Below are positions 1-64,000 of a DNA stretch of 64,000 bases, piece after piece. Both the position numbers and the translations under genes were made by a program. Origin of the DNA: Pelagomonas calceolata (taxonomy: Eukaryota). The stretch covers positions 2,480,001 to 2,544,000 of the forward strand of contig CAKKNE010000002.1 of NCBI GenBank assembly GCA_918797485.1, read 5' to 3'. The notes under the pieces are model-generated. The model saw nothing but the letters and a program-made list of their open reading frames with translations. It was not told the origin of the DNA and ran no database searches. The first letter of the stretch is position 1, and the number at the start of each line of letters is the position of its first letter.

Positions 1-1
1 C

Positions 2-1876
2 GACCACTGCCCGCGGGATCGCGCCGACGCGAATTTGAGATTGGAGATCCTGGATTTTTGTCGATCCGACCAAACGGAGAAGGCTTTATCGCCGGAACTA
101 CCGTCCGGAGCTAGGAAGAAGGCCCACGCCATCTCGGAGGAATTTGGTCTGGACCATGCGTCAGAGGGCGACGGCATGCAGCGCCATTTGGTGTTGAGGA
201 AAGGTTCCAATTTCTGCCAGGACCGCTTTCCCGCGTCGCGGGACGAGGAGCCCAAAGTGTCTGCGGACCCGAAGATCGCGGCCGATCAATTTTTGGCCGA
301 GGTCAAGAAACGAGTGGCAGATAAGGCGGGCGAGACGCATTCCGACGACAAGCACAACGCCGTTGGGTTAGGTGAGGGTCCAGGATGGAGAGAAAGATAT
401 TACCGCATTAAGCTCGAGGCGGACGACCAGACGGTAGGAGATATCTGCCGGGAGTACTGGAAGGGTTTACAGTGGGTTTTATCGTATTACTACGCGGGCT
501 GCCAGTCGTGGCGGTTTTATTATGATCAACACTACGCTCCTTTTGCCGTTGATCTAGCTGCGCACGCGCCATTGGCGCCACCACATTGGAGTGATGGAGG
601 GGAGCCCTTCAAGCCCCTGGCGCAATTACTAGCGGTCATCCCACCGGGCTCGGCGCATTGCTTACCAGCGGCCTGCCGATTAGTGATGGACGTGAAAGTG
701 GACGCGCCGTCACAAGCCGTGGTGGCAGGCGCGAAACGCGCAAAAGATTTGGTAGGTCCCAAAGGCCTGGAAGAACTCTTCCCCACCAAAATTAAATTAG
801 ACCCGAACGGCCGCAAGCACCAGTGGGAGTGGGTCGCTTTGTTGCCTTTCATGGACGAGCGGCAATTGGAATTGGTGTTAGATTGCGTCTCGGATACCTT
901 TGACGCGTCGGAGCGAGATCGGAATAGACAAACAAGAGCTTTGGCGGGCGCCGGCGCGGGCTGCCCCGAGCCGCCCTTCGATATCGCATGGTTAGGGTTA
1001 AATAAGTCGGACGAGCCGCCCTACTACTGCTTCGAGGAGCCGAAAGATCTCCAAAGGCACGTGTGCAAGCCGCTCGCGCGCCGGAACACGCAGACGCCGC
1101 TGACCGGCGCCTTAGGTCGAGAAACGGAGCCCGTCTGGACGCCCGGGCGGCCGGCCGGGAAAATAGGCGACTCGGGCGAGCTTAGAAGGCGGCCGCGCAT
1201 GACGCTTGATGAGCTCGAGAGCGCCGGGCGCATGATCCGCCACCAGATGGGCGTCGACGCGCGGCTCCAGCAGCTCCAGCAGCAGGGCGGCTGGCAGGCG
1301 TCGCAAGGGATGCGCGCCGACGCGCCCGCGTATCGCACCGGGCCGCCCGGGGCCCCGGGCGGCGGCTACCCCTACAACGGCGGTGGTGGTGGTGGCATGC
1401 GGGCGACGGCGCCGGCCTACGGCGCCCCGGGCGGCTACGGCGCGCCGGGCGGCTACAACGGCGGCATGCGGGCGAACGCGCCCGCCTACGGGGCGAGCGG
1501 GGGCTACAACCAAGGGTACGGCGGCGGCATGCGCGCGAACGCGCCGGCGTACGGCGGCGGGTACGCCGGCGGCGGCTACAACGGTGGGATGCGGGCGAAC
1601 GCGCCGGCGTACCAACAGCAGCCGCAATACCTCGCGCCCGGCGGGCTCCAGGCGAACCACCCGCTGCTGATGCGGCGCCCGCCGCCCCAGGCCTACGCGG
1701 CGCCCCCGGCCTACGCGCATTCTGCGCCGCCGGCGAATGGCGGCTACTCTCATTCTGCGCCGCCGGCCGCGAACGCCGACGCCGCGGCCGCGCTGCGAGA
1801 CTCGCTCCGCGGCGCCATGAAACGCTCGGCGCCGCCGGGAGGCCCCGCGCACGATCCGCGGAGACGACGAACGTAG
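2..1876 (+). CDS. XRN2: 5'-3' exoribonuclease (XRN2/Rat1-like), 5'-truncated, with R3H insert and Gly/Tyr-rich tail
   Basis: Frame is open from the window start. XRN motifs: GWRERYY, EYWKGLQWVLSYYY, SWRFYYDQHYAPF, PFKPLAQLLAVIP, DPNGRKHQWEWVALLPFMDE. Confidence 0.85.
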   Translation, partial: DHCPRDRADANLRLEILDFCRSDQTEKALSPELPSGARKKAHAISEEFGLDHASEGDGMQRHLVLRKGSNFCQDRFPASRDEEPKVSADPKIAADQFLAEVKKRVADKAGETHSDDKHNAVGLGEGPGWRERYYRIKLEADDQTVGDICREYWKGLQWVLSYYYAGCQSWRFYYDQHYAPFAVDLAAHAPLAPPHWSDGGEPFKPLAQLLAVIPPGSAHCLPAACRLVMDVKVDAPSQAVVAGAKRAKDLVGPKGLEELFPTKIKLDPNGRKHQWEWVALLPFMDERQLELVLDCVSDTFDASERDRNRQTRALAGAGAGCPEPPFDIAWLGLNKSDEPPYYCFEEPKDLQRHVCKPLARRNTQTPLTGALGRETEPVWTPGRPAGKIGDSGELRRRPRMTLDELESAGRMIRHQMGVDARLQQLQQQGGWQASQGMRADAPAYRTGPPGAPGGGYPYNGGGGGGMRATAPAYGAPGGYGAPGGYNGGMRANAPAYGASGGYNQGYGGGMRANAPAYGGGYAGGGYNGGMRANAPAYQQQPQYLAPGGLQANHPLLMRRPPPQAYAAPPAYAHSAPPANGGYSHSAPPAANADAAAALRDSLRGAMKRSAPPGGPAHDPRRRRT

Positions 1877-1927
1877 GAAATTCTCGATCGTTTGTGTAAT
1901 TCATTCGTCGACCGTGGTACACTGAAG

Positions 1928-3088
1928 TTATCCTAGCATACTTCGCAGCGCCTCGACGGCGTCCTCGAGGATCTCGCGCTGCCCATTCCTATAGAATGCG
2001 ACCGACGCGGACCGGCCGGCGCCTAGCGCCGCCTTGGCGTCGGCAATTTCCGACCTCTTGAACGGAGCGAGCTTGCGCTCTAACGTCGCGAGGAGGACTT
2101 CCACTGCCTCGGCGTCGATTTCAGGCGGAGAGTCCGAATCGGAGGACACGGGGTCGCCCGTCGGGTCGGCGAGCGCTCGCCACAGCGCGCGCGGGAAGTC
2201 GCCTCCGCGGCGCAGGTAGAACGGTCCGAGCGTCCTTCGGCCGTCCCCGGAAGCCACCGTCATCTTAAGGGCGAAGCGGTCGTGTTCATTATTCTGGAGC
2301 GCAAAGCCGTGAGCCAGTAACAATTCATCGTTCGCCTTCGAGCCGTAGTTATTGAAGATTTCCGCTTGCGCCTCGATGCCGTCGGCACCAGCCGCGAACG
2401 CCACAGATTGCCCGTCGCCGCGCCACTCGATTTCTGTACCCTTGCCGTGGTTGAGCAGGTCAAAGAACGGGAGAAGAACGCCCGGTGCGCCCGCCGACGG
2501 TGCCTCGGCGTCCAGAAGTCGCGGCGGGAAGCGACGAGACAGGTAGCAGCCCCGCGCCCAGCGCATCTCCTCGAGCGGAACCTCGTATGCGGGGCCCAGC
2601 AACGCATGTATCCGCTCGTGCTCCGCTGCAAGAACCTCGTTGGCGTCAGCTGCGGCCGCGCCGACGTCCGTGCCGGCGAGCGAAGCGAGCTCTTCGGCCG
2701 TCCACGACGCCACGTCGGGAGCGTCCCTCGGCAGCGCCGCGAGGTAAGGGTGCGACGCGTGCGACTCGTCACGCCGCCCCAAGGCCATATCGAGCCAGAG
2801 CACGTACTCTGGGCTCGGCGGCGAGGATAGCGCGTTGCACGCTCGACCTACGGCGCTTGCTGCGGACCGGCCCACGCTCATCACGCACGTCGCTGGTATG
2901 GAAGCTATCGCTTCACCAGGCGCGATGCCCGCGTCGCCCGACGCCACTCCGACGCCCCCGTCCGGCGTCGCCTGCACTTTGATAGCGTCGAGGCCCGTGG
3001 CGCCGGCGGCGATAAGCCAGTCGAGCATGCGTGCGACAACGTCGAGGCGCGGCTCTCGCTTTGCGCGCTTCGCTTCCGGAACGTCCAT
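1928..3088 (-). CDS. SET-domain lysine methyltransferase (Rubisco LSMT/SETD3-SETD6-like)
   Basis: GGVGV..., LLPFFDLLNH, EIFNNYGSKANDELLLAHGF motifs. Confidence 0.85.
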   Translation of the reverse strand: MDVPEAKRAKREPRLDVVARMLDWLIAAGATGLDAIKVQATPDGGVGVASGDAGIAPGEAIASIPATCVMSVGRSAASAVGRACNALSSPPSPEYVLWLDMALGRRDESHASHPYLAALPRDAPDVASWTAEELASLAGTDVGAAAADANEVLAAEHERIHALLGPAYEVPLEEMRWARGCYLSRRFPPRLLDAEAPSAGAPGVLLPFFDLLNHGKGTEIEWRGDGQSVAFAAGADGIEAQAEIFNNYGSKANDELLLAHGFALQNNEHDRFALKMTVASGDGRRTLGPFYLRRGGDFPRALWRALADPTGDPVSSDSDSPPEIDAEAVEVLLATLERKLAPFKRSEIADAKAALGAGRSASVAFYRNGQREILEDAVEALRSMLG

Positions 3089-3091
3089 GTC

Positions 3092-3283
3092 TTACGGCTC
3101 TAAAACTTTCACATTCGACGGGTCGACAGGCTGAAGCTCCGCATCAGCATCGGCGTTATTATTGGAGGCTCGTCGGTTGTGGCAGAAGTACGGGCACCAG
3201 TGGCAGGGACCGGTTGGGTTGATCAGCATCATGAACACGAGGACGCAGAGGATGACGATGAGGATGACGAGCCAGCCCGGCAT
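3092..3283 (-). CDS. Small putative single-pass membrane protein (63 aa) or uORF
   Basis: MPGWLVILIVILCVLVFMML hydrophobic helix followed by CHWCPYFCH; its stop is one codon before the SET ATG. Confidence 0.45.
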   Translation of the reverse strand: MPGWLVILIVILCVLVFMMLINPTGPCHWCPYFCHNRRASNNNADADAELQPVDPSNVKVLEP

Positions 3284-3505
3284 GTTGCAGGTGCGCTCCA
3301 AGGGCAGCCCTTTTGTCGTGACAAGCGCAGCCCTTTGTCGTGGCAAGCCAGATTCGCCCGCACGCGCGATCAAATCTGCTCGCTGGCTAGTGTCTTACAG
3401 CCGCTAGCTAAACGCGCGGGATTTCTAAGCGCGGGAGCCCTTGAAGCCGGGCTCCTCCGGGCTCACGCACGTCCAAACCCGCACGCAACTCAAACACACT
3501 TACAC

Positions 3506-5656
3506 TCAATAATACACGTCCAGCGCCGGCCGGAGCGCCTCGGGCGCGGGCACGAAGCGATACAGGCTCCAGAGCGGCGCCGCGAGCAGCGCGAGCGCGA
3601 CCTGGAGGTACGTGCCCGGCGACGCGTCGACCTCGCCGTGCCGATCAAATTCATCTGAGGCGACAACTGGGGATGCGCCCGGCCCGCGGAACCGGAACTG
3701 CGCCGGCGCCATCGTCGACGCGACGACGCGGAGCCACCGCCGCGGCGACCTAAGAAACACCGCCCTCAAGTCCGGCTCGCAGCCGACGTGGTGCCTCGCC
3801 AGGTAGTTGGCGAAGACCATCGTGACCTCGGTCGGGAACTTGGCGAGCCCCCGCTCGTGGTGGCTCCGGATCCAGGCCTCCATGGCGCTTTTTGAGGGAA
3901 GGCGCCGCTCGCCTGTAAATACGAGCGCCGCCCAGCGCGCCTGCATCTCGGCGCCAGCGGGGATCGAGCCGATGCCGCCTCGCACGGAACCCACAAAGGC
4001 CACGTTCTCCAACTCGGGGTGGAACGTGAACAAGTAGCGCTCGTGGACCGCGTGGGTCTTGAACGCGTCCGGGAGAAAATTGTAACACGGTTCGAAGCCC
4101 GTCGCAACCACAACAGAGTCGCAAGGCACTTCATGTTGACCGATCCTCACGCCATTTTCCATAAAACCTCGCAAATCCTGGGGCCAGACGCGGCAATTGT
4201 CGCACGCTGCATGAGAGGCTGCCTTCGTGACCTGGATGCGCTTGCCCATGCTCAGCGCGGCCAGAGGCGACCTCACGAGAGGGTGGAAGAACAGGGACTT
4301 CAAATGGAGCTCGAGGAATTTCAGGGAGAAGGTGTCGGCGCCCGGCGGGTCGATACCGGTCAAGTACCCCAGCAGCCACGTCGTTGTGAGCGGCAGCGCG
4401 AAGACGACGAGCCGCACGAGACGCGGCAGCATGAACAGGAGCCGCATTTCCAGGTAGTCCGGCGGGAAGAAGGGCGCGTGGCGGGCCAGCCAGAACGTCG
4501 GCGACCGCATGACCACGTGGACGACGCGCGCCGTCCGGGACACGTCCGCGGCGACGTCCGAGGCCGTCTCGCCCGCGCCGACGACGACGACCCGCTCGTT
4601 TTCGAATGATTGGTTGCCCTCATAGTGTGTGACGACGCGGCCCTTGAAAGTATGCAGTCCCGGCGCGTCGAAAGGCTTTTTCGCGTGCGCCAGGCCCGTC
4701 GCGACCACTACATGCGTAAACGTCTCACGTGTTGTCAATTGGGCAACATCCCGCGGGCCCTCGAGCCAGCCGACCTCGTACCCATCTCCAGCTTTCCGCA
4801 CGGTCACGACCTCGGCATCGCAGATCACACACTCCAACACCCCAAAGCGCTCCGCGTACGCGCGCAAATAACAGCGGTACTCGTCTCGCGAAAAGTGGCG
4901 CGGGTACGCACCCCTATCACTACGTACCGTCTCCACGAAGGCCGGCAAACTGAAGTCCGAGAACGACGTGTTGAGTAGTGACGACGTCGACCGCGTGCCA
5001 CCCCAGGCCTCGCGCCAGACGCCGCCCAGCTCCGGACCCTTCTCGAGCAGCGTCACGGCGCAGCCTCTCTGTAGAAGCTCCTTCGCGGCGACGACGCCCG
5101 CCATGCCACCGCCAATAACGCAGACCGTCGGTTTTGTATTTATTTCGTCGGGCAGGTCCGTGGAGTCGCCTCCATCGTTAATCGGTGGCCGGCGCGGCAC
5201 TTGGATGGTCTTGGCTTCGTGGCGCTCTACGTCCGCCGGGCCGCGCGCGACGTTCGCCACCAGGGCGATGACGTAGAGCGTTGTGGCGGTCGCGCGCCAG
5301 GGCCACTTTAGATAGTAGTCGCAGACGAATGAAACGGCGAGCAGCGGCGCCGCCGCCGCGACGCATTGCAGCAGCAGCAGCCCGCCGATGGGCAGCACGA
5401 TCACCGGCAGCGTCGGGGCCAGCGCGAGGGCCGCCGCCGCGCGCTGGGGCCATTTTGCTTGCGGCAGCGCCTCGCCCGCCGCCGCGAGGCAGCCCGCGCC
5501 GCAGATGATCATGGTTGTGTATGTGATGGTATGGCCGCCCCAGGCTATGGCTGTGTGCCAAGCTGCCCATGTGCATATGAGGTAGAGGACCGCGACCGCT
5601 GCCACATGGATGCGCCAGCGATGCGGTTCGGATGGTGTTGGGTCGTCTTCTTGCAT
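3506..5656 (-). CDS. Flavin-containing monooxygenase with N-terminal multi-TM region
   Basis: FAD motif VCVIGGGMAG, ELGGVW, VVATG, FKGRVVTHY, NADPH motif VVVGAGETASD, VVATGF, AEMQARW. Likely start MQEDDP at 5656. Confidence 0.85.
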   Translation of the reverse strand: MQEDDPTPSEPHRWRIHVAAVAVLYLICTWAAWHTAIAWGGHTITYTTMIICGAGCLAAAGEALPQAKWPQRAAAALALAPTLPVIVLPIGGLLLLQCVAAAAPLLAVSFVCDYYLKWPWRATATTLYVIALVANVARGPADVERHEAKTIQVPRRPPINDGGDSTDLPDEINTKPTVCVIGGGMAGVVAAKELLQRGCAVTLLEKGPELGGVWREAWGGTRSTSSLLNTSFSDFSLPAFVETVRSDRGAYPRHFSRDEYRCYLRAYAERFGVLECVICDAEVVTVRKAGDGYEVGWLEGPRDVAQLTTRETFTHVVVATGLAHAKKPFDAPGLHTFKGRVVTHYEGNQSFENERVVVVGAGETASDVAADVSRTARVVHVVMRSPTFWLARHAPFFPPDYLEMRLLFMLPRLVRLVVFALPLTTTWLLGYLTGIDPPGADTFSLKFLELHLKSLFFHPLVRSPLAALSMGKRIQVTKAASHAACDNCRVWPQDLRGFMENGVRIGQHEVPCDSVVVATGFEPCYNFLPDAFKTHAVHERYLFTFHPELENVAFVGSVRGGIGSIPAGAEMQARWAALVFTGERRLPSKSAMEAWIRSHHERGLAKFPTEVTMVFANYLARHHVGCEPDLRAVFLRSPRRWLRVVASTMAPAQFRFRGPGASPVVASDEFDRHGEVDASPGTYLQVALALLAAPLWSLYRFVPAPEALRPALDVYY

Positions 5657-5963
5657 AATGATGCGAGTGCCGGCGCGCGGCGGCAGCCCTGCCAGCAGAG
5701 CAAAATTATGGCCCAAAAATGGCTCCAGCCCTTGGCAGCCCTGATACCAACCGACGGACGAGTAAGAAAGCTGCAAAACCAAGGGCAAACACTTCGCAAA
5801 AAACTCAACTCGTTCGGGTTCATAGAAACCACAACTTGATGATGATCTCAGAGGCCATCGGAGCTGCCTGCCGCCCGCCCCCTCAGAGGCTGCCCACGCC
5901 CGCGCCGGGCGCGTCCGAGGCCATTTCAGAGACGCTCTTAAAGCGCCACGCCCGCGCGCGGCC

Positions 5964-7067
5964 ATGGCAGCGCGCTACGACTCCCTGGCGGACAGCCCGG
6001 ACAGTGACGACGACGAGGCGACGCCGCTCCGGCGGCAGCGGCAAAAGAACGACTCGGGGTGGTGGGTGCGCGGCGCTCTGCTGTTAGGGTTGGCGGTGCT
6101 CGCTTCGTTGGTCCTGGCGTCGCAGCCGGCCGACGAGACGCGCCGCCAACGGCGCGATGAAGCGAAGCGACGCAGCAGCCTTAGCGCGCCAAAAAAGCAC
6201 GCCTACTGCGTCGCGCACGGCGCCTACGGCAACTACACGCGCGTCGCGCGCGTCGCGAGCCGCTCGAAGCGGGCCTACGCGCGGTCGCGGGGTTATGGGT
6301 TTGTGGAGCTCCTCGCCGAGAGTCGGGATGACTTTCTCGAAACGCACTGCCCGGAGCTGCGGGGCGAGGCGGAGCGGGCGTTTTCGAAGACGACGCCGGT
6401 CAAGGCGTGTGGCGTCTGGGCCGCGCTGCGCGACAGCTGCGAGGCCGTGCTCTGGACGGACGCCGATTCGATCGTCGTGGACGGGCGTCTGGGCGTGGAC
6501 GAGCTCCTCGGGGACCGCGAGGCGGCTTTCTTCCTGGAAACGACGGGCGTCTCGGGCGACTGCGGCACCGCGGACGAGTTCGCGGCGCACGTCGACGCCG
6601 GGGCGTTCGTGCTGAAGAGTGGATCATGGGCAGAGGTCCTGCTGAGGCAGCAGCTGGCGCTGAGCATTTTCGACAACGAGTTCCTCGAGCACTCGCCCTG
6701 CTCGACGCGGGGCCTGGACCCGTTGAACCCGAACTGGGACCAGTGCCACTACGCGGGCAAGACGGAGCAGTGCACGCTCGGGTGTTTGTATAGGACGCAG
6801 CCGCAGCTCCTCGAACGAACGAGGTGCGTCTACGCGTCTCTCTCATCATCGCCCCTCGGCGGCGTCCTGCTCGAGCCGGACTACCAGGTCGCGGCCTACG
6901 GCGTCAACGCGTCGTCCGTCGCCGAGTTCCTGGGGGACGTGTTCCCGGCGATCGCGCCGCGCGCGGACGGCCTGCTCGTCTTCAACTGCATGGGCGGCAC
7001 GGCGGCAGAGAAGGTGCTTTGTGTCGAGTGGGCGACGGCGTTTTACGGCGGTGGGGGTGATAAGTGA
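5964..7067 (+). CDS. Type II membrane glycosyltransferase (GT34/MNN10-like)
   Basis: N-terminal TM; KRAYARSRGY; DxD motif VLWTDADS; DAGAFVLK. Confidence 0.65.
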   Translation: MAARYDSLADSPDSDDDEATPLRRQRQKNDSGWWVRGALLLGLAVLASLVLASQPADETRRQRRDEAKRRSSLSAPKKHAYCVAHGAYGNYTRVARVASRSKRAYARSRGYGFVELLAESRDDFLETHCPELRGEAERAFSKTTPVKACGVWAALRDSCEAVLWTDADSIVVDGRLGVDELLGDREAAFFLETTGVSGDCGTADEFAAHVDAGAFVLKSGSWAEVLLRQQLALSIFDNEFLEHSPCSTRGLDPLNPNWDQCHYAGKTEQCTLGCLYRTQPQLLERTRCVYASLSSSPLGGVLLEPDYQVAAYGVNASSVAEFLGDVFPAIAPRADGLLVFNCMGGTAAEKVLCVEWATAFYGGGGDK

Positions 7068-7454
7068 GAAACGCTTGTTTTTACGGTGCCAGGACTAGTG
7101 GGCGGAGTCCCTGGTGTGGAGACCCCGCGCGACGCCGTTCGAATCAAATTCTCTAGTGTGTTTACGCTATCGATGACGACAGCGGCGCCGGGGCACTTTT
7201 TTTGTCCGAGCACGTCGTCCGATCTCACCGGTAGCCTTAAAAAGCTCAGGACAGCGCGACATCAGCCGTCTTACCGTGCTGCACCACCCGCCGAGTCTAA
7301 CAGTTCTCTCGGCGAATTGGAAGCGAGCAAATTTCCCAACCAATTTTTTGAAACAAGCATATTTGAGGAGTAGCAACCTCCTCAGGGCCTGCCAACGCCG
7401 AGGAACAACCACCATTCTACGTATAGGGGGGTAGGGACCTCGAGAAACAACGCC

Positions 7455-8972
7455 ATGCTCCGCCTCGCCGCCACAAGAGCAGCACCGGTCATCGCCACCG
7501 GCGCCGTCGGCGCCTGGGCCGCCGTCACGACCTCGAACGACGACTGGGACGAGTACTTCCCGCCGGCGCCGGCGTCGACGGACCGCGAGCGCATCGTCAT
7601 CCTCGGTTCGGGATGGGCCGGTCTCAACGCGATGAAGAAGTGCGGCGGCGAAGGTAAAGACATCACCATCGTATCACCGCGCCCGCACTTCCTCTACACG
7701 CCGCTGCTAGCCGGCAGCGCGGTGGGCACGACGACCCTCAGAAGCGTGTGCGAGCCTATTAGAGCGGTCATCGAGAACTCGTGGACGACCGACGCGAAAT
7801 TTATCAGAGCCGACGCGCGGGCCATCGACGCGGCGAAGAAGACGGTGAGCTTAAAGACAGGTGATGGGGATAAAAACCTGGAGCTGCCCTACGACAAGCT
7901 CGTCATCGCCGTAGGAGCCCAACCCAACACCTTCGGAATTCCCGGGGTGCAAGAGAACGCCTTGTTCCTCAAAGAGGCCGAAGACTCGGCGAAGCTCCAT
8001 GCGCGCCTCCTCAGCAACTTAGAGAGAGCGTCTGCGGCTCTCGCATGCGGCGAATGCAACCAGGTCGTGGACGCGCTGCTGACCGTGGTCGTCGTCGGCG
8101 GCGGCCCCACGGGCGTGGAGTTGTGTGCCGAATTAGCTGATTTCAGGAAAGACGACATAGCGAGGAGATATGGTGATGAAATTGCGGACCGCTTCCGCAT
8201 CGTCCTCGCGGAGGCGATGCCGCGGGTCTTGGGACCCTTCGACCCGCAGCTGGCGGATCTAGCGAGAACGCACCTGGAAACGCGCGGCGTCGAGGTGCGG
8301 GAAAAGTGCGCGGTGACGGGGGTCACTGCTGACGCGGTGACGTACCAGCCGTCGCTCCCGCGGTCAGCCACGGCCGAACAGAGGCTGCAAGCGGCGGCGG
8401 AAGCCAAGACCGAAAAAGTTGGTGCCTTGGTCTGGGCGGCGGGCATCGGTGCCAGGCCCGTCGTGAAGAAGCTCGCCCAGCAGTTGGGACAGGGCGAGAA
8501 CGCGCGCGGGCTCAAGGTCGACGACCGCTTACAAGTCCTCGGCGCCGACGGCGTCTTCGCGATCGGGGACTGTGCCTTGTCTGGCAACGCCCCGACGGCC
8601 CAGGTCGCCGCCCAGCAGGGCAAGTATGTTGGAAGGGCCATCCGCGACCGCTCGGATAAACCATTCGAGTACAAGCACGCCGGAAGCTTATGCTGCCTCG
8701 GCTTCGGCAACGCGATTGCTCAACTCCAGCCCCAACACCAGGCGTGGAGATCATTACACTCGGCGGCGAACACGAAAGTCGTGGGAGAAGACCAGAGGGC
8801 CGTGACGGGCGCGCCGGCGTTCGCCTTATGGCGCGGCATGTACTTCACGCAGCTCCTCTCGCCGTCGACGCGCTGGAGCGTTTCCGCGGACTGGATCCGC
8901 ACCTCGCTCAAAGGCCGCGACGTGAACGAGCCCGTGCTGAAGCGCACGATGACGCCCGCGGAGTCGGAGTAG
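7455..8972 (+). CDS. Type II (alternative) NADH:ubiquinone oxidoreductase, probably mitochondrial
   Basis: ILGSGWAG, PRPHFLYTPLL, YDKLVIAVGAQPNTFGIPGV, VGGGPTGVE, AIGDCA, PTAQVAAQQGKY. Confidence 0.92.
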   Translation: MLRLAATRAAPVIATGAVGAWAAVTTSNDDWDEYFPPAPASTDRERIVILGSGWAGLNAMKKCGGEGKDITIVSPRPHFLYTPLLAGSAVGTTTLRSVCEPIRAVIENSWTTDAKFIRADARAIDAAKKTVSLKTGDGDKNLELPYDKLVIAVGAQPNTFGIPGVQENALFLKEAEDSAKLHARLLSNLERASAALACGECNQVVDALLTVVVVGGGPTGVELCAELADFRKDDIARRYGDEIADRFRIVLAEAMPRVLGPFDPQLADLARTHLETRGVEVREKCAVTGVTADAVTYQPSLPRSATAEQRLQAAAEAKTEKVGALVWAAGIGARPVVKKLAQQLGQGENARGLKVDDRLQVLGADGVFAIGDCALSGNAPTAQVAAQQGKYVGRAIRDRSDKPFEYKHAGSLCCLGFGNAIAQLQPQHQAWRSLHSAANTKVVGEDQRAVTGAPAFALWRGMYFTQLLSPSTRWSVSADWIRTSLKGRDVNEPVLKRTMTPAESE

Positions 8973-9015
8973 GCGCCGCCCCGAATTGTTTTATACTAAG
9001 ATGTCAAGTAGCTAC

Positions 9016-9711
9016 TCAAGTTACGCCGCCGTCCCGCAGCTCCGTAATCGCCTCGTGGAGCTTCCGCCGCGGCCCAAGCGCCAACCCGGGGATCGCCCGG
9101 AGGTCGTCCAGATTTAACATGCGCAGCGTCTCGATGGAACCGATATCCTGCGCCCGCAGCAGCTCGAGGACGTGCTCGCCGACGCAGACGTCGTTCAAGA
9201 TGAAGTCCGAGAAGTCCTCGGGCGACGGCGCGGCCGCGGCGCCGCCGGGCGACGGCGGCGGCGTGAACGCGAACAACTCCGTCGCGTGCGCAACCACAAA
9301 GGCCTCGAAGCCGCCGTGCTGCTTCTTGACCTTCTTCATGTCCTGGGGGTTCGCGTTGCCGAACTCCGAGCCGAGCCGCGACACGAACTCGAAGCGCGAC
9401 GACATCGCGCGGTAGTCCTCGGGCCGCGACGCGATGATGCGCTGGCACGCGCGCACAGCTCTAGCTTCGTCCTTGGCAGCGACGTCCATCGTGATCGGGG
9501 GCGGCTTCTTTTTGCCGTTCTTTTTGCCGTTGGTCTTGGGTGAGGACGTGGTCCTTTTGAGCGGCGGCGGCGGCGGCGGCGCGTCGCCGGCGCTCGGTTT
9601 CTTCTTGCGCGGTTTTGGTTTCTTCGCCTTTTGCGGGTCGTCGCCGTTCATGACGTCGATGACGATCGTGGTGTCGTCGTCCTTGCTGCCTTTCTTGGGT
9701 CGCGGCGGCAT
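9016..9711 (-). CDS. Basic low-complexity protein with C-terminal SAM domain
   Basis: C-terminus LLRAQDIGSIETLRMLNLDDLRAIPGLALGPRRKLHEAI fits the SAM pattern. Confidence 0.7.
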   Translation of the reverse strand: MPPRPKKGSKDDDTTIVIDVMNGDDPQKAKKPKPRKKKPSAGDAPPPPPPLKRTTSSPKTNGKKNGKKKPPPITMDVAAKDEARAVRACQRIIASRPEDYRAMSSRFEFVSRLGSEFGNANPQDMKKVKKQHGGFEAFVVAHATELFAFTPPPSPGGAAAAPSPEDFSDFILNDVCVGEHVLELLRAQDIGSIETLRMLNLDDLRAIPGLALGPRRKLHEAITELRDGGVT

Positions 9712-10315
9712 GTTGTTCTGTGATCTATCGTGCGGCGCGGCGCCGTTTTGGCAGCCCTAAGCGTCTCTGCTGGAGGTTTTGGAGCCGCTGCGTTTGCTGG
9801 TGACAGAAGCGTTGGCTCTGCAGCGATCGCAGCGATCGCGCAGTGCAGAAGAGATGCTCTGTGGCCGCAGCAGCGAGAGCGACGATGAGCGCGCGCGCGA
9901 GGGGTTTGGCAGCCTTTGGAGCAGAGAGCAAAACCGAGAAACGACGGCTGCGCGACGCGAGCGGAGGGATGGCTCACCCCACGTCTCGCAGGTCACGAAT
10001 GGGGGGGCTTGGAGGCGAAAAGCGGCAAGAGGCTAGTGGGCGTTTCAGGTCCATGTAACGCTGCGCGACTGCGGGCCGTGCAAGCCGGGGAAAGGCCCCT
10101 GGAGCGAGCCGCGGCACGAAGCAAAGACCGCCCGTGCCACTACTGCACGAAAAATTGCTCACGCAGCGGCGCCGAGGCTGCCCTTAGCGAGGAGGCTGCC
10201 TGTAGCAGAAGCTGCCCCACGGCGAGCAAGCGCGTGTGTAGGCCCCGTTCTCCAGGGCTTCCGCGACTGCGACATTCGCCCCAACGCACGCGCGCGCCCG
10301 CTCCAGTAAAGCAAG

Positions 10316-11827
10316 ATGCCCTCCCGGCGCGGCGGCCGGCGGCGCGGTATCGGCGGCGGCGACAAGAGCGGCGACATGAACATGACCGACGTCGCGATTG
10401 GCGCCCGGAAAGTGGAGAGGGCCGACGCGCAAAGAGGTTCGAAGGAGAAGGAGCCCAGGGACTACGTCCAGGACCTGAATTTGATTCTCTTGGCCCTCGA
10501 CTGCATCGCTTTGGTTTTATGTGTATTGTCCATCGAGAACGGCTGGACGGGCAACAGCTGGGACCCGAACGTCCTCACGGAATTGAGTAAGTGGGGCATC
10601 ACGATCGTGAGTATCGCGTCCGCGGTGCTGATCCTCATAAGATACACGTACCAGCTAGAGTGCATGATCGAGGAGCCTCCATCTCTACCTCAGCTGATAC
10701 TAGAAGCGCTGGTCCACTTCCTGCACGTGCCGCCGCGCTCCCTCTTCGGGAATCCCGCGCCCAACGACTGGATGTTCCGCGTCGGGTATCAATACGACCC
10801 GCGGCACGGACGGTACCCTTTAGATAATCTGAACGCGCTGCTGGTGATTCGGATGTATATTATGCTAAGGGTCATCTGCGAGCAGTCGTATTATGATGAT
10901 GAAAATGTCATGGCAGTAGGGGCTTTAAATCACGTCCGCATCGACCTGCCCTTCGTCATCAAGTGCATCATTCGACGGTCGCCGGTACGTTCTTTAGGAA
11001 TATCTTTGTTATGCACGCAGATCTGGGGCTCGTATAACATGCGGCTCTGGGAGCGGCGGTACTCCCATCATTTGGATGATGACTTTACGATTGCGGGGTC
11101 GGAGGCGGACTGGTCGAACGCCTTTTGGCTGGTCTTTGTGACCATGACTTCTGTTGGTTATGGTGATTACTATCCCAACACGCATCTCGGGCGGGTCACC
11201 GCGGCCGTCTGCGTGTTGCTGTTCACGTTGTTCATTTCGCTGTTCATCGGCGTCGTTGCCGACGAGATGCAACTCGGAAGCGCGCAGGAGAAGGTCTACG
11301 AGTACGCCGACGCGCACGCGAACCACCAACGAGTGCGGCAGATCGCGGCGGAGGTCCTGACCCAGTTCTTAAGGGCAAAGGCGACTCCAGATTTGAAAAA
11401 GAAGCCCTGGCTGAAGCCGCAGTGGGTCCACGACATGTACGTCAAGCACCGCCTCGCGCATCGACGGAAGGTGGCGCCGTCGCATGGGTCGCCGACGACT
11501 GGAGGTCGACCACGGAAACAGATGCAAGAAAAGAGCATGTCGACGATGCGGATCGGGGGCGACGCGAAGATCGACCGCGACGAATTGAGCGGCGTCTCCG
11601 ACTACCTCCTCGACACGTTCAAGGTCAAGCTCGACCTGCACAAGCGGGCTGTGGCGAGAGGACTCCCAACCCAATACGAGACCCAGAACAACGCGATGTA
11701 CGACTGGATGAAGAAGTCGCAGGAGCGCGAGGCGGCCCTCGTCCAGATGGTCGAGGGCATCTGCGACAAGCTGGGCACGCCGAAGCCCGCGCCGTCGCCT
11801 TCGAAGAAGCCGCCGGGGGGCGGGTAA
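10316..11827 (+). CDS. Ca2+-activated K+ channel (SK/KCNN-like)
   Basis: Pore WLVFVTMTSVGYGDYYP; six TM segments; ALNHVRIDLPFVIK; post-S6 helix resembling a calmodulin-binding region. Confidence 0.85.
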   Translation: MPSRRGGRRRGIGGGDKSGDMNMTDVAIGARKVERADAQRGSKEKEPRDYVQDLNLILLALDCIALVLCVLSIENGWTGNSWDPNVLTELSKWGITIVSIASAVLILIRYTYQLECMIEEPPSLPQLILEALVHFLHVPPRSLFGNPAPNDWMFRVGYQYDPRHGRYPLDNLNALLVIRMYIMLRVICEQSYYDDENVMAVGALNHVRIDLPFVIKCIIRRSPVRSLGISLLCTQIWGSYNMRLWERRYSHHLDDDFTIAGSEADWSNAFWLVFVTMTSVGYGDYYPNTHLGRVTAAVCVLLFTLFISLFIGVVADEMQLGSAQEKVYEYADAHANHQRVRQIAAEVLTQFLRAKATPDLKKKPWLKPQWVHDMYVKHRLAHRRKVAPSHGSPTTGGRPRKQMQEKSMSTMRIGGDAKIDRDELSGVSDYLLDTFKVKLDLHKRAVARGLPTQYETQNNAMYDWMKKSQEREAALVQMVEGICDKLGTPKPAPSPSKKPPGGG

Positions 11828-12322
11828 GGGCGGATTTATTTAGTGGTTCCCACTGCGACGGTGCTAGGACTCCGTCGCGTCGCCGATTCGTCGGCGGACG
11901 CGGGCCGCGTCTTCCATCACAGCACACTTCTGTCTCAGCCGAACCGGCTCGGAAAGCCCCTTGAGCAGTGGTCAGGTGAAAACGTGCTGTCTGTTACGGT
12001 GCTAGGACTAGTGTGCTAGGACCGGTGGTTTTTGCTGGCTAGTGTGTTTCAATCCGCTAGCCTCACTTTTTTTTGCTTTTGGGTTGGGTGGCGCATACGA
12101 CGCGGATATACGTTGCCACTAGCACTAGATAAGGCTGCGTTAACCCTCCGGCCGTTCTGCTTGCAGGAGAACCTTTTGAGGTGAGGCTGCAACCAGTATA
12201 GACACAGCATCCAACACTGCATTTGAGCCACACTGCATTGAGCCGCTGCCGCCGCAGCTTTGACCAGCTGATATTGCAAAAGAATAGCAACACTGCACGG
12301 CATCACAAGCGCGGGCAAGATC

Positions 12323-13633
12323 ATGCAACGCACGCGCAGCTCGCGCGCCGGCGGCGACGAGGAGGACCCGGGCAGCGACGACTACGACCGCAAGCGGAAG
12401 GGCGGCGCCGGCCGCAAGGCCGTCGGGCTCTGCTGCGTCGTGCTGGCCTGCTGGGTGCTCTGCGTGGTCGCCGCGGGCCTGGATGCGGCCGCGCGGCTGC
12501 CGCCCCCAAAACCGCCCGTTAGTCCAGCGGAGGCGGCGGCCGCCGTCGAGCACCTCCGGAAGCGGGCCTACGGCCCCTCGGGCGGTTTGGATCATGACGC
12601 CTGGCGCCGCGGGAGCGGCAAGGCGGCGTTTGTAAAGCCGCAACCCGTCGCGCCGGCCCCTGAGCCGCCCAAACCGGTCTTCAAGCGGAAGAAGAAGACG
12701 CGCAAGGCGGAGAACATGCCGCCCTTCGACGCGCCGCGCCTCGACCCGTTCCTGCACAAACGTAAAATCAAAGGCCCCCTGGACATTGCGCAGTGCCAGG
12801 CGCATGAGAAAGCGGTGCCCTTCCACCAGCGGGCGTTGCAGAAGATTGACATCAAGAAGACGGCGGATGCCCCGTCACTACTCTGCATCATTTACACTTA
12901 TAAAGCACATCACACGAAGAACGCGCGCACAGCCGCCGAAACGTGGCTGCCCCGCTGCGACGGCGCCGTCATCCTCAGTGATCAATCTGATCAGAACGAG
13001 GGTATTGTTGGAGTGCCCCATGAAGGTAAAGAGGAGTACAACAACATCTGGCAGAAGCAGCGGAGCAACTGGCGGTATATTTACGAGTACTATCGGGACG
13101 ATTTTGATTATTTTCATATCGGCGGCGACGACACGTTCGTGATCGCGGACAACCTGAGGAGTTTTTTGGCAAGGCCCGAAATTCGAGAACAGAACGACGC
13201 CGGCAAGCCCCTGTACCTCGGAAGACGCATGAAGGTCGGCGGCAACGCGAACCATTTATTCAACACGGGCGGCGCGGGCTATGTCTTCAACCGCGCTGCT
13301 TTAGAACTCTTCTACGACTCGCTGGACGAGCCCTTCTGCGCGCCGCACCGCCACGGTTTTTATGAAGACGTGCTCGTCGCCGACTGCTTCAAGAACGGTC
13401 CCTCCCACCTAGTCCCGGTCGACACGCGCGACGCGTCCGGCGCGGAGCGCTTCCACATGCTCAACCCGGGCCAGCACCTCGCCTACCGCCGGGCGCCCAA
13501 GGACTGGGTCACGACGTATAGTTTCGACCTGCTCGAGGGCCTCGACTACTTCTCGCCCGAGTCGACGGTCTTCCACTACTGCGAGCCGTCCCTCGTCGAG
13601 CACATGGACGCGCTATTGCATAGATGTAGGTAA
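12323..13633 (+). CDS. Core-1 beta-1,3-galactosyltransferase-like (GT31/C1GALT1)
   Basis: TM anchor; TWLPRCD, DFDYFHIGGDDTFVIADNL, LYLGRR, GGAGYV, EDVLVADC, DTRDASGAERFH. Confidence 0.85.
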   Translation: MQRTRSSRAGGDEEDPGSDDYDRKRKGGAGRKAVGLCCVVLACWVLCVVAAGLDAAARLPPPKPPVSPAEAAAAVEHLRKRAYGPSGGLDHDAWRRGSGKAAFVKPQPVAPAPEPPKPVFKRKKKTRKAENMPPFDAPRLDPFLHKRKIKGPLDIAQCQAHEKAVPFHQRALQKIDIKKTADAPSLLCIIYTYKAHHTKNARTAAETWLPRCDGAVILSDQSDQNEGIVGVPHEGKEEYNNIWQKQRSNWRYIYEYYRDDFDYFHIGGDDTFVIADNLRSFLARPEIREQNDAGKPLYLGRRMKVGGNANHLFNTGGAGYVFNRAALELFYDSLDEPFCAPHRHGFYEDVLVADCFKNGPSHLVPVDTRDASGAERFHMLNPGQHLAYRRAPKDWVTTYSFDLLEGLDYFSPESTVFHYCEPSLVEHMDALLHRCR

Positions 13634-13644
13634 CATTGTGTTTC

Positions 13645-14544
13645 TTAGGTGGGATGCCACTTCTTCTTCTGGTATCCGGCGTAGCGCTTCTTCCGCAGCG
13701 CAGCTTTCCGGGCTTTCTTCTTCAGGAGCTCGCGGCGCTTTCCCGGCTTCTTTGGCGGAGCCGCCGCCGGGGCCGCCGGCGCAACAACCGGCGCGGACCG
13801 GTCGCCCGTCGCGGCGGACAGCGTCTTCACGGCCGCGTAGAGGGCCGCGCGCCTTGATGATGGCGTCGCCTCCGCCGCCGCCGCGCCGTGGACGTCGGCC
13901 TGCACGAGGCGCGCCAGCGGCCGCATCGCCTCGACGTCGGCGAGCGGCGCCGCGAGGCGGTCCAGCACGCGCGTCGCCACGGGCGCCGAGCCGTGCACCA
14001 GTGCATTTAACAGCGGCCGGCAGAAGCGATGTGCTGCAGATGGGGGAACCTCGAACTCGACGAGGGCCTCGAGGAGCACGTCGCCGTAGTGTAGGCGCGG
14101 CCCGTCCGGGCACTTCGGCGCACTGAACCAGCCCGCGTCGATCGCCGCCGCGAACGCGTCGACGCTCGCCGGCGCCCAGTCCTTGGCGCGGCACCACGCG
14201 AGGCTCTCTCTTACAAAGTGCCTCGCCAAGAGGTAGTACTTGTCGAGGCGGTACTTGTCGAGGCGCGCCCACTCGGCCGCGAGCGTACTACAAAAGCAGA
14301 GCGTCCACCGTCGTACTGCATCGTCCTCCCCGAAGCGGTGGACGGTCTTCGCGACGGACCGGGCCAACTCGTCGTGGACCTTCGGCAGGTCGGCCAGCCA
14401 CATGGCGAAAAAAATGCTCCGCCACAGCTTCTTCATCGCGAGGTCGTCCAGGTCGTCTCTTAGAAAGTCCGACAAAGCCTGCATGGCCTGCCGCCGCGTC
14501 CGCGGGTCGGCGCTGTCGGCGAGGCGCTGCTGCAGCGTCGGCAT
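13645..14544 (-). CDS. RRP1: rRNA-processing protein RRP1/Nop52
   Basis: KKLWRSIFFAMWLAD.P, EWARLDKYRLDKYYLL; basic C-terminus. Confidence 0.85.
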   Translation of the reverse strand: MPTLQQRLADSADPRTRRQAMQALSDFLRDDLDDLAMKKLWRSIFFAMWLADLPKVHDELARSVAKTVHRFGEDDAVRRWTLCFCSTLAAEWARLDKYRLDKYYLLARHFVRESLAWCRAKDWAPASVDAFAAAIDAGWFSAPKCPDGPRLHYGDVLLEALVEFEVPPSAAHRFCRPLLNALVHGSAPVATRVLDRLAAPLADVEAMRPLARLVQADVHGAAAAEATPSSRRAALYAAVKTLSAATGDRSAPVVAPAAPAAAPPKKPGKRRELLKKKARKAALRKKRYAGYQKKKWHPT

Positions 14545-14933
14545 CGTGCACAACGTCAGGCGCAGTTATTTTTAGACCGCTGCGCTTCACAACAGCGCGG
14601 CCGCACTGGTTTGCAGCAATGCCAGCGTCCACACCAAGCCGCGAGCAGCGATGCCGCTGTATTCCTGCTTGCACTTTGGCCGTCGCCCGGAGCTAAGCGT
14701 CAGTAAGACACTAGTAAGCCATCAACCTAAGCTCTTTTGAGACTCAAGGCCATATACGTGCAGAGAGTGCAACGGGCACACACTCCCTGGGTTGGTAGAA
14801 GAGCGCCCGAGGCAGCATTAGCGTTTTCGGCTCGTTTTTCCGGGCAGCAAACAAGAGAGCACCCAAGCAGCTCTGAGAGCAAGTGCAATCTGCGAGAGCC
14901 TGCGGAGAGCAACAGCTATTTTAGGCAGCAGCG

Positions 14934-15323
14934 ATGCGCGCTCTCATCCTGCTTGCAATGCTAACTGGCATCGATGCGCTGAGCACCGGCACAGCACCAG
15001 TTCGGCTGCACGTCGAGTTTTGCCAGCAATGAAAATATAACCTCAAGGTCGACCGCCTTGAGGACATGCTGCGAGACAGATTTGACGGCGCTGTGATTGT
15101 CGACCCAGAACACGGGAGAAACGACCCGGAACATCTCGCGCGGCTCTCGCCGACCGGCGAGTGGCGCGTCGGCGCGTTCGAGATCACGCGCCTCGACGAC
15201 GACGCGGTGCTCTACTCGAAGCTCGAGACGAAAAAGCATCTCGTCGGCACGCGGATAAAGGTGATGGGTCAGGTCATCCACGACGACGGACCGTTCAACG
15301 AGTGGGTCGAGAAGTGGTTCTAG
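14934..15323 (+). CDS. Rdx-family (SelW/SelT/SelH-like) selenoprotein, 129 aa, UGA at 15030-15032 read as Sec
   Basis: MRALILLAML leader, then VEFCQQ-TGA-KY (CxxU), then RVGAFEI and VLYSKL in one frame; SECIS directly downstream. Confidence 0.9.
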
Positions 15324-15400
15324 GCACGTGGGAGAAACGATGACGGTTCGCGCGGCAGCGATGCGCCGCCCGTGCGAACCCGAGAGACCTCTCGCTGTGT
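15324..15400 (+). promoter_or_regulatory. SECIS element
   Basis: ATGAC (15340-44); 11-bp helix GGTTCGCGCGG/CCGTGCGAACC; CGAG (15381-84); lower helix GTGGGAG/CTCTCGC. Confidence 0.85.
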
Positions 15401-15413
15401 AAATTCTATATTG

Positions 15414-16574
15414 TTAGCCAGGCGGTGGGACGCGAGCGAGGCGGGCGGCGAGGCGCTCGGCGGGCGCAGGTGCAGTTGTTGTCTCCTCTGCTACCCCTCC
15501 GGTGGTGGAGGAACCACCCGGCGGCACCGGAACAATCCCGCTCGGGTTCAGCGGAAAGAGCGATGTGTAGTAAGACTGCGCCGCCGCGCGGGCGTCGACG
15601 GTCTCCGCTACTCCTGCCATTGCACGCATCCGCTGCGCCCACGCAGCGACGGCCGGGAAGTCCTGCCTGATCGACGTCGCCGTGCGCAGGAAGAGCGGCG
15701 CGTAGCACGCGTCGAACCTTTCTACCGTAGGTAGCAGCCGAATGTCTGATTCGGTGACACGCCCCCCCGCGACGTAGTCCGACGCCGCCAGGACGCCGTC
15801 GAGGCGCTTTAACTCGTCGAAGACGTCGCGCACCGCGGCCTCGTAGGGTCCTTGTTTCGTCGCGAAGCCGGCGCGGTAGACGCCGTTGTTGACGCGCTCG
15901 TAGATGGCGTCGTTCAGCGCGTCGATGTCGGCCGCGAGCGCCGCCGGTCGTAAATCCGCGTCGTTCGCGCGCGAGCCCTTGTACTCGATGAGGGCCCGCA
16001 CGATGTCGCCGCTCTCGTTGCTCACGAAGGTCCCGTCGCTCGCCACCAACAACGGCGCCGTGCACCTTCCTTCTAACCCGAGCTCGTCGTAGACGCCCTT
16101 CAAATCCTGGGCGGCCCAGATCGGGTCCGGCGCCGCGTCGGTAAAACTCCAGCCGCCCCGCCTCGCTTTGGTGGGGTCGTCGTCCATGACAACGACCTTG
16201 ACCATGGCCTGGCACTCGCGCAGCGCCCGCACAATCGTCGTCCGGTGGCACCACGGGCACGCGTTGCCGACGTAGAGGACGTAGTCGCGATCTTCGAGTT
16301 TAGGCGCATTCACCGATCCCTTCTGAGGCGCCGGCCGCACGTAGGCGCCCTCGGGAGATTGGGGCGCGAGCTCGGCCATCATGATGCCCCACGCCGTGCG
16401 CCAGCCGAACTTCGCGACGCTGACCAACGCCTTCTGCGAGGGCAGCCATTCGAGTAGGCGGAGACCGCCCGAGGACCTTTGCTCGGCATGCAGTACGACT
16501 CGCTTGGCGCGCGGCGACGGCGTCTGGAACGCATTGGCAGCGTACAGGAGGCAGCAGAATATGCGATTCATCAT
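15414..16574 (-). CDS. Glutathionyl-hydroquinone reductase (Xi-class GST, YqjG/ECM4-like), plastid-targeted
   Basis: ACPWCHR, TAPLL, SNESGDI, VNNGVYRAGFATKQ, TESDIRLLPT..RFD; leader ANA-FQTP. Confidence 0.9.
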   Translation of the reverse strand: MMNRIFCCLLYAANAFQTPSPRAKRVVLHAEQRSSGGLRLLEWLPSQKALVSVAKFGWRTAWGIMMAELAPQSPEGAYVRPAPQKGSVNAPKLEDRDYVLYVGNACPWCHRTTIVRALRECQAMVKVVVMDDDPTKARRGGWSFTDAAPDPIWAAQDLKGVYDELGLEGRCTAPLLVASDGTFVSNESGDIVRALIEYKGSRANDADLRPAALAADIDALNDAIYERVNNGVYRAGFATKQGPYEAAVRDVFDELKRLDGVLAASDYVAGGRVTESDIRLLPTVERFDACYAPLFLRTATSIRQDFPAVAAWAQRMRAMAGVAETVDARAAAQSYYTSLFPLNPSGIVPVPPGGSSTTGGVAEETTTAPAPAERLAARLARVPPPG

Positions 16575-16932
16575 CTTTTGCGTATGCAGCTCGCGCGTGT
16601 TGCTAGGTTGTGAGAGCAGGTTTGTGAGAGCAGAGCAGATTGCGAAGCTGTCAGCGTCTAGAGCGAGGAGTCCGAGCTCGGGCTGCCACGAGATCGTATT
16701 AATCCCTCGCAGTGCGGCGTGCAGTCAAACTAGCCTCAATTAGTTCTACAGCTCCTACAGCTCAGAAAAAAAAAAGCTGGCTAGTATGTTACAGGACGCT
16801 AGCACGTCTCCGCGCCTCTTGCGCCAAGCCCTTGTGCGAGCGCAGAATCGACGTCCAAACGATTGCATAGCGCGGTTCTACCTCAGAAGTGATCGCAGCA
16901 GCGGCGGGGCAGCCTTTTTTTGCGAATCGGTG

Positions 16933-18042
16933 ATGTACGCTGCCCTGCTCTCCGGATGCGTGTTTGCGGCAGCTCTGGCGCCCGCCGTACCGCTCAGTTC
17001 CACCCGTATGTCCGCCTCGCGCATCATGCGGCAGCCGGGGCTGAGCTGGACGGGATTGTACGACGAGCGAGGAAGGCCCGTGACGATGGACGAGCTCCGC
17101 CGCCATAAATTCCCTCCCGACGCCGACAAGTATGGTAATTGTCCTTGGCGGGACGCTACCGAATCTCCTACCCATCCAATTTGGACCGGACGGCGGTTCT
17201 ATGGGGCCGATGGGCCGGAACCGCTCAAAAATCCGTGGAACCACATGATGAGCCTTTTCTCGGGCTACCGGGAAGGCTCCCTGGGCTCTCAGAGGGAAGG
17301 CCTACCATATTATCTGTACCACTACACGTCGTCCGATGCGGCGGCACAGATCTTCGAATCCGGGAAGCTGCTGCCGAGCATCAAAGAGAACGGCGACGCT
17401 ATGGCGGGCGACGGCGTTTATTTCACGTCGATTCCTCCGTGGGCGGAGCCCGACGTTCTTCTCGCGAATAATTTCGACGGCGTCAGTCGCCGCCCAAAAT
17501 ATAGCCGCGCTGAAGCCTACATAAGAATCGAGGCGTGGATGCTCAGCCCAGATGTTCAAGTCATGAGGGCCAACGTTCAGCAAAATAGCAAGGGGCCCAT
17601 GAAAGATAAAGTGCGCGACGTGTACCTTGTGCCCGGTAAGGAGGCGCTTGACCTGTCGAAGTCACAATACACGCTGCTCATAACCGAGCCTGAGGCTTGG
17701 GCTAAGAGCAACGCGCGAAAAGAATTGATCCGGATGGAGACGGATATGGAACGCAAGAGTGAGGAAATGCTGGCGATAAATCGCGAATCACGCAAAGCCA
17801 TGTATGACGAGTTGCGCGAGGAGGACCCTTGGGTGGACTTCTCAGAGGAGTACGCGAGCCTCGCGGAAGAAGAACGCGAGGCCCAACTCAGACTCCAATA
17901 CCCGGAGGAAGAGCGCTGCCTTGATGGCTGTCTGAGAGGCTGGGTGTATCAACAGCAGGGCGGCCACTTTCGCTGGGAAATCAAACAAGCCAAGAAGCAA
18001 CGCCCTCGATCGCGGCCGCGGGGTCGATCTAAGACTAAGTAG
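16933..18042 (+). CDS. Signal-peptide protein with Tox-ART-HYD1-like ADP-ribosyltransferase domain
   Basis: LYHYTSSDAAAQIFESGKLLPS...GDGVYFTSIPP...RDVY; hydrophobic N-terminus. Confidence 0.6.
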   Translation: MYAALLSGCVFAAALAPAVPLSSTRMSASRIMRQPGLSWTGLYDERGRPVTMDELRRHKFPPDADKYGNCPWRDATESPTHPIWTGRRFYGADGPEPLKNPWNHMMSLFSGYREGSLGSQREGLPYYLYHYTSSDAAAQIFESGKLLPSIKENGDAMAGDGVYFTSIPPWAEPDVLLANNFDGVSRRPKYSRAEAYIRIEAWMLSPDVQVMRANVQQNSKGPMKDKVRDVYLVPGKEALDLSKSQYTLLITEPEAWAKSNARKELIRMETDMERKSEEMLAINRESRKAMYDELREEDPWVDFSEEYASLAEEEREAQLRLQYPEEERCLDGCLRGWVYQQQGGHFRWEIKQAKKQRPRSRPRGRSKTK

Positions 18043-18127
18043 TATTCTGACAAAAAAGGGCGACGTAACTTACCATGGTGGGCGGGGAGGGGATAGCTTG
18101 TGTCGATGCGAGCGAGCGAGCGTACCT

Positions 18128-18523
18128 TCACACCATCTTCGCGACCGGGGCCGCCTCGACGACGGGCCGCGCTTGCGACGGATTGAATTGGGCCATGTAT
18201 TGCTTCGCCCGCTCTTTCCTCTCCTCCGCCGTGATCATCGCTATCGGATTATAATTTATCCGCTTCTTGCGGTGGCGGCAGTGGCGATACACGACGATGA
18301 TCAAGACGACGAGGATGAGCGGCGAAAAGAGAATGATGAGCGGCAGGATTTCATACACGAGGATGATCATGGCGCCCATGATCAAGTCATCAAAAACCTT
18401 TTTAACACCGGTACTTTCTAAGAGCCACGCCGTCAACTCTGATCTGGCCACACTGAGGGCAACAAGCAAGAGAGAACATGCAATAAGAGCCCTGAGAAGA
18501 TTTACGCGGCGGGCGGAAGGCAT
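18128..18523 (-). CDS. Small membrane protein, unknown function
   Basis: Two or three hydrophobic segments followed by a basic stop-transfer stretch. Confidence 0.55.
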   Translation of the reverse strand: MPSARRVNLLRALIACSLLLVALSVARSELTAWLLESTGVKKVFDDLIMGAMIILVYEILPLIILFSPLILVVLIIVVYRHCRHRKKRINYNPIAMITAEERKERAKQYMAQFNPSQARPVVEAAPVAKMV

Positions 18524-18705
18524 CGACGTTGTCAATGTTGTGTGATACGTCGCGGGGCCACGGAACCGACGGTAGAGCTTAGTGCTCACCAAAGCATAAA
18601 AAGTTTTGGGACTCGAGCGGGTTTTATCGCGAGTGCTAGGCTCCTAGAGGAGGGCTAGCCACAGGCGACTGGAAAGGAATAGCACCTTACGCACTCAAAA
18701 GGCCA

Positions 18706-20442
18706 CTAGGCGCTCTTCCGGAACGCGAACACCGCCGTGTCCACGAAGGACACCGCGTCGAGCCGCACGACCTCCTTGGACTTGGCGTGCCAGCCGAGTA
18801 GTGATTCCGCACGCAGCTTCTCGACGCCGGCGTGCGCATCCAACAAAAGGCCTTTGCCTTTCGCCTGGGCTTTCACGTACTTGACGCGGTGCTGCCAGCG
18901 GCCCGTAAATTTCAACTTGAACGTCTCTCTGACGCTGTCCGACGCGAACATCGAGACGTCGTCGTCGAGGACGTCGGCGTTGAAGACCGCGAGGCCGCCC
19001 GGCCGCAGCGCCCGCGCCATGGCGTGGAGGAGATCACCTAAGTCGCCTACGTAAGGTACCGCGTCCACGGCCACGACCAAATCCACGCTCCCGGGCGACG
19101 CGTTGCGGATGTTCGTCGCGAAGTCGCCGCGCTCCAGATCGTCATACGTGTTGGTAGAGGCGGCGAATTCCAACGACACCGCAGAAGCGTCGACGCAGTG
19201 CAATCTATTTGCGACGCCTCGGAGCAACGGCCCCAGCGCGCCAGATCCACACCCGAGCTCGAGCACGTCGAGCCACGGGCTCGATTCCGTCAGGTTGACC
19301 TGCAGCGCCGACGCGATGGCCTTGACGTGCGCCTTCGGGAGGCGGTCGTCAAAGAGCAACCCGTGCGCGTGGTCGAACAAGTCGGTCTTCGCGAGCGGGC
19401 GGTCGTCGTCCTCATCTGTACTGTTTGGTGCGAGTTGCGCGATCGTTTCCGATGTTGAATCCCACGAATCATCCTCTTCCCGGAGCAGGCGCCTTCTCGC
19501 TCGCAGGTCGAACAGCCGCTCCACATAGGCCACAGGTGCTCGATAGCCGAATTCCTTCGTCGCCGCGAGACCCGCGCCTCCCAACGCCGCGAGCGCGTAA
19601 CCGATGTCTTTTGCGGCCGGCGCCATGGCCGCCGCCGCCCTGTAGGACCCGAGTGCCTCGCCGAAGCGCGCCAACTCCAACCGCGCGCCGCCGAGAGCCG
19701 CCAAGGCCGCGGCGTCCCGAGGCCGCCGCGCCACGACTTTCTCTAGCGCCTTCGCCGCGGGCCCCGGCCGCGCCAAATCTCTATAAGCGTCCGCCAATAA
19801 CGCGTGCGCGGCGGCCAAACCCGGCGCCCTAGCCACGGCCCGTCGTAAATGGGCCGCCGCCGCCTTGACGTGCCTCCGCGTCCCGCCGGCTAAGAGCCGC
19901 GCAGCTAACAAAACATGAGCATCCGCCGCGTCGGCAGCACGTGTTGCATCTGGTTTTGTGGCATTGGCGCCCAGCTTCAGCACGCGCGCGTAGGCGGACA
20001 CGGCCCGCTCGACGGAGCCGCGCTCGACGTGCAATCGCGCCGCCGACGCCAAAGCGGCCGCGCGTTCCCGCGGGTCATCGTATAAAGCCGCTGCTCTTTC
20101 GTAGTGCGCCACGGCCTCCCTCAATCTTTTTACCCTTACCAAGGTCTCCGCGAGGAACACGTGGCCGTCCGGCGTCTCCTCGACGGCTACCGCTCGTCTG
20201 TAAGCCGCGGCCGCTTCAGAAAAGGCGCCGTCCGAAAACAACTCTTCCGCCCTTAGGACGTAGGCCTCCCGCGTCCGCGACCCGCCGTAGAAGGTCGTCG
20301 GCACGCAGGCCAATCCAATGACGAACACCGCGCTCCAGAAGAGCTCGCCCCCGAGCCAGGGCCGCGGCGGCGGCGGCGGCGCCGTCTGCACGCTCTGGCG
20401 CCGCTCCTTGCGCGCGCTCTTCTTGAGGTTTCCCTTCGCCAT
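18706..20442 (-). CDS. TPR-repeat class I SAM-dependent methyltransferase with N-terminal TM
   Basis: Multiple TPRs; APVAYVERLFD; VLELGCGSG; DLVVAVDAVPYVGDL; LRPGG. Confidence 0.85.
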   Translation of the reverse strand: MAKGNLKKSARKERRQSVQTAPPPPPRPWLGGELFWSAVFVIGLACVPTTFYGGSRTREAYVLRAEELFSDGAFSEAAAAYRRAVAVEETPDGHVFLAETLVRVKRLREAVAHYERAAALYDDPRERAAALASAARLHVERGSVERAVSAYARVLKLGANATKPDATRAADAADAHVLLAARLLAGGTRRHVKAAAAHLRRAVARAPGLAAAHALLADAYRDLARPGPAAKALEKVVARRPRDAAALAALGGARLELARFGEALGSYRAAAAMAPAAKDIGYALAALGGAGLAATKEFGYRAPVAYVERLFDLRARRRLLREEDDSWDSTSETIAQLAPNSTDEDDDRPLAKTDLFDHAHGLLFDDRLPKAHVKAIASALQVNLTESSPWLDVLELGCGSGALGPLLRGVANRLHCVDASAVSLEFAASTNTYDDLERGDFATNIRNASPGSVDLVVAVDAVPYVGDLGDLLHAMARALRPGGLAVFNADVLDDDVSMFASDSVRETFKLKFTGRWQHRVKYVKAQAKGKGLLLDAHAGVEKLRAESLLGWHAKSKEVVRLDAVSFVDTAVFAFRKSA

Positions 20443-21096
20443 GGCTCCCGTTCACCCTACACCAGTCCACGCGCCAAACGAAGCGCCGCGTGCTGCTGAA
20501 CAGGTTGAGGACTTCAGTGGCAAGAGGCTCGGCAGCGACTCTCCGCTGTCGAGTGGAGCCAGATAATTCTGCAGAGCTCCCGAAACCAGTCAAGGCACGC
20601 CCAGCCACGCCGTGGCGTCACGCCGCGCGTCCGCGAGGAGAGCCGGCGGAATTTGCTAAAGTGTCAAAACGGGTTTATCGTGCGGGCCCAGATACCTATC
20701 CAGGCGGATGGAGTACAGAAAACAGAAAACCGAGTACAGGAAACTGGGAACGCACACGAACAAAAAACCAGAGTCTGCACTGGCGCCGCTCCTTGCGCGC
20801 GCTCTTCTTGAGGTTTCCCTTCGCCATGGCTCCCGTTCACCCTACACCAGTCCACGCGCCAAACGAAGCGCCGCGTGCTGCTGAACTTCAGTGGCAAGAG
20901 GCTCGGCAGCGACTCTCCGCTGTCGAGTGGAGCCAGATAATTCTGCAGAGCTCCCGAAACCAGTCAAGGCACGCCCAGCCACGCCGTGGCGTCACGCCGC
21001 GCGTCCGCGAGGAGAGCCGGCGGAATTTGCTAAAGTGTCAAAACGGGTTTATCAAATCCAGCGGATCAGGAAAAGCACACGAACAAAAAACCAGAG
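20384..21096. repeat. Tandem duplication (units ~390 and ~320 bp) of the TPR-MTase 5' end and upstream region
   Basis: 20384-20679 is repeated at 20773-21053 with 4- and 11-bp deletions; CACACGAACAAAAAACCAGAG occurs at ~20753 and ~21076. Confidence 0.9.
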
Positions 21097-21120
21097 ACAA
21101 ACAACAACCTCCTTAGAAGA

Positions 21121-24100
21121 CTAGTCCGAATCAGAGTCGAAGTCCGCCTCGACGTCGCCCTCCCACTCCGCCGTGAACCGCCGCAGGTGCTGGATCTTGG
21201 ACGATTCCACGGCGAGGCGCTTGTTGATCGCCCCCAGGTCCATAATACCATATTCCCGCTCCTCCTCGTCCTCCTCCTCGCCCAGGGCCCGCCGCGTTCG
21301 GCGCATGGCCGCCTTCTCTTCTCTGGACAGCGCCTTCGGCATTTTAGGGGCGGTCGTCACGGAGTCCAAAGCACCCCTTAATTCCTTGGGCCGCACGGTC
21401 ACGACGGGCTGCCGCGTGCGCTCCTTGAGCTTCTCGCGCTCCTCCTTCTCCCGAGCTTTGGCCTCCTTCTCGGCCGCCTTGCGCTCGGCTCTGGACAACA
21501 CCTTGGCGGTCGACGCGACGCGCTTGAGTCTGGAGGAAGGCGTCGCGGCCGTCGAGTTGGACCGCGACGACGCCTCGTCCCGCAGAGGGGCAAGCGTGTC
21601 GACGCGCGGCGGCGGCGGCTCCTCGGCCTTGCTCTCCTCGACCCCTTGTTCGGCCGGGGCCGGCGCCTCGGGCGCGGGCGCGGGCGCCGGCCGGGAGCCG
21701 GGCAGAACTGCCGAAGGCGCCACGTACGACGCGGAGTCGAGGGTCGCCGGCGAGGCCAGGGCCGCAGGCGCCGGCACCGCCTCAGTCGAGGGCGTCGCGA
21801 GGCTCGCAACGGCCTCAGATGCACCCTGGGACCCGAGAAGGGTCATCGGACTCGTGAGCGTCGCCGGGCTGAATGCCTCCTGGGAAGAAGAGGGGGGCGC
21901 CGGCGCCGGCGCAAAGTCGAGCTCCTGCTCCTCTCGCACCACTGCCCAATCCGCAAACGACCCGAACGAACTCCGCGACGCGCGCGCGGACTGCGACACC
22001 GTCGCGAGGCTCTCGATGTCCGAATACTCGGCCGTCGTGTCGTCCCACGACGACACGATCGTCGAGGCCGTCCCGGGTTTCGCGGGCGCCGGCGCGCCTT
22101 CAACATCATCGAAGAGCGGCGCGCGTGCCGGCAGCGGCGCGGGCGCGTCCGCGAACAACGGGTCCCAGGTGCCCTCGCGCTTCCGCCGGCGCTCCTTCGC
22201 CGCCGCGGCGCGAGCGCGCGACTTGCGTAATCTTTCTTGACGCTGCCGCTGCATGCGCAGCTTTTCCCGCTTTTCCCGCTCGATGCGGTTGGATACTAAC
22301 GAAGCGTTCGCCTCGGACCGGCTGCTTTGAGCGGTGAGAGCTCTACTATCCTCAGAAATTCGGGACCGCGTCCGCGTCTTTGCTCTCAAATTGCTCCAGT
22401 TCACGGGGTAGGGTCTATATTCAAACGTATCGCTTCCATCCAGAGCGGCCCGCGCCGCGGCTTCATTGACCGGGGTTAGTAGTTCTTTGTACGGGACGAC
22501 CTCGACCTTCTTTTCTGGTAAGATGGGCGGCAGAAAGCTCTGCTCCCTCTCATGATGCTCCCGCGCCTCGGCCTCGGCGTCTTCGCGCTGCAACGCGCCC
22601 ACCAATTGACCGAGCTGCGCGGCGAGTTCACTCTCGATGCGCTGGTTCCTTTCATCTTCCGTTTCCACCGGAAAGTCGTCGCGCGCCGTCAGGGGTCTTG
22701 ACAACGGCGACGCGGCGCGCTCCTCCACCGGATCCACGACTTTGAGACGCCGCACGGGCGACGGCGGCGGCGCGCCGCGCGGCGACGGCTTGCCCACTGT
22801 CAGCGAGGCGGGCCGGTTTTTAGATGAGCGGAACGCATGGGCCGCGTCCGTGGCCGGCGGCCCCGTGTTCATGCCCCACTTCGGGTCCGGCCGCCAGGGC
22901 TCCGGTTCTATGACCGGCGGCAACGGCCGCTTCTCCGCCGCCTGGCGCTCGCAGAGCTCGAGCTCGGCGTAGGCTTCGGCATCTTCCGGGTCCGTCGCGC
23001 CGAGCGCCGCCGCCCAGGCGCGGTCGCGCTGGTCCTCCGGTAATTCATTGAGAGCGTCCACGGCATCATTCGATAGAGCGGCTTCCAGGGGCCCCAGGTC
23101 GTGCCGGTGCACGCCCAGCACTTCTTGCCTCGCCAAAAATGCAGCCCTTCTTCGTAACGCGTCTCGCGAGGGCGGCCGCGTGCCCTGGAGCACGGCCTCG
23201 CGCGCTACAAGAGCGGGCGCGCCCTGCGGGACGGGTCGCTTCGCCAGACCGTTCATCTCCATGACCGACCCGTCGTCGCCTCTTCTTAATCTTTCCTCGT
23301 GCGCCTCGCGCGCCGCCCGCGTCCGCGGCGTCTCCATGATGAGATCTTCCACCACGGGTGCCTCTTCTTCAAATGCGGGGACCGGCGCGGCTTCAACGTC
23401 GTACTCGTAACCGAGCCCGTCCTCGGACCGGCGCAGATTCACGCCCGGTAGGATGTCCGGCAGCGAATCTATACTGGAAGTAGGCCGCACCGTCCGCGAC
23501 GATCGAGACGGCGCCCTCGAACCGGCGACGCCGTCCTCCAATACCTCATCCCCATCATGCTCGAGGCCAAATTTCTTTTCTAGTAATAACTGGTCGGCCG
23601 CGGCTCTATAGGGCGTGCCCGCCGTCCGCGCGCGCTCCCTCGTATATGCATGATGCTCCGTCGCCAGGGAGGGACTCCCGTTGCGCCACCATAACCGATG
23701 CCCGGCCTCGGTCGCCGGCCGTCGAAACGACGCGGCGAGCATCGTCTTGCGCCGCTCCGCCGCCGCAATCAACAATTCATAATAACCGGCGTCCTTGTCG
23801 CAGTCGTCGCAGTGCACGTTCGGGCCCTTGTCGTCCTCGTTCTTCGGCTCCGTGGCTAGGTCCTCCGGGGGCCATTGCTCGCCTCGCAATCGCGCGACCT
23901 CCTCGAGGAAGGACAGCCTTTCTTTCTCCAGTTGTTCGGTCGTCGGCGGGCGGTTCCCATAGACCTCGGAGATGGGATGCTTGGCGGGGTCGTAGGGCGA
24001 CGGCGCCTGAGCCTCTTCCACTTGAGCCGTCGCCGGCCTTGAAGACTCCTCTTCGGCAGCCATCTGGACCCGTTCTTCCTCCTCTCGCACCGCAGCCAAA

Positions 24101-27100
24101 TACGCGTGGGTCGCAACGACGGCGTCGGCCGCCCGCGCGCCCTCGACGGCCAGGAACGCGCGCCGCGCGTTCGTCCGCGAGTCCCGTCTTGGTTTCACGT
24201 GCATCGTGGGCGCGAAGGGCTCAATCTTCAGGCGCGAGCCGTGGTAGACGACGCCCGGCGTGATGCCCGGAATCACTTCAACTGATTCTACAACGGGCTC
24301 CGGTTCGGGTTCCGGCTCCGCTTCAACGACGACGGGCGCCTCGGCCGGCGGCGGCGCCTCCACCACCCTAGGTACGCCCTGGCGGTAGTAGTCGTGGATT
24401 TCCGGACTGGTACCAGAGTTCGACAGATGCGACCCCCAGGCGCCCAGTCTCGTCTTCGTCCAGGCATAGGTGACTTCCCACTGCTTGGGTTTTGCCGGGT
24501 CGTTGGCCGATTTTGGCAAAGGCGCCCTCTGTTGTGTAAGATCTCTTAATGAGTTCTTGATGAGCGCATGCTCGTCCGGAGGTAAATTGCAGTTGTCCAC
24601 GGCCTTGGACAAGAACCGGGCAATATTGAGCTTCCGCCGGGCCACGACGAACGACCGCACGAAGAAGCCCCACTGGCTGAAGTCCCGCGCGACCATCTCG
24701 TGCTCCTTGTGGCCACCTAAAGCTACCCTATGCAACGCCCGCAACATCATCAAATGAGACATCTTGATGCGTGGGGGAGGCGCCGGCGCCTCGGCCGGCG
24801 CGGGCGCTTCCGCCGGTGCCGGCGGCGGCGGCCGCCACTGGAAGGCGTGGACGACCTTCGTTTGGAGTTCGCGCTTCCTTTCGTCCTCTTGGGCGATCTT
24901 CTTCTGTCTTTCCAATTCTTCGTCCAAATTCGCGTTCGACCGGTGGCCGGCCTTCCTCAGCCGCTCCTCCCGTAGTTTAGCTTTCTGGTCCTCCAGCCAT
25001 AAGAATGGATCATAAGCCTTCAGTCGTAGCGTCTCGGCATCAGCTGAAGCCCGGCGCCTCATGGCTCGAATGGGGTCGGCTTCATCAAACCTCTTCATGG
25101 AAGCCTGCTCATCATTAATGGACACGGAGTTGCCGATCTGTCGATCCAACACGACCATCTTCTCGCGAGCCGCAACGCGAGCTACTTCTGCTGCTGCTGC
25201 GAGATGTGCTTCCGCGTGCTCAGGGTCCTCGGCGGCCTTCGATAAGAATGGAGTGACTTCAGAAGTCTGCCACATGGCCATGGTCGCGTCGTTCACTTGT
25301 GAACGGTCCCGTTGCAAGTGCTCTATTAACTTGGGGTGCGGCGGCGCCGGTTTCCCGGCCTCCTTCGCGTCTGCGACGGCCGCCTCGTGCACTTTGTCCA
25401 GTAGCTCCCCATCAATGCTACCCAGATTCCCATACGCAAACCGAAAGGCCGTGCGCTCCATGGCCGCGACGGCCACGCGATCATCTTCCAGTGGCTTTTC
25501 TTCGTCGGACTCCTCCCTGTATTGGTTATGTCCAATGGTGCCCGCGAGGTTGCGCTTCCTTAAACCTTTATTGATCTTGCGCCAGTACATTCTGAGAGGG
25601 CCGTCAATAGGACCCGATTGATCTTCGTCCGACGGCGCCGGCGCCGGTCCCACCGCATCTGACAAGGTGGTAGCTCCGGCCTCCACGCCAAAGGAAGCTC
25701 TTGCTTCCGCCTCCTCCCGTTCTCTCTGTGCTCGCGCTATCCTTTCTTCCACAAATAGGAGCTGCAGCGCCTCCTCGTACTTCTGCTCGAGCTCGACCGG
25801 TCCCGAATTGGCCTCGGCCGCAGCGCGTAGTCGAGCCCGTTCCGCTTCGAGCGCGTGCTCGACGGCGGCCCGGGCGTCCTCGCGGTCCGCTCTTAATCGT
25901 TCGAGTTGGGCGAGCACGTTCTCCTCATCAGAACTTTCCGAGACCGACTCCTCGTCCTCGCCAGACTCGTGGGCATCCTCGAGGCTCGAGAAGGAGCCGC
26001 GCTTCAGGCCAGGCGCGTCCGTCACCTCGCCCGTGCGCGCGCCGTGCTTGTGCCACTCTGAACTCCGCGACAGCGCGTCGGGCGACGCCAGCGAGTCGCT
26101 CGCGAACGATGGGAGTATGTCATCTTCGCCGTCGACCAGCATGCCCATCTTGATGGCTCGTTCATCCACTGAAGGACGGTCGTGGCTCCGCATCTTCGAC
26201 TTGACCTCGCGCAACTCCTTCGTGATGACTTGCAGGCGTCTTGCATCTCTCCTATACTCGTCTTCCACTTTGAGCCTTTCCTGGTCGACGCCCTTCCGCC
26301 GCTCCTCCAGCGACTTGAGGACTTGGAGTTGGTCTTGCGTCGCTGAACGCAGTTGCTGGCGAAGCGCCTCGTGCCTCGCTTGTAATTCATCGAGCTTAAC
26401 TTTACAAGAATCGCGGCGTCTCGTCGCGCGACGGACTTCCCGCTCGTGCACTTCCTGGGGCGTGCACGGCTCGTGCGTCGCCACCGTGTCCGCCGAGGCG
26501 TCATCTCTAAAATTGATGCGCTTCTTCTTCTTTTTCTTTTTCACTGGGACAACAACAGGAGGAGGCTTGGCAGCACGCCGACCCTTCTTCGAAGGCTCCT
26601 CCTTGGGCGGCGACGGCGGCTCTTCTTCCACAGGAGGATTCAGCAACTCATCCAAGGCCACCGACGCTCGCCGGAAAGCCCCCTTCTTCTTCGCGAGCAC
26701 GGTCGGATAGTATTCGGCAAACATGGTGTTGATATCTGTTCTGCCGAGCGCTTTCAGGTTCGTGGCGACCGCACTCAACGCTTCGTCGAGGGTGTAGGCC
26801 GACTCGCCCGCGACGCGTAGTCGCTCTCGTCTCGCGAGCACGTCGCGCTGCGCCCTTCTTCGATGCTGTTCCAGCGTTCGTTTTTCTCCGGCGAGTAACG
26901 ACCTTAACCGGAACTCGTCGAACCACGGTCTCGGTACAATCGATAGGTCCCGCTCTCTAGACGGGTCGAGCGGGTGCGGCGACAACTCAGAATCACTATC
27001 CAATTTCTTCTTCTTCCTTCTCTTAGGTTTCTTGTAGGGCGACCCTCGAACTCTAGGTAACACGATCTCCTCCTCGTCACTCTCACTATCACCGTAGTCG

Positions 27101-30100
27101 GGCCGGCACTCCTGGACGACCGCTTCCAACTCATAATTGCCGTCCGTGTGGTGGAACATCGTATCGGGGAAGGCCGTACAAGAACTTCTAGGTGCCACGG
27201 TGCAGACGGGCACGCCCAGGAACTCGGCGACGGGCGGCTTTTCATGTATGACGATAAAATCGTCTCTTAATGAAGCAGCTAATGCATCAGGATTCCCATT
27301 AGTGGTCCACAGTGCGACTTGTTCAGGCAGCTTCCTCGGTTCCTGAGACGGCTTCGTGGGGCTCAATGCCGGATTCAAGGCCTCGCGCGTGGCGAGGGGT
27401 TTGGTCTCCCAGGCTTTTTGCTCCTGCGACGCTCGTAACTCATCTCGTGTTTCCATCAAGTTGGCGTACGCCGCGTGCGTATCTAGAACCAGAGCCCTTG
27501 TCAGGCGGTCGTCGTCGCGCTGGAATTGCGATCTTAGAGCCATCACGCGTCTCCTCGCTTCTTTTTCGAGCAAGCCCGTCACCGCTGCTAGAGTAGGTGC
27601 CCCGCGGAACGTCCCACTCCGTTTCTTCTCGTCCGCGCTCCGCCGCTTCCACTCGCCCAGCCACAAAGCAGCTCTATGGTTCGCCTCGTACGCATCCGTC
27701 CCATCTTGTTCTGGAGGCGGCGGCGCCGCGTACCGCAAATCATCTCTACGAGCAGCGACATCTAGAGCAAGTTTTAAATCGCGCCGTCGGTCGCCGGACG
27801 CGGTCCGCGGTCTTATCGGTTCCTCCTCCTCCTCCACTTTCACGGAAGCGGCCTTCTGGTTCACCGGCAGGCGCGCGATGCGCGCGGCCTCTTCGGCCTC
27901 GAGGAACTTCCGCTTGGCCCGTTGGAACTCGAGCGTGTAGTCGCCGGTCAGGAACGGTGCTTCGGCATCACAAGTAGGCTGCCGCTGCTGCCCCTCGAGC
28001 ATGCGTCTCGCTTTCAGGACCCGCACGAATCTCTTCAGTAAAGCGGGACAGTCCGCATCTTTCGAAACGTCCATGTTCTGCTTGACCGCGAGCGCTTTCG
28101 CCAGGCCTTGCGAGGTCGCTCCGGTCCCGAAGACCCAGGCCCTTTCCAATTGTATTGAGCGCCTTGCCGACGCGGCGCACTCCCTCTCGCCGGGTTGGGC
28201 TTCCCCTACTTTGGGTGTTGCTGGTGAGCGGTCGAGTTGCTGCTCCAGGCGGCCCGCTAGTAAACCTAAACCCCGATAGATGCAGCACTTCCAGAGGCAC
28301 CAGAACGACACACTTCGCTCCAGTTCTTGTATTCTCAATTCAAGATACTGCCGTCGCTCTTTTCGCGTATAAGCCCTGGACTGTAGTCGAGAGCGATGGG
28401 CCACGAGTAGTTTCGCGATATGCGGGTTCGTGGCCGCGTCGATGGGGATCTTCTTGTTGTCGTCTAAGGCGCCGGCGTCGGCGCCGCAGTGGAGCAAAGT
28501 TGCTACCACATCCACGTATCTGGAAGCTAAATGCGAAGAAGCGAGGTGCAGCGCCGTCCTCCCGAGCTCGTCGCGACTGTCGACAGAAGCGCCGCTTCGT
28601 AGAGCGTTTTTCACGGCGTCTAACTCACCTTCATCAGCGGCCGTCCTTAGCTTCTCCGACTGCACGACGTCGCCGTGCTCCGCTAACGCGCGCCGCCGTC
28701 GCTCCAGATCCTCGATGAAGAAGTCGTCATCATCAATACCTTCGACGGGGCACTCGTGGCAGTCGTCGATGCCTCCTCCCCCGAAAGATAAAGCCATGGC
28801 CCGATCCTCAACTAATAGTTCCGCTTGGCAGTTCTCGACGAAGACCTTGTGACACGTATCCGCGAAGCGGTCCAGGGGTTTTAGAGGATCTAGCGACAAG
28901 CGCGAACCATTCGGTAATAAGCAAGGTACCGCAGCCCCTTTGGCCACGCCCTGCCACGCTAACAACACGGTCCGTTGCAATTGCTTGGCCATGCTATGTA
29001 AATATAAATATCGTTGGCGCCGCCACCGTACTGTAGCTTTTATTACTCGCCTCCATTCAGTAAAACATTTCACGGTATACCATAAAGGCCCCCTACCAAG
29101 CAGTAACAAGCCGGCGCTGTACGCCGACAAATGCCTTCGGCGAGCCACGGCATCCGCATCACTTGCATCGAATTCATATGGTTCTGGTTCTTTATCTTCC
29201 TTGCATACTCGTATAGTAGAAGGTACAGTCCTCTCATACTGCGGCGACGGTTGCAAGGTCAATCCGCGAGCGAGCTGAAAAGCATATAAAACCCGAGCGT
29301 CGTGGACCTTGCGCACCCACGTTCCAATCCCGTTGGCACAGGCCCACTCGTTTACTTTATCTTTAACTCGCACTTTGGTCTTACGTAATCGCCTTTTCCG
29401 AGGGGCCCAGCGCGCCCACGCTGCAAAGTAGACCGCGCCTCGTCTCATAGTACGACCTCTTTGACGACAGTGGGCGTTCCAGGTCCGCAGGATATTGACC
29501 ACTTGCGCTTCCAGCAACCGCGCGCGAGCCTTGACGACGGCATCCTCCAACCTTTTACGATTAAAAATAACCCAACGCCAGGCTCGATGGTACCTCCGCT
29601 TCATCGCTACTTTCCCGACCTTCTCCGCTTTCCTCGCCCTAACTCGTCGACCCGTGAATAATGTAACGTACGCGTCCCACTCCGGCAGCTGCGGCTTGCC
29701 AAATCTAGGCGGGTTGTTTTGCGCTCGCACGGCTTTTTTGAACTTCGCGAGACGCGCCCACATGTGGAAGGTCAAATGAACCATCTCGACGACCACGCGC
29801 CCGAATTGGCCCATCCTCCTCAAGCATCGCTGTAATACCGTAGAAACTTCGAGTTCCGCCCGCTTCTGGTCCGAGAGATACTTGCGCCAGCCCCGCCAGA
29901 TCACGCCGAAAATCTTCCGTTGAATACCGACCGTCACCGCCTTGATTGTTGGTGAGGGAGGCGGCGGCATTTCACTGGATTCAAAGAAGAGGTTCACGGC
30001 ACAGACCGTCAAATTCTCCTTGCCCAGCCGCTGCTTGAACATCGCCCACGTGACAATGGCCTGCTGCTTCTGGTCCTCCGTCTGCAATCTCCAAGCTCTC

Positions 30101-30720
30101 AAATGCCTTCTCATGTGGCAATGCGCGAAGAACTTGGCCCCTTGCGTCACCGCTCTCCACCCTAGTAAGTGGTGGAGCCTTTTCGCGTTTCGACGAGCCC
30201 ATCGCTTCGCAAACGCTCTTCGTCGCGGCCGCATTCTGATAAACGCCTGGATCTTGACGCATCGCATACTAAGCTTCCTTTGGTACTTGTACCTCCTCAG
30301 GAACGTTTCTACCGATTGAGACTCCTTGCGCGCTTCCGCCTCGTCGTCGATGGGGAAGAGGCCCGTGCCGCTGAGCTCCCGGTGCTGGCGGTCATTGAGA
30401 AATGGCTTCTCGACCAGTAGGCCGCGCTTCGTCCTCTTCTGCGTCTTCTTTTTTATGGGCGACGGTTCCCTTGGCTGTAATAATTCGTTCGTCCGCGCTT
30501 CGAGCGACGCTAGGAACTGGTCGATGTTCTGCAGGTCCTGGGTCGTCGGCGCGCCCTGCTTGCCGGAGAAGTTCGGGCGTAATTTCTTGGGCCTCATCTG
30601 CGCGAACTCGGTACCGGGCGGTATAATACCGGGAGGGGCATGCCTGGTCTTGTCGGCGTGCGTCCACAGGATAATCTCCTTCCGTTCGGGCACGCGGTCG
30701 CGGGTCACGCGGCGCGCCAT
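21121..30720 (-). CDS. Giant (~3200 aa) protein: IQ motif, Sfi1-like Trp repeats, ankyrin repeats, coiled coil, disordered C-terminal half
   Basis: Uninterrupted 9.6-kb ORF; IQAFIRMR; ankyrin DELGRTALHLAS...LLHCGAD; repeated hydrophobic-x-x-W motifs. Confidence 0.8.
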   Translation of the reverse strand: MARRVTRDRVPERKEIILWTHADKTRHAPPGIIPPGTEFAQMRPKKLRPNFSGKQGAPTTQDLQNIDQFLASLEARTNELLQPREPSPIKKKTQKRTKRGLLVEKPFLNDRQHRELSGTGLFPIDDEAEARKESQSVETFLRRYKYQRKLSMRCVKIQAFIRMRPRRRAFAKRWARRNAKRLHHLLGWRAVTQGAKFFAHCHMRRHLRAWRLQTEDQKQQAIVTWAMFKQRLGKENLTVCAVNLFFESSEMPPPPSPTIKAVTVGIQRKIFGVIWRGWRKYLSDQKRAELEVSTVLQRCLRRMGQFGRVVVEMVHLTFHMWARLAKFKKAVRAQNNPPRFGKPQLPEWDAYVTLFTGRRVRARKAEKVGKVAMKRRYHRAWRWVIFNRKRLEDAVVKARARLLEAQVVNILRTWNAHCRQRGRTMRRGAVYFAAWARWAPRKRRLRKTKVRVKDKVNEWACANGIGTWVRKVHDARVLYAFQLARGLTLQPSPQYERTVPSTIRVCKEDKEPEPYEFDASDADAVARRRHLSAYSAGLLLLGRGPLWYTVKCFTEWRRVIKATVRWRRQRYLYLHSMAKQLQRTVLLAWQGVAKGAAVPCLLPNGSRLSLDPLKPLDRFADTCHKVFVENCQAELLVEDRAMALSFGGGGIDDCHECPVEGIDDDDFFIEDLERRRRALAEHGDVVQSEKLRTAADEGELDAVKNALRSGASVDSRDELGRTALHLASSHLASRYVDVVATLLHCGADAGALDDNKKIPIDAATNPHIAKLLVAHRSRLQSRAYTRKERRQYLELRIQELERSVSFWCLWKCCIYRGLGLLAGRLEQQLDRSPATPKVGEAQPGERECAASARRSIQLERAWVFGTGATSQGLAKALAVKQNMDVSKDADCPALLKRFVRVLKARRMLEGQQRQPTCDAEAPFLTGDYTLEFQRAKRKFLEAEEAARIARLPVNQKAASVKVEEEEEPIRPRTASGDRRRDLKLALDVAARRDDLRYAAPPPPEQDGTDAYEANHRAALWLGEWKRRSADEKKRSGTFRGAPTLAAVTGLLEKEARRRVMALRSQFQRDDDRLTRALVLDTHAAYANLMETRDELRASQEQKAWETKPLATREALNPALSPTKPSQEPRKLPEQVALWTTNGNPDALAASLRDDFIVIHEKPPVAEFLGVPVCTVAPRSSCTAFPDTMFHHTDGNYELEAVVQECRPDYGDSESDEEEIVLPRVRGSPYKKPKRRKKKKLDSDSELSPHPLDPSRERDLSIVPRPWFDEFRLRSLLAGEKRTLEQHRRRAQRDVLARRERLRVAGESAYTLDEALSAVATNLKALGRTDINTMFAEYYPTVLAKKKGAFRRASVALDELLNPPVEEEPPSPPKEEPSKKGRRAAKPPPVVVPVKKKKKKKRINFRDDASADTVATHEPCTPQEVHEREVRRATRRRDSCKVKLDELQARHEALRQQLRSATQDQLQVLKSLEERRKGVDQERLKVEDEYRRDARRLQVITKELREVKSKMRSHDRPSVDERAIKMGMLVDGEDDILPSFASDSLASPDALSRSSEWHKHGARTGEVTDAPGLKRGSFSSLEDAHESGEDEESVSESSDEENVLAQLERLRADREDARAAVEHALEAERARLRAAAEANSGPVELEQKYEEALQLLFVEERIARAQREREEAEARASFGVEAGATTLSDAVGPAPAPSDEDQSGPIDGPLRMYWRKINKGLRKRNLAGTIGHNQYREESDEEKPLEDDRVAVAAMERTAFRFAYGNLGSIDGELLDKVHEAAVADAKEAGKPAPPHPKLIEHLQRDRSQVNDATMAMWQTSEVTPFLSKAAEDPEHAEAHLAAAAEVARVAAREKMVVLDRQIGNSVSINDEQASMKRFDEADPIRAMRRRASADAETLRLKAYDPFLWLEDQKAKLREERLRKAGHRSNANLDEELERQKKIAQEDERKRELQTKVVHAFQWRPPPPAPAEAPAPAEAPAPPPRIKMSHLMMLRALHRVALGGHKEHEMVARDFSQWGFFVRSFVVARRKLNIARFLSKAVDNCNLPPDEHALIKNSLRDLTQQRAPLPKSANDPAKPKQWEVTYAWTKTRLGAWGSHLSNSGTSPEIHDYYRQGVPRVVEAPPPAEAPVVVEAEPEPEPEPVVESVEVIPGITPGVVYHGSRLKIEPFAPTMHVKPRRDSRTNARRAFLAVEGARAADAVVATHAYLAAVREEEERVQMAAEEESSRPATAQVEEAQAPSPYDPAKHPISEVYGNRPPTTEQLEKERLSFLEEVARLRGEQWPPEDLATEPKNEDDKGPNVHCDDCDKDAGYYELLIAAAERRKTMLAASFRRPATEAGHRLWWRNGSPSLATEHHAYTRERARTAGTPYRAAADQLLLEKKFGLEHDGDEVLEDGVAGSRAPSRSSRTVRPTSSIDSLPDILPGVNLRRSEDGLGYEYDVEAAPVPAFEEEAPVVEDLIMETPRTRAAREAHEERLRRGDDGSVMEMNGLAKRPVPQGAPALVAREAVLQGTRPPSRDALRRRAAFLARQEVLGVHRHDLGPLEAALSNDAVDALNELPEDQRDRAWAAALGATDPEDAEAYAELELCERQAAEKRPLPPVIEPEPWRPDPKWGMNTGPPATDAAHAFRSSKNRPASLTVGKPSPRGAPPPSPVRRLKVVDPVEERAASPLSRPLTARDDFPVETEDERNQRIESELAAQLGQLVGALQREDAEAEAREHHEREQSFLPPILPEKKVEVVPYKELLTPVNEAAARAALDGSDTFEYRPYPVNWSNLRAKTRTRSRISEDSRALTAQSSRSEANASLVSNRIEREKREKLRMQRQRQERLRKSRARAAAAKERRRKREGTWDPLFADAPAPLPARAPLFDDVEGAPAPAKPGTASTIVSSWDDTTAEYSDIESLATVSQSARASRSSFGSFADWAVVREEQELDFAPAPAPPSSSQEAFSPATLTSPMTLLGSQGASEAVASLATPSTEAVPAPAALASPATLDSASYVAPSAVLPGSRPAPAPAPEAPAPAEQGVEESKAEEPPPPRVDTLAPLRDEASSRSNSTAATPSSRLKRVASTAKVLSRAERKAAEKEAKAREKEEREKLKERTRQPVVTVRPKELRGALDSVTTAPKMPKALSREEKAAMRRTRRALGEEEDEEEREYGIMDLGAINKRLAVESSKIQHLRRFTAEWEGDVEADFDSDSD

Positions 30721-31161
30721 GGTTGCTTGCTTGGTGCTGCCCACTTGCTGGGGCAGCCCTTAAGCACGCCTAGCGCTCGCAGCACGCGTGGTGACTGCTT
30801 CGGCCGCTGCCTCGCCCGTCCCGTTGCTGTTGGGGCGACGACAGCTTGCCGGAGACAGGCAGCGCGTCCCGCTCCACACCGGCGCTGAGTTTAGCTGGGG
30901 CAAGCCGGGCAGCTAAAAGCGCAATTCCCACGGGCTCTGCGAGTCGTCTTGGTCCTCGGTACCCGTAGCCCATGCCCGAACGAGGAAGATATAAATTGCA
31001 CGGGTTTTCGTGCTTTTGTGGTGGCCGATTTGGCTTGGCACGCTGCTTCCTGCAGCCGTTTCGACTGTGTCGAGTCGGCATTCATCATTACGTACCAAGT
31101 TCAGTAGCAATTTACAGCCGTTTCACCCCTAGCATCTCCCTACTCTCTGAGAGCAGTCTGC

Positions 31162-31800
31162 ATGATGCTGACAGGACTCGTAAGACGACGGCTCGCAGTC
31201 GCCGCCGACGCATTACTCGGCAGTGAGGTATTCACAAAGCTGCCGGCAACTAAAACTGTGCTCTGCGTCGTCGCGACGTCGGGACCGCCCGCCGCGCTGG
31301 GTCTGGCCGTCACAGATCCTTATTTAGGCCACGCGCGGGCCTTGCCGCCGCTCGCATGGAAGGGCGAGGATGCAATCCGGCAGATCGCGGAGGTCGCCGC
31401 TGAACACGACGCCGGTGCGCTGGCATTCGCGCTACCGCTGGCCGAAACCGTGACGACTGACGCTGTGGGCGAGAGGGACGCGTTGATCCGGCTCGTCTCG
31501 CACTACGACTCCGGTGCGATGGAGTACTGGTCGGAGGCGAGAGGAGCGCCCTTTCGGGCACCTAAATCGCTGATCGCGGGCCGACACGGCCGCCAGGCGG
31601 CGCACAGCGGCCCCGCGCTGCCGCCGCTGCGATGTCTCATCGACGAGCGATTGGATTCAAAGGCGGTGGAAGCGGCGAAGGCGGAGGAGCCGGAGGTCTG
31701 GGCGGACACTGCTGGAGAGGGCCCGTCGAACGACGCCGCCGCCCACCTGTCGAGCTTCCTCTACGCGTATTCGGGGGGCTGGCGGAATACGTTCGGATAA
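31162..31800 (+). CDS. YqgF/RuvX-like RNase H-fold protein, probably organellar
   Basis: LGLAVTDP, IDERLDSKAV, NDAAAHLSSFL; Arg-rich leader. Confidence 0.5.
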   Translation: MMLTGLVRRRLAVAADALLGSEVFTKLPATKTVLCVVATSGPPAALGLAVTDPYLGHARALPPLAWKGEDAIRQIAEVAAEHDAGALAFALPLAETVTTDAVGERDALIRLVSHYDSGAMEYWSEARGAPFRAPKSLIAGRHGRQAAHSGPALPPLRCLIDERLDSKAVEAAKAEEPEVWADTAGEGPSNDAAAHLSSFLYAYSGGWRNTFG

Positions 31801-31823
31801 TTGTTGACTTGTTTACAAACACA

Positions 31824-32948
31824 CTATTCTTCCTTGTTGGAGTCCTCGTCCGGCGGCTTGGCGAGGATCGTGATGTTGAACGGCCCCGTGCCCACGGTCG
31901 CGGAGATGACCTGGCGCACGGTCGCGTCGTAGTCGTCGGTGAACTTTTTGGTGAGCTGCCCCGTGCCCGGCACGAGCGACGCCTCCTTGCCGAGGGCCGC
32001 TAATACCACACTAGCGAATATGGCAGTAGCAAAGGCGCCTCTGACATACGGATCGGCGCCGGCGTAACCAGCTAATGTCAGGGGCACGCCGATGGCCGAC
32101 GCCAGGTCCAGCACAATAGCATGCCTCGCGCTGAAGCGTTGGAGTCGCGGTGCGGCGGCATTGGAGCAGATGTTCGACAGTAAAATGAAGACTAGTAAAC
32201 CACCAAATGGAAAGCCGTGATAAGCTACTGATAATTGTTCCAAGGGAGCCAACACACCTTGTTGGATGTTCTCTTGCGTCGGTGGGGGTAGGATGTCCAG
32301 TAAAGGCAAAAGGTAGGCCGAAGCTGATAACGCTCGCGTCGCCGCGTCGGTCTTATTGGCGGCAGCCTCAAATTCACCTAACCTTTCGGCCCTAGTAGCG
32401 TTCTCCTCCTTGAGCTTGTTCTCCTCGCGATCCAGCGACTGCTGCTCTTTTCTATCCGCGCGCCACTGCTCTTCTAGTCTAGCTCGTAAATCAGCCAGAG
32501 GCACAAATTCTTCAGGTTGCAGCACGCCGTCCTTGTTCACGTCGAGCGCGTTTACAAGTTGCTCGACGTACTTCTTCTCAGATGCTAGTAAGCGCTCGAC
32601 CTTCGACGCGTCCCGTTTGTTCTCGTTGTCCGTGACGAAGACCTGTTCTAGCGTCGCTTTGAGCTCGTCGACCGTGACGACGCCGTCTCCATTCACATCG
32701 GCCTTGGCGAAGGCCTGCTCCATGGCCTTCTGCATCTTCGCTTCCTGTTCGCTGCGCATCGCCTGTTCCAGGGCCTTGGCCTCGTCGCGCAAAGCCGCGG
32801 CCTGGGCGAGGAGGGCCTCGGGGTCGTCGGCGGCGCGCAGCGGCGTCAGCAGCTTGCGCGGCGACGTCGTTTGCGGGCGCACGCCAGCGAAGCGCGGCGC
32901 CGGGACCACGAAGGCCGTGGCACATGCTGTGAGCAATACAAGCTTCAT
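31824..32948 (-). CDS. Plastid-targeted EF-hand + Tic20-like protein
   Basis: Leader ATA-FVVP; EF loops DVNGDGVVTVDE and DVNKDGVLQPEE; Tic20-like RALSASAYLLPLLD...RFSARHAIVLD. Confidence 0.7.
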   Translation of the reverse strand: MKLVLLTACATAFVVPAPRFAGVRPQTTSPRKLLTPLRAADDPEALLAQAAALRDEAKALEQAMRSEQEAKMQKAMEQAFAKADVNGDGVVTVDELKATLEQVFVTDNENKRDASKVERLLASEKKYVEQLVNALDVNKDGVLQPEEFVPLADLRARLEEQWRADRKEQQSLDREENKLKEENATRAERLGEFEAAANKTDAATRALSASAYLLPLLDILPPPTQENIQQGVLAPLEQLSVAYHGFPFGGLLVFILLSNICSNAAAPRLQRFSARHAIVLDLASAIGVPLTLAGYAGADPYVRGAFATAIFASVVLAALGKEASLVPGTGQLTKKFTDDYDATVRQVISATVGTGPFNITILAKPPDEDSNKEE

Positions 32949-33172
32949 GCTGTGTTATCTCGTCGCGTGGTGCGTAGTTGTTGGTCCTGCTGCAGGGACA
33001 GGTGGCAGGCGTACTGATGCGACGTATCACGCAGCGGTGTTGAATACTGTTGCGTGGTTTCCTGATTTCTGAGCCCTTATCTTGAGGCTGACTCCCCAAA
33101 CTTGATCCTTGTCCCCCGGGTTTTTGGTCGAATAACTGGAAGGACTCCTCTTACCCAAGCCCCTCGAGTAAT

Positions 33173-34714
33173 CTAGTCCCGGTCCTCGCTCTTCGACGCG
33201 GCGGCGCGCGGGTCCGCCGGCGGCTTCGGCTTCAGCGTTAATGCCTTCGCGACGAACGTGTCGTACTTGAGCATCTCGTGCGTGAAGAACGTGTCGTGCG
33301 ACGCGTTCTTCGGCGGCTCGTCGACGCGTATCAAGTCGCCGTCCACATAAAAGTGCAAATCGGGGGCCGTTTGAGGGGTGGACAGCTCTGCACCGACTTT
33401 ACGATAATCAGCTTGGCGCATCTTGGCCTTGGCTCCCACTAGTCTTGCACGGAACGCGGCAACATCTTCGTCGTGGAATCCTGCCAGTTTCTCAATACCA
33501 ATTGAGGAGTACAATTTCAAGTACGACCGCAACTCCGCCACCCTAGCGTGAAACGCGACTTCGCCATTAAATAATCTGAGTTGTTGATGGAAGGCGTCCT
33601 TGGAAGCGTTCAAAGGTTGATTATAATCGGGTATCGACGGCACGATGTGCTTGGGGGAGGCATACGCGAGCATGGCCTCGAAAGTAGGTTGATCATTTCT
33701 CTCGAGCATCCGATACTTGTCCCCGTACTTGTCCCTTATACCATACATGACGCCGTCGTCGACCACATGACCCGGCGCCAGCGCCAGACAACACGCGTAG
33801 AGAGCGAGCATGCGATCGTAGGACTTCTGGACCTGGTTCTCATCAGGAAACGCCTTGAAGCCGCCGTGTTTGGCCGCTCTCGCGAGCTGCGCTAGGACCG
33901 GATCAAACGTTCTGAGAGCGTCCCTATATCTCCGGAGCATCATGAGGGCGTAGCCCAGGTGGTACAACATATTTAGCCGACACCCGAAGATCCTCGAGAC
34001 TTCACTGGCTTCGTCGAAGACGTCGATGCCGTCCAACGCTTGGACACTCGCTTCGTAGTCTCCCAGTAAACACTCCGCTCTCGACAAGCAGACAGAAGCA
34101 AACGTCGCGTAGTAGAAGTGTAAGGGAGATCTAGCCTGTGCTTTAGCCGCCATGCCCCCCGTAGGAGCACAGCCCCTTAACCTAGCGAGATATCTGAGCA
34201 CGGTCGGCGCGGCCCAGGCGTCGCCCGCGGCCTCGAGCTTCATGCGTTCCTCCGAATTCCGTCCCGCGTTCTGGCAGCGGAACTGGCAAAACGACTGGAA
34301 CTGGTACACAAATTCGTGCAAGACGTCAAACACCCACTGCGCCGTCAGTTCGAGCGACGCGTCCTCGCTCGCTAAGACAAACTCGAATAATTCGCAGTAG
34401 TTGTTCCACGCGTTTAATTTGTCGTCCAAGCTCGTCTTGAGCTTCGCGAACATGTGTCTATACACGAGCTCCTTGTACACACATAGGAAGTAGGCGTCGG
34501 GCTGGCCGTCATTCCCGATACATTGAGAAGAAACGGCGGGCGCCGAGGGCCAGGGCGCCTTGTCGCAGTACTTGTCGCTCAGGTCCTTGAATTCGAGGTT
34601 GTAGAGCCGCTTGAGGTCCTCCGCGATGTGCGAGCGTCTCGACGCGTCGTGCAAATCAAACACAAAGTCCTTGATCTGCTGGTTCACGAGGTAGTCCTCG
34701 GGCGTGGCCTCCAT
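33173..34714 (-). CDS. EIF3L: Translation initiation factor eIF3 subunit L
   Basis: YKELVYRH, AWNNYCELF, WVFDVLHEFVYQFQSFCQFR, CLLGDY, GYALMMLRRY, RSYLKLYSSI. Confidence 0.93.
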   Translation of the reverse strand: MEATPEDYLVNQQIKDFVFDLHDASRRSHIAEDLKRLYNLEFKDLSDKYCDKAPWPSAPAVSSQCIGNDGQPDAYFLCVYKELVYRHMFAKLKTSLDDKLNAWNNYCELFEFVLASEDASLELTAQWVFDVLHEFVYQFQSFCQFRCQNAGRNSEERMKLEAAGDAWAAPTVLRYLARLRGCAPTGGMAAKAQARSPLHFYYATFASVCLSRAECLLGDYEASVQALDGIDVFDEASEVSRIFGCRLNMLYHLGYALMMLRRYRDALRTFDPVLAQLARAAKHGGFKAFPDENQVQKSYDRMLALYACCLALAPGHVVDDGVMYGIRDKYGDKYRMLERNDQPTFEAMLAYASPKHIVPSIPDYNQPLNASKDAFHQQLRLFNGEVAFHARVAELRSYLKLYSSIGIEKLAGFHDEDVAAFRARLVGAKAKMRQADYRKVGAELSTPQTAPDLHFYVDGDLIRVDEPPKNASHDTFFTHEMLKYDTFVAKALTLKPKPPADPRAAASKSEDRD

Positions 34715-35209
34715 TTTGCTGGTGTTAGCTGGGTAGCTCAGCGATGCGAGTGTTGCGTCGGCGACGGCGGATTTGCAGCACCGGTCAACCGCGCAGCACT
34801 TGTAAGTGTCCTGTGCAGTGGCGAGCTCGCAATGGAGCACTATGGGCGCGCAGCGAGGACAAAGCCAAAATCGCCGTAGGCTTTATCTACTGTGCAAGGC
34901 ACTAGAAAAAATTTTTCGGCATCCAAGACTCGTCTACGTTCGCTCATCTACGTGTTCAGACCCTTACCGAGACGACTAGTGGCGCTAGCACGCACCTGAC
35001 TTTGAGCAGAGATCTGTGCAGCCACAGGTGCGCGCCCACGCCCGCCGCACGAAGCGGGCTGCCCTAAAACCAGACAACGCGTATCTCTGTCGTAGCTTGG
35101 AACTGCTGCGGTACTGCCTGCGGAGCACGACACGCTGACGAGGACAACACTGCTTGGTCTGCCTGTGGAGCTACATTCGGTTGCGACATCGATCGAACCG
35201 CACCGCAAC

Positions 35210-35905
35210 ATGGTCCAGAACTACTTCGCCACGCACCTCGCGCCGGTCTGGCAGGCTTTGAGGGATGAGACGCAGACCGCTTTATTAGCTGGTTTAGCCG
35301 GAGGCATCGCAATATTGGTCATCCTCACCTTGTTCCCCGGCGACCCCTTCGACTACGGCGCCGGCGACGACGGGAACGCCGAGGGACTCAAAAAATACCG
35401 CGCCGCCTACGAAAGAGCGCGGCAACGGGGAGAGAAGCCGCCGCCGATGCCGACACCTACCGAGTTGAAAAAGCCGGAAGCGAAGAAAGAGAAGGATCCG
35501 CCGCTCGTCATCGACGAGGAGCGCCTCGCCGAGAAGGCGCGGCAGGCCGAAAAACTTTTTGGCATCAAGGCCGAGCAGTATAAACAAGCGGTCGTCGAGG
35601 CGACGGCCGAGGCGAACGCCGGCGTCCATGTTGATGATAGGGATATGGATCTGGGCGGCGGCGGCTCGATGCTTTCCTTGGTACCGTTTCTGTTGTGCGC
35701 CGGCGTTTTAATATCGTACGTGCGCTCGGCGAGTTCACCGGCGGGACCGCCGCCGTCCTTCGCCGCGTTCCTGGCGCGGGCCTTCCCGCGCGAGGCGCGC
35801 GTCTTCGGCTGGGTCGCCGAGTCTGTCCCGGCGCCGCGGCTCGCGCCGACGCTGGTCCCGTCCGTCTCTCCTGATATCGCGTCGGCGGCCGGCGGGGAGT
35901 TGTAG
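35210..35905 (+). CDS. Hypothetical two-TM membrane protein
   Basis: Two hydrophobic helices flanking a charged loop; coding-like GC3. Confidence 0.6.
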   Translation: MVQNYFATHLAPVWQALRDETQTALLAGLAGGIAILVILTLFPGDPFDYGAGDDGNAEGLKKYRAAYERARQRGEKPPPMPTPTELKKPEAKKEKDPPLVIDEERLAEKARQAEKLFGIKAEQYKQAVVEATAEANAGVHVDDRDMDLGGGGSMLSLVPFLLCAGVLISYVRSASSPAGPPPSFAAFLARAFPREARVFGWVAESVPAPRLAPTLVPSVSPDIASAAGGEL

Positions 35906-36222
35906 TAGTTGCGTTTCATCATACTGTCTGCTAGGACTCGCCTTAGCGGAGGCGATTTTTTGAACCCGAACCCGGCCTGGCCAGAGCTGCAGCGCGCGCG
36001 GCCCGCACGCGCTGTTGGTGGCTCTACCGCTGCCCGTGCGTGGTGGCGGCCGGCTCTCACGCACTCCCGTCGATTGCTCGCGACGCGTGGTGGCCGGTGC
36101 CCGGCGCCAGCACCACTTGGGCAGCCTACAGTACTGATAGCAGCACTGGAGCAGCACTGGACTGCTGAGCCGCCTTGCCGCGAGCCGCGCCGCCTCGATA
36201 ATACCCGCACCACCCCGTAAGC

Positions 36223-36735
36223 ATGGGCCTGGCAGACGTGATTGATGACGATCCGGCCAAGCTGCAGGCATTGCTCGAAAAGTTTGTGTACATCGATAAG
36301 GACGGAGATGGAGCCATCTCGTTAGAAGAGTTGCAGGAGGTGTACCAGATGTTCGACCCGAATTACGACGCCGACGCGGTGGCGACGGAGTTCGTCCAGA
36401 TGGATTCCGACGACGACGGCTCGATCACGATCGCCGAGTTTCTGAAGGCGCAGGGCATCGACACTTCGAACGTCGCAGAAGCGGACTTGGAAAGGGCGCG
36501 CTCTGAGGAGGTCAAGGCGGAGGAGGAGGCGCTGCGCCAGGGCGTCGCGGCCGTGGAGATCGTGCCCGACGGGTCGGAAGCCCAGGCCTGCGTGGCCGCC
36601 GTCGAGGGTAGCTACGCGACCGTCGAGGCTGCCGGCGCCGTCGCCGTCGCCGCGGAGTGCGTCGTCGCGGACGGTGACTTCGCTTCTGGTGATGCCGTCG
36701 CGGCCGTGGCCGTCGCCGCGGAGCCGGTAGGCTAG
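36223..36735 (+). CDS. EF-hand calcium-binding protein
   Basis: DKDGDGAISLEE and DSDDDGSITIAE loops. Confidence 0.85.
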   Translation: MGLADVIDDDPAKLQALLEKFVYIDKDGDGAISLEELQEVYQMFDPNYDADAVATEFVQMDSDDDGSITIAEFLKAQGIDTSNVAEADLERARSEEVKAEEEALRQGVAAVEIVPDGSEAQACVAAVEGSYATVEAAGAVAVAAECVVADGDFASGDAVAAVAVAAEPVG

Positions 36736-36786
36736 ACGTGCGATAAAAAGTACAGATTAGGACAGGGCTCCACACTAACTAGTCGG

Positions 36787-38217
36787 TCAGGCCGCGTACT
36801 GCGCCGCGTACTCGTCCGCGGCGGCGACGAAGGGGTCGTAGGTCCCGTTGGGGTCGCAGGCCTCGAGGGCCCAGCCCGCGCCGGGGACGTCGATGTCTGG
36901 CAGGGGGGGCGGCGTGAACGCGCGCCGCACGGCCGTCTCCTGCCAACGTTCGTTGGGAGCCGGCGTCGGCGGCGTGGCCGGCGGTAAATGCTTGATGGTG
37001 GGCGGGGGCGGCGGGACGGCCCGGAGCTCGCGCTTGGGCCGGATGCGGAGCTCGCGCGTCGAGTGGGCGAACTGGCACTTGCCCTCGGCCTCGAAGGGGC
37101 AGTGCCCCGCCAGGAAGTACTTGCAGATCTTCGTGAAGCGCCTTCTCGCGATCTCGTCATAATGTCGCGCCAGGCCGAACGTCGTCGCGTCGGCCGCGGG
37201 CGGTGTCAGGCGTCGTTGGGGCGTCCGTGGCGGCGGCCACGCCTGGGGCGCCGTGTCGTACTCGAGGAGGTCGGACGCCTCGGCCGCCGTCGGCGTGACG
37301 GCCGGGAGGGACGTCGAGCCGACGACCGCCGCGCGGCGGCACCGCAGCTCGTCGCGCGAGTGGGCATACTGGCAGCGGCCCTCGTCGCGGTAGGGACACG
37401 ACTCGCCGTAGCGGCACATCTTCGTCTTGTACAGCTTCGCCGACAGGCGGCTGTCCGGGGCGAGGTTCGGCGGGCCCTGCCGTAACTCGTCCAGAGAATG
37501 GGCGAATTGGCAGCGCCCGGCGGCCGCGAAGGGGCACTCGGCGAGCGTGTAGCGGCACGGCCGCGTCTTGTACGTGGCCGTCGTCGTCGCGGGCGACGGG
37601 CGGAGCTCGGCCTGGCCGTGGGCGAACTTACATAGAGCGCCGTGCGGGCACTCGCCCAGCGGGTAGACGCAGAGGCGCGTCTTGTACGTCGGGTCCTGAG
37701 GCCCCCCCGCGTACGCGTAGGACAGCTCGTCGGCGCGGGGGCTCGGCGGGGGCGGGCTCGGCGACGGGCTGCCCGCGCCGTAGTAGCCCGTCGGCCTCCA
37801 GCCGAGCCGCTCCGCCATATCCCGCGGCTCGTCCTCGAAGCCCGTCGGCTCGTAGCCCGTCGGCTCGTACCGCGGGCTCTCCTTGCGCTCGTACGGGTAC
37901 GCGTAGGCCGGCGCGTCGGCGCGGGGGCGCGGGCTCGGCGGTGCTTCCGTGTATGCCGCGTCGACGCCGGGGCTCGGCGGCGGGCTCTCGTTCAGGACGG
38001 CGGCGGCGACGCTCGAGGGGACGACGTGGCTGGCCTCCTCGTCGGCGGCGCCGGCCGGCGGGAAGAAGCGCGGTACTGATGGAGACGCCTTGCGCGCCGG
38101 GCGCGCGTCGAGGGAGCCCTTGGGGGACGTGTCCTGCAGACTGCGCCGCGCCTTGGGGTAGACTTCGGCCGCGCTGGCGGAGAGCCGGCGCTTGGGGGTG
38201 GCCGCGCTGGGCTCCAT
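36787..38217 (-). CDS. Multi-CCCH zinc-finger RNA-binding protein (TTP-like, four fingers)
   Basis: YKTRLC..C..CKFAH, YKTRPC, YKTKMC, FTKIC; likely start MEPSAA at 38217. Confidence 0.88.
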   Translation of the reverse strand: MEPSAATPKRRLSASAAEVYPKARRSLQDTSPKGSLDARPARKASPSVPRFFPPAGAADEEASHVVPSSVAAAVLNESPPPSPGVDAAYTEAPPSPRPRADAPAYAYPYERKESPRYEPTGYEPTGFEDEPRDMAERLGWRPTGYYGAGSPSPSPPPPSPRADELSYAYAGGPQDPTYKTRLCVYPLGECPHGALCKFAHGQAELRPSPATTTATYKTRPCRYTLAECPFAAAGRCQFAHSLDELRQGPPNLAPDSRLSAKLYKTKMCRYGESCPYRDEGRCQYAHSRDELRCRRAAVVGSTSLPAVTPTAAEASDLLEYDTAPQAWPPPRTPQRRLTPPAADATTFGLARHYDEIARRRFTKICKYFLAGHCPFEAEGKCQFAHSTRELRIRPKRELRAVPPPPPTIKHLPPATPPTPAPNERWQETAVRRAFTPPPLPDIDVPGAGWALEACDPNGTYDPFVAAADEYAAQYAA

Positions 38218-38614
38218 TGGGTTCGTGGGCGTGCCTCGCGTGCTCGGGGGCTGCGGATTTCGGATAGCGGCCTCGTTCGGTGGCACACAAATGAGAGGGG
38301 CCAAGGCACATGAAATTGGCGGGCACCCGCGCGCGTGAATTGCAGCAGGAGGCCTCCCTGGCCATTGTACTCCGTATATATCGCTGCGACGGCCACCGCA
38401 CGGATGCTCGACGGGAGCCGAAGAAACCCGTACGCTTAGCTATAATTTGTGGCGCAGCGAAGCGAGTTTGTGCGCACAGCGGTGCAGCACACCTGGGCTC
38501 GATTGCATTTCTTGAAAGGAATTACTTTACAAAGCAGCGATCGCCTGCGAGCGCTGCGGCAAGGCGAGAGGCACGCTGCAAAAGCCACCCCAGCCAAGCA
38601 GAGCAGCAAAAGCG

Positions 38615-41600
38615 ATGGCTGCAGACCTCACCGCTGCGATAAAGCGCTGCAAGCTCTCGCCCGAGGCTGGCGCTGCGGAGCTGCGAAAAGCGCTCGAGGA
38701 GACCCACGAGCTCGCAAGCGCCGCCGACGCCGCGGCCGCGGCGGCCGCGTCGCTCAAATCCGGCAGCGCGACGGCGCGCGGCCACGCGCTCGCCGCGTGC
38801 ATCCTGCTCGCGGGATTAGTGGAAGACGCCAACGACGCGGCGGACGCCGTTGCCGCCGTGCTCGAGACGGCGACGGACTGGGCCGCGCGCGGCGCGCTCG
38901 CCGGCGGCCTCATGGCCCTCGCGGCGAACGCCGGCGCCGGCGCCGGATTTGTAAGGGCAACAAAAGCGACGGCCGCCGCGGCGACGAAGGCGAGCGGCGG
39001 CGGCGACGACGCGGCGGCCGCGGCCGCGCGCGCTGCCTGCTGGGCCGCGTGCGCGGTCTGCGGCGCGAGTCTGCGGGAGCCCGTCGCCGACGTGACGAAG
39101 GCCCTATCACAGGACCTGAAAACCGCGGCGGCGCCCGCCTCCCGAAGCCGGGCGCCCGCGGCGCTCCGCGCGGCGGCCTCGCTGCTCCACGAGGGGCCTG
39201 GCGACGAGCCCCTCGAGGCGAACGCTTCACCAACGGAAACGGAGAAGTCGCCCTGGGTCGCGTCGTTGCGCGAGGCGCTGCCCGCGCTCGAGGCTCTGGC
39301 GCCCAAGGCGCCTCCCAAAAAACCGAAGGCCGCGGGCCCCGCCTACGCGGCAGCCCAGAACGTCCTGGCTCTACTATCTGCCACGCCCAAGGCGCGGGCC
39401 AAAACCCTAGGTGTGGCCGCGACGGACGGTGGCGCCGTTTTATGGGGAGGCGCCGACGCTTCCTCAAAGTGGGCCGCCGCGTCTGTACTGAGACGCGCTT
39501 TTGACGGAGAGGCCGTGGCGTCCTTCTCGAGTGTGTCGCCCCACTGCTGGCGGGGCCTCGCGCGCGCGGCGACGACGCGCGAGGCGTACGTGCGCGTCGC
39601 CGCGCGGCGGGCGCTGCGCGCGGGAATTGGGAAGTGGCCCAAGGCCGTGGCGTCGTCGCACGCCGAGGAGCTGTGGGGGCTGGCCCGGATTTGTGAGAGG
39701 GGCGACGGCCCGAAGCCCATCGATGAGGAGGGCAATCCCGAGGCCGCGAGGCCCGACCTGCGGCGGGCCGTCGCGGATCTGCTGCGGGAGACGCGGCCCC
39801 TCGAGGCGTTTTCCCCCGTCTTGACGGCGAACCTCGCGCTGCTGTGTCACCACGCCGCCGTGGCGTCGCCCAAGGTCTCGGCGAGGCTCTGGCGGCGCGT
39901 CTCTGGCAAGTGCGCGCTCAACGACGCCGGCCGCGACATCCTCAAGGACGCGCTCCTCGCGGTCGATGATGAACCTACAGCTGTCACGAACGAACGCCGC
40001 GCCGCCGCCGCCCGAGCCTTCGCCGCCCTGAATGCGGACGCGTGGCCCCTGGTCGCGGACGCGCTGCGCGAGGCGACCGCCAATGCACCGTCCGCGGACG
40101 CGCGCAAGGCCTGGGCGGGTGCCGTATCAAGCGAAGCCGACGCGCCGTCGCTCTTCGAAGGTACGAGTACCGCCAAGCCCAAGGCGGCTGTCAAAAGCGC
40201 GAAGCGCGGCAAGCTCTACGGCTCCGACGACGCCGCCTGGGAGTCCGAGGTGCGCAAGGACCTCGCGAAGAAGAAGACTGGGACCGTGGACAACGCCGTA
40301 TCAAAACGCGTCGCCGAAGTGAGCCAAGAGGTCGCCTCGTACCGAGCGACGGCGACGGCCGCCGTCGACGCGTTTGTAGCGCTATCAAACGCGGGCGCGT
40401 TTTCATCGGGAACGCGCGACGCGTTGGACGCGCTCGCGGCGCTCGACGCGGCGGTGCCGGATCTGAACGCATCGACGGGCTTCGCTGCGATCGGCAATTC
40501 GTCGGTGCTCGGCGCGGCGCTCGCGCTCGCGCACGGTCACAGCGTCGACGCCGTGCTGACCTCGAACGACTCCATCCAGAGACGGGTTGTAGAGAGAGGC
40601 CTCGTCGTGCTGGGCGAACGGGAAGCAGCGCCGGAGTGCCTCGCGTTAGCTTGTGCCGCGCTCGAGGCGGCGCCGGCGTGCTTCTCCGGAAACTTGCCGA
40701 ACTACGAGCCGCCTCTACGAAGCGCTATTGTGGCTGCGGCGCGCGCCCTGCAGCGGTGCGTGGGCGCGCCGCATCTGGTAAGAGCCGATTGCGTTTCGGC
40801 GACGCTCGCGCTCACGCGCGCCGCTGCCCTGGACGATCAGCTCCGGTTGGCGCTCGACAAGGCTAATATAGAGGTGGACGCGACCGCCGCCGCGCTCTGC
40901 TCTACAAAATGCGACGCCGCGACCACGTCTATCTTGTGCGGCGCCGGCCCCCGCGCCGCCGGCCTGCTCTCGGCTGCCCCGGCGGAGCGCCGCGCGGCGC
41001 GCGGTGCTTTGAGCGAGGCCCTCGCGCATAATTCGCCGCTCTCGGACGCGTCCGAGGCCGCCGCGGCCGTCTCCTCATATTTTGAAGACGACGCCGCCGA
41101 GACGCCGCTCCCTACCAAACCTGCGGCGGACGCCCTCGTGGCGCTCGCGTTAGATGATGCCGACGACGACGACGCGTATGCAAACGCGCGGGCCGCCGCG
41201 CGGCGCGCGTGCGCCGCCGTCGACGGCGACGTCTGGTCGGCGTGCCGCGCCGCGTTCGACGCGGCCGCGGCGCCGCCCGAGGAAGCGTCGTCGTCGAACG
41301 TCTTCGCGGCGCCGGGCGACGACTCTCTCGAGCGCTCCGCCGAGGCCAAGGCCCAGGAGCGTTCTTCTAAAGCGAGACGGCGGCGCCGCGCCGCGCAGCT
41401 GCTGGCGGCGCTCTGCGCGGCGGGAAAGGCACCCGGCGACGCGTTTCCCTGGGTCGTGTCCAAGCTCGACGACCCCGACGACGGCGTGCGGTCGTCCGTC
41501 GTCCAGCTGGGCGTCGCGTGCGTCGACGCGGATGGCGACGACGGCCTCGCCGTCAAGATCAAGGCGTGCGAGGACGCGCTCGCGAAGGCCACGTCCTGCG

Positions 41601-44600
41601 AGGCCGTCACGCTCCTAGGCGCGGCGGCGTCGCACCTCGCGCCCGACGATGTGAGAGTCGCGGACGTCGCCGACCGGCTGGTGGACGTCTTGGTCGCGAC
41701 GACGAAGGCCGACGAGCCCCCTCCTCCACCAAAGGAAGTGAAGAAGAAGCCGCGCGCCGTCGCGGCGAAGACGGGCATCGCCGCCATCGGCATGGCGCCC
41801 CAGAAGAAGAACCCCTTCGCGAAGCGAGGTTCAGGGCCGGCCAAGCCTAGGTTAGGTGCCGCCGACATTGGTGGTTTGAGGAAAACGCGCGCCGAGCGCG
41901 AAGGGAGCGTGCCCGAGAAAAAACAAAGGACCTTTGATATCAAGCCCGTGGCCGACTGCCTCGGCAAGCTCGCCAAGACCATGAAGAAGACGCACGCCGA
42001 ACGCGCGGGCAGCTTAGTAGAAAGGCTGCGGGAGACGAGCTTTAGTGATAGGGACCCGGCGACGCGGCGGAAGGCGTCAACGGGTCTGGCGGCGGTGGTC
42101 AAGGGGCTGGGCATCGGCGCGCTGAAGAAGCAGGAAGTTGTGGAACGTATTAGAGATGCTTTAGATGCGCGAGCGGCGGGCGGCGACTTGAATGCGGCGC
42201 ACGGCGCCCTGTCCTGCATCGAGGCGCTGGCGAAGACGTTGGGGGTGCTCTTCGAGCCCTACGAGATCAAGTTGCTCGCGCCGCTGTTGAATTGCTTTGC
42301 TGATTCAAGTGACGTGGTCCGGAACGCCGCGAAGAACGCCGCTCGCGAGGTCTTTGGGGGTCTCTCGGCCCACGGCGTCAAACTCGCACTACCGGACGTG
42401 CTCAAGCAAGCCGCCGGCGAGGAGACGACATCGTGGCGGGCGCGAGTCGCCGCGATCGAGATGCTCGGCGCTACCGCGAGTTGTGCCCCGAAGCAACTCG
42501 GCGCGGTGCTGCCGAAGGCCGTGCCCGCTCTGGCCGACGCTTTGGCGGACACGCACGATGGGGTAAGAGAGGCGGCGCGGAAAGCGCTGGAAGAGGTCTT
42601 CTCCGTGGCGTCGAACCCGGAAGTCCGGGCCGCTCGCAAAGAGTTACTTGCCGCTTTATGTGATCCCGCGCACTGCACGTTGCAAGCGTTGGAGGCCCTC
42701 GAACAGCGAGAATTCGCACGAGCGCCCGACGCGCCGGCCTTGGCGTTGTTGGCGCCCATCCTCGCGCGGGGGCTGCGAGATCGCGCCGCGCTCACGAAAC
42801 GACGGGCGGCACTGGTCTGCGGCAACCTGGCCGCGTTGTGCGCGGGGACGGCCCAGGAGCAGGCCCTCGCGCCGCACCTCCCGCTATTCCAGCCGCTGCT
42901 CGAGACGAACGCCGTGGGCGACGCGCACCCCGACGTGCGCCTGGCCGCGGCGACCGCGCTCGCGCAAGTCGTCGACGCGCTGGGCGTGGACCGCGTGCCG
43001 TTCATCATCCAACGCTTGACGAGGGCGGCGCTGTCGCGGACGGAACCCGACGAGTGCGGCGACATCATCGCGAAGAAAGGGGACGAGGTGCTGGCCGCGG
43101 GGGCGTCGGAAAGATCGGGCGCGGCCCAGGCCTTGTCGCTGGTCTGCGTCGAGAGCGGGACCGTGTCGGCTCTCATGCGGGATGATTTAGTGCCTTTATC
43201 TCGACATCAAACGCCGGCGGCACGCGAGGGCGCGTTGTGGTGTTTGAGATTCCTCGCGCGGGACGACGCGGACTTTGGGGACCACGTGCAGGACGCGTTG
43301 AAGGCCGTGCTGGACGGGTTGGCCGACGACGCCGACGCGATTCGGGACGTGGCCTTGTTGGCGGGCAAACAACTGGTACGAGCGCACGGCGACGCGCAGC
43401 TCCACGTGCTACTACCGTCGCTCGAAGGCCAGCTGCTCGGACCGAGATGGCGCCTCCGCGAGGCCGCTGCCCGTTTATTGGGAGAGTTACTCTGCCTTAT
43501 TGGCGACGCCAGGCAAGTGGGCGTCGCCGAATTCGACGACGCCGACGCGGCTTTGGGTGATGAAGAAACGGCGAACAAGCTGCGGAAGCGCATCGGCGGC
43601 GCGGCCTGGCGCAACACTATTTCATCGCTGTATATTGCTCGTTTAGATGCGGTACAAGGCGTCCGGCAGGCGGCCGTCGAGGTCTGGAAGACGGTCGTGC
43701 CGAACACGCCGCGGATGTTGAGGGAGGTCCTGGAGACGTTGGTGCGGCGTCTCGTAGCGATGCTGACGCCCGTGTCTTCATCACAAGACGACGCCGAGCG
43801 CTTGCAGGGCGTGCAGCAGCCCGAGTACAACACGAGCGACGACGAGGACGGCGACGAGCTCGAGGCCGACGACATTAATGTGGAACGGCAGCGCGTCGCG
43901 TCGCGGGCGCTGGGAGACGTCGTCCTCAAGATCGGCGACCGCGTCATCCCCGAGCTCATGCCCTTGCTGCAGGAGGCGTTCGATAATGGAGACGAGGCGA
44001 CGCGCGTCGGGGTTTGTTTGGGGTTGGCGGAGGTCTGCGGTGCTACTCCTCAAAGGCAAGCCAATGAGAAATTGGACCTGCTGGCGCCGCCCGTCGTTGA
44101 GGCGCTCTGCGGCCCCAACGCCTCGCCTAGGATAACCGCGCACGCGGCCATGGCATTCCACGCGCTGCACGGCCAAGCCGGCCCCCGAGCTGTTGAAGAA
44201 GTGGTCCCCGAAGTGCTAAGGCGACTCGACGACGATTCTGACGACCGGGGCGCCACACGCGCGCGGGGCGCTCTGCGCGAAATTTGTCGGAGGCGCGCGC
44301 GCGAGCTGCTGACGGGCGTGATTCCGCAGCTCCTGAAACGGCCCATGTCTGAGCGTCGCGCAGACGCGCTCGGGGCCGTCGCGGACGTCGCAGCCTCGGC
44401 TTTAAGGCCCTTTGTGGCGACGGTCGTCCGGGCCGCGCTCGCGGAGCTCGGCGCGGAGACGGAACACGCAGAGGCCGTCGCCGCCGGCGCGGCGGCCGTC
44501 GCGGCGGCGGTGGCCGCGGGTGGCGACGCCAGTGCGGCCGTCGGGCCCCTCGCGTCGCCCTTCGCTGACAACGCGAAAGCCCCGTTGCGACGAGACGCGT

Positions 44601-45517
44601 CGACGCTGGCGGCGGCCTTCTTCCGCGCGTGCGACGATCGGTGCGACGCCGAAGGGGCGGCGCCCGATTGTAGAGATAGGTTACTGGAGGCCGCACCCTT
44701 ATTACTGCGGGAGCTCCTGAACAACCTCGCGGAGCCGGACGACGCGTGTCGCGGGCAAGCGTTGGAGGCGTTAGCCTCGTACGGCGACGCGGTCGCCGTC
44801 GAGAGGCAGGCCGAGCATTTGGATATGTATAGGGCGACCTTGCAGTCGGCGGCGTCGGCGGCGCGATTGGGACGTAAACAAGTGGAGGAGCCCGTCCCAG
44901 CCCTGAGCCGCGATGGCGGTCTGAAGACGCTGCTGCCTCCGTATCTACATTCGCTGTTGCACGGCGACCCGGAGCAGCGCGAATCGGCAGCGCTGGGCAT
45001 CGGCGAGCTCGTCCGATTATCAAGTGAGGCCACCCTGAAGCCCGTGGCGATCAAGGTCGCAGGACCCCTCATTAGGGTTGGCGGCGACCGGTTCGGCGGG
45101 CCCGTGAAGGCGGCGGTGCTCGAGGCGCTCGCGGCGCTTCTAGAAGTAGCGCCGAAGCTCGTGAAGGCCTTCGTGCCTCAATTGCAAGCGACCTTCGCCA
45201 AGGCGCTGCGGGACCCGGCCCTCGAGGTGCGCCGAAACGGCGTCACTGCATTGGGACTGTTGGCGCCGCTGTCGACGCGGCTCGACGCTCTGGTCACCGA
45301 CCTGTCGTCGGGGGCGACGGCGGACGACGCGCCCGACGCCGTCGCCGCGGCGTGCCTGAAGGGCCTAGCAGCAGTTTTCGGGAACGCGACAGGGCCGAAG
45401 CCGCCCTCGGACGCGAGCCGCGACGCCGCGCGCGACGCGGCCGAGGCGCTCGCGGGGCACGAGGACCCCGAGGTGTCCAAGGCGGCTGCGGCGTTGTCAT
45501 CTACTCTGGGGGGTTAA
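38615..45517 (+). CDS. GCN1: GCN1 translational activator (HEAT repeats)
   Basis: LGVLFEPY, LSAHGVKL, SWR..A..LG..CAPKQL, VRQAAVEVWKTVVPNTPR, VAGPLIRVGGDRF, FVPQLQATFAKAL. Confidence 0.92.
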   Translation: MAADLTAAIKRCKLSPEAGAAELRKALEETHELASAADAAAAAAASLKSGSATARGHALAACILLAGLVEDANDAADAVAAVLETATDWAARGALAGGLMALAANAGAGAGFVRATKATAAAATKASGGGDDAAAAAARAACWAACAVCGASLREPVADVTKALSQDLKTAAAPASRSRAPAALRAAASLLHEGPGDEPLEANASPTETEKSPWVASLREALPALEALAPKAPPKKPKAAGPAYAAAQNVLALLSATPKARAKTLGVAATDGGAVLWGGADASSKWAAASVLRRAFDGEAVASFSSVSPHCWRGLARAATTREAYVRVAARRALRAGIGKWPKAVASSHAEELWGLARICERGDGPKPIDEEGNPEAARPDLRRAVADLLRETRPLEAFSPVLTANLALLCHHAAVASPKVSARLWRRVSGKCALNDAGRDILKDALLAVDDEPTAVTNERRAAAARAFAALNADAWPLVADALREATANAPSADARKAWAGAVSSEADAPSLFEGTSTAKPKAAVKSAKRGKLYGSDDAAWESEVRKDLAKKKTGTVDNAVSKRVAEVSQEVASYRATATAAVDAFVALSNAGAFSSGTRDALDALAALDAAVPDLNASTGFAAIGNSSVLGAALALAHGHSVDAVLTSNDSIQRRVVERGLVVLGEREAAPECLALACAALEAAPACFSGNLPNYEPPLRSAIVAAARALQRCVGAPHLVRADCVSATLALTRAAALDDQLRLALDKANIEVDATAAALCSTKCDAATTSILCGAGPRAAGLLSAAPAERRAARGALSEALAHNSPLSDASEAAAAVSSYFEDDAAETPLPTKPAADALVALALDDADDDDAYANARAAARRACAAVDGDVWSACRAAFDAAAAPPEEASSSNVFAAPGDDSLERSAEAKAQERSSKARRRRRAAQLLAALCAAGKAPGDAFPWVVSKLDDPDDGVRSSVVQLGVACVDADGDDGLAVKIKACEDALAKATSCEAVTLLGAAASHLAPDDVRVADVADRLVDVLVATTKADEPPPPPKEVKKKPRAVAAKTGIAAIGMAPQKKNPFAKRGSGPAKPRLGAADIGGLRKTRAEREGSVPEKKQRTFDIKPVADCLGKLAKTMKKTHAERAGSLVERLRETSFSDRDPATRRKASTGLAAVVKGLGIGALKKQEVVERIRDALDARAAGGDLNAAHGALSCIEALAKTLGVLFEPYEIKLLAPLLNCFADSSDVVRNAAKNAAREVFGGLSAHGVKLALPDVLKQAAGEETTSWRARVAAIEMLGATASCAPKQLGAVLPKAVPALADALADTHDGVREAARKALEEVFSVASNPEVRAARKELLAALCDPAHCTLQALEALEQREFARAPDAPALALLAPILARGLRDRAALTKRRAALVCGNLAALCAGTAQEQALAPHLPLFQPLLETNAVGDAHPDVRLAAATALAQVVDALGVDRVPFIIQRLTRAALSRTEPDECGDIIAKKGDEVLAAGASERSGAAQALSLVCVESGTVSALMRDDLVPLSRHQTPAAREGALWCLRFLARDDADFGDHVQDALKAVLDGLADDADAIRDVALLAGKQLVRAHGDAQLHVLLPSLEGQLLGPRWRLREAAARLLGELLCLIGDARQVGVAEFDDADAALGDEETANKLRKRIGGAAWRNTISSLYIARLDAVQGVRQAAVEVWKTVVPNTPRMLREVLETLVRRLVAMLTPVSSSQDDAERLQGVQQPEYNTSDDEDGDELEADDINVERQRVASRALGDVVLKIGDRVIPELMPLLQEAFDNGDEATRVGVCLGLAEVCGATPQRQANEKLDLLAPPVVEALCGPNASPRITAHAAMAFHALHGQAGPRAVEEVVPEVLRRLDDDSDDRGATRARGALREICRRRARELLTGVIPQLLKRPMSERRADALGAVADVAASALRPFVATVVRAALAELGAETEHAEAVAAGAAAVAAAVAAGGDASAAVGPLASPFADNAKAPLRRDASTLAAAFFRACDDRCDAEGAAPDCRDRLLEAAPLLLRELLNNLAEPDDACRGQALEALASYGDAVAVERQAEHLDMYRATLQSAASAARLGRKQVEEPVPALSRDGGLKTLLPPYLHSLLHGDPEQRESAALGIGELVRLSSEATLKPVAIKVAGPLIRVGGDRFGGPVKAAVLEALAALLEVAPKLVKAFVPQLQATFAKALRDPALEVRRNGVTALGLLAPLSTRLDALVTDLSSGATADDAPDAVAAACLKGLAAVFGNATGPKPPSDASRDAARDAAEALAGHEDPEVSKAAAALSSTLGG

Positions 45518-45536
45518 TACGTATCTATGGTAAACC

Positions 45537-45831
45537 GTTTTAAATACCTTGCCCCCATGACGACGGTACCGCGCGACTTGCGGGATATTTTTGAAAATAG
45601 TCAAGTCAATCAATCATAAATCTAATACCGGTTCCTATGTTCTATGGGGTATTGGCGTTATCGCTGATAGTCGCAGATTATATCCTTGCCTGTTTTAAAT
45701 ACCTTGCTCCCATGACGACGGTACCGCGCGACTTGCGGGATATTTTTGAAAATGGTCAAGTCGGTCGATCATGAAACTAATACCGGTTCCTATGTTCTAT
45801 GGGGCATTGGAGGTATCGCTGATAGTCGCAG
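45537..45831. repeat. AT-rich diverged tandem dimer, 155-bp period
   Basis: GTTTTAAATACCTTGC... starts at 45537 and 45692; both units run to GCTGATAGTCGCAG. Confidence 0.92.
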
Positions 45832-45905
45832 GTGTATTCCCGTGCACCGTTAAAAATTCTACCAACCAGTCCTAGCCAGTAGTTCTAAAACAGCCCTTAG
45901 TACTA

Positions 45906-47957
45906 CTAGAGATCGTCGTCGTCGAAATCATCTAAATCGTCGTCGGGCGGTGCCGTGTCGCCGCCGCCCGTCCCCTCCGATTGCGATGACTGGTACGCCT
46001 TCTGCAAGATCGGGTTTGCCACCTCCTCGAGCGCCTTCCGCTGCGCGTCGCTCTCATCCTTCGGCGGCGCGGGCGACGCGTGGTCGTCGAGCCACGCCGT
46101 CGCCGCGTCGAGCGCTTTATCGAGCGCGGCTCTGTCGTCGCCGTCGAGCGTCAACCCGTCCAACGAGCCCCGCAGCTGGTACGCGTAGGCCTCGAACTGG
46201 TTGCGGGCCTCGACGTTTTCTCGCAGTTGCTTGTCCCCCTCGGCGAACTCCTCGGCTTCCCGCACCATCCTTTCGATCTCGTCCTCGGACAATCTCCCTT
46301 TCTCCGCAGTGATCGTGATGTCTTTTGAGGCGCCCGACGCCGTGTCCCGAGCGGAGACAGATAAAATACCATTGGCGTCGACGTCGAACGCGACCTCGAT
46401 CTGCGGGACACCTCGCGGCGCCGGTGGAATGCCCGTCAATTCGAATTTCCCGAGTGACCGGCAGTCCTTCGTCATGGAGCGCTCGCCCTCGAAAACCTGG
46501 ATGAGCACGCCCGGCTGGTTGTCGGCGTACGTGCTGAAAACTTGTGTTTTTTTTGCTGGTATGGTCGTACCGCGCTCGATAAGTTTGGTCATCACTCCAC
46601 CAGCGGTCTCGATGCCCAGGGACAGAGGCGCTACATCTAGTAACAACACGTCCTTGGTCGCATCGCCAGTGGCACCAGACAGAATGCCAGCCTGCACGGC
46701 CGCACCATACGCCACGGCCTCGTCCGGATTGATGCGTTGGTTGAGTTCCTTCCCGTCGAAGAAGTCCCGCAGTAGACTTTGGACCTTCGGGACCCGCGTA
46801 GACCCACCGACCAACACCACCTGGTCCACGTCTGCTTTCTTGAGGCCGGCATCCTTCAGCACCCTAGCTACCGGTTTCAAGGTACGTTTGAACAAGTCGG
46901 AGCACAGCTCCTCGAACTTCGCGCGCGAGATAGGTATGGACAGATCAATCCCCTGGTGCACGGCGTCGACGTCCACGGTAGTTTGGGTCGCAGAAGACAA
47001 CGCCCGTTTCGCGAGCTCGCACTGCTTCCGGATGCGCTGCAAGGCTTTGGGGTCGTCGCTCACGTCCATGCCCTTGTGCTTGCGCTTGAAGGATTCGACG
47101 CAGTGCGCCATGAGCCGCTGGTCAAAGTCCTCGCCACCGAGATGCGTGTCTCCGGAAGTGGCCCTCACTTCAAACACGCCGTTGTCTATGGTTAATAACG
47201 TGACGTCGAAGGTACCACCTCCCAAGTCAAACACGAGGACGTTCTCCTCCTTGCCGCCGTCGCCGACCTTATCTAATCCGTAAGCAATAGCGGCCGCTGT
47301 CGGCTCGTTAATAACGCGCGCAACTTTGAGGCCGGCGATCGTGCCCGCATCCTTGGTAGCTTGTCTTTGGGCATCGTTGAAATAAGCAGGAACGGTAACC
47401 ACGGCGTGCTTCACCTCCCTTCCTAAGTACGCTTCCGCGGTCTCCTTCATCTTCGTGAGGATCATCGCGGAGATTTCCTCGGGCGAGAACTGCTTCTTGG
47501 CGCCTTTCACTTCGGCCTCGATCTGCGGCTTGCCCTTGGCATCTTTTATAGCAAAACTAAAATGGGACGCGTCCTCCTTGACGGACTCGTCGGCGAACTT
47601 TCTTCCAATGAGTCGCTTGGCGTCGTAGATCGTGTTCGTCGGGTTCTGGGCCGCCTGGTTTTTGGCGGCGTCGCCGACCAACCGCGAACCGTCTTCGCAG
47701 AAGGCGACGTAGGACGGCGTGATGCGGTTCCCCTGGTCGTTCGCGCAGATCTCGACGCGGCCGTTGCGCCAGACGCCGACGCAACTGTACGTCGTGCCCA
47801 GGTCGATGCCGATGCAGGGGCCCTCGATCGGCTCCTCCGACGCGCCGCCGCGGAGGCGTCGCACGGGCGCCGCGGTGCGCAGGCCGCGCGGCGTGAGCCG
47901 CGCGGCGGTCGTCGCGAGGAGTGCGCTCAAGAGCGCACTGCTCCTCCGCCGAACCAT
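45906..47957 (-). CDS. Hsp70 with signal peptide (BiP-like or periplastid Hsp70)
   Basis: [48 protein letters not shown]-terminal signal; ends DDDDL. Confidence 0.93.
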
Positions 47958-48320
47958 GGTGTCTTGTGTGCACGTCTACGCGCGGGTGAGCTCGCTGCAG
48001 CTACTGTGCAGTCGTGTCTGGCGTGTCTGCTGCCGCAGCGATTGATCGCTTTGAACTGCAAGCGATTCCTTGGTATAGATGCGTGTCTGGAAGCAGTCGA
48101 CCTTGCAATTTTAAGCCACAAGCGCGCAGCACAGCATTGACCAAAGCCAGTCTCAATGCTCCAAGTGGCACCTCTAGGAATGAGCGCAGGCATGCTTGCG
48201 CCCTCTACCCGTGCGAGGGAAGGCCTCTTACGTACCGTTCCGAGAGCTATGTCGCGATTTCATGACGGGTTTTCTAGCTAAAAGTCCGCTTTGCGAACGC
48301 CGTCAATCGATCTATTCAGG

Positions 48321-48893
48321 ATGGACGATCTACGGCTTATGGACGCGATTGCGCCGCCCACCACAAGCGCTCAACCGCCGGCGGAGCCTCCAAAAGCTGT
48401 CGAGCTCAGTGAGCAGACGCCCCTCTCGGGCTTCGACCGCAAGCAAAAGCAGGTCGAGGCCGGAGAGATCTCGGACGTCGGCGCGAGCATCGAACGTGTC
48501 GGTCAAGGCCGACCGCCGGCCGCCGCGAGCTACGGCGCGGCCGCCGCCGTCGGCTGGGAGGAGACCAAGGCGGCGGCGCGCGCCGACGAGGACGACACCT
48601 ACGCGTCTGGGCTATTGGCGGAATCGGCGGACGCGGCGGAGGCGGGCGTCCACCTCGGCGCGCGCGTCCACGAGCGCCTCGTCGAACAGAGGAGGGCGAT
48701 GGAGGGCGCCGGTTATTTACTGACCGACTTGCGGCGCATCCGGACCGAGGCTGGCACGTATCTAGAAGAGGTCCGGCGGCGGAAGATGCGGCGGCGAAAT
48801 TGTTTGGTCGGCGTCGCCGCGGTGTTGTCGGTTGTGGATGTGGGGCTCTTCTACGCGCTGTGCAAGGGGCACGGGACATTTCGGGGGTCATAA
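48321..48893 (+). CDS. Tail-anchored Qb-SNARE-like protein (Vti1/membrin-like)
   Basis: Heptad helix with central Q (LVEQRRAM), basic linker, C-terminal TM. Confidence 0.55.
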   Translation: MDDLRLMDAIAPPTTSAQPPAEPPKAVELSEQTPLSGFDRKQKQVEAGEISDVGASIERVGQGRPPAAASYGAAAAVGWEETKAAARADEDDTYASGLLAESADAAEAGVHLGARVHERLVEQRRAMEGAGYLLTDLRRIRTEAGTYLEEVRRRKMRRRNCLVGVAAVLSVVDVGLFYALCKGHGTFRGS

Positions 48894-49025
48894 ATTGTTG
48901 TTCACAAGGCCATCGAGTACATCGCGCGACCGAGATGATCGAGAGCTAACGTTGTGAGGCACTAGCACAGCATCAAGACAGCGTGGCTGGGCTCTGCCGT
49001 GTCTAGAACGCCTAATATTGGCAAG

Positions 49026-49571
49026 ATGCGTGTTTTATCCTTGGTGGTGGGTACCGCTGGTGCCTTCTCGACGTCGAGGAACCCGCTTGCGACGGCGCCG
49101 CGGAGGCAAGCCTCGTCGAGCCAGCTCCAGATGCTTGATGCTGCCGTAATCCAGGGCGGCGCGGCTGCCGTCGGCGGCCTCGCCGTGGGATTGGGTATGG
49201 CGTGGTTCAGCGAGCAGCAGGTCGAGCAGGGCGAGCAGCGCGGCAGCGACGCCGTCTCCGAGGCGACGCGGGCCAAGATGTACTTGCGCGGCGTCTTCGT
49301 TGTATCTTGAGCGTGTCGCGCGGGCGCGGCGACGGCGTCGCCGCGACTGCACGGCGCCACCACGCCGTCAACGAGAGTCTCGGCAGTTTCGCGACGACGG
49401 CGGCGCCCGCGCAGGTCGGCCATGTTCATGGAGGACGAGGTCCTGCCCGACACGACGCTCGACGACACCGTGAGCCGCATGGAGGCGGCCCTGGCCGCCG
49501 CGAAGGGCGAGGCCGCCGTCGAGGAGAAGGTCGAGGAGAAGCCGGCGTCGTCGATCGACGACGGGTGGTGA
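49026..49571 (+). CDS. Small plastid-targeted membrane protein, two exons (49026-49279, 49415-49571), 136 aa
   Basis: Leader AGA-FST; one TM; removing GT..AG intron 49280-49414 restores ...RAKMSAMFMEDE...IDDGW*. Confidence 0.75.
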
Positions 49572-49927
49572 GCTGTTCTCTCGAGCGTTTGTTTCTTTGC
49601 TTGGCGTAAGAGTGCTCGTTGTCGATTCTCTAGACCGCGTAGCTGTTGTGCGCGCGCAAAACCCGCCAGCTGGCCGGCCGCGCCGCACTACGGCCTACTG
49701 GTAGGATACCAAGCCCCCCTAGTTACATTATGTATTGCAGTAACTTGTAGGAAAACCAGGGGGTAGCTGAGCGCCCAGCGGCGCTGCTAAAAGCGCTGCG
49801 ATCTCGGTCCAGCTGCATCGCATTAAAACTTGATTGGGGGAGGCAGCCCACACGCAGCTGCTGCGCAGCATACTCTAATCAAGTTTTAATAACTTGTTCA
49901 CAGCCCGAGAACGTTGGTGCTGCCACG

Positions 49928-52900
49928 ATGCCGCGGGTGTGGAAGCCCGCGGCGGACGATCAGCACATCTTCGACGCCCTGCCAATGCCGGAGGGGGACG
50001 TCTTCCTCAGCGACGACGAGCTCCTCATGGAGATGGACGGCGTGGCGACGCGCGCCGCGCTCAACGCGGCGCTCGGTCCCACCGCGAGGACAAGGGTGAC
50101 CTTTGATGCCGAGGGTCGGTACTGGCGGAAGTCGTACGAAATTGATAAGGAGCCGCGGTGCATCTACTTCTTGCCAGCCGTGCAGAACGCGCGCGCGCTC
50201 GAGGAGTACCCCGATGGCGTCGAGCCGCCGTTCCCGCGACCAGAGGAGAAGTTCCAGTGCAAGAGGAAGCAGCCGCCCCGAGCGCCGCGCAAGCCGTCGA
50301 AGACGACGGCGCGGTCCGGCGAGAAGCGCCCGACGTCCGCGCGGCCTAGGATGTACACGACGCCCGGCGAGAAGGTCACGCGCGTGGATCCGGTTGATGA
50401 TGCTGAGCTGCTCGTGCCGGACGAAGACGTGGTCGACCTCGACGAAGTCGCGCCAGTACCACGGCCCGTGACACGACGAGATTTAATGGCCCTAGAGCAG
50501 CGCGCCGAAGACGCGCTCGCGGCGTGCGACCGCGCGGAAGCCGCGCGCGCCGCGGCCGTCGCGGCCCACGCGGAGCTACGCGACAGACAGGACGCAGTCT
50601 TCGCGAGGAGCGCCACCGACTCGGCAAGACTTATGCTTCTCTCTCTGGACCGCGAGGCGAACGCGCTCTCCGCGGAGAGAGCGGCACGACGGCGCGACGT
50701 TGATCGCCTTAGAGCCAAATTTTCACAAGAGAAAGAACTATGGAAAATAGACTGTGAGCGACGCGCGGCGGCGCGGCTAGACGAGGAGCGGCGGCGATTG
50801 GAGGAGGGGTTCCGGACAAACACGCGCGAGTTGCAGCGGCAACTCGACGCGCAGAGAACTGAAGTCGCCGATTTGAAAAAGAAACAAAGCCAGCTCAACC
50901 TCGAGCTTTATGGCCTTCGACGGCTTCGAGGCGCCTGGCTGGGTTCTCGTGTTGCGTATTTACCGGAGGAGCCGCCGCCGGATTCGGACTTCGAAGGCGA
51001 GTCGTTGTGGCCCGTGGTCCACGCCGTCGGCGACTTTCTCAGTAGAATTTGTGGTGGTACGCTCAAAAGAAAGCAACAGAAGTGTCTGCGTCTCCTAGCC
51101 GACTACGCGTGGTGTCAACACTCTCGCGGGCGGGGGGAGATTGGCCTCGTGCGAGCTCACTTTGCGTGCGCGGAGTACCGGCGCCTCCAGGAGATTTTCT
51201 CTCCAGCCGAACACTGAAGACCATGGACGTGGAGATGACGGGAACTACGCTGCGAGCGAGCGCCATGCGGGCCAGAGAGCGGGCGGCTCGTTGCGCTCGG
51301 GAGCACGTTGGGCAAGCACGTGATGCTGTTATTCCCCCAAGTTCGCGCTCCAGGAAACAGCCAAGCTGGTCGAGAGTTGCTGATGGCCACAAGGTTTCGG
51401 TTACGGAAACGTCCGCGGGCGACGGCACTTACGAGGCGGTCGGCATTGCGACGGGCGCGGTCCTCGACGCGTCATCGGAAAGCAGTATGGGCCTTGAGAC
51501 TGGACGCAGTCCCGCGGATCCGCGGAGGATCAGAGGCACGCAAGACGGCAGCAACATCACGAAAAGCGACGACTTTACGATGCAAGGGATCCACGTCAAC
51601 GACAGCCGCGCGGTCGACCGATCACTGGGCAAGCCTATCACCGACTTCCAGTCGCCTGATCGGGTTCATATTACTACGTTAGCCGTTGGCCACGAGAGCC
51701 ATGCCCTGTACGAAGCTTTAGACGACGTGACGGATCACTTCAGTACAGCGGCGACGGCGCAAACCGATGGTGTCTACCAGTCAGAGGCAGAGGGCCGCGC
51801 CGTTCACGTTGATTACGTCTGCTCGGGCGACATGGCCAACCTCCAGACGGTGTCGAAGAAGGGCTTCGCGACTGGGACGTCGGAGAACGCGCGGCCGTGT
51901 TATTGTTGCGCGCAGACCAACAGGCAGATGACGACGCCCAAGGTAGTTGACGACCTTTGCGACGTCTGCAGAGCAGCGGGTCGGTTAGTGTGCTACCACG
52001 CGGAGATGTCGACGCCGGCTGCCGTAGACGAGTGGCGCGCTACGGCTGCCGCTGCGCTCACGGAGCTCAGAGGGGAGCTGCCCCCAGCCTACCGCTACAT
52101 GCGCGAGGCCAAGACTTTAAGTGCGGCGCAGCTGCGCGAGCTCGCCGCGGAGGCTGGGCTCGATGCGGGCGGCACCTCGGCCCACTTGCACGCGCGCTTC
52201 GCTGCTTATTGCGGTCAGCATTGCTTGGAATTGGAAAACCCCAACCAAAACGGGTTTTACGCAAAGTTCGACTGTCGAACTGCGACCCCAGCACAAAAAA
52301 CGCAATTTTCGCTGGTCGTGAACGATTGTCTTGTTGATTTCGGCCTGGCGGTGACGGGCAACCTCGGTTCGCGCGTCGAGAAGCTGACGCAGCGCCTGAA
52401 ATTGGTTGACCAATATTACGAACTTCAAGCGCAATTAGAACACGCCACGCCAAATTCTGATGCGCTCATCTCCCTGGTCGAGCATATGGTCCCGTGCGTC
52501 TTGCATTTAGAAAACCGGACGCGCGAGAAGCTGTTGCGGCTCATCCTCAACAATTTATTTGTGATCTACGAGAAGAGCGTGGCCCTGGCGAAGCTGCGGC
52601 CGCTGGAGAAATTCGATTAGAACGAAAGGCCGGCTGCCCGAACGGCCGCGAGGGCAAGTGGACGGCGCCGCTCTCCAGGACGAAGATTCCGTCGAAGCCA
52701 TCCGTTGAATTGCGGCCGCGCCCGGAAGATCTTTGCTAACGTCGGCACGGCTCATCGGGCGTGCTTCCCGGACGACGCCAAGCGGCGGGTCGTCCTCGAC
52801 CTCGTCCGCGGCTACGAGGAATTGATGGTGCTATATCGAAAACGAAGATCTCACGGACGTCGAGATTGCCAAAGCCGACGACCTCGCCCAGGAGACCGCC

Positions 52901-53221
52901 ATCGGCTACTGACGGCCACGGCGAAGGCCCTCACGAACTACTTCCACATGATCGGCTCGGGCCACGTGCGGCTTATTTGCGAAAGTACCGGAACTGCGCC
53001 GCCGCGCTCGAACCAGGGGCGAGAGCGTGAACTTGACGATCGGCGCTTCCTCACGCGGACGCAGCGCGGCGGCCACTGCGGCCACGAGGCGACGCGGGCG
53101 ACGCGCGTCGCCGCGCTGGGCAAGTGGATGCAGCGGCGGATGATGTGGCTCACAGGCCTGGTCAAGCCCGGCGAGCTCAAGGTCATCGGCTGGAAGCAGA
53201 AGCGCGTGATGGGACTGGTAA
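49928..53221 (+). pseudogene. RAG1/Transib-like DDE transposase, frameshifted in this assembly (~1100 aa consensus)
   Basis: GTQDG, SGDMANL, CYCC, CVLHL, LNCGRARKI, LTNYFHMIGSGH, SNQG.E spread over ORFs 49928-51217, 51049-52620 and 52705 onward. Confidence 0.8.
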
Positions 53222-53229
53222 ATTGTGAC

Positions 53230-54867
53230 GCCTTCGTAGGCTGCGACGGTGGCGCGGACTTCGAGGCGACGGCTGAGCGTCGGCACGTCCGCGCCGGCGA
53301 CCGGGTAGGCCTCCCTAAACTCGCACGACGCCGCCGTCGCCGCCGTGATAGTGTAAACGACGCCGTCGAGCTCGAACTGTTTCATCTGCAACTCCGCGAC
53401 GACCGTCGCGGACAGCGTGTCTTCGACGGGCGCGACGGGCTCGACGGCCGTCTCCGGCGGTGGCAACGGCGACGGCGCCGTCAGATTCGTCACGTTCGTG
53501 GCACCGGCCTCGGCGGGCGACTTGACCTCGAAGCGGGCGTTGAGCTTCAATTCGCCGGTGTCGACGTTGTAAGTGCACGTCACCCGCACGAGCTTGTTGA
53601 ACTCGTCCAGCGTCGTCGGCACCCTCGTCTCCTTGAAGCCGCCTTTTAGGGGTACTCGTAGACCGCGTCGCCGCGCCAAGATCCGGAACTCGCTCTCCAG
53701 GCGCACCACGTCATCGCCGCTAAGCGAGAACCGCTCGAAACGGTAGAACTGGAGGCGCGTCACGTCGGCGCCGCCTGGCCGCCCGCGCGCCACGACGCGC
53801 TTCGCCGTGAACTTCTCGATCCACATGCCCGACAGCTTCGAGAGGTAGGCCCAGTACAACTTCGAAACACACGTCGTAACGGTACCGCTCTTCTTTTTCC
53901 CGCGGAGGAGCTCGCCGACGGCATCAGCAACGGCGACGCGCACGTTTAACAAGTCCCACAAGCCGCTCATCGTCGACGGCCTGTCGTCGATCAGCGACGC
54001 GACGCAGCGCTCTGGAAGCGGTCGCAGCGCCGGCGACGTACCATCAAACCACTGGTCGAGGGTGTAGACTCGCGCGAGGCCGTCGTAGGCACCACTTCTG
54101 GCCTTGTCCTGCGACACGACCCACACAGGCCCCACGACGGAGGTCACCGAGACCTCTCTAGAAGTCGACGAGAGGACGACATCGCAGGTGGACGCAGTCG
54201 ACCTGTTGATGTGTTTGGGCAACGCGTCGATCTTGTAGAGCTCCAAGACCTCGATCCTTGAGGACGACGAGGGCTGCAGGAAGACGACCATGCTGCCGTC
54301 CTTGAGCAACAGCGAGTCGCCCGAGAAGATGGGTCCGACCTTCGGGGCGAAGAACGGCGTCCGTCGCGCGGCGAGGACGTCCTCGAGCGCCTCGGGAGCG
54401 CGCGCCACCGTGACGGCGGTCTCCTCCTTCTTCACGACGAGCGGTTCCGAGCCCTGCGCGAACGGCTGGACCTGCACAGTGTCGCCGACGACGGCAATGG
54501 CGGTGCCCTCGACGCGCTCGTCGTCGCAGGCGACGACGACGCTGTCCAGGGACTGCGGGGCGCGGTTTGTTATGGTCTGAAGGACCCGCGGCCGCGCCGC
54601 GCCGTCGCCGCGCGAGCGCTTCTGGGACGACGAGGGCAGCTTTTCCCACGTCTCGCGGCGCCTCTTCAGCCCCTGTTTCTTGGGGGCGGGGTCCGGGGAC
54701 GGCGGCGGCGCGCGGCGCGACCGCGCGGCGCGGGGCAGCAGCTCGGTGGGCTTTACCCAGCCGCGCGAGCGCGCCTCATCCTCGACGTACTTCTGGAAGG
54801 TGGCCTGGTCCGGCGCGAGGCCCTCCAGGTACTTCAGCCTGCCCGGGGGCAGCGTATTTGCGGCCAT
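53230..54867 (-). CDS. Transposon accessory protein with Tudor-like and BAH-like segments (~545 aa; 3' end approximate)
   Basis: Long ORF from MAANTLP; BAH-like GDSLLL...ELYKIDALP...DVVLSSTSREVSVTSVVGPVWVV; stop position inferred from copy 2 (62496). Confidence 0.65.
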
Positions 54868-55123
54868 CGTCCAGTTAACTGATACCAGCAAACGACCAGT
54901 CTCTACATCTAATAAAGTCAACCAAACAAAAAGTCAACTTTGTCAAATCCCACTAGTCGGCCGTAGTGCTGCTGCAGTCGCGCTGCACTCCGCACCAGAG
55001 GCTCCGTTGTCGTAACGAAGCGCTTCTGGCATTAATTCTATCGCTCACCAGTACGCGTGTGAATCCTCAAAGCCCAGCGCTACGTAGTTCCACAAAAAAG
55101 CCTGTGAGAGCAGTGAGTGCATA

Positions 55124-55546
55124 ATGCGCCGCAGCCTCTACGCCGCCGCCGCGCTCCTGCAAGGTGCAAATGCATTACTCGCAACGCCACCGCGCCGACG
55201 ACAGACGCGCCTCCAAAACCTCAACGACCACATCGACGTGCTCCAGGGCCAGTTCGAGGCCTCGCCCGTCGACGGCCTGCCGGACTGGGTCCAGACGACG
55301 CTGGAGCAGCAGGGCCTGAACGTGCTCACCTTCGACGAGGGCAATGCATCGCTGCTCTTCGCGAACATCCTGGTCATCGCGCTCGCGTCCTACGTCGGCA
55401 AGCAGACGGGCAACGCCGACACCATGGAAATAGCGGACGGCATGCGGCGGGAGCGGCGGCGGCGGGGGCGCATGGACGTCGAGAAGGCGCTGCCGGGCGA
55501 GGACGACGTCCGGGGCTGGTTCGCTGATGATCAGGACGAGTCATAA
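55124..55546 (+). CDS. Hypothetical small protein with signal/transit-like leader and one TM
   Basis: MRRSLYAAAALLQGANA-LL leader; TM SLLFANILVIALASYV. Confidence 0.6.
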   Translation: MRRSLYAAAALLQGANALLATPPRRRQTRLQNLNDHIDVLQGQFEASPVDGLPDWVQTTLEQQGLNVLTFDEGNASLLFANILVIALASYVGKQTGNADTMEIADGMRRERRRRGRMDVEKALPGEDDVRGWFADDQDES

Positions 55547-55557
55547 TACACTAGACA

Positions 55558-56223
55558 TTACTCGGCCGGGTCGCCGTCCGCCGCGACCGCGTACTTCGAG
55601 CCCTGGACGACGCGGTAGTTCATCTGGCGCTGGGACTTGGCCGGCAGTGGCGGCTGCGGCGTTCCCTTGCGGAGGAGCTTTCCGTCGTCATCGACCAGCA
55701 CGAACGAGGAGTAATTGTCGGCAGGTGTCCAGACCAACTTGAACGCGATTTTGGATTTAAACTGCACGTGCGCTACGTCTCTTGGCGGGTCCGACGCGCA
55801 GCCATTCGTACAGGTCGACCAGGACCCGCCTTCGCCCAACTCGGGCAGCGACGCCTCGCGGATGCCGGGTCCGAGCAGGTTGCTCCGTGAGATCTCGGCT
55901 ACGCTACCGTCCGCATTTGATTCGTCCTGCACGTCTCCCAGCATCGTGGTCAGGTCGCAGTGATTGTAGTCGTTGAACGCATGGCCCGTGTACCCTTGGC
56001 CGGGACGAGCGTTCGGCAAATCGCGCAGGCCGCCCGCCCGCAGCAGGGCGCGGCGCGCGTCGGGCCACGGGCCGTCGAGCTCAGACTGCGGGATCGCAGC
56101 CAATCGCTGGTGCACCGCTTCGAGGCGCGCGACCGCAGTTCCAGGGTAGACGGGATCGATCTTACGCGCGGCCATGGCGAGCGTTCTCGTGACGGTTGCC
56201 AGCGTGATGATGGCTTTGCGCAT
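55558..56223 (-). CDS. Hypothetical globular protein
   Basis: Complex globular sequence (YPGTAV, GYTGHAFNDYNHCDLTTM, GGSWSTC...C, DVAHVQF). Confidence 0.7.
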   Translation of the reverse strand: MRKAIITLATVTRTLAMAARKIDPVYPGTAVARLEAVHQRLAAIPQSELDGPWPDARRALLRAGGLRDLPNARPGQGYTGHAFNDYNHCDLTTMLGDVQDESNADGSVAEISRSNLLGPGIREASLPELGEGGSWSTCTNGCASDPPRDVAHVQFKSKIAFKLVWTPADNYSSFVLVDDDGKLLRKGTPQPPLPAKSQRQMNYRVVQGSKYAVAADGDPAE

Positions 56224-56550
56224 CGATGAGTGCTCAATGATGCACTGCTCAGTGATGCGCACTGCTCAGTGATGCAGGCGTGGCAGGGTGGACTGCAGCG
56301 CAATGGCCAGCAGCGATGCGAATTCGCTCCGCTCCGAGTAGCACAGTATCTAATGGGTTGCCACGCAGCGCGGTACGATTAACAACCTCGCTACGTCGCG
56401 AACGAGTCGACTGACGTTTTAGCTAGCGGCATTAACGTACTAGTTGACATTACTCAAGTCGGGATCGCCTGCTGTTGCGGCCGCTTCAGCTACCCTCACA
56501 CCGTAAGGCTACGGTAGCATCACTGTGACACCCCGGAAGCGTACGCAAAG

Positions 56551-57318
56551 ATGAAACTCGCCGTCGCTCTCCTGCTCGCCCCCGCCGCGGCCTACGTGCC
56601 GCTGCGCGCTTCCATGCAGCGCGCCTCGACGCTGGTGCGCGCCGACGAGGAGCCGGAAGCCATGGACTTGGACCTCGGTGAAATGTTCGAGCTCTTCGAC
56701 GAGGCCGACCCGGAAGGCGTCGCCGAGCGCGAGGCCGCCAAAAAGGCCGAAGAGGAGGCCGCCGCGAAGGAGGCCGCCAAGCTGGCTATGATGGTAGAGG
56801 GCGCGTCGGCGCCGTTCGGCTTCTGGGACCCCGCCGGCCTGTCGAAGCTCGGCACGCCGGCGACGCAGGCCTGGTTCAAGGCCGCCGAGCTGAAGCACTC
56901 GCGCGTCGCGATGGCGGCGACGGTGGGCTGGATCGTCAACGAGGCCGGTATTGTGTTCGACGGCAACATCGCCACGGGCGTGCCGTTCTCGTCGCTGGGC
57001 AAGGGCGTCCAGGCGTGGGAGAACGTGCCCGACGCGGGCAAGCTCCAGATCATCTTGGCGGCGGGCGCTATTGAATTTGCCTCGGAGGCGAAGCAGCCGC
57101 ACTACATGCGCGGCGGGCGGCCGGGCCAGACGGCCGGGCCCTTCGGCTTGAGATTGTGGGACCCCCTGAACTACAACGGGGGCATGGACGAAGAAACCAA
57201 ACGCACGAAGCGCCAGATGGAGGTGAACAACGGGCGGCTGGCGATGATCGGCGCGGCGTCCTTCGTCGCGGCGTCGTACATCCCCGACTCCGTGCCCGCG
57301 CTGCCGTCGACGTGGTAG
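56551..57318 (+). CDS. Light-harvesting chlorophyll a/c (fucoxanthin)-binding protein
   Basis: PFGFWDPAGLS, AELKHSRVAMAA, WDPL, EVNNGRLAMIG; bipartite leader AAA-YVP. Confidence 0.95.
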   Translation: MKLAVALLLAPAAAYVPLRASMQRASTLVRADEEPEAMDLDLGEMFELFDEADPEGVAEREAAKKAEEEAAAKEAAKLAMMVEGASAPFGFWDPAGLSKLGTPATQAWFKAAELKHSRVAMAATVGWIVNEAGIVFDGNIATGVPFSSLGKGVQAWENVPDAGKLQIILAAGAIEFASEAKQPHYMRGGRPGQTAGPFGLRLWDPLNYNGGMDEETKRTKRQMEVNNGRLAMIGAASFVAASYIPDSVPALPSTW

Positions 57319-57337
57319 GTCGAACTAACAACAGTAC

Positions 57338-58852
57338 TTAACTCACAGCCGCCAGGAGGTCCTCGTAGTCATGGGCGTCGTCGCCGTCGAACCCCTCCTC
57401 CGCGTCGTCGGGCTCGCGCACGGCGAGGCTCCGGTCCGTCCACTGTGTCGGGCACTCGAAGGTCCTGCGCCGCGCCGCCGCGAGCTCCCGCTCGAGGCCG
57501 GCGACCTCCTTCGCCGGCGCGTCGACCCGCGCCTTGCGGAGCCGCCGTTCCAACGGTGCGACGTCGTACGCGTCGGCGCCGTGGGCGGCCCGGAACGTCG
57601 CGAGGCACTGGCGCCGCGGGCCGGCCTCGGCTAAGATAGCCGCGACGTCGCCGTCGGCGAGGCCGTACGCGCCCTTCAGCAGGCCCGCCACGTCCGCCGC
57701 GTACACGAAGGGGCAGTCGTGGCATCCGCCTTCCTCGCCCTTGCCGGCCGGGTCGCCTTTGATCATCTTGTCGCAACCGGTGGGGGAGTAAACCACGCGT
57801 TGGCCCTCGAGGCCGTAGGCGTGTCGCACGCCGTAGCTCCACTTGTTCTCACGCATCGACCAGTCCTTCCAGCGCACCTTACCGAAGGCGATCGTGATGT
57901 CGACCGGCGCCCCCAACGCGGACAACAAGCACCAGTACTGGTACCGCGCCTTGTGCTTCAGGTGTTTTCGGTGGCGGAGCTGATTGTGCATCCGCACGAA
58001 GCAAGGCGCCACGCGGCGCTTCGCGACGGCGTCGTCGACGTCGCCAATACAATTGATTGCCAGGCGCGCGCCCGGCCGATGGGCCGCGGCGACCGCGCTG
58101 GCCCACCGCACGAGCCGTTCCGCGGCGGCCACCGCCGGGTCGTCGGAAATGCCGACGACCGCCTCCGCGGACCGCAGCGCGCCGCGCCGCAGCGCCGCCG
58201 AGAGCTTGCGGCGGAAGCGCCGCACCGCGATGCCGCGGCACGCGGCGCCGTCCCTGAGGAAGAACGCGACACGCCGGAACACGACGACGCCGCGCCGGTC
58301 GCCGCTCATGTCGTTGAGGAACGCCGGCGTCGCCCGTCGCGCGACGATGGCGCCCGCGCCGCTGGGGCGCAGGTACGCGGCCACGTGCTCCGGCGCCTCG
58401 AGGTCGGGGTCGTCCTGGCGCTCGCCGGGCCGCGCGCGCGCCGCATCAACAGCGGCGAGGCGCGTCGCGCCCGCGTGGAGGCGTCGGCGGTAGCGGTCCA
58501 CCTCCTTGTCGAGGAACGCGCGCGCCGCGGCGCCGCGGTGACCGACGGCGCCGCACGCGACGGCAGCGCGCGCCGCGAAGTGCGCCACGGCGTCGAGGTC
58601 CGCGTCTTGAAACGTGGACGACGCGTAGCGATACGCGAGCGCGGACTCGACAGCCTCGAACCGCTGCTCCGCGTCCGGACACGCCGCGTACTCCCAGGCG
58701 TCGTCGTCGCTGTCGTCGCTGTCGTCGCCGCTCAGGTACGCGAGGTCGCCCGCGCGGGCCTCGACCGCTACTCGTTTCACTTGCGCGGCGCGGTCGGGCT
58801 CACCGATGGCCGCGGCGGCCTGCCGGAGGACCGCTGCGATTGCTGCATCCAT
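57338..58852 (-). CDS. Divergent DNA primase large-subunit (PRIM2/PriL) Fe-S-domain protein
   Basis: APCF...HLKHKARYQY, YGVRHAYGLEG, GCDKMI, HDCPF, RQC. Confidence 0.75.
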   Translation of the reverse strand: MDAAIAAVLRQAAAAIGEPDRAAQVKRVAVEARAGDLAYLSGDDSDDSDDDAWEYAACPDAEQRFEAVESALAYRYASSTFQDADLDAVAHFAARAAVACGAVGHRGAAARAFLDKEVDRYRRRLHAGATRLAAVDAARARPGERQDDPDLEAPEHVAAYLRPSGAGAIVARRATPAFLNDMSGDRRGVVVFRRVAFFLRDGAACRGIAVRRFRRKLSAALRRGALRSAEAVVGISDDPAVAAAERLVRWASAVAAAHRPGARLAINCIGDVDDAVAKRRVAPCFVRMHNQLRHRKHLKHKARYQYWCLLSALGAPVDITIAFGKVRWKDWSMRENKWSYGVRHAYGLEGQRVVYSPTGCDKMIKGDPAGKGEEGGCHDCPFVYAADVAGLLKGAYGLADGDVAAILAEAGPRRQCLATFRAAHGADAYDVAPLERRLRKARVDAPAKEVAGLERELAAARRRTFECPTQWTDRSLAVREPDDAEEGFDGDDAHDYEDLLAAVS

Positions 58853-59181
58853 GCCGCTGCTGCTCTGCCCAGCAGATTGCAGTGTGTGCGCGTAGCAGCG
58901 CTGTGCGAGCCCGTTCTCTCCAAGCGGGGCGAGCGTTATCACTACGGCCTACTGGTAGGATACCAAGCCCCCCTAGTTACATTATGTATTGCAGTAACTT
59001 GTAGGAAAACCAGGGGGTAGCTGAGCGCCCAGCGGCGCTGCTAAAAGCGCTGCGATCTCGGTCCAGCTGCATCGCATTAAAACTTGATTGGGGGAGGCAG
59101 CCCACACGCAGCTGCTGCGCAGCATACTCTAATCAAGTTTTAATAACTTGTTCACAGCCCGAGAACGTTGGTGCTGCCACG

Positions 59182-62100
59182 ATGCCGCGGGTGTGGAAGC
59201 CCGCGGCGGACGATCAGCACATCTTCGACGCCCTGCCAATGCCGGAGGGGGACGTCTTCCTCAGCGACGACGAGCTCCTCATGGAGATGGACGGCGTGGC
59301 GACGCGCGCCGCGCTCAACGCGGCGCTCGGTCCCACCGCGAGGACAAGGGTGACCTTTGATGCCGAGGGTCGGTACTGGCGGAAGTCGTACGAAATTGAT
59401 AAGGAGCCGCGGTGCATCTACTTCTTGCCAGCCGTGCAGAACCGCGCGCGCGCGCTCGAGGAGTACCCCGATGGCGTCGAGCCGCCGTTCCCGCGACCAG
59501 AGGAGAAGTTCCAGTGCAAGAGGAAGCAGCCGCCCCGAGCGCCGCGCAAGCCGTCGAAGACGACGGCGCGGTCCGGCGAGAAGCGCCCGACGTCCGCGCG
59601 GCCTAGGATGTACACGACGCCCGGCGAGAAGGTCACGCGCGTGGATCCGGTTGATGATGCTGAGCTGCTCGTGCCGGACGAAGACGTGGTCGACCTCGAC
59701 GAAGTCGCGCCAGTACCACGGCCCGTGACACGACGAGATTTAATGGCCCTAGAGCAGCGCGCCGAAGACGCGCTCGCGGCGTGCGACCGCGCGGAAGCCG
59801 CGCGCGCCGCGGCCGTCGCGGCCCACGCGGAGCTACGCGACAGACAGGACGCAGTCTTCGCGAGGAGCGCCACCGACTCGGCAAGCAAGCGGCGCTCTCT
59901 CTGGACCGCGAGGCGAACGCGCTCTCCGCGGAGAGAGCGGCACGACGGCGCGACGTTGATCGCCTTAGAGCCAAATTTTCACAAGAGGCATGGAAAATGG
60001 ACCAGTGAGCGACGCGCGGCGGCGCGGCTAGACGAGGAGCGGCGGCGATTGGAGGAGGGGTTCCGGACAAACACGCGCGAGTTGCAGCGGCAACTCGACG
60101 CGCAGAGAACTGAAGTCGCCGATTTGAAAAAGAAACAAAGCCAGCTCAACCTCGAGCTTTATGGCCTTCGACGGCTTCGAGGCGCCTGGCTGGGTTCTCG
60201 TGTTGCGTATTTACCGGAGGAGCCGCCGCCGGATTCGGACTTCGAAGGCGAGTCGTTGTGGCCCGTGGTCCACGCCGTCGGCGACTTTCTCAGTAGAATT
60301 TGTGGTGGTACGCTCAAAAGAAAGCAACAGAAGTGTCTGCGTCTCCTAGCCGACTACGCGTGGTGTCAACACTCTCGCGGGCGGGGGGAGATTGGCCTCG
60401 TGCGAGCTCACTTTGCGTGCGCGGAGTACCGGCGCCTCCAGGAGATTTTCTCTCCAGCCGAACTACTGAAGACCATGGACGTGGAGATGACGGGGAACTA
60501 CGCTGCGAGCGAGGCCATGCGGGCCAGAGAGCGGGCGGCTCTCGTTGCGCTCGGGGAGACGTTGGGCAAGCGCTGATGCTGTTATTCCCCACGAAGTTCG
60601 CGCTCCAGGAAACAGCCTGGCTGGCAGAGTTGCTGATGGCCACAAGGTTTCGGTTACGGAAACGTCCGCGGGCGACGGCACTTACGAGGCGGTCGGCATT
60701 GCGACGGGCGCGGTCCTCGACGTCATCGGAAAGCAGTATGGGCTCCTTGAGACTGGACGCAGTCCCGCGGATCCGCGGAGGATCAGAGGCACGCAAGACG
60801 GCAGCAACATCACGAAAAGCGACGACTTTACGATGCAAGGGATCCACGTCAACGACAGCCGCGCGGTCGACCCGATCACTGGCAAGCCTATCACCGACTT
60901 CCAGTCGCCTGATCGGGTTCATATTACTACGTTAGCCGTTGGCCACGAGAGCCATGCCCTGTACGAAGCTTTAGACGACGTGACGGATCACTTCAGTACA
61001 GCGGCGACGGCGCAAACCGATGGTGTCTACCAGTCAGAGGCAGAGGGCCGCGCCGTTCACGTTGATTACGTCTGCTCGGGCGACATGGCCAACCTCCAGA
61101 CGGTGTCGAAGAAGGGCTTCGCGACTGGGACGTCGGAGAACGCGCGGCCGTGTTATTGTTGCGCGCAGACCAACAGGCAGATGACGACGCCCAAGGTAGT
61201 TGACGACCTTTGCGACGTCTGCAGAGCAGCGGGTCGGTTAGTGTGCTACCACGCGGAGATGTCGACGCCGGCTGCCGTAGACGAGTGGCGCGCTACGGCT
61301 GCCGCTGCGCTCACGGAGCTCAGAGGGGAGCTGCCCCCAGCCTACCGCTACATGCGCGAGGCCAAGACTTTAAGTGCGGCGCAGCTGCGCGAGCTCGCCG
61401 CGGAGGCTGGGCTCGATGCGGGCGGCACCTCGGCCCACTTGCACGCGCGCTTCGCTGCTTATTGCGGTCAGCATTGCTTGGAATTGGAAAACCCCAACCA
61501 AAACGGGTTTTACGCAAAGTTCGACTGTCGAACTGCGACCCCAGCACAAAAAACGCAATTTTCGCTGGTCGTGAACGATTGTCTTGTTGATTTCGGCCTG
61601 GCGGTGACGGGCAACCTCGGTTCGCGCGTCGAGAAGCTGACGCAGCGCCTGAAATTGGTTGACCAATATTACGAACTTCAAGCGCAATTAGAACACGCCA
61701 CGCCAAATTCTGATGCGCTCATCTCCCTGGTCGAGCATATGGTCCCGTGCGTCTTGCATTTAGAAAACCGGACGCGCGAGAAGCTGTTGCGGCTCATCCT
61801 CAACAATTTATTTGTGATCTACGAGAAGAGCGTGGCCCTGGCGAAGCTGCGGCCGCTGGAGAAATTGATTAGAACGAAAGGCTTCGGCTGCCCGAACGGC
61901 CGCGAGGGCAAGTGGACGGCGCCGCTCTCCAAGGACGAAGATTCCGTCGAGAAGATCTCGTTGAATTGCGGCCGCGCCCGGAAGATCTTTGCTAACGTCG
62001 GCACGGAGCTCATCGAGGCGTGCTTCCCGGACGACGCCAAGCGGCGGGTCGTCCTCGACCTCGTCCGCGGCTACGAGGAATTGATGGTGCTATATCGAAA

Positions 62101-62487
62101 ACGAGAAGATCTCACGGACGTCGAGATTGCCAAAGCCGACGACCTCGCCCAGGAGACCTACCATCGGCTACTGACGGCTTTCACGGCGAAGGCCCTCACG
62201 AACTACTTCCACATGATCGGCTCGGGCCACATTACTGCTTATTTGCGAAAGTACCGGAACTTGTACCGCTACTCGAACCAGGGGCAGGCGCGAACCGCGA
62301 TCTTGATCGCCGCTTCCTCACGCGGACGCAGCGCGGCGGCCACTGCGGCCACGAGGCGACGCGGGCGACGCGCGTCGCCGCGCTGGGCAAGTGGATGCAG
62401 CGGCGGATGATGTGGCTCACAGGCCTGGTCAAGCCCGGCGAGCTCAAGGTCATCGGCTGGAAGCAGAAGCGCGTGATAGACTGGTAA
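59182..62487 (+). pseudogene. RAG1/Transib-like transposase of copy 2, frameshifted
   Basis: ORFs 59182-60576, 60545-62410 and the tail ending KQKRVIDW* at 62487; LTNYFHMIGSGHITAYLRKYRNLYRYSNQG. Confidence 0.8.
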
Positions 62488-62495
62488 ATTGTGAC

Positions 62496-64000
62496 TTACT
62501 CTTCGTAGGCTGCGACGAGTGCATGGACTTCAGACGTTGGACGCGTGAGCGTCGGCACGTCCGCGCCGGCGACCGGGTAGGCCTCCCTAAACTCGCACGA
62601 CGCCGCCGTCGCCGCCGTGATAGTGTAAACGACGCCGTCGAGCTCAAACGTTTCATCTGCAACTCCGCGACGACCGTCGCGGACGCGCGTCTTCGACGGG
62701 CGCGGACGGGCTCGACGGCCGTCTCCGGCGGTGGCAACGGCGACGGCGCCGTCAGATTCGTCACGTTCGTGGCACCGGCCTCGGCGGGCGACTTGACCTC
62801 GAAGCGGGCGTTGAGCTTCAATTCGCCGGTGTCGACGTTGTAAGTGCACGCCACCCGCACGAGCTTTGCTGAACTCGTCCAGCGTCGTCGGCACCCTCGT
62901 CTCCTTGAAGCCGCCTTTTAGGGGTACTCGTAGACCGCGTCGCCGCGCCAAGATCCGGAACTCGCTCTCCAGGCGCACCACGTCATCGCCGCTAAGCGAG
63001 GTCCGCCGCCCGGTAGAACTGGAGGCGCGTCACGTCGGCGCCGCCTGGCCGCCCGCGCGCCACGACGCGCTTCGCCGTGAACTTCTCGATCCACATGCCC
63101 GACGAGCGAGAGGTAGGCCCAGTACAACTTCGAAACACACGTCGTAACGGTACCGCTTCTTCTTTTTCCCGCGGAGGAGCTCGCCTGACGGCATCAGCAA
63201 CGGCGACGCGCACGTTTAACAAGTCCCACAAGCCGCCATCGTCGACGGCCTGTCGTCGATCAGCGACGCGACGCGCCTGGAAGCGGTCGCAGCGCCGGCG
63301 ACGTACCATCAAACCACTGGTCGAGGGTGTAGACTCGCGCGAGGCCGTCGTAGGCACCACTTCTGGCCTTGTCCTGCGACACGACCCACACAGGCCCCAC
63401 GACGGAGGTCACCGAGACCTCTCTAGAAGTCGACGAGAGGACGACATCGCAGGTGGACGCAGTCGACCTGTTGATGTGTTTGGGCAACGCGTCGATCTTG
63501 TAGAGCTCCAAGACCTCGATCCTGAGGACGATTTGGGGCTGCAGGAAGACGACCATGCTGCCGTCCTTGAGCAACAACAGCGAGTCGCCCGAGAAGATGG
63601 GTCCGACCTTCGGGGCGAAGAACGGCGTCGTCGTCGCGCGGCGAGGACGTCCGGCGCGCTCGGGAGCGCGCGCCACCGTGACGGCGGTCTCCTCCTTCTT
63701 CACGACGAAGCGGTTCCGAGCCCTGCGCGAACGGCTGGACCTGCACAGTGTCGCCGACGACGGCAATGGCGGTGCCCTCGACGCGCTCGTCGTCGCAGGC
63801 GACGACGACGCTGTCCAGGGACTGCGGGGCGCGGTTTGTTATGGTCTGAAGGACCCGCGGCCGCGCCGCGCCGTCGCCGCGCGCGCTTCTGGGACGACGA
63901 GGGCGCTTTCCCCCGCCGTCCGCGGCGCCTCTTCAGCCCCTGTTTCTTGGGGGCGGGGTCCGGGGACGGCGGCGGCGCGCGGCGCGACCGCGCGGCGCGG
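62496..64000 (-). pseudogene. Accessory BAH-like ORF of copy 2, multiply frameshifted, 5' end outside the window
   Basis: Fragments 62496-62981, 62992-63360 and 63260-63766 match the copy 1 ORF. Confidence 0.7.

Follow-up and report, generated by a model that had tools for sequence, protein, structure and literature searches.

A multicopy two-gene transposon of the alga Pelagomonas calceolata with a predicted RAG1/Transib fold, probably an unnamed lineage beside the CMCT clade

The genome of Pelagomonas calceolata contains a repeated 5.3-kb transposon with 22-bp terminal inverted repeats (TIRs) and approximately 12 near-identical copies, two of which begin within the window analysed here (64,000 nucleotides of contig CAKKNE010000002.1). 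We consider it probable that this is a multicopy two-gene DNA transposon, likely active, with a transposase of predicted RAG1/Transib fold, and that it represents an unnamed lineage of its own beside the CACTA-Mirage-Chapaev-Transib (CMCT) clade. The best description of the element is a new lineage with two genes, allied to that clade, rather than a RAG-type transposon; it is filed as CMCT-allied, and under none of the named lineages, because the histidine pair of its transposase is spaced by five residues. The assignment to a separate lineage rests on motif spacing, the element ends, the second gene and missing Pfam matches, the tree being confined to relatives, with no outgroup.

Copy 1 occupies positions 49686..54968 on the forward strand, measuring 5283 bp as assembled in the window and 5316 bp in the short-read contigs, and is bounded by a left TIR at 49686..49707 (+), 22 bp long and starting CACTACGGCC, and a right TIR at 54947..54968 (-), identical to the left at 19 of 22 positions. 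Copy 2 (58940..64000, +) is cut by the window end, its right junction lying approximately 250 bp beyond, is 97.1% identical to copy 1 (39 substitution columns plus small indels) and is inserted approximately 90 bp upstream of a DNA primase large-subunit gene. The repeats, the length and the second copy had been reported in the preliminary description of this DNA and were confirmed, and its proposal of a stramenopile host is supported. A 22-bp TIR match is not in itself unique, as five further pairs in the window, mostly GC-rich, reach the same cut-off. The flank of copy 2, which diverges at the first C, fixes the element boundary independently, and the 5316-bp contig recovered in runs X1 and X3 corresponds exactly to 49686-54968. 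The termini have the form 5'-CA..TG-3' and read CACTA, and beyond the terminal 22 bp no second conserved element is shared by both ends, except for short GC-rich words.

All copies collapse into this single contig in X1 and X3, at a depth approximately 11-12 times that of single-copy sequence, and coverage extends over the two junctions of copy 1 without differences. Copy 2 is absent from run X5, where a contig departs from the window sequence at 58940, showing that this insertion is polymorphic; no empty-site joint for copy 1 occurred among the rows listed. As assembled in the window, copies 1 and 2 each contain dozens of frameshifts, as a decayed or domesticated relic or an assembly duplication artefact might. 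The frameshifts are assembly errors, however: an intact transposase of 1106 aa has been recorded as a complete transcript protein, and short-read contigs from three DNA runs, as well as raw RNA reads, yielded the same corrections. Together with the collapsed contig, the clean junctions and the polymorphic second copy, this leaves the relic or artefact reading with next to no credibility.

The first gene, ORF1, encodes the transposase and spans 49928..53221 (+) in copy 1, where introns are not needed to obtain the 1106 aa of the natural record P0158, and 59182..62487 (+), as an open reading frame, in copy 2. The natural protein (P0158/P0001) has every transposase motif listed in the preliminary description. 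The last of them reads SNQGFE, and its interruption in the window is due solely to assembly indels. The protein carries D543, D638 and E1040, the pairs C661/C664, C860/H863 and H1014/H1020, a second Cys/His cluster near residues 681-694 and SAP-like helices. Relatives are numerous (837 representatives at E<=1e-3). An N-terminal Cys/His cluster occurs in relatives, and the Pelagomonas protein has it in reduced form. Among the rows covering each column of a 111-sequence alignment, the first D was conserved in 57/57, the second in 68/68 and the E in 108/109, while both cysteines of the CxxC motif, 22 residues after the second D, were present in 72/72 and the two histidines in 109/110 and 108/109. 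The histidine pair was spaced by five residues in 103 of the 111 sequences, with six lacking the pattern and two showing another spacing.

Searches of Pfam and NCBIfam with ORF1 and ORF2 returned only a sub-threshold SAP match and coiled-coil noise, PDB sequence searches with both gave no meaningful match, and ORF1 had no RAG1 match in either Pfam or PDB sequence searches. None of 45 proteins matched Transposase_21 (PF02992) or another CACTA family in Pfam at E<=0.05, and Plavaka was not among the matches listed for them; placement in canonical EnSpm, which the preliminary description had named as a refutation of its own reading, received no Transposase_21 match. The patterns applied to IMG/VR and GTDB detected no relatives, and the TIR pattern had no match in viral and metagenome contigs. 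The family to which the element belongs is large and probably without a name, and Repbase may already contain its members as EnSpm or under another name.

The AF2 model of ORF1 (pLDDT 88.6, pTM 0.88) places both aspartates at the ends of beta-strands and the glutamate at the opening of a helix, an arrangement also found in RNase H folds. Foldseek searches with this model matched RAG1 (E 5.5e-10), HzTransib (5.8e-7) and Hermes (0.2). VIA-align gave Z 18.2 against RAG1 (464 residues aligned, rmsd 4.4, RAG1 459-1006), 17.1 against HzTransib (416 aligned, rmsd 4.0) and 16.8 against BbRAGL (470 aligned, rmsd 5.1), with the P element far under RAG1 and HzTransib (Z 8.9, 355 aligned, rmsd 6.0), and a wide search of 48,161 chains produced much the same ranking. 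A viral fold library yielded no match at E<=0.001. Sequence identity to RAG1 and Transib is only 10-15%. We infer, from fold comparison output that comes without residue pairs, that D543, D638 and E1040 correspond one-to-one to D600, D708 and E962 of RAG1. The conserved residues, the model and the three structural searches together support the RAG1/Transib-type catalytic core that had been proposed. EnSpm, Chapaev, Mirage and Plavaka structures were not among the fold matches listed, which does not exclude those families, and because no Chapaev or EnSpm structure is among them, matching RAG1/Transib in the PDB does not tell Transib apart from Chapaev or EnSpm.

The second gene, ORF2, encodes a 547-aa accessory protein at 53230..54867 (-) in copy 1, of which P0156 is a natural version (95% identical), and lies at 62496..64000 (-) in copy 2, with its start beyond the window. 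The two genes converge, and in copy 2 their stop codons lie 8 bp from each other, ending at 62487 and 62496, as first described. ORF1 and ORF2 are both intact and transcribed, ORF2 strongly. Antisense RNA is also present: one such RNA, which is abundant, covers the catalytic portion of ORF1 (51316..52214, -), and its longest ATG-started reading frame is 121 aa in the corresponding part of copy 2; a weaker second one spans the 5' part of ORF1 (49736..50600, -, upper end approximate).

A tail-to-tail gene of the ORF2 family was found on the opposite strand in 61 of the 64 related loci having at least 600 bp downstream, with stop-to-stop gaps of 6-118 bp (31 loci), and in 25 of 32 loci the two genes shared their nearest neighbour. 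Pelagomonas ORF2 may itself be a distant member of this conserved, unnamed convergent family; the link is weak, with an E of 0.03 in a set of 1085 sequences and an hhalign probability of 12%, though its score was reached by 0 of 1000 shuffles. The preliminary description had called the pair 'ProtoRAG-style', which holds for the convergent layout but is not supported in the sense of a RAG1L-RAG2L pair: at the sequence level, kelch motifs number zero in P0156 and in 44 of 48 relatives, with a maximum of two in any, and 36 ORF2-family members had no kelch match in Pfam. The single-sequence model of ORF2 reached a pLDDT of only 34.5, and a complex prediction for the cognate pair of a related locus (L051), run without alignments, gave no verdict (score 0.00). 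By eye, the ORF2 N-terminus could be read as BAH-like, which the tools applied did not confirm.

At copy 1, the left flank ends CGCCG and the right flank begins CTGCT, leaving no target-site duplication (TSD), with CCG and CTG agreeing at two of three bases. A TSD of 2-3 bp was found at 0/11 paired ends, window locus included, and one of 4-10 bp at 0/10 pairs; chimeric short-read contigs are possible and could hide a TSD of 2 bp. A 5-bp TSD was absent from the window locus and, subject to the same assembly chimeras, from those ten pairs. The window locus apparently derives from a long-read assembly. Swapping flanks between L048 and L050 produced GT|GT and AT|AT, as expected from a 2-bp TSD and chimeric contigs, while the swaps L051/L058 and L005/L078 gave no cross-match. 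AT or TA adjoined 14 of 36 TIRs (background 0.14, p 2e-4). From the flanks as assembled, a stagger of 5 bp seems less likely than one of 0 or 2 bp. Both TIRs were found in 10 of 80 related loci, delimiting elements of 4.8-5.2 kb that end in CACTACG, CAATAC or CCTTA; the CACTA terminus is common to L005 and L056 and absent from the other eight complete relatives, and four of the ten have CC..GG termini. A 340-bp inverted repeat at L061 was considered as a MITE and rejected, its right arm falling within the ORF1 reading frame.

Several of these observations would also fit a divergent family of EnSpm/CACTA, or of another named CMC lineage, whose TSD would be 2-3 bp and whose ORF2 would be a TnpA-like accessory gene, including the CACTA terminus, the partly matching flanks of copy 1, the L048/L050 swap and the AT or TA beside TIRs; moreover, RAG1-like motifs are common to all CMCT lineages (PMC12730594). 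The absent CACTA Pfam matches, the CAATAC and CCTTA ends of relatives, the histidine spacing, the lack of any 2-bp match at the 11 paired ends and the two swaps without a cross-match speak against it, and we regard this as unlikely. A basal Transib or RAGL transposon, in which ORF2 would be an unrecognised RAG2 counterpart binding the transposase, could account for top structural matches to RAG1, HzTransib and BbRAGL over the whole core and for genes that converge as in ProtoRAG; another pelagophyte has a true RAGL (PMC9435367), and TSD and TIR can vary within Transib (10.64898/2026.08.26.747230). However, with a kelch signature, a RAG1 sequence match, a 5-bp TSD and a second TIR element all lacking in the searches above, this explanation appears highly improbable.

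The element would be cut and pasted by its transposase via the 22-bp ends. On the model of RAG, BbeRAGL and HzTransib, both TIRs would be bound by a dimer of the transposase, which would nick and hairpin the flanking DNA and attach the liberated 3' ends to another site. ORF2 might serve as a co-inherited helper, most likely binding DNA or chromatin and not a RAG2-type propeller, and the antisense RNA possibly dampens transposase output. A more far-reaching proposal, which we advance tentatively and with some doubt, is a new superfamily-level lineage, widespread in algae or other aquatic eukaryotes, RAG1-fold and two-component, active in Pelagomonas, with TSD-free blunt strand transfer and an obligatory convergent partner unrelated to RAG2 and acquired independently. 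The clan from which RAG1 arose would gain a large branch, and with an intact copy that was mobile recently and sits in a cultured alga, the chemistry is open to testing. That a convergent partner gene was acquired a second time would bear on the origin of RAG1-RAG2 pairing, while the origin of RAG1-RAG2 itself is not moved by the Pelagomonas element. If the absence of a TSD is real, the RAG/Transib scaffold can change from a five-base target stagger to no stagger at all, which is relevant to the mechanism of target capture and to scar-free insertion tools.

The element resembles the RAG1 core, ProtoRAG (BbeRAGL) and RAGL in predicted fold across the whole catalytic core (Z 17-18), in the D/D/E, CxxC and histidine pair, in the CAC start and in having two convergent genes. 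It differs in its low identity, its non-kelch second gene (at the sequence level), a distance of approximately 400 residues from second D to E, the extra Cys/His cluster and SAP-like helices, and short, symmetric TIRs that are not RSS-like bipartite, with no 5-bp TSD seen. Similarly, it shares fold, CAC terminus and DDE core with HzTransib, whereas Pelagomonas family transposases have approximately 1000-1100 aa versus approximately 500 in Transib, a conserved second gene accompanies them where Transib has a single transposase gene, the family's ends are CACTACG, CAATAC and CCTTA, and no 5-bp TSD was seen. AanRAGL of Aureococcus anophagefferens, a genus from which the preliminary description had mentioned RAG-like transposons, also has a pelagophyte host, two genes and polymorphic insertions, but is distinct, having a bipartite TIR (CACACCCAAACCT), a 5-bp TSD and tandem genes in the same direction with RAG2L upstream (PMC9435367).

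The CMCT clade comprises EnSpm/CACTA, Mirage, Chapaev and Transib, together with Plavaka, ESTA and Lanisha, and is characterised by a DDE triad, C(2)C, H(3-4)H before the E, mostly 5'-CA..TG-3' termini and a 2-5 bp TSD (PMC12730594). The Pelagomonas element has the DDE residues in an RNase H fold, C(2)C after the second D, the histidine pair and CA..TG termini, but the family is set apart by a histidine spacing of 5 versus 3-4, CC..GG ends in some relatives and no Pfam match to a member lineage; a 2-5 bp TSD was not seen at the paired ends, where chimeric contigs could mask one. Chapaev carries a Chapa zinc finger at its N-terminus (PMC4411706). Harbinger elements also have a tail-to-tail two-gene layout (PMC12477816), and Spy leaves no TSD (PMC4122938); both have IS5/PHIS-type transposases, whereas that of Pelagomonas is RAG1/Transib-like by predicted fold.

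The transposon at window positions 49686–54968 ends in 22-bp TIRs alike at 19 positions, and alignment places the start of a second copy at 58940, with its right end beyond the window; the sequence comparison thus confirms both the ends and the duplication that the preliminary description had reported. Sequence identity between the copies is 97.1%, most of the differences being 1–3 base indels. Raw RNA reads and three DNA runs all support identical indel corrections, so the frameshifts in the window are assembly errors. The window probably derives from the published P. calceolata genome, which is described as a polished Nanopore assembly (PMC9481584). A full-length 1106-aa protein of the transposase gene, ORF1 (+ strand), is on record from a transcript (P0158) and is colinear with the DNA. 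The transposon is intact and young. In short-read assemblies of runs X1 and X3, a single 5316-bp contig corresponds exactly to 49686–54968, with depths of 208 and 44 against ~17 and ~4 for single-copy DNA, implying ~11–12 copies too alike to separate; the ratio in run X5 is similar. A single-copy X5 contig starts at 58165 in register with the window and departs from it at 58940, running on for 1793 bases of unrelated content; X5 thus lacks copy 2, while the left junction of copy 2 is present in X1 and X2. Mobility is supported by copy number and insertion polymorphism. NCBI names Pelagomonas calceolata as the source of proteins that share 96–100% identity with ORF1, and these are encoded on two multi-megabase contigs.

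Several other features surround the copies. An expressed gene (49002–49571, +) with a 135-nt GT-AG intron (49280–49414) lies just left of copy 1, a tandem pair of 140-bp repeats (93% identity, 155 bp apart) occupies 45537–45831, and a light-harvesting chlorophyll a/b-binding family gene (56518–57318, +) lies between the copies. Copy 2 sits upstream of a DNA primase large-subunit gene (57338–58850, −). Only ~90 bp separate it from the probable start codon, and in insertion-bearing strains it could influence the promoter of that gene.

Pfam and PDB sequence searches with ORF1 gave no named match except a sub-threshold SAP domain. Among cluster representatives, 837 matches were obtained at E ≤ 1e-3, 150 of these were listed and 111 proteins were aligned. 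Counting the rows covering each column (P0001 numbering, after one ORF1 protein), the predicted catalytic residues D135 (57/57), D230 (68/68) and E632 (108/109) are conserved, as are C253 and C256 (72/72 each), C452 (103/108), H455 (107/108) and the pair H606 (109/110) and H612 (108/109); C273/C276/C284/H286 form a second Cys/His cluster. The predicted ORF1 model (pLDDT 88.6) matches RAG1 best (Z 18.2, 464 aligned, rmsd 4.4, RAG1 459–1006), tied within ~1 Z with HzTransib (Z 17.1, 416 aligned, rmsd 4.0) and followed by BbRAGL (Z 16.8, 470 aligned, rmsd 5.1), with the P element next (Z 8.9). By predicted fold, the enzyme therefore belongs in the RAG1/Transib structural class, as first proposed from its motifs. 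Relatives P0011–P0038 have a Cys/His cluster without a name in the N-terminal third, with a coiled coil after it; of these two parts, the Pelagomonas protein retains the second but little of the first.

A metagenome scan recovered 312 stretches encoding ORF1 relatives, of which the best 80 loci were retained; pattern searches of GTDB and IMG/VR found none. Both TIRs were present in 10 of these 80, 4.8–5.2 kb apart and starting CACTACG, CAATAC or CCTTA, and the first C is confirmed as the element boundary by three cases in which two near-identical copies occupy separate sites. A fourth end type, CATTACGG, directly adjoins another family member (L053:1-255 and L054:4711), which suggests nested or clustered insertions. 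The GC content of the loci is 37–50%, and we would guess at diatom hosts. In a FastTree tree without an outgroup (89 of 90 rows), Pelagomonas ORF1 groups on long branches with a protein of Pelagophyceae CCMP2097.

Where a locus extended for 600 bp or more downstream (64 loci), a member of a single ORF2 family was encoded on the opposite strand in 61 cases and on the same strand in none. The stops of the two genes are 6–118 bp apart (median 34, 31 loci). ORF1 identity tracks ORF2 identity (rho 0.50, 0/999 permutations; nearest neighbour identical in 25/32), which shows only co-inheritance, since kin share both genes. Pelagomonas ORF2 matches the family profile weakly yet best and colinearly (E 0.03 among 1085 sequences, where all four listed matches are ORF2 forms), at a score reached by 0/1000 shuffles; hhalign gave E 0.0025 and 12% probability over 260 columns. 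By eye, the N-terminal part of ORF2 may resemble a BAH domain. The tail-to-tail arrangement likened to ProtoRAG is thus real and conserved. However, no kelch signature was found in the sequences of the ORF2 family, and RAG2L is described as a six-bladed kelch protein (PMC10629977), so the pair is not RAG1L–RAG2L.

Flanking sequences matched at 2 or 3 bases in 0/11 paired ends and at 4–10 bases in 0/10, and a twelfth pair (L020) likewise lacked a match. Absence of a TSD and a hidden 2–3 bp TSD are about equally probable. Contigs of multicopy elements may join flanks from different copies, and randomly paired flanks would agree at 2 bp only ~12% of the time; swapping flanks between L048 and L050 yields two 2-bp matches, although swaps in two other families gave no cross-match. 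At copy 1, short reads confirm both junctions with zero differences, the pairing of the junctions resting on the assembly. AT or TA adjoins 14/36 ends, a mild preference. Short words recur on both flanks of L016 (95-115 and 5133-5143) and L020 (220-226 and 5159-5168), offset from the ends by 7 and 5 bp, respectively, reflecting either chance or imprecise repair at insertion.

In raw RNA reads of run X21, whose strand was set by reference to nearby host genes and which are not assignable to individual copies, ORF2 (−) is strongly transcribed (depth up to ~1600), ORF1 sense RNA is scarce (4–40) and antisense RNA over ORF1 is plentiful from ~52214 to 51316, with no long ORF in that antisense RNA. 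Nine linked substitutions at 50053–50105 in ~20% of these reads suggest that the sample also contains a related but diverged element or subfamily. A left subterminal inverted repeat (49822–49890; 29-nt arms, 11-nt gap) lies just upstream of ORF1.

Transposition is most likely cut-and-paste by ORF1, with chemistry that we infer by analogy. ORF1 would bind the TIRs and cleave by nick and hairpin, as reported for RAG, BbeRAGL and HzTransib (PMC10629977); the stagger at insertion would be short or zero, with a slight preference for AT or TA beside the ends, while ORF2 may act as a helper and the antisense RNA may restrain ORF1.

No account of this family appeared among the papers listed in the literature searches; an earlier name could exist in Repbase, subscription journals, the Lanisha supplement or the CMCT tree file, which lay outside them. 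Related work includes PMC4738411, PMC8245031, 10.1101/2020.07.03.163634, PMC4411706, 10.1101/2021.09.26.461848, PMC12477816 and 10.64898/2026.08.26.747230. The Aureococcus anophagefferens RAG-like transposon AanRAGL (PMC9435367), initially named as a possible precedent, is a different element. RAGL/ProtoRAG systems differ in their kelch-type partner. The CACTA-Mirage-Chapaev-Transib (CMCT) clade is characterised by H(3-4)H and 2–5 bp TSDs (PMC12730594), whereas the His spacing here is 5 in 103/111 sequences. Spy is the described TSD-less group with an IS5-type enzyme (PMC4122938), in contrast to the RAG1/Transib class predicted for ORF1. In our view the family likely represents a new lineage, one allied to the known CMCT clade, and there is a real possibility that it inserts without a TSD, which would be unusual.
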